Source: Chiloscyllium plagiosum (lineage: Eukaryota). Taken from it: a stretch of 30,288 bases of DNA. Position numbers and translations under genes: made by a program. The notes beneath the pieces were generated by a model, which was given only the letters and a program-made list of their open reading frames with translations, did no database searches and was not told the DNA's origin. The stretch is taken from the NCBI RefSeq assembly GCF_004010195.1, contig NC_057758.1, forward strand, positions 3,602,269-3,632,556, read 5' to 3'. Shown piece by piece: positions 1 through 30,288 of this stretch (position 1 is its first letter; every line of letters begins with the position of its first letter).

Positions 1-424
1 GACAAACGTGTTTTCATTCAGAAATCCCTGCCTTGCAAAGATATCAGTCTGAAATGGAGAAGCAGGATATGTAGAACTCTGTTAGAAATAATGTGCAAGT
101 TTCGATTGACGAAGATAAAAATTCCTGAATATGTTTGAACTTACTGCTCTGAGAGAATTAGACGTTTCAGTAGATCCTGCTTACTTCTCAAGCTTCAAAC
201 GGACAGAGCGACATACATGTACAAAACGTGACATTTCAGGTCATCCACTGAATAATAGGTGTGGAACCTTGTTCAGGATCTGTCTCAGAATTTACCTCGT
301 CTCTGCCTTGTTTTATGCAGAAAACATAATTTTATAAAAAAAAACGCATTTGCTTCAAATGTTCTGCATTTAAAAGGAAGCAGAATTACCAATAAACGAA
401 TGCCTGGAGCTTTTGGTACAATTT

Positions 425-1720
425 AGGGAGTGGACGTGAGAGTGAGGGATCTAATGTGACTGTAAGCGAGCGGCTATAACTGTGGGAGTGAGTGAGACAT
501 TGAGGGATTGAGTATGACTGTAAGGAACTGAGCTAGAGAGTACGATATTCAGTGCGAAATGGAGGGAGTGACTGAGACTGAAGGAGTGAGTGATACTGTG
601 AGAGGGTGAGTGAGAATGACGGAGTGACTGTGAAATTGAGCGAGGATGTCTGACAGTAGAGGAGGCAGAGTGACGGAGTGAGTAAGACTGTGTGGGATTC
701 AGCATGGAATGTTGGAATCAGTGAGACTGTGTGAGTGAATAAGGCTGTGAGTGAGTGCAACACTGAAGGAGCCAGTTTGACAGTGGGGGTTGAGAGCAAC
801 AGTGGAGGAGTGAGTGCGACAGTGTGGAAGTGGCGACACTGTGAGGGAATGAGAGTGGGAGCGACGTAATCAGGGTGACAGCGAGAAAATCATTATGACA
901 GTGAGGAAACAGTGGAATTGTGAGGGAGTTAGACTGTGTCAGAATCAGTGAGATTGAGGAGGAAGTGACATTGAGGGAGTCAGTTTGTCTGCGAGGGAGT
1001 CAGTGCATCTGCAATAATGTCGGTGTGCCTGTGAGAGTGTCAGTGCTTTTCCGAGGAGTCGGTGTTCCTGTGAGGGAATCAGTGTGACTGTGAGGGAGTC
1101 AGTGTGATTGTGAGGAATTCAGTGTAACATAACTGAGAGATTCAATGTCACTGAGAGGGACTCGGTGCGATTTTGGTGCAGTCAGTGAATCAACGATAAT
1201 TTCTGAATGATTGTGAGGGAGCTGTACTCTCTACGAGGTAGTCATTATGTCTGTGAAAGTACCGGTGTGTCTGTGCGCAATTCAGTTTGTCTCTGAACAA
1301 GTAAGAAAGGCACATCGAGAACAAAGTGTGAGAGAGAAAGTGTGAGGGGGAGTGCGTGAGTGAGTGCGAGGGACAGAGTGTGAGACAGAGAGCATGTGAC
1401 TGTGTGACAAAGTTTGAGGGATAATGTGTGTGGGAGATGCTGCTTTAGTGTCTGCGTGTGTTAGAGACAGTGTCTATGTGTGTGTTTAAGAATGCCAGTA
1501 CGTAAATGTGTGCATGTGTGTGAGAAAGGGAGAAAGAGAGGGAGAGAGTTTCAGGGAGGTTGTCATTGTTTGTATTTGACTGAGAGAGTGCTCTGAGTGC
1601 GTGAAAATTATGTGTGAGATTGATTGACTGTGGGTGATGGTGAGTGTGTAATAATGCACACGTATGAGTGTGACTGCATGCAGACAGTGTCACAGAGAGA
1701 CTGTGAGAGCGAGACTCTCT
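425..1720. repeat. GA/GT-rich low-complexity region containing a degenerate 20-bp minisatellite (about 960-1290, unit ~GTGAGGGAGTCAGTGTGACT)
   Basis: Visible 20-nt periodicity, e.g. tgagggaatcagtgtgactg / tgagggagtcagtgtgattg / tgaggaattcagtgtaac at 1071-1128. Flanked by (GT/GA)n-rich sequence. The S/H/T/L-rich ORFs here are artefacts. Confidence 0.85.
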
Positions 1721-2414
1721 CAAAGGATACTCAATAGTGGGGAAAATCTCAACTAGAGAGATTCCTAACAAGACATCCTTATGTACCTGATACAATCTGT
1801 TGGCATCTCCACGCTGCCTCCACCGCCATGTAAATTTGTGACAACATTAATCCTTCTGGGCAATAATGTTTCATACTTTCACGTTATTTTTAACGGAAAC
1901 ATTCATTTTTTTCTCTATTCTTTCTACAAGCATGAATCATATTTCACCATGTGATACTCCATCTCCTAATTCTTTTAATAATATTCGTACGACATTTTCT
2001 GCAACGTAGACGCTATGATTAGATGTGATGAACTGTACTCTCAGTACTTTCATTTTGCAACTTCATAATATCCAGTCAGAAAACTGCCATCTGTCATGGA
2101 TACCCCTGTATGGGTCTGGAAGTTTGGACTCAGCATGGAAAGAGACTTTTAATCTGTCTCTGAGTTCGTTTGGAAATCGCTGCTGCACAGGGATGTCTGT
2201 TCACACTATTCGATTTGACATTTACGTTTCCAATAAGTGAACATGTCCACAGCAAGTTACAGCCTCTTCGGTCGCCAGCGTGGGTCTTGTCAGTGAACGT
2301 AGGGGCATTGCACTTGTTTCATTTTGCAAAATAATTGACAGTGTTTGTAAATGGCTGTGATTTTAACAGAGACGCTTCAAGAAACCTCCACGAGTACCAG
2401 CTCACAACGCTGGA

Positions 2415-2565
2415 AATAAACCACTGAGTTTGAGGAAATGCAGAGGCATGGGACTGAGGGCGATTTAGCAGTTTGGATTGGAAACTGGATTTTGAAAAAA
2501 CGCAGCAAGTTGTAGTTGATGTGAAATATTCAGCCTGACGTCTATGTATGAGTGGGTTATGACAT
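2415..2565 (+). mobile_element. CR1 LINE ORF2 (RT) fragment, decayed
   Basis: ggaaatgcagaggcatgggactgagggcgatttagcagtttggattggaaactgg is similar to the CR1 fragment at about 10925-11050 (HG..G.LA.WI.NW region of the CR1 RT). Confidence 0.7.
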
Positions 2566-3005
2566 AGAATTGAAAATGTGTTGCTGGAAAAGCGCATCAG
2601 GTCAGGCAGCATCCAGGGAACAGGAGAATCGACGTTTCGGGCATAAGCCCTTCTTCAGGAATGAGGAAAGTTTGTCCAGCAGGCTAAGATAAAAGGTAGG
2701 GACTGGGGACTTGGGGGAGGGGCGGCGGAGATGTGACAGGTGGAAAGAGGTCAAGGTGAGGGTGATAGGTCAGACTGGGGTGCGGGCGGAGAGGTCAGGA
2801 AGAAGATTACAGGTTAGGAAGGCGGTGCTGAATTCGATGGATTTGACTGAGACCAGGTGGGGGGAGGAGAAATGAGGAAACTGGTGAAATCCGAGTTCAT
2901 CCCTTGTGTTTGGAGGGTTCCTAGGCGTCGTTTCGCTGTGGTCTGGCGATGGAGGAGTCCAAAGACCTGCATATCCTTGGTGGAGTGGGAGGGGGAGTTG
3001 AAGCA
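2566..3005 (-). mobile_element. Penelope-like element 3' fragment (GIY-YIG C-terminus plus 3' terminal repeat)
   Basis: The minus strand encodes FNSPSHSTKDMQVFGL and RLGTLQTQGMNSDF, typical of the PLE endonuclease C-terminus. This is followed by a pyrimidine-rich UTR and a hammerhead-bearing terminus. Confidence 0.8.
2626..2663 (-). ncRNA. Minimal type I hammerhead ribozyme motif
   Basis: Minus strand reads cattc-CTGAAGA-a-GGGC ttat GCCC-GAAA-C-GTC-gattc: core boxes, 4-bp stem II, palindromic ACGU stem III, weak stem I. Confidence 0.75.
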
Positions 3006-3009
3006 CCGT

Positions 3010-3296
3010 GAAGGTTTTTTTTTCTAGTCAAATGTAGTCAGCTTGCAATTTGAGGGGTTACAGATTTCAGACAGATATCAGAGGCAGGTTCTGTACTCAG
3101 AGTGGTCAGGCCATTAAATACCCTGCCTGCCAATGTAGTTTACTCAGCCAAATGATGAAGTTTTAAACAGGCCTTAGATAAGCACATGGATGATGATGGG
3201 GTATGATAGGGGGGATGAGCATAGATTACATCATGTGTCGGTGTAACATTGAGGGCCGAAGGCCCTGTTCTGTGCTGTATTGTTCTATGTTCTATG
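3010..3296 (+). mobile_element. CR1 LINE 3' end with tail
   Basis: gggccgaaggccctgttctgtgctgtattgttctatgttctatg: CR1 3' hairpin region and TTCTATG tail repeats. Confidence 0.85.
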
Positions 3297-3984
3297 CTTT
3301 ATGTAAACCTGTTTGCTGTCCACCAACAAATCCTAAACGCTCCAGGTCACAGCAAACTAGTGCATGCTTAATGTGGTGCATGGTCTTCCTTAATATTACC
3401 ATGTTATAGTTCACAGTAAGTGGAATGTCAGACATGGGGACAGTGTGAGACACAGAGTGGAGCACAGAAACAAGCACAGAGAGAGAGAAGGACTGGGGGG
3501 TAGAAACAACTAGCAAGGATTGAAAGGGAGGAATGTGAGGACTCACAGAGCTGAATAGCTCCCTGCATAACATCACAACATTAAATTTTAAATACAACGT
3601 AATTTTCCAAATTTTTAAACTTGGCAAATGTAAGTATCACTGAAAAATTCTCAGGCCTTTACAGATTTTTAAAAATAACTAATGCGATGAAAGTCCAGGA
3701 CTCTCTGTCCATACTCCAGTTTTAACAATTTACCATTCACTTTATTCTGCCGCTTCTCAGACCTTCATGAGTAACGAATCACTGCACCTTTCTCAGTTTT
3801 TTAGTGAGCTGCGGTGTATCTGTCCATTAAATGCCTGCCAAGATCTCCTTGAATCTACTCACATGCCATTAATCTTGCGACCCTTGTAAACCAGTCCAGG
3901 GAAACAGGGCAGCTGCAGCAAGCAATCCAGCAATCCCCAAGGCAAATGATACATTGACATTTACTGCAGTCGGATTGGAGCTCA

Positions 3985-5495
3985 GGAGTAGGGAATGTTT
4001 TGAGGAAGTGAACAGGTTGATTGATGAGGGAAGGGCTGTCGATGTCATATACATGGACCTCAGTAAGTCATTTGAGAAGGGTCGCCATGTTAGATTAATG
4101 GACGAAGTTGAAGTCGCATGGGTTCCAGGGCGTGCTGGCTGGATATATAGAGATCTGGCTGAGCAACAGAATACAGCAAATAGTGGAAGGTAGATTCTCA
4201 AAATGGAGAACTGTGAACAATGATGTTTGACAAGGTTCCGTGTTGGTACTACTATTCTCTGTGATACAGAAAAGTGATCTGGAGGAAGTTATAGGTGATA
4301 TGATTAGCAAGATTGCAGCTGGCCCTACTTCAGTGGAGTGGAAGATCGTGAAGGGGACTGTTAGGGAACGTAACAGAATATAGACAGATGGAAGAGTTCA
4401 GTGGAGATATAGCAGATGGAGTTCAATCCGGGCAACTGTGACATGATGTAATTTGAAAGATCGAATTCAAGGTACTTTATGCCCTGTAGGTGGTAATGCA
4501 GATCGTTAGAGGACAGCACAGTGGCTCAGTGCTTCGCACTGCAGTCTCACAGCGTTTGGGACCTGGGTTCTACTCCAGCCTCAGACAACTGTCTGTGGGA
4601 GGTTTGCAGATTCTCCCCTTGTCTGCATGGGTTTGCTGCGGGTGCTCCGGTTTCCTCCCACAATCTAAATAAGTGTAGGTTATGTAAATTGACAATGATA
4701 AATTGCCGAAAGTCCTCATGAAGCTTACGTGTATTAGACAGCGTAAGGGTGGAGGAGAAGAATTGGGGAATGTGTGTGGATGTGTTACTCTTCGAAGGAT
4801 CAGTGTGGACTTCTTGGGCCAAAGGACTTGTTTCTTCACTGCAGGGATTCTAGGATTCGAGAGTGGTCAAGGAGGCAAATGGCATGCTCCCATTCATCGG
4901 ATGGTGTATTGAGTGCAAGTGTTGGGAGGTCATGCTAAAGTTGTACAAGACATTCGTGGTTCCACATTTCGAATACCGCATAAATTTCTGATCACAACAT
5001 TTCCAAAAGGATGTGGTTAGTTTGGAGAGGCTGCAGAGGAGGTTCACTATGCTGTTGCCTTGGATGAAGAGCGCGAGAGATGAAGAGATGTTGAGTAGAT
5101 TAGGATTATTTTGATGACAGAGATGGAGAGGGATTTGATTGATGTCTGAAAAAACATGTGCGCTATCGAAACGGTTGGTCGCAAGATTTTACCCAGTGTG
5201 CTGGAGTCAATTACAAGGGTTACGATTTTAAAGTGAGGGGGAAAAGCGCAAGGGAGATACACATGTAATTTTCTTTACACAGAGCGTGGTGGCTGGATGG
5301 AGCAAGTTGCTAGTGGAGGTGGTAGAGGTAGGCACGATAGCATTGTTTAATATAGATAGAGACATGAATGGGTAGGGACCAAAGGGATACAGATCCTAGG
5401 AAAATAGGTGACAGGTTTAAATAAAGGATCTGGATTGGTTTTGGCTTGGGGGGCCGAAGTGCGTGTTTCTCTGGAATAATTTTATTTGTTCTTTG
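3985..5495 (+). mobile_element. CR1 LINE ORF2 RT to 3' end, decayed, interrupted by a SINE
   Basis: Translates to CFEEVNRLIDEGRAVDVIYMDLSKSFEK (CR1 RT motif D.SKAFD), a QGSVLVLLF-like motif and the RT C-terminal region. 3' end is gggccgaagtgcgtgtttc...ttgttctttg. Confidence 0.9.
4510..4858 (+). mobile_element. tRNA-derived SINE (HE1 / V-SINE type)
   Basis: A-box-like gtggctcagtg and B-box-like gggttctactcc; V-domain ggaggtttgcagattctcccc...gggtgctccggtttcctcccaca; CR1-like tail gggccaaaggacttgtttc...gattctaggattc. Confidence 0.9.
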
Positions 5496-5519
5496 CGAAA
5501 CTATAGTAATGTAGCAGCC

Positions 5520-6066
5520 TTCGTCAGTCCAGACAATGAGGATTCTGTGCAGTTTGTGTATCGCTATCTAACGGATGGTGTGCTTGCCGTGGAGTGAGTA
5601 CAACGGAAATTGATTGGACTGATTCGAGGCTGTTAGGACTGTCACATTAAAAGAGGCTGGTTCATCTGGGGATGCATTGAGAAGAATTGGAGGGCGGGGT
5701 TCTGATTAAAACGTCTCCAATTCTAACGGGTGAAGAACAGACTTGTTGCAGGGAGGATGTTGCCCCTGTAGGGCAGTCACAACCAAAGATCACGGACTCA
5801 GGATTTGGACTGTGGCATTTTGAACGGAGGTGAAGAGAACTTTCATCACTCAGACATTGGTCAACCTGTGGAATTCTTAACCAGTGAAGGCTGTGGACTC
5901 AAGCCACTGCATATATTCAGGAAAGAGAAAGATAATTGTTTTAGAGATAAAAGGCATCACGGGGTATTGAGAGAAAATGGGAATATGGTATTGGGACAGA
6001 GGATCAGCCACAAACATAATGAATGGGGAGTAGGGTTACGGCATATTCCTGTTCCTGCTTTCTCTG
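5520..6066 (+). mobile_element. CR1 LINE 3' fragment (older subfamily)
   Basis: RT C-terminal-like sequence; 3' UTR ggatcagccac...aatgaatgggg...cctgttcctgcttt. Confidence 0.75.
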
Positions 6067-6299
6067 CTCCTGTCAGTTTAAATGCTCCTGAAAAGTATTT
6101 TTGGTTGTATTTGGAAATGATAGCCATTTTCATGCCAACATTCCTGCATCTTGAAAATGTAGGGGTTTTTGCAGAGGTTGTTTACTTTTGGGCTGAGAAT
6201 GAAAACTCTCCACAGGATTTGTGGTTTTGAGCTAGTGACGGAAGAAAATAAGAACGAGTATAGTTCCAATTGAGGATGATGTCCTACGTGCAAACACTT

Positions 6300-6990
6300 T
6301 TGCGATGTTCTATTATGAAGGTGTGGGTGTACTGTTAAAATCTCGCAGAAATACCTGACAATGCCAAATGTTCTGAATAAGATACAATCTAACATGTGGT
6401 CAAGTACTTGGGTAGGCAGGGTAGCTGGTTGCCTGCAGATAATAAAAGATTCGAAATTGATCAATCAGTTGAAATTATCCATCAGAAAGAAACACATTCC
6501 AGGCAAGTTTGAAGTTAGTATATTGACAATCTCAAAAACCAATGACACAATCCGATGCTTTTGGAATATAAAACAAGAGAAATTTGAGCAGTTGGGAAGA
6601 GAACAGCCATATCACCCGCTTGCAGAGATTACTCAGAAATAGATCTCCTAAAGGTAACTTTATCAGTCTGTGACCTGTGAAACATGATGCCTTAGAAACG
6701 AAAATAAGACACAGGAATATCCAAATGCAAGATTCGACACCTGGCTTGTTTTGAAAACTTGATTGTTTTGTCAATTTTAATGTGGTGGTTTTATTAGACT
6801 CCTACTGTATAAGGGGAAGGTAAAAGATAAGTTCGAGGAAAGAGTTGTAAATAATAGTTAGTTAGTATTCTCTTAATTCTGAATTCAAATAGTTCCTGAA
6901 CTCACGAATTTTCACAGATTACTGCACGGGATAAATCTTTCTGCGTTGTGGGCTTAATATAAGCAGGATCGTTTACCCCAGGTTTTCACA
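6300..6990 (+). mobile_element. Possible degenerate solo LTR
   Basis: Noncoding, begins tg..., ends ...ccccaggttttcaca, resembling LTR termini. No clear TSD and boundaries uncertain. Confidence 0.3.
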
Positions 6991-7079
6991 GATCACATGT
7001 AACTTCTGCACTTTTTTTCGAGCTGTTAGAGGTTGAGAGAGCCTGTAATGCGCTGTCTAACTTGGATGTTGTTTCTAAT

Positions 7080-7520
7080 TATGGCAGATGAAGTTCCTGT
7101 ATTCTTTCGTGAATTTGCTCACGTTTCCACTGTTTTAATGACTGAATAAATCCTTTTTCCAGGAACGGAGCAGGGATATAGAAAAAACAACATCTCCCCA
7201 GTGTGAATTATGCAATGTTTCTGCAGACTGGAGAACTGAGTGAATATTTTTCCATACTCCAAGTAGCCAGATGGTTTCCACCCAATATTAACTAACTGGT
7301 GTCATAAAAGAGTGATATATTGACAGTCCTTGCTCTCTATACACAGGGCAGGTGAATTTCCTCTCTCCAGTGGCATCATCACGCTGGTGTTTCTGCAAGG
7401 CAGACAGGTCAGGGATCTCTTTCCCAAATTGCAAACAGATTAATCGTCTTACGGGACTGTAATTAAATACCAGTGTTGACAGGGAATAGAATCTCTTCAC
7501 ACAGTCCTCACATCTCTACA
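7080..7520 (-). pseudogene. Decayed tandem C2H2 (Kruppel-type) zinc-finger array
   Basis: Minus-strand translations across frames: RCEDCVKRFYSLSTL; ICLQFGKEIPDLSALQKHQRDDATGERKFTCPV; EYGKIFTQFSSLQKHCIIHTGE; PCSVPGK/GFIQSLKQWKREQIH. TGE linkers are present, but many C/H ligands are lost and there are frameshifts. Confidence 0.85.
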
Positions 7521-7635
7521 GTTGCTGCATGTTATTGATGTTCTTAGATCTTTGGAAGTTAACTATCAGCTAAAGCGTCATCCACCCATTGGTTTTCTGA
7601 AAGAGTTACAATGGGAGAATTGGAGAGAATCAAAA

Positions 7636-8000
7636 GACCATAAGACATATGAGCAGAAATTGTGCCTTTATCCTTATCGGATCTGTTCCACTATTCGAAC
7701 ATGGCCTGTCTAATGGGCGTCTGTCTAATCAATGGAAACAACTTCCAAAATCTGCTCTTTTCAGACCATGCAGTATTTTGCATGTTTCAGTTAGATATCC
7801 CGTCATTCTTCTGAACTCCATCGAGTGTATAACCAGAGTCCTCAATAGTTCATCATATGATAAGCTGCACATTTCTGGTACCATTCTTGTGAACCTCCTC
7901 TGAACATGGTCCAGAGCCAATACATCCTTCCAGAGAAATGGTGCACCAAACTGTGCACTCTAATCCAAATGTGAACTAACCATGGACGTACAAAGCCTGT
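7636..8000 (-). mobile_element. CR1 LINE 3' fragment
   Basis: Minus ORF ALDHVQRRFTRMVPEMCSLSYDELLRTL...RRMTGYLTETCKILHG (CR1 ORF2 C-terminus); tail visible as cataagacatatgagcagaa. Confidence 0.9.
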
Positions 8001-8319
8001 CTTTGTAAAAGCAGCTCCATTGCTTTGAGGTTCTTTTTCAGTGCCAGAGTTGATTTCCTCACTTTCTTTTAGCAGTATTTATCGTTTTGTGAGATTTTGT
8101 ATTGTATTATTGGAGCAAAACAAAAACAAAAACAATGGTCTTGTAAACAGGACAAATTTGAGAAAATGCAGAAGACGAAGTGGGAGGTCTGTCGGTGAAT
8201 GGGTCTGTCTGCAAATCATTTCCTTCGAGCATCCTGTACAAACGAGTAATACGTATCGATTAGAAATTCATTTCAGGGGATTCTAGTTTGCTGAAAATAT
8301 TTTTGTTCTCTGTATTCCC

Positions 8320-8990
8320 GATTATTTGCATTTTAGAAAGGCAAATCAGAGCGGGACTGATACTCGTAATGGTCAGTTGCTGGGGAGGATGACAGAACAA
8401 AGAGACCTTGGAAGTGCAGGGTCACTGTTCCTTGAAAGGGGAATCACAGATAGAGAGGATAATGAAGAAGCTGATTTGCGTGCTTTCCATTATTGGACAT
8501 AGCATTGAGTATACAACGTGGGATTTCATGTTTCTGCTGTACAGGACATTGTTTAAGCCACATTTGGAATATTGTGTGAAATTCGGAAATCCCTTGCATT
8601 GGAAGGAATTTATAAAACTTGAAAACTTTCAGAAAATATTGACAAGGATGTTGCCAGGGTTGCAGGATTTGAGCAAGGTGGAGAGGTTGAAAAGTTTGAT
8701 GCTGTTTTCGTGGAATTTTGACGGCTGACGGTAATCTTGGAGATGTTTACAAAGTCAAGAGGGACATGGCTAAGATATTTTCTGTGGGAGTCCAGAACGA
8801 GAGGGCATTGGTACATGGTGGGAGGAGAAATATATAAAAGCAACTAAGGAACAACCATTTCGCACAGCGGGTGGGCATGTACGGAATGAGCTACCAGGGG
8901 ACTTGGTGGAAGCTGGCACATTGTATATGAATAGGAAGGGTTTGGAAGTATATGGGCCAGGTGCTGGAACATTCGGGAATATTGTGTGTT
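8320..8990 (+). mobile_element. CR1 LINE ORF2 C-terminal/3' fragment
   Basis: LYRTLFKPHLEYCVKF...LENFQKILTRMLPGLQDLSKVERL. Confidence 0.9.
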
Positions 8991-9139
8991 TTTTTTCAGA
9001 ATACATTTAAAATATATCATTCACCACGTTCTCCTGATCTCCTGGTTATGGTTTGCCATGATAATCCTGCTCAGGCATTTGAATGGCATAACCAGCCAAT
9101 TGAGATGATTGATCATAAACACAGCCTTGATATTGGGAC

Positions 9140-9251
9140 GTTGATGATTGGCTTATGCACAAAACATCGTTCCTCCACCTCCTTGGATGTTGCCTGATCT
9201 GCTGTGCTTTTTGACCCTGGGTTTCCAACATCTCCAGTCCTCATATTCTCC
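9140..9251 (+). mobile_element. Degenerate Penelope-type terminal repeat with decayed hammerhead
   Basis: ttgatgattggcttatgcacaaaacatcg...ccttggatgttgcctgatctgctgtgcttt aligns with the reverse complement of 2585-2658 and with 19023-19150. Confidence 0.7.
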
Positions 9252-10599
9252 AACTGGGATTTGGCCTGAGAGAGGAAAATTATATTGGATTATCTGAAGA
9301 ATTTGCAGAGCCATCATTATTGACAGTTGTAAAATGTCTTTAGGTGCAGAAAATATGTCTTCTCTGAGATAATCCGTAAGTGTACATCAGACCAGCAAAA
9401 CATGCTTCTCAAAATTTCTGAAAATATCATATTATTCTCAGTGCTGCAATCCAAAATCTAAAGCTACTGATAACGCATTCATGTATCAATCCAAAGGTCC
9501 TGCTCGTCCTCTCAGGCTGCAAATAATCAAATGAAAGGAGAGCGGGAGCAGAGGAATTCACCCCAGTGCAGTGCTTCCTGAACCAAAATGAGTGAAACTG
9601 GTGTTCTCGTCATCGTCATATGATTGTCTACAGTATGGTACTGTGCAAGGCATGACGTTCAATTCTACATTGTCGACAAGGAAAATCTTTAAAATGGTTT
9701 GTAATGTTTGGTAGGCGCTCTGTAAATATCAGTTTATTTAAATCAACATACACAATATTTGCAATGAATCCTCACAGCAGAATGTTCAGCACCATCACTT
9801 TCCAGAAGGACGGAAAAAGAATGTTTACTGTGCTGGGAACTGATCATTTGAAGCGGGGGCTAGATGTGATGGCCTCAGAATTCAGCCCACTCCTTAATAA
9901 GTAACTCAGGGTGAGTATAGACAGCGAAGCTGGTCAAACAACTGAAATGTACTACTTTTATAACTAAAATGGGAAGGTTCATGTTTGACAACAGTGGTTT
10001 TATATTTTGTCGAACTCTGTCATTAGATTACAGCAGTGATCACATTTGAGATGCAGATCATTGCTCCAAAGCACCTTCTATTATCCTGAGGTATTGCAAT
10101 ATTATTTGTAAATATCTGTTTCGCCTGCCTGTCAAACTATCAGTCATATAGGGTCTTTCAAGATGATCTGATGTTTCATTGTCCATCGCACTGTGTATTC
10201 CTTGCAGTTTTCAACTACTTGTTGCGCTCAAAGACAAACACAACACTACAGTTTGTTTTTTACTCCACAGCCATTTATATGTATATTGTCTTTCCCTGTT
10301 TTTCTTATCTCAGTAAAACACTGCACTGGTCTTACTTTACATACAAATTGTCACTTACTCCTCCCAAGATGGTTTCTAACATGGTTTGAATGTGAATTAT
10401 TCAGAAAGACACCAGCTGTAGTACGAAAACAATCATCTTCGCAGACAATACACTGTTAACATAGTTTCTCAGAGGGCTTGGCGATGTTAGCATGGTGACA
10501 GATTCCACACATGTTTATGATGTGTTCAGACACAAAAGAAGGCTGTCCTTCGTATCCTTTTCTGAAACCTTCTCGTCTCACGTTAAAAAAAGGCCCCAC

Positions 10600-11500
10600 T
10601 TTTTTTGAAATAGTGCCAAAAGACTGGAGAATGGGAAATGTCGCCCCCTTGTTCAACATGTAGTGTAGAGACAACCTTGGTAATTATTGAACAGTGAGCC
10701 GTACGTCTCTTGTATGTTAAATTTTGGAAAATATTATAAGAGACATTTTTTACAATCATCAAGTAAGCAACACCACGGTTTTACGAACGGTGGGTCGTGC
10801 CTCAGAAACCTTATTGAAGTCTTTGTGAAGGTAGCCAAGCCGTTTGATGAGGGTAAAGTGGTGGGTGTGGTGTATATGGGTTTTAATAAAGTGTTTGTTA
10901 AGGTTTCATATCGTAGGCTATTGTGGAAATATAGAGGCACGGGAATGAGGAAGATCTACTGGTTTAGATCAGAAATTGACGAATTGGAAGAAGTCCGACG
11001 GTTGTGGCTCATGGGGAACGTGCATCCTGCAATTCAGCTAATAGTGGTGTACCGCAAGGATCTGTTTTGGTGTCACTGCTGCTTGTCATTTTTATAAATC
11101 ATCTGGATGAGTGCACAGAATGATGGGTTCGTAAATTTGTGAATGATACTAAGGCTGGTGGAGTTCTGGACAGTGGCAAAGGATGTCGCAGGCTACAGAG
11201 GGACGTAGGTAAGTTGCAGAGTTGTGTTGGGAGGTGGAAAATGGAGTTTGATGCGATCACGTGTGAGGAGATTCACGTTGGAATAAGTAACAAGAACACA
11301 GATTACGGGCAAATTGGCAATATTTTTGGCAGTGTGGATGAGCAGAGAGATCTTGGCGTCCATGAACATAGATCCCTGACCGTTGTTACTCAGTTTGATC
11401 GGGTTGTTAAGATGGTGTACAGTGTGTTAGAATTATTGGAAGAGGGATTGAGTTTCGGAGCCACAAGGTTCAGTTGCAACTGTTAAAAGAAAAACTCTGG
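10600..11500 (+). mobile_element. CR1 LINE ORF2 RT fragment, decayed
   Basis: VPKDWRMGNVAPLF; QHHGFTNGGSCLRNLIEVF...DEGKVVGVVYMGFNKVF; KFVNDTKAGG (FADD-derived); DEQRDLGVH. Confidence 0.92.
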
Positions 11501-12609
11501 TACATAATGAATACTGATCAGAACATTATTTCAAATGGATGAAGTCACTTAAGGCACAACTGACACCAGCAGTGAGATAGTTCATCTTGGTATTGAATGA
11601 ATTATTGAGCATCAATGAATTCTAAAGGCCCGACTCCACTGCACAATTGTAGGAGAGACATCAACAGCGGTTCAGACAAACTGCGGACAGAAGCACGAGC
11701 ACCATCTGAACTAGAGGTAGTATCAACACACACAGCCGGCTGGTGTAGAAACGAGAAGTGAACCACGTTTATCACATCGCTTCGAATATGTTACGGAGAT
11801 TTTGAAGAAGACACAAGAAATTGGCAAAGTAAAGATCAGACAGACGTAACAAAGTTTATGAGTACACGGAAGATGGTGCATCGCATGAAATGATGCATGC
11901 TTGTAAAACGCGAACAAAAAAGCGAGAGAAGATGGAAAATGATTTTCAGAAATACAATACCCAATGCGAGAAAAAAAGAAATCTTTGTTAAGAACATTGA
12001 AATCTTGACAAGACAAATTATGTAGCCACCGTCTGTATTGAGACCTGTTGAATTTTCTTGCATTCCCTGCAATGTTCAAAAGCAAGCTGTTTGTCTTAGG
12101 GCGGAGGCTCATCTGTGCCACTTTGGGTATCGCAGCACAGCAAGTTACGGCGGCATTGGTCGAATCCACCTGAGAAACTCAACCACAAAGTGCTTTCGTC
12201 GGTGCTCAGTTCAGTGAAAATAGGCCATTTATAAAGTCAACTGGTGACGTGCCATTTCTTCTTATATGGATCACATTTACTGTTGCCAGTCCAGGAAACG
12301 AATGTCTTCATTAGGGGTAATGCTCAGTGGTAATCCACATTGCAACAGGCTGATATATATAAAACACTGTGTTAAGGAGAAAACGAGAAGTGATTCAGCA
12401 CCATGCCCATATATCTTATTGACAATGATGCATTATCTGTAAACAGAGGAACAGCTATGTTCGCTGTCTGTGTACCAATAATTGGAATGCTGAAATTAAA
12501 TTTCTTAGAGAATGGAATAATATAGTTGTTCTGTTCGTCGAGCTGGGAATTTGTGTTGCAGACGTTGTCCCAGTCAAACTCATGTTCCTTGTCATCTGAG
12601 TGTGTGGCT

Positions 12610-13550
12610 GATTAGAACATTAGAACAAACTGTCTTCCCGCAAATTCAACCCCAACCCTGGGTCAGATATGTAGATGATACCTTTGTAATCATTAAAAAC
12701 ACAGAAATAGAGAACACACACTGGATCATCACTGCCACACTCACAGGAATCCGATTCACTAGAGAGGAAGAAAAGGACAACCAACTCCCATTCCTAGACG
12801 TGATGGTTTAGAGAACACCGAATGGAGAATTCACCACAAAGGTATACAGGAAAGCCACACACAGACCAAGTCCTAAACTACGAAAGTAACCACCCCAACA
12901 CACACAAAAGAAGTTGGATCAAGACACTATTCAAAAGGGCCACAACACACTGCAGTACACCAGAACTGCAAAAAGAGGAAGAAGAACACCTATACAATGT
13001 ATTCGCCAAAAACGGAGACCCCCGCAATTTCATCAACAGATGTCTAAGAGAAAGACAACAGAATGAGGACATGCCACAACCCAAAGGACTAGCCACACTA
13101 CCATACATCAAAAACATTTCTGAACTGACAGCCAAACTACTGCGACCACTAAGACTCATAACAGCACACAAACCAACAGCCACTCTCAGACAACAACTCA
13201 CCAGGGCGAAGGACCCGATACCCAGCATGAGAAAAACGAATGTAGTGTCCAACATCCAATGCAAGGACTGCACAAAACTCTACATAGGACAAACAGGAAG
13301 ACAGCTAACGAACCGCATCCATGAACACCAACTAGCCACGAAACGACATGACCAGCTATCCTTCGTAGCCACACACTCAGATGACAAGGAACATGAGTTT
13401 GACTGGGACAACACTACTATTATAGGACAAGACAAACATAGAACAGCCAGGGATTTCCGAGAGGCACGGCACTCATCCACAGATTCAATCAATAAAGCAC
13501 ATCGACCTGGACCCAATATACCGGCCACTGCAGTGGACAGCTGGGACTGA
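12610..13550 (+). pseudogene. PLE reverse transcriptase (C-terminal part) plus GIY-YIG endonuclease, frameshifted
   Basis: ORFs 12551-12811 and 12822-13550 carry the YVDD and YIG motifs. Stop/frameshift near 12810-12860; the VY of the GIY-like motif is mutated to VS. Confidence 0.9.
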
Positions 13551-14783
13551 CAACAGGAAGCAGCAGATACAAATCACTATAAATGCCGGACGAAACATCA
13601 TAGAAGCGCTTCACAGGAGGGTCCCAAGCACTGAGGATGTCACCGAGACAGGGGACGAAACGTCTGCAACACAAATTCCCAGCTCGGCGAACAGAACTAC
13701 AACAACGAGCACCCAAGCTCCAAATCTTCTAAAAAACTTAGAATGGAATAATTTATGCCGTCCCTTATTTATTCAGTTGGGCACATGCGGAAATTAGCAG
13801 CTTTGATGTGGAATAAAGTATTTCTTGAAATATTACAATTAATTAACATAATTTGACTTCAGTGATCCAAAACCAACACTGAACACAATTTAAATCATCT
13901 TATTTATCCGACGTTTCAAACTTTCTAATCTCTGTTTGGTTTCCTTCCATGGCTCATCTCATAGTAACCCTCAGTCAAGGAATATATTCCAAAGATTGCA
14001 TGGTATTTTGACAGTTTGAGGTAGTTTCATTCGCATCTTTTGAAAGTGTTGGCAATATCTCGCCAGTGATAAAGGGCCTGAATCTCAAACCTCAATTTAG
14101 TCTATTAAACTAACGTCTGAAAATCAAATTGCGTGTGGCAGTTACTATGGAGAAATTAATCGAAGGCAAGCGGAATAGCGTTCATTAACACAACAGAAAG
14201 TTCTCACTTGATTGATGATATTATTACCATCACGTTTCCCCTTTAAAGTTTGTCTGTGCTCTGTATTTCCGTTTCAACGAATTGCTTGAGAAGAAAGGAA
14301 CATACTCATGAACTGTATCTGGTAAGCATTGAGAAGAATTGCAAACACGGCGCTCGCTGCAGGACACGATGAAATTATTTCACTGTTCTCATAATGGACT
14401 AAATAGGAATTCAGGTTAACTGAGGGATCATCTGCAATGTACATTTAAGCGGAAATGGTTTGTTACGATATTGATGGTGAACTTCGAGCCTGTACAATTA
14501 GGAAAAGGATGTAAGTTGCAGGCAGATTAACTGGATTTTGAAAACACAGATTCTGCTATCAGGTATTGCCACTTTTCACATGCACGATCAACAAGAAAAA
14601 CCAACAATGTTACCGACGGTATACATAATTTACGTTCAGTTCTAATCGTACGGGTGAATTCTTGCAGGCTCTCCCCACCTCCCTTTCCCATTCATACAAA
14701 ACTGATCATAAAATAACAGTGCTAATTAGTTTTTATATGATTCTCATACAGATATAGAACACTGCCATCTGCATTTGCATATT
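13111..14783 (+). repeat. Copy 1 of ~1.67 kb direct duplication flanking the gap
   Basis: Aligns collinearly with 15284-16964, with scattered substitutions and small indels. Confidence 0.97.
13628..13667 (+). ncRNA. Minimal type I hammerhead ribozyme motif
   Basis: GCA-CTGAGGA-t-GTCaCC gagaca GGgGAC-GAAA-C-GTC-TGC. Stem I GCA/TGC, stem II GTC/GAC, ACGU palindrome; predicted cleavage after C13664. Confidence 0.85.
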
Positions 14784-15283
14784 NNNNNNNNNNNNNNNNN
14801 NNNNNNNNNNNNNNNNNNNNNNNNNNNNNNNNNNNNNNNNNNNNNNNNNNNNNNNNNNNNNNNNNNNNNNNNNNNNNNNNNNNNNNNNNNNNNNNNNNNN
14901 NNNNNNNNNNNNNNNNNNNNNNNNNNNNNNNNNNNNNNNNNNNNNNNNNNNNNNNNNNNNNNNNNNNNNNNNNNNNNNNNNNNNNNNNNNNNNNNNNNNN
15001 NNNNNNNNNNNNNNNNNNNNNNNNNNNNNNNNNNNNNNNNNNNNNNNNNNNNNNNNNNNNNNNNNNNNNNNNNNNNNNNNNNNNNNNNNNNNNNNNNNNN
15101 NNNNNNNNNNNNNNNNNNNNNNNNNNNNNNNNNNNNNNNNNNNNNNNNNNNNNNNNNNNNNNNNNNNNNNNNNNNNNNNNNNNNNNNNNNNNNNNNNNNN
15201 NNNNNNNNNNNNNNNNNNNNNNNNNNNNNNNNNNNNNNNNNNNNNNNNNNNNNNNNNNNNNNNNNNNNNNNNNNNNNNNNNNN
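14784..15283. other. Assembly gap (500 N)
   Basis: Run of exactly 500 N. Confidence 1.
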
Positions 15284-16964
15284 AAAACATTTCTGAACTG
15301 ACAGCCAGACGACTGCGACCACTCGGACTCATAACAGCACACAAACCAACTGCCACTCTCAGACAACAACTCACCAGGACGAAGGATCCGATACCCAGCA
15401 TGAGAAAAAACGAATGTACTGTACAAATCCCCATGCAAGAACTGCACAAAACTCTGCATAGGACAAACAGGAAGACAGCTAACGATCCGCATCCATGAAC
15501 ACCAACTAGCCACAAAACGACATGACCAGCTATCCTTAGTAGCCACACACTCAGATGACAAGGAACATGGGTTTGACTGGGACAACACTACTAATATAGG
15601 ACAAGACAAACACAGAACAGCCAGGGATTTCCGAGAGGCACGGCACTAATTCACAGATTCAATCAATAAAGCATATCGACCTGGACCCAATATACCGGCC
15701 ACTGCAGCGGACCGCTGGGACTGACAACCGGAAGCAGCAGATACAAATCACTATAAATGCCGGAGGAAACATCACAGAAGCGCTTCACAGGAGACTCCCA
15801 AGCACTGAGGATGTCACATAGACAGGGGACGAAACGTCTGCAACACAAATTCCCAGCTCAGCGAACAGAACGACAACAACGAGCACCCGAGCTACAAATC
15901 TTCTCATAATTTTAGAATGGAATAATTTATGCCGTCCCTCATTTATTCATTTGGACACATGGGGAAATAAACAGCTTTGACGTGGAATAAAGTATTTCTT
16001 GAAATATTACAATTAATTAACATAATTTGACTTCAGTGATCCAAAACCAGCACTGAACACAACCTAAATAATCTTATTTATCCGACGTTTCAACCTTTCT
16101 AATCTCTGTTGGGTTTCCTTCCATGGCTCATCTCATAGTAACCCTCAGCTATGGAATATATTCCAAAGAATTCATGGTATCTTGACAGTTTGAGGTAGTT
16201 TCATCCGCATCTTTTGAAAGTGATGGTAATATCTCACCAGTGCTAAAGGGCCTGAATCTCAAACTTCAATTTAGCCTATTAAACTAATGTCTGAAAATCG
16301 AATTGCGTGTGCCAGTTACTATGGAGACGTTAATTCAAGGCGACTGGAATAGCGTTCAGTAACACAACAGAAAGTTCTCAAAATTGTTGATATTATTACC
16401 GCCACGTTTCCCCTTTAAAGTTTGTCTGTGCTCTGTATTTCCGTTTCAATGAATTGCTTGAGAAGAAAGGAACATGCTCATGAACTGTATCTGGTAAGCA
16501 TTGAGAAGAATTGCAAACACGGCGTTCGCTGCTGGACACGATGAAATTATTTCACTATTCTCATAATGGACTAAATAGGAACGCAGGTTAACTGAGGGAC
16601 CATCTGCAATGTGCATTTAAGCGGAAATGGTTTGTTACGATATTGATGGTGAACTTCGAGCCTGTACAATTATGAAAACGATGTAAGTTGCAGGCAGATA
16701 AACTGGATTTTGAAAACACACATTCTGCTATCAGGTATTGCCACTTTTCACGTGCATGATAAACAAGAAAAATCAACAATGTTACCGAAGGTATACATAA
16801 TTTACGTTCAATTCTAATCGAACGGGTGAATTATTGTACATGCTGCAGGCTCTCCCCACCTCCCTTTCCCATTCATACAAAACCGCTCATAAAATAACAG
16901 TGCTAATTCTTTTTTTTATGACTCTCATAAAGATATAGAATATTGCCATCTGCATTTGCATATT
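15284..16964 (+). repeat. Copy 2 of ~1.67 kb duplication; includes the PLE 3' part (15284-15913)
   Basis: Same PLE 3' end, same TSD sequence (15914-15926) and same downstream flank as copy 1. Confidence 0.97.
15802..15841 (+). ncRNA. Minimal type I hammerhead ribozyme motif (second copy)
   Basis: GCA-CTGAGGA-t-GTCacatagacaggGGAC-GAAA-C-GTC-TGC. Confidence 0.82.
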
Positions 16965-17359
16965 TCTTTGCTTTATGAAATGTTTTGCTTAAAGTAATAA
17001 AACAATATTGCATTTAAAATCCAGAAATAAATTACAAGATATAATTTCGAAAGAGTGAACCAAATAAGATATTATTTGATCAAAATCCAGTGAATGCAGT
17101 TATATGGGGCACAATACTGGTGTTGTCCAGAATAAGTCTAGTTCAATGTTCTTTGTGCGTCTCAGAAAAGCAGTGGTACTCGCTGGAAGGCAACGTTGTG
17201 CTTTGGCTAAGTTTGGCAGAACGGGTCGTCTGATTTATCAACTTTGGCTGAAAAGAAACATTTTGTTGGAAATGCCTATGTGTCTGCTGCATTTATTACA
17301 CAGCAGCAGAACCTTACCCATCAGCAACAACCAAAGAACTGGGGATGTGGAGATGTGAA

Positions 17360-17456
17360 AGAAAGCAGAATGTGCTGGAGGAACTCTGCATATCTGGCAA
17401 ATTCTGTGGAGCGAAAGCAAATTCAACATTTCAAGTCCATTAATCCTTTATTAGAA
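17360..17456 (-). mobile_element. Old Penelope-derived terminal repeat fragment
   Basis: agaatgtgctggaggaactctgcatatctggcaaattctgtggag...aacatttcaagtccattaatcctttattag resembles the gtgctggaaaagc...aggcagcatc...acgtttcggg...cccttcttcag family; hammerhead eroded. Confidence 0.55.
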
Positions 17457-18589
17457 AATTGAGATGGATACCACTGGTAACAGAAAATGTCAGGAACATT
17501 ATTGGATTTAATAGTGAATTTTTAACATTTCTGAAAATTATGCACTTCGCTACATAAGGTTTGTTTCAGCAGAGCGTCTTTGTTTCCCAGAACTCACATC
17601 TTAACCCAAGCACATCAATTCAATGTCCACCTAGATAGTATGAAGCACTGCATGGCATGAAGAATGCTTGATTGGACACGTTAATCACCTTTAGCAAACA
17701 TTTGACAGTCTTTAGCTTTCAAAGATCTTTGCCTAAATGTACTTCGACGGAGTGGAAATTCTACAAAACTTCCAATTATAATAAGCTCATGCTTTTGTAT
17801 AAAAATATACTGGCTCCTCTGACAGTTGTTATTTTTCGAGTAGACATCGACAAAAGTTGAGAAAGATTCTGATTATTTGCTCGTTAGCTCGTTAGCTTGA
17901 TAGAAACTGGATATGAGATGCAATAAACATGATCTGACCTGCAATTAACCAAATTATTTCACGTTTGCTTATTTTTTCGACTAATGAATGGGATGCTGGT
18001 ACAAAGTCAATTTGTTCTCCGTCTAAGCGATTGGACAGACTATTGTCTCTTTATCAGGATCAATCAGGCAGGTGGAAAAACCGAAAGAAACACAAGACCA
18101 TCTTGGGTGACAATTATAAGACAATTTAGCGTGACGTTAATTTGACTTCTTCTATAATACGATTTTGAAACCCTGAAGGCATCTCGTACATTACGAATGC
18201 ATTTGTCTGCAGGTCGAACGAAGCCTCCAAAACAGTAGCTGCTATCTAGACTTGAAAGACAGTTTTTAAAGCAGTGTGAGCGCGTCTTAGAACCGTGTGT
18301 CAAAGCGGGTGCAATTATGCATTGAACCATCTATCAAGTGCAGATGTGAAACGTTTAAACTGCTTCATTTATTTATTTTCCGTTTGGAGGTCCAAAGAAG
18401 AACGGTTTTAAGTGAATCTTACTTCAAGGTCATAACCGCTGATATGTTTCTGGTGCAGGACATGCAACTTCGTCCTTCAGTTCAGGAGATAATTGAAAAA
18501 TGTAGAGCTGTCCCGTTTAGTTTCACAAGCACAGGTGAATGCCATTAATTCTCCTTCTCTTCTCACTTGATTCAATTTAATTGATTCGA

Positions 18590-18825
18590 TATTAATTGTC
18601 TTAATGTGATTGATTATTGTCAGATGAACCGATATACCGTTGAAATGTAATGTTTTGCGTGCAAACCAAGCAAATCATACCTTACATCAGGGAAATAGAA
18701 CTGAATACAGAATATAGCGTTATAGATATTGATGAATTGATTGCTAACACATGTACCGAGGTACAGTGAAAAGGGTTGCTTTGCGAGCAATACAGACAGA
18801 TCATGCCAAACATCATGCATCAGGT
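18590..18825 (-). mobile_element. Two tandem non-LTR 3'-end fragments (probably Rex1/Babar-type tails)
   Basis: Two related units: ttattgtcagatgaaccgatataccgttgaaa...ttttgcgtgcaaaccaagcaaatcatacc and ttgctaacacatgtaccgaggtacagtgaaaa...tttgcgagcaatacagacagatcatgcc. Confidence 0.45.
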
Positions 18826-18829
18826 TGGC

Positions 18830-19706
18830 TGTCACAAAGCTAGGCGCTAAACGCTGTGCCTCGACTCAAGGGGACTCTGTCCTTGATTCATTTTTCAGAG
18901 CGGCAATAAACCGGGCCGGGTTCCGATCAGAGTGGTGCTGGAAAAGCACAGAAGGTCAGGCAGCATCCGAGGAGCAGGAAAATCGAAGTTTCAGGCAAAC
19001 GCCTTTCAACCAGATGTCCTTCCCGATGAAGGGCTTTTGCCCGAACCGTCGATATTCCTGCTCCTTTAATGTTGTTTAACATGCTGTGCTTTTCCAGCAC
19101 TACTCTAATCCAGACTCTGACATCCGGCATCTGCAGTCCTCAGTTTCACCTTCGCTGGGCTCTGATCAGTCTGGTTTGGTAAATATATGCAAAGAATATT
19201 AAGAGATCATCTATTGATGTGTAAACAGATGAGTCTTCACAGCAAAGCGGTCATTATTTGGAAGTGACATGCATACTGAAAGGGGAATGGTCAGCTCTTC
19301 AGCTGAACTGAGCAGTTTTAGTTCAGTCTTGAACTGGGACGGTCAAGAGGGAGCTGTGAGGAAACTCTCTCTCTTTTCTGCACATCAACTCCAACTTGTA
19401 AGCACGTGTTCAATTTAAACTGTTTCTTTTAAAGGGAGTTCGCTTATTGCGACTTTTTGTGTATATTTGGAAGAGCATACTTCAGTCTATTTGGATAGAT
19501 TGAGTTCTGTAGGGGTTCTTTATTCTCTTCGTTCTGTTCCATTGTGCAATGTTATGATTTTCTTTCTCTGTTTTGAAATCTATGAGTCAACCTAGCTATA
19601 TTACTCATGGTAATTTTGCCTGTACTCTACCGGAAAAAAATGCAAATTTATGATCTGGGGCTGCCTGCTCCCGAATGTTTTGAGTGGTCTGTCCGAGTCC
19701 ATGACA
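18830..19706 (+). repeat. 5' LTR of the Gypsy (Gmr1-like) element, with an internal insertion
   Basis: Terminal inverted repeat TGTCA (18830) ... TGACA (19702-19706), directly followed by a PBS. The left boundary is less certain than the right. Confidence 0.7.
18925..19152. mobile_element. Palindromic PLE-derived mini-element (two inverted hammerhead-bearing termini)
   Basis: Arms about 18925-19014 and 19021-19110 are imperfect reverse complements (gatcagagtggtgctggaaaagcacag / ctgtgcttttccagcactactctaatc). Confidence 0.85.
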
Positions 19707-19709
19707 GAT

Positions 19710-19728
19710 TGGGGGCTCTTTCCAGGAT
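19710..19728 (+). promoter_or_regulatory. Primer-binding site, tRNA-Pro-like
   Basis: TGGGGGCTCTTTCCAGGAT versus the tRNA-Pro 3' complement TGGGGGCTCGTCCGGGAT, 3 nt after the LTR end. Confidence 0.8.
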
Positions 19729-19806
19729 TTTACGCAGCGAGTGGTTGATGTCAGTGTCTTTATATCGGATGAGGGTTTGGTTCGATACACAAAAAATGGG
19801 ATAGGA

Positions 19807-22800
19807 ATGGTTCTTTCAGTCGTCAAACGTTTTGTGGGTGTGTATGCGGTGACCTTGCAAGATTTGCACAAAGTGAAAAAGACCAAGTTGCAAGAATTAT
19901 CAGAGAAGCTGTAATTGTAATTGGCTGCTTCTGTGAGAAAAAGAGAAATAATTACTGCAGTACCTCAGCACTTACACTTGCTCGAGAAACACTCAGAATC
20001 TAGAGAATCTGCAAATGAAGCAGATTGACTGAGAGGCGAGAGATAAGGAAAGGGCAGTAGATAAGAAACAGTTTGAGTTACGATTAAAAGCAGACGAGAG
20101 AGAAAAAGAGCAACACAACAGAGAGAAAATGAGAGCGTGTTTGAATACAAACAAACAAACACTTCAAAAAGGAAAGTCAGATTAAAAGTTTGGAGGGTCG
20201 GCTCAGTGACAAAGTTGTGCATACTCATGTGGAAGAGCCGAAGGCCAAATCAGCAAGGTTAGCTGTTTAATTGGCTGATGGTTATCAGTCCATAAGGGAT
20301 TCGAAAACTGGAGCAAAGATGAATCCTTCTGTGGAAAGGGAAAGCTAGATCTCAGTATAAGTCTTGAGGATAACTTACCACGGGGCAAAGAACAAACGCT
20401 TGTGATGCAGAAAGAAGTTAAAAAGCTCCGGTGTTTTTATTGTAATATAGTGGGCCAGGCAGAATCAGTGTTGGTGGGCTAGGAGAAAGCCAGATGTAGG
20501 AAAATCAGACAAGCCTGGAAGATTTGTTGGACTTGTAACAAAAAGCGCAAGGGACGTTAGACAACTGCCAAAGATACACAATATGACCAGAGGTTGTTTT
20601 AGCGGGAAGTACAAGATCTGTTTATACACATACATGCAAGAGTAAAGTGAATTCACACAGGCAGGAGTAATAGGTAAGTTGGTTACAATATGAAGGGACA
20701 CAATACCGTCTCTAATGCTGACTGATAAGGAGGTGTACACTCCTGTGAGAATATTGCCAGAGAAGGTACTGGTAACATTAATTAATGCTGAGACAAAAAG
20801 TTCTCATTTATGCAAAGTGAGACTAGACAATCCAGACAATTGGAGAATTTCTGAATACTCGACAAACTCTCAGCTTCAGGAATGCAATTTGTTCTTGCAA
20901 ATGATATGGGTGATGCATGGGTAGGCGTGCTGACTACTGTAGTTGAAAAGGCAGTGGAGATGCAGGCAACTGAAGACATGGAGAATGTTTATCAAGGACT
21001 TTTCCGTAATTGTGTGATCAGAAGATCTCAAATGCATAAGCTGAATCAGGAGAGATCAAAAGGCACAGATAAGAAGCTGACATAGTGTCACCTGAAACAC
21101 ACTGTGATCAGGTAAGTGGAACAGAGAAGGAGTAAATCGGCAAACATGCAAACATCTTTAGCTCGACGATGCTGATTGAATTACAGCAGGAAGATGAGGA
21201 GTTAAAACACTTATATCAAAAGGCATCCACAAAGAAAGAAAGAAAGTGAATGCATTCCTGTGTGTTACTACTTAAGAAATCATGTCTTCATGAGCAAATG
21301 GAGACCATCACACATTCAAGGAGATGAGAAAAATGCAGAGATTCTTCAAATTGTTTTGCCAATAGGGTCCAGAAATGACGTGCTGCGAATGGCGTATGAG
21401 CCACTGCTTTGAGATCATTTAGGGATTACGAAAACACAGACTAAAATACAAACACATTTTTACTGACCTGGAGTAATCAAATATGTCATTGAATTTTAGA
21501 AGGCGTGTCATACATGTCAGCTAATCGGAAAACAACAGGCCGGAATGTAGCTATTCCAGCATTTGATGAAACTTTATCAAGAGTCTTGACTGATTTTAAA
21601 GGTCCCCTACCTCAAACAAAGGTGGGAATAAATATTTATGAACAATAATGATTGTGTCGACTAGATTTCTAGAGGCAATCCCATTATTCAATACCATTGC
21701 AGAAGAATTGCTTGATTTTCTTTATTTGATACAGACTACGAATAGAGATCCAGTCAGAGCAACGATCAAAATCCACATCCAAACTATTCAACTCAGTTAT
21801 GAATAACTTATGGATTAAAAAAATTAAATCGACTGCGCACCATCTGGAATCGCTGGGAGCGCAAGGGAGACGGCATCATCTACCACAGACCGTGTTGAGG
21901 ACTTATGGTAAGGATTTTGCAGTTGGTTGGGTTAAGGGATCTCCGATTATAACTTTTGCAATCAGACATGCACTGAGGAATGGAGAAAAATAAATCAGTT
22001 CATTTGAACTTGATTAAGGAGAAATCAATGTCAGGATTCAGAGGCGACCCATTTGGAATATGTGTCAAGATTTACAGAAAAATGAAATGGAGCTGGAGTG
22101 TTGGCTGGACAGAATTTAAAAATATCACAGCATACACTGAACCTTGAAGCGGATAAGAAATCACAAAGTCGCAATTTTGCAACTGGGGATAAGATATTGG
22201 TGTTACTTCCAGTAACTTGAGCCTTCAAAACCAAGATTTAGTGGACCTTTTAAAATTGAGAAGAAATTGAGTGAGTTGAATTACTTGATAACGACTCCAG
22301 ACAGGAAGAAATGTCTCACAGTGTGTCATGTGAATAATTTCAAAATAGGGAAGGAAAGCAAGAGGAGAAGGGGTTAATAATTACAGAAACGAAGGAAAAA
22401 CCATGTTCAGAGGATTCTGAATTAGATATACCTCAAATTAAATTGGACAATGAGGACGTTCTAAACAAATAGGCTTTTATTATTGAGTTACCTTTCACAA
22501 GAAAATCGAAATGACCTTTAATTCGATATTGCTATCAAATGGTGAGATATGCGGAAAGAAACTGAGAATTATTAACCTTATTATGCACGATGTAGATACA
22601 GAAGATGCTGTTCCGATGAAGCAACATCCTTATCGCTTTAACCCTCACAAGTTGGCACAGGTTCAGAAGGAGTTATAAAGCATGCTCCAAGACGGCATAA
22701 TCGAAGTGAGTTGCAGTGACTGAGATCAGCCATAGTCATGGAGCCAAAGCCAGATGGCACCCAATGGTTATGTGTAGAATTTCGCAATGTTAACGCCATT

Positions 22801-23018
22801 ACAACGACTGATGAATTTCCAGTTCCACGGATGGAGGACTGCGTCGAAAAGTTGGGGCAAGCAACTTACTTTTCTAAGTTGGACTTGCTCAGAGGTTACT
22901 GATAAGAACCGCTGTCATAGACAGCAACGACAATTTCGGCTCTCATATCGTAAAATGAACTATATAATTTCAAAGTTATAACGTTTAGTATGAAAACGTT
23001 CCAGTCACATTTCAGAGA
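19807..23018 (+). pseudogene. Decayed gag-pol of a Gmr1-like Ty3/Gypsy LTR retrotransposon (gag-PR-IN-RT order), 3' truncated
   Basis: Gag start MVLSVVKRF..; knuckle RCFYCNIVGQ (about 20430); PR TI*RDT (about 20690); IN HLGITKT..HFY*PG..CHTCQ (about 21415-21520), RVLTDFKGPLP, EIQSEQ, STAHHLESLGA, FSGPF..VCHVN; RT HDVDT..PMKQHPYR, PKPDG..LCVEFRNVNA..FPVPRMEDC..SKLDLLRGY (22586-22900). Many stops and frameshifts. Confidence 0.93.
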
Positions 23019-23429
23019 TTTTCGGTTTTCCTCTCCAAAGCACAATCTTTCTCTAACGGATGTCTCTCGCAATTTTCTTTTGAAAATATATTGGTTGTCA
23101 TTCGAAGGCATTCAGCAGAGGTTTATTGAACTGGATCTGAGTCCGGGCAGTGTTTAATATTATTATTGTAATCACAAGGTTCGGCTGATTTACAAAATAG
23201 TGGGATGAAGATTCTGCCAATTAAAATCATGTCATGTCTGTAAATGAACATTCCAACTGCTGCATGTCCTACTCTCCCCAAAAGGATAAAAAAAAACTTT
23301 GACGTTTGGAATTATTACTGAATGATTTCATTCAAAATAGGAAAGAAATAACATGTTTCAAATAAAAGTGTTACTTGAATTTCCCTTTTTAGAGCACATT
23401 GAAATCCACAATAAAATCAAGTATATTTG

Positions 23430-23632
23430 TCTCAGCAAAATGACAGGGAATTCATGTCTGCCAAACATGTTGATTATATTGTAATGGTGGCAAGAAGGAC
23501 AAAAAGGAAAATTTTAGCTGTGATATAATTGGATTTTCAAAGACGTTTGTTGCGGTACTGCACATAAAGCTAACAATAAGACAAGTGCTCATGGAGAACA
23601 GCGTGGATAGTGAACTAGCTGACTAATAGAAT
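23430..23632 (+). mobile_element. Old CR1 RT fragment
   Basis: gctgtgatataattggattttcaaagacgtttgttgcggtactgcac resembles the D.IYLDFQKAFDKVPH motif. Confidence 0.6.
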
Positions 23633-24244
23633 GTTCTGAACCTTTTTGACATGCTAAAATGCTGGTTTACAATTATTTCCGAGATACATTAAGTGTGACA
23701 ATGGCACATAGAAGTATGACATTAAATGTTGAGCATTTGGTAGAATGCATCCAATGAGAGAAGCAGGAACTAAATTCTTTGGCAAGACGGAGATTTGCAC
23801 TTCCGTGCTCCAATTGACAAACAAGGTTTTCTTGTTCAACCCTGCTTTCTTAATCAGAATTTCACCTTTTGTTTGTAAGAAATTCAAATGTTTCTCTTTA
23901 GTTCGCAGTCAACTTAAACTGACTGTAGACAACATGACACAATAAAGTAAATTCAGTGCATGCTGAGATGTGACAGCAGATTATTGAGATTGAGAATGAC
24001 AACAAGTGTTTTCAAATTTCCAAGACATCTCTGACAGAACAGACAGCGACAATGTGACATTTCATTTCCCCGGATTGTATAGGAATTATATCCGAAAAGT
24101 CCGAAAGGTCAGTGTTACTCAATATTATATAATGAATTCATTCAGAAGCAAATCCACAGAAAAAAAAATTTGACGCAACACAGCGACATATTTCTTTTTT
24201 TTAAAATGTCTGAGCCGTGGAGAGTCTGTCACTAAACGTTGACC

Positions 24245-24570
24245 CTGAAATTCCAAAGAATATTTGTCCTTGCAGTAAATATCACCAACAGTTTACGCTG
24301 GACCATCCCGGTCGAATCAACAGTCAAGAAAGCACACCAAAGCCTTGATTCCCCAGGCAGTTAGGGAAAGTCAGCATATTCTCAATGCCTCTTACATAGT
24401 TTCATGGAAACACCATAGAAAGCCTCCGATCTCGAGCCAGCACAGCTGGTTATGGCAACTGTTCTGCCTAAGAGCTAGACATTGCACATAATTATGAATG
24501 CAGCCCAAACCATCGCGACAAAAAACCTTCATTCCATTCACTCCATCTACACAACCCTCTACCTCAGGAG
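24245..24570 (+). mobile_element. Rex1/Babar-like non-LTR RT C-terminal fragment
   Basis: Translates (with breaks) to LAVNITNSLRWT..VESTVKKAHQSL; TIESL...TAGYGNCSA; MNAAQTI...NLHSIHSIYT. Confidence 0.75.
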
Positions 24571-24829
24571 CTATTGTGGAGGCTCACACATGGATGTCTC
24601 AGGAAGTGAGTATTTTCTTTTTAACAGAAGTTTGAAAATTGTCTGTTGGACCACTTGAGAATTAGTCTTTTCTTTAAAATTTGGTTGCACAGTGAATAAT
24701 TTGATTTCAGAATTATATGTTTGAATTTGTTATTTGTTGTGTTTTAATTTTCTGCGTGCTTAATATTAAATATTTTCGTTAGGAAAGTCAGTTTATTCTA
24801 GATATAATATGCTACTGAAAGCTTCTTTT

Positions 24830-26255
24830 CACATTCAATGACATCGAGGGTATACAACAGACAGAGAATGAAATGGCTAGCAGATTTAGATATGTGACTA
24901 CAGAGAGGATCAGTCTAAGAATATAGTTCAGAAGTCTCTTCCTCACAGATGCTCAGTTTTAGGTACTGTTGAAGTAGGTAGTCCCTGAGAAAGAATAAAA
25001 AGGAAGAGGTAGCCAAATAAGAACAATGAATTGGATTTTAATCGGGATTTAATAAAATTTAAATGTCTAATTGTTTGAGTGGATACCACTGCCAAGGATA
25101 CAGACACAAGACACTATGGTAGTGGCAGTAAATCTAGGATAGTATGCTGCTTTCTTAGTGCCAAGAGTAAAGGCACAAAAAATAATTATATTGTTGAAGG
25201 GGAAAGTGCGATCCCACTATTACTCGCGTAAATGGTATAAGGCAGTAAGGGAAAAGTTTCAGGCTTCGCAGTTATATAAGATGATCCGTAGAAGATTTAG
25301 AAACGGAAACTCATAGGCATGAACCTCTGGTTTACTCCACTTTCCAAACTCAGATGAGGAAAATAATAAGAATACTAAGAGATAAATCAATGGCTGAAGA
25401 GTTGGTGCAATGTTAAGCGATTCGGTATTCCGATCATTGGGATCCCGTCTGGGGAAGAAAAGGTGATGAAAAAGTACGTTACACCTGTATGAAAGGAAAC
25501 AAAAACGGAGCAAAGGAATTGCTAATTTTACCAAGGAAGACTGAGGCAAATTAAAGAGTGGGTGTGAAATACAACAAGTTGCAGAGTAAATAGAAATATA
25601 TATATAAGAATATATTTAGAACTCAAAGTCTTACGTTACTTATTAAAGACAGATAACATCAATTAAGAGAACGAACTGAATCTGAAAAAAACATCTACAA
25701 AACTGCATTTAGTTCAATGCAAGTGTTCGCATCGGTCAGGCAAACGAACTCAGGGCATGTTTGGAAACATGGAATTAGGACGTTGTAATTGTTTTGGAAA
25801 CTTTAATGAGGGATTGGCATGAATGTACCGGATCGCAGGTGTCATTGCAAGGATAGAAATAGAGGGAACGTGGCGACAGTGTAATGATTTTGATTAAGAG
25901 AAATATAACTGTTTAACGAAAATATATTTCTGAAAAATCGTTCGATGAAAACGTATAGATTGTACCAAGAAAAAAATAGGGAATGATTATTTTGATGGAC
26001 TTGTGCACTGGAGCTCGCAAACCTCACAAGAAATTGAGGAAGAAATATGTCGAGAGATCGCAGATATAATTAAGAATAAAACAATTGTAAGAGTACGAAT
26101 TTGTGTGGTTCAATGCATTGACTGGTGCAGCGATAGTGATAAAGGTTTGGACGGTGCAGGACTTGTTAATTGTGTTAAATAAAATTTTCTTCCTGAATTC
26201 ATAAATTTTCCGACCACAGAATGAATAAAACTAGATCTTCTCCTGAGTATTAAGA
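24830..26255 (+). mobile_element. Heavily decayed CR1 5' part (ORF1 esterase plus ORF2 endonuclease)
   Basis: VCCFLSA (cf. ICCLPGA of the young ORF1); FRYSDHWDPVWGR (cf. FQFLDNWGSFWGR); NCI*FNAS...QANELRACLETWN*DVV (APE N-terminus). Confidence 0.8.
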
Positions 26256-27012
26256 ACAAAAAACATACAACATACAACCTCACAGCGCAGATTAGGCCCT
26301 TCGACAATCGATGTTACGCCGACCTCTGAAACCAATCTGCAGCCCGGCTTATCGACACTATTCCATTTTCATCCATACATTTATCCAATGACCACTTAAA
26401 TGACCTTAAAGCTGGCGAATCTGCTATTGTTGCTGGCTGTCCGATCCGCATTCCTCCTACTGTCTGAATAAAGAAACTACCTCTGACGTCTTTCTAATAT
26501 CGATCACAACTCAATTTAATGCTCTGTCCCTTCATGCCAGCCATTACCACTCGAGGAAAAAGGTTGTCACTCCCCACCCTATCTAACCCTCTGATTGTCT
26601 GATATGTCTCAATTAAGTCAACTTTCAACCTTCTTTTCTATAACGAAAATGCATCAACTCCCTCAGCCTTTCCTCATATGACCTCCACTCCATGCCAGGC
26701 AGCAATCACGTCAATCTCCTTTTAACACTTTCTAACGCTTCCACATATTTCTGGTAATCTGGTGACCACAACTATAAGCAGTACACAAGTGCTGCCACAC
26801 CAGAGTTTTGTGTTGTTGCAACATGACCTCATGGTTCCAAAACTCAATCTTTCTACCAATAAATGGTGACTTACTATATGCCTTCTTAAAAATCTGATCA
26901 ATCTGGGTGGCAACTTTCAGGGATCTATGCACATGGACACGCTGGTCTCTCTGCTCATCGATACAACTAAGAAACTTGCTATTAGCACAGTATTCATTAT
27001 TCAATATTCGTA
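26256..27012 (-). mobile_element. CR1 LINE 3' fragment inserted in inverted orientation
   Basis: Tail aacatacaacatacaac...ggcccttcgac; minus ORF IDEQRDQRVHVHRSLKVATQID. Confidence 0.9.
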
Positions 27013-27019
27013 GCATCAA

Positions 27020-28645
27020 AAAATAATGGTCAGGCACCAACTGAGTGCAGGTTAGCTAACATTTTGCCTTCTTTAAGAGAAGATGTAAGTAGAATCCTGG
27101 GATCGACTGACCTGTGAGTGTGATTTTAATGATGTGAAATTACTTGAAAATGATTCTAAAAGACAAGATGTGTATGCATTTGAAGAGACTAAGTATAATT
27201 AAGGACTGTCTGCATGGTTTCATGCGATGTAAATCCTGTCTGAAAACATGATTGAGTTTTTTCCATGAAGTAGCCAAGAAGATTGACGAGGGCACAGCCG
27301 TCGATATTGTTTACTTCGACGTTAGTAAAGCCTTTACCAATTCTCCACATAGAAAAGTAATTTCCAACGTTTAATCACATGGAAATTAAGGTGACCATAC
27401 CAATTGGATTCCAAATTGATTTCATAGCAGGAGACAAGAGAGTGTGATTGTGTTATGTTATTCGGACTGTAGGACTGTAAGCAGCGGAATAACATAGGGA
27501 TCAGTACTGGGACCGCTCTTGCTTGTCACCTATGTTATGGACCAGGCGCAATCCATTTTAGAAATGTAGCTGAGACCCTAACATTCTTCTTATTTTACAT
27601 GTCCATGTGTAGTGGGTGTTGCAGGCGTGATGCAACTGGTCAAACCACTCGGCTATAAGCAAAACAGCTTATTAATTTAAAATCTACGGTTGAAACACGT
27701 GCAAAAGAAAACGGAATTTAGATTAACTTAACATTTGGAAAACTTAGTCAAATATTCGATACAGTAATTTACTAATGTACTAATTCAATATCATAACAAG
27801 CCAGAAACACACTCCGTGGCAAAAAGATAAATCAAACGCAGATTCTTGCAAGCAGAACGGAGCAACGTCCATAGAGAGCTCAGGAAAAGTCAGTAAGGAA
27901 TAATTTAATAAAGATTTCAACCTGTTTGTACTCAAACATCTTGTGACTGCAACAGCAAAACAAACAAACTAGAAACACCCTGAACAGGGAGAACTGCGTA
28001 CTCCCCCTGCATTCTTAACCGTTTTGTTTTCAAATAATCTGCAGACTGCCTAAAGCAAGACACTTAGGTGCTTCTGCTTTTACAAACTGTGCTCAAAACA
28101 ATATCAGTAGAGAATAACATTTGTAAAAAGACAGAATAGTGAAACTTATATTACTTACTTCGAGGAGAATATAGAAATCATAGTGGGTAGTGCTGCACTT
28201 AACATCAAGTTTGCTGGTTAGTGGGAAGTGAATATGGCTATCCTGTATTTAAAGAGGTCAAGATCGATTGGGCCAATGGACTGAACAGTGGGCAATCTCG
28301 TTTCGGAGGAATTGTGTTTTGGTAAAACAAAGACAACACTTAAACGATTGCAAGTAGGCCCTTCTGCAATGTTGTAGAAGAGAGACCTGGTGTTTCAATT
28401 TCATATATTTTAAAAATGTTGCGTCACATTTACGTATGGTGGCTAAGAAAGCGTTTAGCATGCTTGCTGTCATTGTTTAGACCTTTGTATATATGAATTT
28501 AGCCGTCACATCAGACTGTACAGGAGATTGGTGAGGCCTCTTCTGGAGTACTCCTTCCAGTTCTACTCTCCCTGTTGTAGGAAGGATATTACTGAACTGC
28601 AAAGGGTTCAGAAGAGCTTTCCCAGAATGTTGCTGGGAATTCAGT
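27020..28645 (+). mobile_element. Decayed CR1 ORF2 RT, interrupted by a solo LTR
   Basis: IDEGTAVDIVYFDVSKAF; *GSVLGPLL; resumes after 28148 with IKFAG.., LVRPLLEY..QF, LQRVQKSFPRML. Confidence 0.9.
27533..28144 (-). mobile_element. Solo LTR (Gypsy-like) nested in CR1
   Basis: About 610 bp noncoding insert splitting CR1 RT. Begins TGTTATGGAC (reverse complement gtccataaca, similar to the LTR end gtccatgaca at 19706). Flanks CCTA (27529-32) and CTTA (28145-48) form a near-perfect 4-bp TSD. Confidence 0.7.
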
Positions 28646-28654
28646 TTTTAATCA

Positions 28655-28962
28655 CTTCTGTCGTTTAAGTGACCTGTATAAGAAGGATGAATTGCACCTA
28701 AATGAGAAGGTGACTAATGCACTGGCGGGGAGATATGCTAAATCTGCTCGTAGGGATTAAAACGAATAAGGTGCTGGAGCGTCGGGGGAAGGTGGAAACA
28801 TCGCGTTGAAAGAAATCAGTCTTAGATTGGTACACTTGGGTAACAGAGCAAGTCAGTCAGTGGAAGCAGGGATAGAGCTGAGAACGAGGCAGAACTGCCA
28901 AATGAATCTACATTTATTTCAACATAAGAGTCTGAACAGGGAAAGCAGATGAACTCAAGGCA
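28655..28962 (+). mobile_element. Old CR1 ORF1-end/ORF2-start fragment
   Basis: DLYKKDELHLN..TNALAGRYA; then YIYFNI..TGKADELKA (APE N-terminus). Confidence 0.8.
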
Positions 28963-29136
28963 GTGCAATGTTCCTCCTGCAACATGTATGAGGTGAGGGA
29001 TGCCATCGACTTCCCTGCCGATTACACTTGCAGGAACAGGGAAAGCAGATGAACTCAAGGCAGTGCAATGTTCCTCCTGCAACATGTATGAGGTGAGGGA
29101 TGCCATCGACTTCCCTGCCGATTACACTTGCAGGAA
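28934..29136 (+). repeat. Perfect 100-bp tandem duplication
   Basis: 28934-29033 is identical to 29034-29133, plus 3 nt (GAA) overlap. Confidence 0.97.
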
Positions 29137-29974
29137 GTGCACCCATCTCCAGCTCCTCCAAGACCGTGTTAGGGAACTGGAGCTGGAGTTGGATGAACTC
29201 CGGATCATTCGGGAGGCAGAGGGGGCCATAGATCAGAGTTATAGGGAAGTAGTAACTCCAAAGATGGCAGATAGATGGGTGACAGTGAGGGGGACTGGGA
29301 GGAAGCAGCCAGTGCAGGGACCCCCTGCGGCCGTTCCCCTCAAGAACAAGTATACCGTTTTGGATACTTGTGGGGGGGATGACTTACCAGGGGTAAGTAA
29401 CGGGGCTCAGGTCTCTGGCACGGAGCCTGTCCCCGTTACTCAGAAGGGAAGGGTGAAGAAGAGCAGAGCAGTAGTAATTGGGGACTCGATAGTTCGTGGC
29501 ACAGATAGGCGGTTTTGTGGGAACGAGAGAGACTCACGTTTGATATGTTGCCTCCCAGGTGCAAGGGTACGTGATGTCTCTGATCGTGGTTTCGGGGTCC
29601 GGGAGGGGGAGGGGGAGCAGCCCGAAGTCGTGGTCCACATTGGCACCAACGACATAGGTAGGAGGAGTGCCGAGGATGTTAGACAGGCTTTCAGGGAGCT
29701 AGGTTGGAAGCTTGGAGTTAGAACAAACAGAGTTGTTGTCTCTGGTTTGTTACCCGTGCCACGTGATAGAGATTCGAGGAATAGGGAGAGAGAACAATTA
29801 AATGCGTGGCTCCAGGGATGGTGCAGGAGGGAGGGGTTCCAGTTTTTGGATAACTGGGGTTCTTTCTGGGGACGGTGGGACCTCTATAAACAGAATGGTC
29901 TACACCTGAACCTGAGGGGCACCAGTATCCTTGGGGGGAGGTTCGCTAGTGCTCTTCGGGGGGGTTTAAACTAA
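29057..29974 (+). CDS. CR1 LINE ORF1p: CxxC...CxxC zinc finger, coiled coil, SGNH/GDSL esterase; native start codon missing
   Basis: Uninterrupted frame: CSSC..CRKC; LQLLQDRVRELELELDEL; blocks VIGDSIVRG, LPGARV, VVHIGTND, NGLHLN. The ORF-track N-terminus (29000-29056) comes from the duplication/junction. Confidence 0.93.
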   Translation, partial: KAVQCSSCNMYEVRDAIDFPADYTCRKCTHLQLLQDRVRELELELDELRIIREAEGAIDQSYREVVTPKMADRWVTVRGTGRKQPVQGPPAAVPLKNKYTVLDTCGGDDLPGVSNGAQVSGTEPVPVTQKGRVKKSRAVVIGDSIVRGTDRRFCGNERDSRLICCLPGARVRDVSDRGFGVREGEGEQPEVVVHIGTNDIGRRSAEDVRQAFRELGWKLGVRTNRVVVSGLLPVPRDRDSRNREREQLNAWLQGWCRREGFQFLDNWGSFWGRWDLYKQNGLHLNLRGTSILGGRFASALRGGLN

Positions 29975-30288
29975 CTCTGCAGGGGCATGGGAACCCAGAT
30001 TGTAGCTTCAGGATGCAGGGCCTGGAGTGTAGGGAGGTGAGGAACATGGCATCAATTTCCAAGGAGGATGCCTGTAAACAGGAAAGTGGCTTGAAGTGTG
30101 TATACTTCAATGCAAGAAGTATACGAAATAAGGTAGGTGAACTTGCAGCGTGGGTTGGTACCTGGGACTTCGATGTTGTGGCTATTACGGAGACATGGCT
30201 AGAACAGGGACAGGATTGGCTGTGGCAGGTTCCAGGATTTAAATGTTGTGGGGGGGGCGGAGGTGGGGGTAAAAGAGGGGGAGGTATG
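29950..30288 (+). CDS. CR1 LINE ORF2p N-terminus (APE-type endonuclease), runs off the window
   Basis: Frame is open from 29950 (after TAG 29947-49); ATGs at 30013 and 30046; LKCVYFNARSIRNKVGELAAWVGTWDFDVVAITETWL. Confidence 0.92.
29962..29971 (+). promoter_or_regulatory. Candidate -1 programmed ribosomal frameshift site (G GGU UUA AAC)
   Basis: Two overlapping X XXY YYZ heptamers in the ORF1 frame immediately before TAA; the -1 frame is ORF2. Confidence 0.65.

Follow-up and report, generated by a model that had tools for sequence, protein, structure and literature searches.

How ORF2 is translated in CR1-type LINEs is the question raised by a junction near the 3' end of the window, by which is meant the whole stretch of 30,288 nt of Chiloscyllium plagiosum DNA analysed here (NC_057758.1, positions 3,602,269 to 3,632,556, forward strand). 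There, the 3' end of ORF1 reads GGG GGT TTA AAC TAA, and a preliminary description had proposed a -1 ribosomal frameshift giving an ORF1-ORF2 fusion, with two overlapping slippery heptamers and a downstream stem. CR1 is a dominant class of repeats in sharks, reptiles and birds. Among the papers listed by full-text searches, judged mostly by title and not including the original chicken and turtle CR1 descriptions of 1997, none reports CR1 frameshifting. Comparative sequence data give strong support to the junction being a real, deeply conserved recoding-type signal, and programmed -1 frameshifting yielding an esterase-EN-RT fusion is its probable function, at a probability of about 0.78. The core of the earlier proposal has withstood the refutation tests that could be run, whereas its second heptamer and its stem have not. 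The features concerned are as follows.

28997..29974, + strand: ORF1 of a young CR1-type LINE copy (stop-to-stop coordinates; the copy is 5'-truncated)
28997..29974, + strand: ORF1 domains, a Cys-rich N-terminus and a GDSL/SGNH esterase (PF13472, E 6e-12)
29965..29971, + strand: slippery heptamer U_UUA_AAC, in X_XXY_YYZ phase and predicted to be where the -1 shift occurs
29972..29974, + strand: ORF1 stop codon, immediately 3' of the heptamer (one codon further in one lineage)
29972..29981, + strand: 10-nt spacer, fixed in length and variable in sequence
29982..29991, + strand: G-tract, candidate 3' stimulator, with G4-5 at +11 to +15 and then GGG at +18 to +20
29950..30288, + strand: ORF2 frame (-1), comprising the linker and then the APE endonuclease start; the window ends within ORF2
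30046..30048, + strand: in-frame ATG retained by the window's family, a possible alternative ORF2 start
28696..28960, + strand: older decayed CR1 copy of a different lineage, with an eroded junction at 28757-28766

Both heptamers (G_GGT_TTA at 29962-68 and T_TTA_AAC at 29965-71) were confirmed at these positions and in X_XXY_YYZ phase, as were an ORF2 frame opening at 29950 in -1 relative to ORF1 with an overlap of 25 nt, and the ATGs reported at 30013 and 30046. The eroded junction noted upstream (28757-66) proved to belong to a decayed copy of another lineage (71% identity over 265 nt), with its heptamer in register. The young 5'-truncated copy lies within this older one, and an exact 100-bp tandem duplication (window 28934-29136) lies across the join of the old-copy endonuclease start and the young copy. 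The window copy is best read as a dead member of a recently active family. Of 2347 ORF1 codon steps, just 9 have a canonical heptamer in phase; TTTAAAC itself occurs 9 times in the window against 7.1 expected, which is chance level, so that a single occurrence is unremarkable and the weight of the evidence lies in conservation rather than in the window copy.

The SGNH/GDSL esterase by which CR1-type LINEs are recognised is present in ORF1, whose profile matches 4c1b, a LINE ORF1 esterase of the same family (E 8e-46), from zebrafish ZfL2-1. The ORF2 frame carries an Exo_endo_phos match (Pfam) and, in the sister copy L253, 825 codons are open from the heptamer through EN and RT, with PF03372 and PF00078 in one frame that matches L1 ORF2p. 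In place of poly(A), CR1-type LINEs have a short tandem-repeat tail at the 3' end; among sister-copy 3' ends a 7-nt tandem tail was seen in L264 and shorter tandem tails in L254 and L258. The label CR1 is an assumption based on the ORF1/ORF2 architecture. Among named ORF1 relatives, the nearest come from sharks and rays, and no relatives of the element were found in the viral contigs or prokaryote genomes searched. One protein labelled Pseudomonas aeruginosa in the database (P0007) is 71% identical to the window ORF1, a label that probably reflects host contamination.

Conservation of the junction was assessed in the same genome and beyond. ORF1 ends were retrieved from the C. plagiosum genome with four foreign ORF1 proteins, the end of the window's ORF1 and five DNA queries, taking the best matches out of thousands of candidates together with 60 lower-ranked places from one list, and an HMM lacking the final seven residues of ORF1 was used to place the junctions. 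The matches listed comprise 298 distinct junctions, 22 unreadable and 276 readable, which sort into six lineages, with single copies hinting at more. Among these matches, the exact heptamer is found at 237 of the 276 readable junctions, with one mismatch at 26 and missing at 13, the misses including rearranged or decayed copies and spurious second matches; by lineage, again among the matches listed, the exact heptamer is found in 30/30, 26/28, 25/28, 25/30, 16/20 and 28/29 copies. It is in phase with ORF1 in 30/30, 28/28, 27/28, 29/30 and 27/29 copies of five lineages and in 9/18 of another, in which a G-run 25 nt upstream differs in length among copies. Two single copies of further lineages, L416 and a second copy in L394, have a heptamer with a single differing base and share the G pattern downstream.

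Outside this genome, a metagenome scan gave 39 loci, 20 of which reach the ORF1 C-terminus; 5 of those stop short of the junction and 15 are readable, showing T_TTA_AAC in 13, G_TTA_AAC in one (L066, with sea-cucumber proteins as its closest named relatives at 53-55%) and neither in one weak match. Most of the other metagenome loci are presumably of bird CR1 type. At the protein level, 50 of 61 matches reaching the C-terminal motif end in Leu-Asn, including ray, Xenopus, lizard and turtle sequences, and in another 2 this pair is followed by one or two further residues. Three distant esterases found by that search (P0095, P0100 and P0101, one of them fish-named) lack the Leu-Asn end, and the signal is therefore not common to all esterase LINEs. 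Loss of the heptamer or of the -1 phase among CR1 families had been put forward as an argument against a shift; both are conserved across lineages.

Conservation of two terminal residues could in principle reflect the protein rather than the RNA. A codon control was made with one real copy per lineage (n=12, after 3 of 15 chosen copies were dropped for want of a long stop-free ORF1), whose ORF1s share 21-71% pairwise identity (median 34%). Two copies were left uncounted, one with an upstream G-run indel and L064, which ends TGT TTA AAC TAG. In the remaining 10, the terminal Leu is always encoded by TTA and the Asn by AAC, preceded by T in 9 copies and by G in the other, whereas all 30 of the other conserved degenerate ORF1 columns use two or more codons and TTA provides 25 of 192 Leu codons (13%) in the control set. 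Nucleotide conservation thus exceeds the need of the protein, with the heptamer codons fixed and the control columns variable, and the control excludes protein-level selection for Leu-Asn.

The conserved unit is U_UUA_AAC and not its surroundings. The second heptamer proposed earlier, G_GGU_UUA, is limited to some lineages: the two bases preceding U_UUA_AAC vary, and since the residue before Leu-Asn ranges over 10 amino acids, G_GGU_UUA is incidental. In one lineage (L128/L133-L162), ORF1 ends Leu-Asn-Phe-stop, with the stop one codon later and the heptamer intact, and the Callorhinchus protein P0060 ends Leu-Asn-Tyr, from which it follows that the stop need not adjoin the heptamer. Among 20 echinoderm-like ORF1 relatives, 8 end in Leu-Asn, 8 in Ser-Asn (P0112-P0114, P0117, P0118, P0120, P0122 and P0126) and 4 otherwise, so that U_UUA_AAC, as judged at the protein level, is not universal; the Ser-Asn ends may possibly represent a variant shift site keeping the A-site half alone.

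Downstream of the heptamer, the -1 frame is open into the endonuclease, as expected of a frameshift cassette, over a linker of 39 to 70 codons. The endonuclease motif lies in -1 in 29/30, 16/19, 18/21, 14/24, 12/16 and 21/23 resolved copies of the six lineages, with four family samples taken by DNA queries across the junction and so biased toward the frame of the query; in an earlier sample from the same genome, two lineages showed just 10/20 and 2/6 in -1. Changes in the length of the G-run are frequent among copies and could account for those that are off frame. Stops between the heptamer and the first ATG, suggested earlier as evidence against a shift, are not common, and the linker is open in most readable copies. 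In 9 of 16 lineages the -1 frame opens only 1-5 codons upstream of the heptamer, so that any shift there has to take place at the heptamer site. Readthrough of the ORF1 stop in frame 0 was considered for a lineage in which 3 of 6 early copies had this arrangement and was rejected when a larger sample gave 18 copies in -1, 3 in +1 and none in 0. Apparent in-frame ORF1-ORF2 fusions (two long frames that were fetched and several others) turned out to be unreadable N stretches.

The 16 lineages are represented by one copy each (6 from this genome, 8 amniote-like, L064 and L066), chosen for the core hexamer; counts over them are not independent events, the lineages being related and 8 of the 16 coming from one amniote-like group. 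A start codon conserved at or near the ORF1 stop was not found in the 16, an AUG within 5 codons being present in 4. In three shark lineages, 18/18, 11/14 and 7/10 open copies lack an AUG ahead of the endonuclease motif, as does L064, and four long copies of AUG-less lineages have their first Met 84-144 codons in, two of them being frame-broken before that Met. The other 3 of the 6 shark lineages, the window's own included, retain an in-frame AUG in the linker. Conservation of the two window ATGs had been put forward as a check; the one at 30046 is kept in the window's family. The ATG at 30013 was rejected as the ORF2 start: it is a minority variant, the first Met in just 9 of 27 open copies, and the base there is G in 5/5 RNA reads.

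These observations bear on the strongest competitor of a frameshift, termination-reinitiation as for mammalian L1, in which ribosomes would restart near the ORF1 stop on an AUG or non-AUG codon to make free ORF2p, and the heptamer and G-tract would be a context that slows termination or retains the ribosome. The stop does adjoin the motif, an AUG lies at codon 4-5 just beyond it in 4 of 16 lineages and farther along the linker in 3 of the 6 shark lineages, an open linker would be expected likewise, and passages of PMC5009743 describe AUG-independent initiation of mammalian LINE ORF2 as likely. However, no start codon is common to all lineages, and 4 of the 16 have neither a cognate nor a near-cognate one in codons 3-16. 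Reinitiation would permit any frame, whereas ORF2 is in -1 in every resolved lineage, and it leaves unexplained the exact X_XXY_YYZ heptamer, its G_UUA_AAC variant and its retention where the stop has moved. It is accordingly regarded as improbable, at something like one chance in eight. Slippage in -1, by which ORF2, often AUG-less, is likely made given the shared heptamer and the G-run ten bases on, is preferred.

The element that could stimulate such slippage is not the one first proposed. The arms of the suggested stem (CTCTGCA with TGCAGGG) are indeed there, but shuffled versions of the region fold just as well (z 0.15 to 0.88). Of 30 sister copies, 21 keep the stem and 9 have it disrupted with no compensating change, and other lineages lack it. 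No shared 3' fold was detected in 15 foldable copies (z -1.8 to +1.5), folding that was not pseudoknot-aware gave zero consensus base pairs over 15 sequences, and no conserved stem-loop or pseudoknot was found 5-9 nt downstream by the same kind of folding; several lineages are too purine-rich downstream of the heptamer for local pairing. What is shared is a G-tract that the preliminary description had overlooked and that is the best candidate for the stimulator. In the 16 picked copies, G occupies +11, +12 and +14 in all, +13 in 15 and +15 in 14, a second GGG follows at +18 to +20 in 12-14, and the spacer bases vary freely, the tract beginning 3 nt earlier in L066. The usual spacer of a slippery site is 5-9 nt, and the 10 nt seen here is longer. 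Among the matches listed from the C. plagiosum genome, GGGG is present at +11 to +14 in 188 of 237 junctions. The Gly codon of the tract is GGG in 15 of 16 copies, compared with 57 of 208 Gly codons (27%) elsewhere in ORF2; with third codon positions fixed in this way, the G-tract is a signal at the nucleotide level. Only 3 of the 16 copies have a G-quadruplex as their predicted minimum-energy fold.

A C-rich motif of 26 nt is found upstream of ORF1, about 1.0-1.3 kb before the heptamer, in 5 of 6 lineages with divergent flanks (L003, L128, L257, L261, L263 and sister loci). It could be either a GC-box-like promoter element or the distant pairing partner of the G-tract. Its pairing with the G-tract on paper in five lineages, together with the self-complementary TTTAAA core, would suit a non-translational role of the junction in RNA packaging, in dimerisation by way of the palindromic core and the G-tract, or as an internal promoter, with ORF2 made in some other way, as would also have to be assumed had the Leu-Asn residues themselves been the object of selection. 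Matched motif and G-tract pairs, however, beat mismatched ones clearly in just 1 of 5 lineages, one lineage has no motif, and such an element needs neither a slippery phase at the ORF1 stop nor a fixed -1 frame, which makes this explanation a distinctly poor candidate beside translational slippage.

A change in the RNA itself, through transcriptional slippage, editing or splicing, could also place ORF1 and ORF2 in one frame. The site is flanked by homopolymer runs whose length differs from one dead copy to another, and a branch-point-like sequence and an AG precede the G-run in the window's family; the T3A3 core is nevertheless short and the AG is missing in several lineages. One polyA RNA run provided 170 reads on the element, with a depth of about 5-6 at the junction, and, among the variants listed for this shallow run, there was no splice joint or indel at the junction; a second run contained no reads, and the sequencing-run search listed no RNA run as containing the queried sequence. 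These reads, which are silent on translation, are weak evidence against splicing or slippage of the transcript. Altered RNAs would moreover be expected to retropose as fused in-frame copies, and the fused-looking frames examined are the N stretches mentioned above. An RNA-level change is thus the least credible of the explanations, its chances being very slight.

In the frameshift reading, most ribosomes would terminate and release the esterase protein, while a minority would pause with UUA and AAC in the P and A sites and slip back to UUU and AAA. The slipped ribosomes would produce an esterase-linker-EN-RT fusion, with a predicted window junction of ...GGLN-LTLQGHGNPD, and the rate of frameshifting would set the ORF1p:ORF2p ratio in the manner of gag and gag-pol. 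The pause is more weakly inferred, and might come from the adjacent stop and the G-tract, through a bound protein or a G-quadruplex, rather than from a stem-loop or pseudoknot.

The heptamer has well-studied counterparts. According to passages of PMC5009743, U_UUA_AAC ranks with the heptamers most prone to shifting on mammalian ribosomes and is the site used by IBV, in agreement with the earlier identification of UUUAAAC as the coronavirus slippery site, and equine arteritis virus has a G_UU(A) type. As in the coronavirus and arterivirus ORF1a/1b arrangement described in that source, the in-phase heptamer is near the end of the 5' ORF and the polymerase is in -1; the CR1 junction differs in belonging to a non-LTR retrotransposon, in a stop that abuts the heptamer, in a G-tract at +11 and in that no conserved stem-loop or pseudoknot was found. 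The PRRSV nsp2 frameshift is stimulated by nsp1beta and PCBP acting on a C-rich unstructured motif 11 nt 3' of the site, as reported in the same passages (PMC5009743). In CR1, too, the motif is short, unstructured and of low complexity, and it stands at a fixed and nearly equal distance from the site; the CR1 motif, however, is G-rich and its shift is deduced from sequence. Stimulation by G-quadruplexes is described there for synthetic constructs only, natural ones being unknown by 2016, and the searched two-thirds of PMC5009743 (300,000 of 449,034 characters) contain no mention of CR1.

Among retrotransposons, the closest parallel is provided by Dictyostelium TRE5-A and TRE3-A, for which a passage of PMC5911963 states that a -1 frameshift is required for ORF2. 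These are also APE-type non-LTR elements with ORF2 in -1, but they belong to another clade and another host, and the passage gives no slippery site or stimulator. Mammalian L1, as presented in the consulted part of PMC5009743, shares with CR1 a bicistronic LINE RNA, a need for little ORF2p and a perhaps dispensable AUG; it differs in having an inter-ORF spacer and in being thought to reinitiate to give free ORF2p, whereas the CR1 ORFs overlap in -1 and a fusion is predicted. The parts of PMC4255032, PMC4176376 and PMC3592465 covered here contain nothing on the ORF1/ORF2 junction. A 1992 paper by Ilves is said, from its title, to concern mammalian L1 ORF2 translation.

A broader reading, which is tentative and rather less likely to be right than wrong, is that an ancient LINE lineage extending from echinoderm-type to shark to amniote elements makes its RT as a gag-pol-like esterase-EN-RT polyprotein, with the G-tract at +11 and not a structure as stimulator. 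The tract might then be read by a host or element protein or act as a G-quadruplex, and would constitute an undescribed natural class of stimulator. The fixed G-tract is in any case a candidate natural structure-free frameshift stimulator, and the production of CR1 ORF2p where a reliable start codon is lacking lends itself to testing with a cassette some 40 nt long. A fusion, if true, would tether the esterase ORF1p to EN-RT, unlike in L1, and would alter how ORF2 is annotated and how it is expressed for assays.

The remainder of the window contains further repeats. More decayed pieces, similar to the RT or 3' part of this class of LINE, are found at 8393-8746, 10684-11486 and 26732-27055. A frame of 248 aa without a Pfam match occurs in two copies, at 12804-13550 and about 14700-15650, and presumably resembles the C-terminal part of a Penelope-like element.
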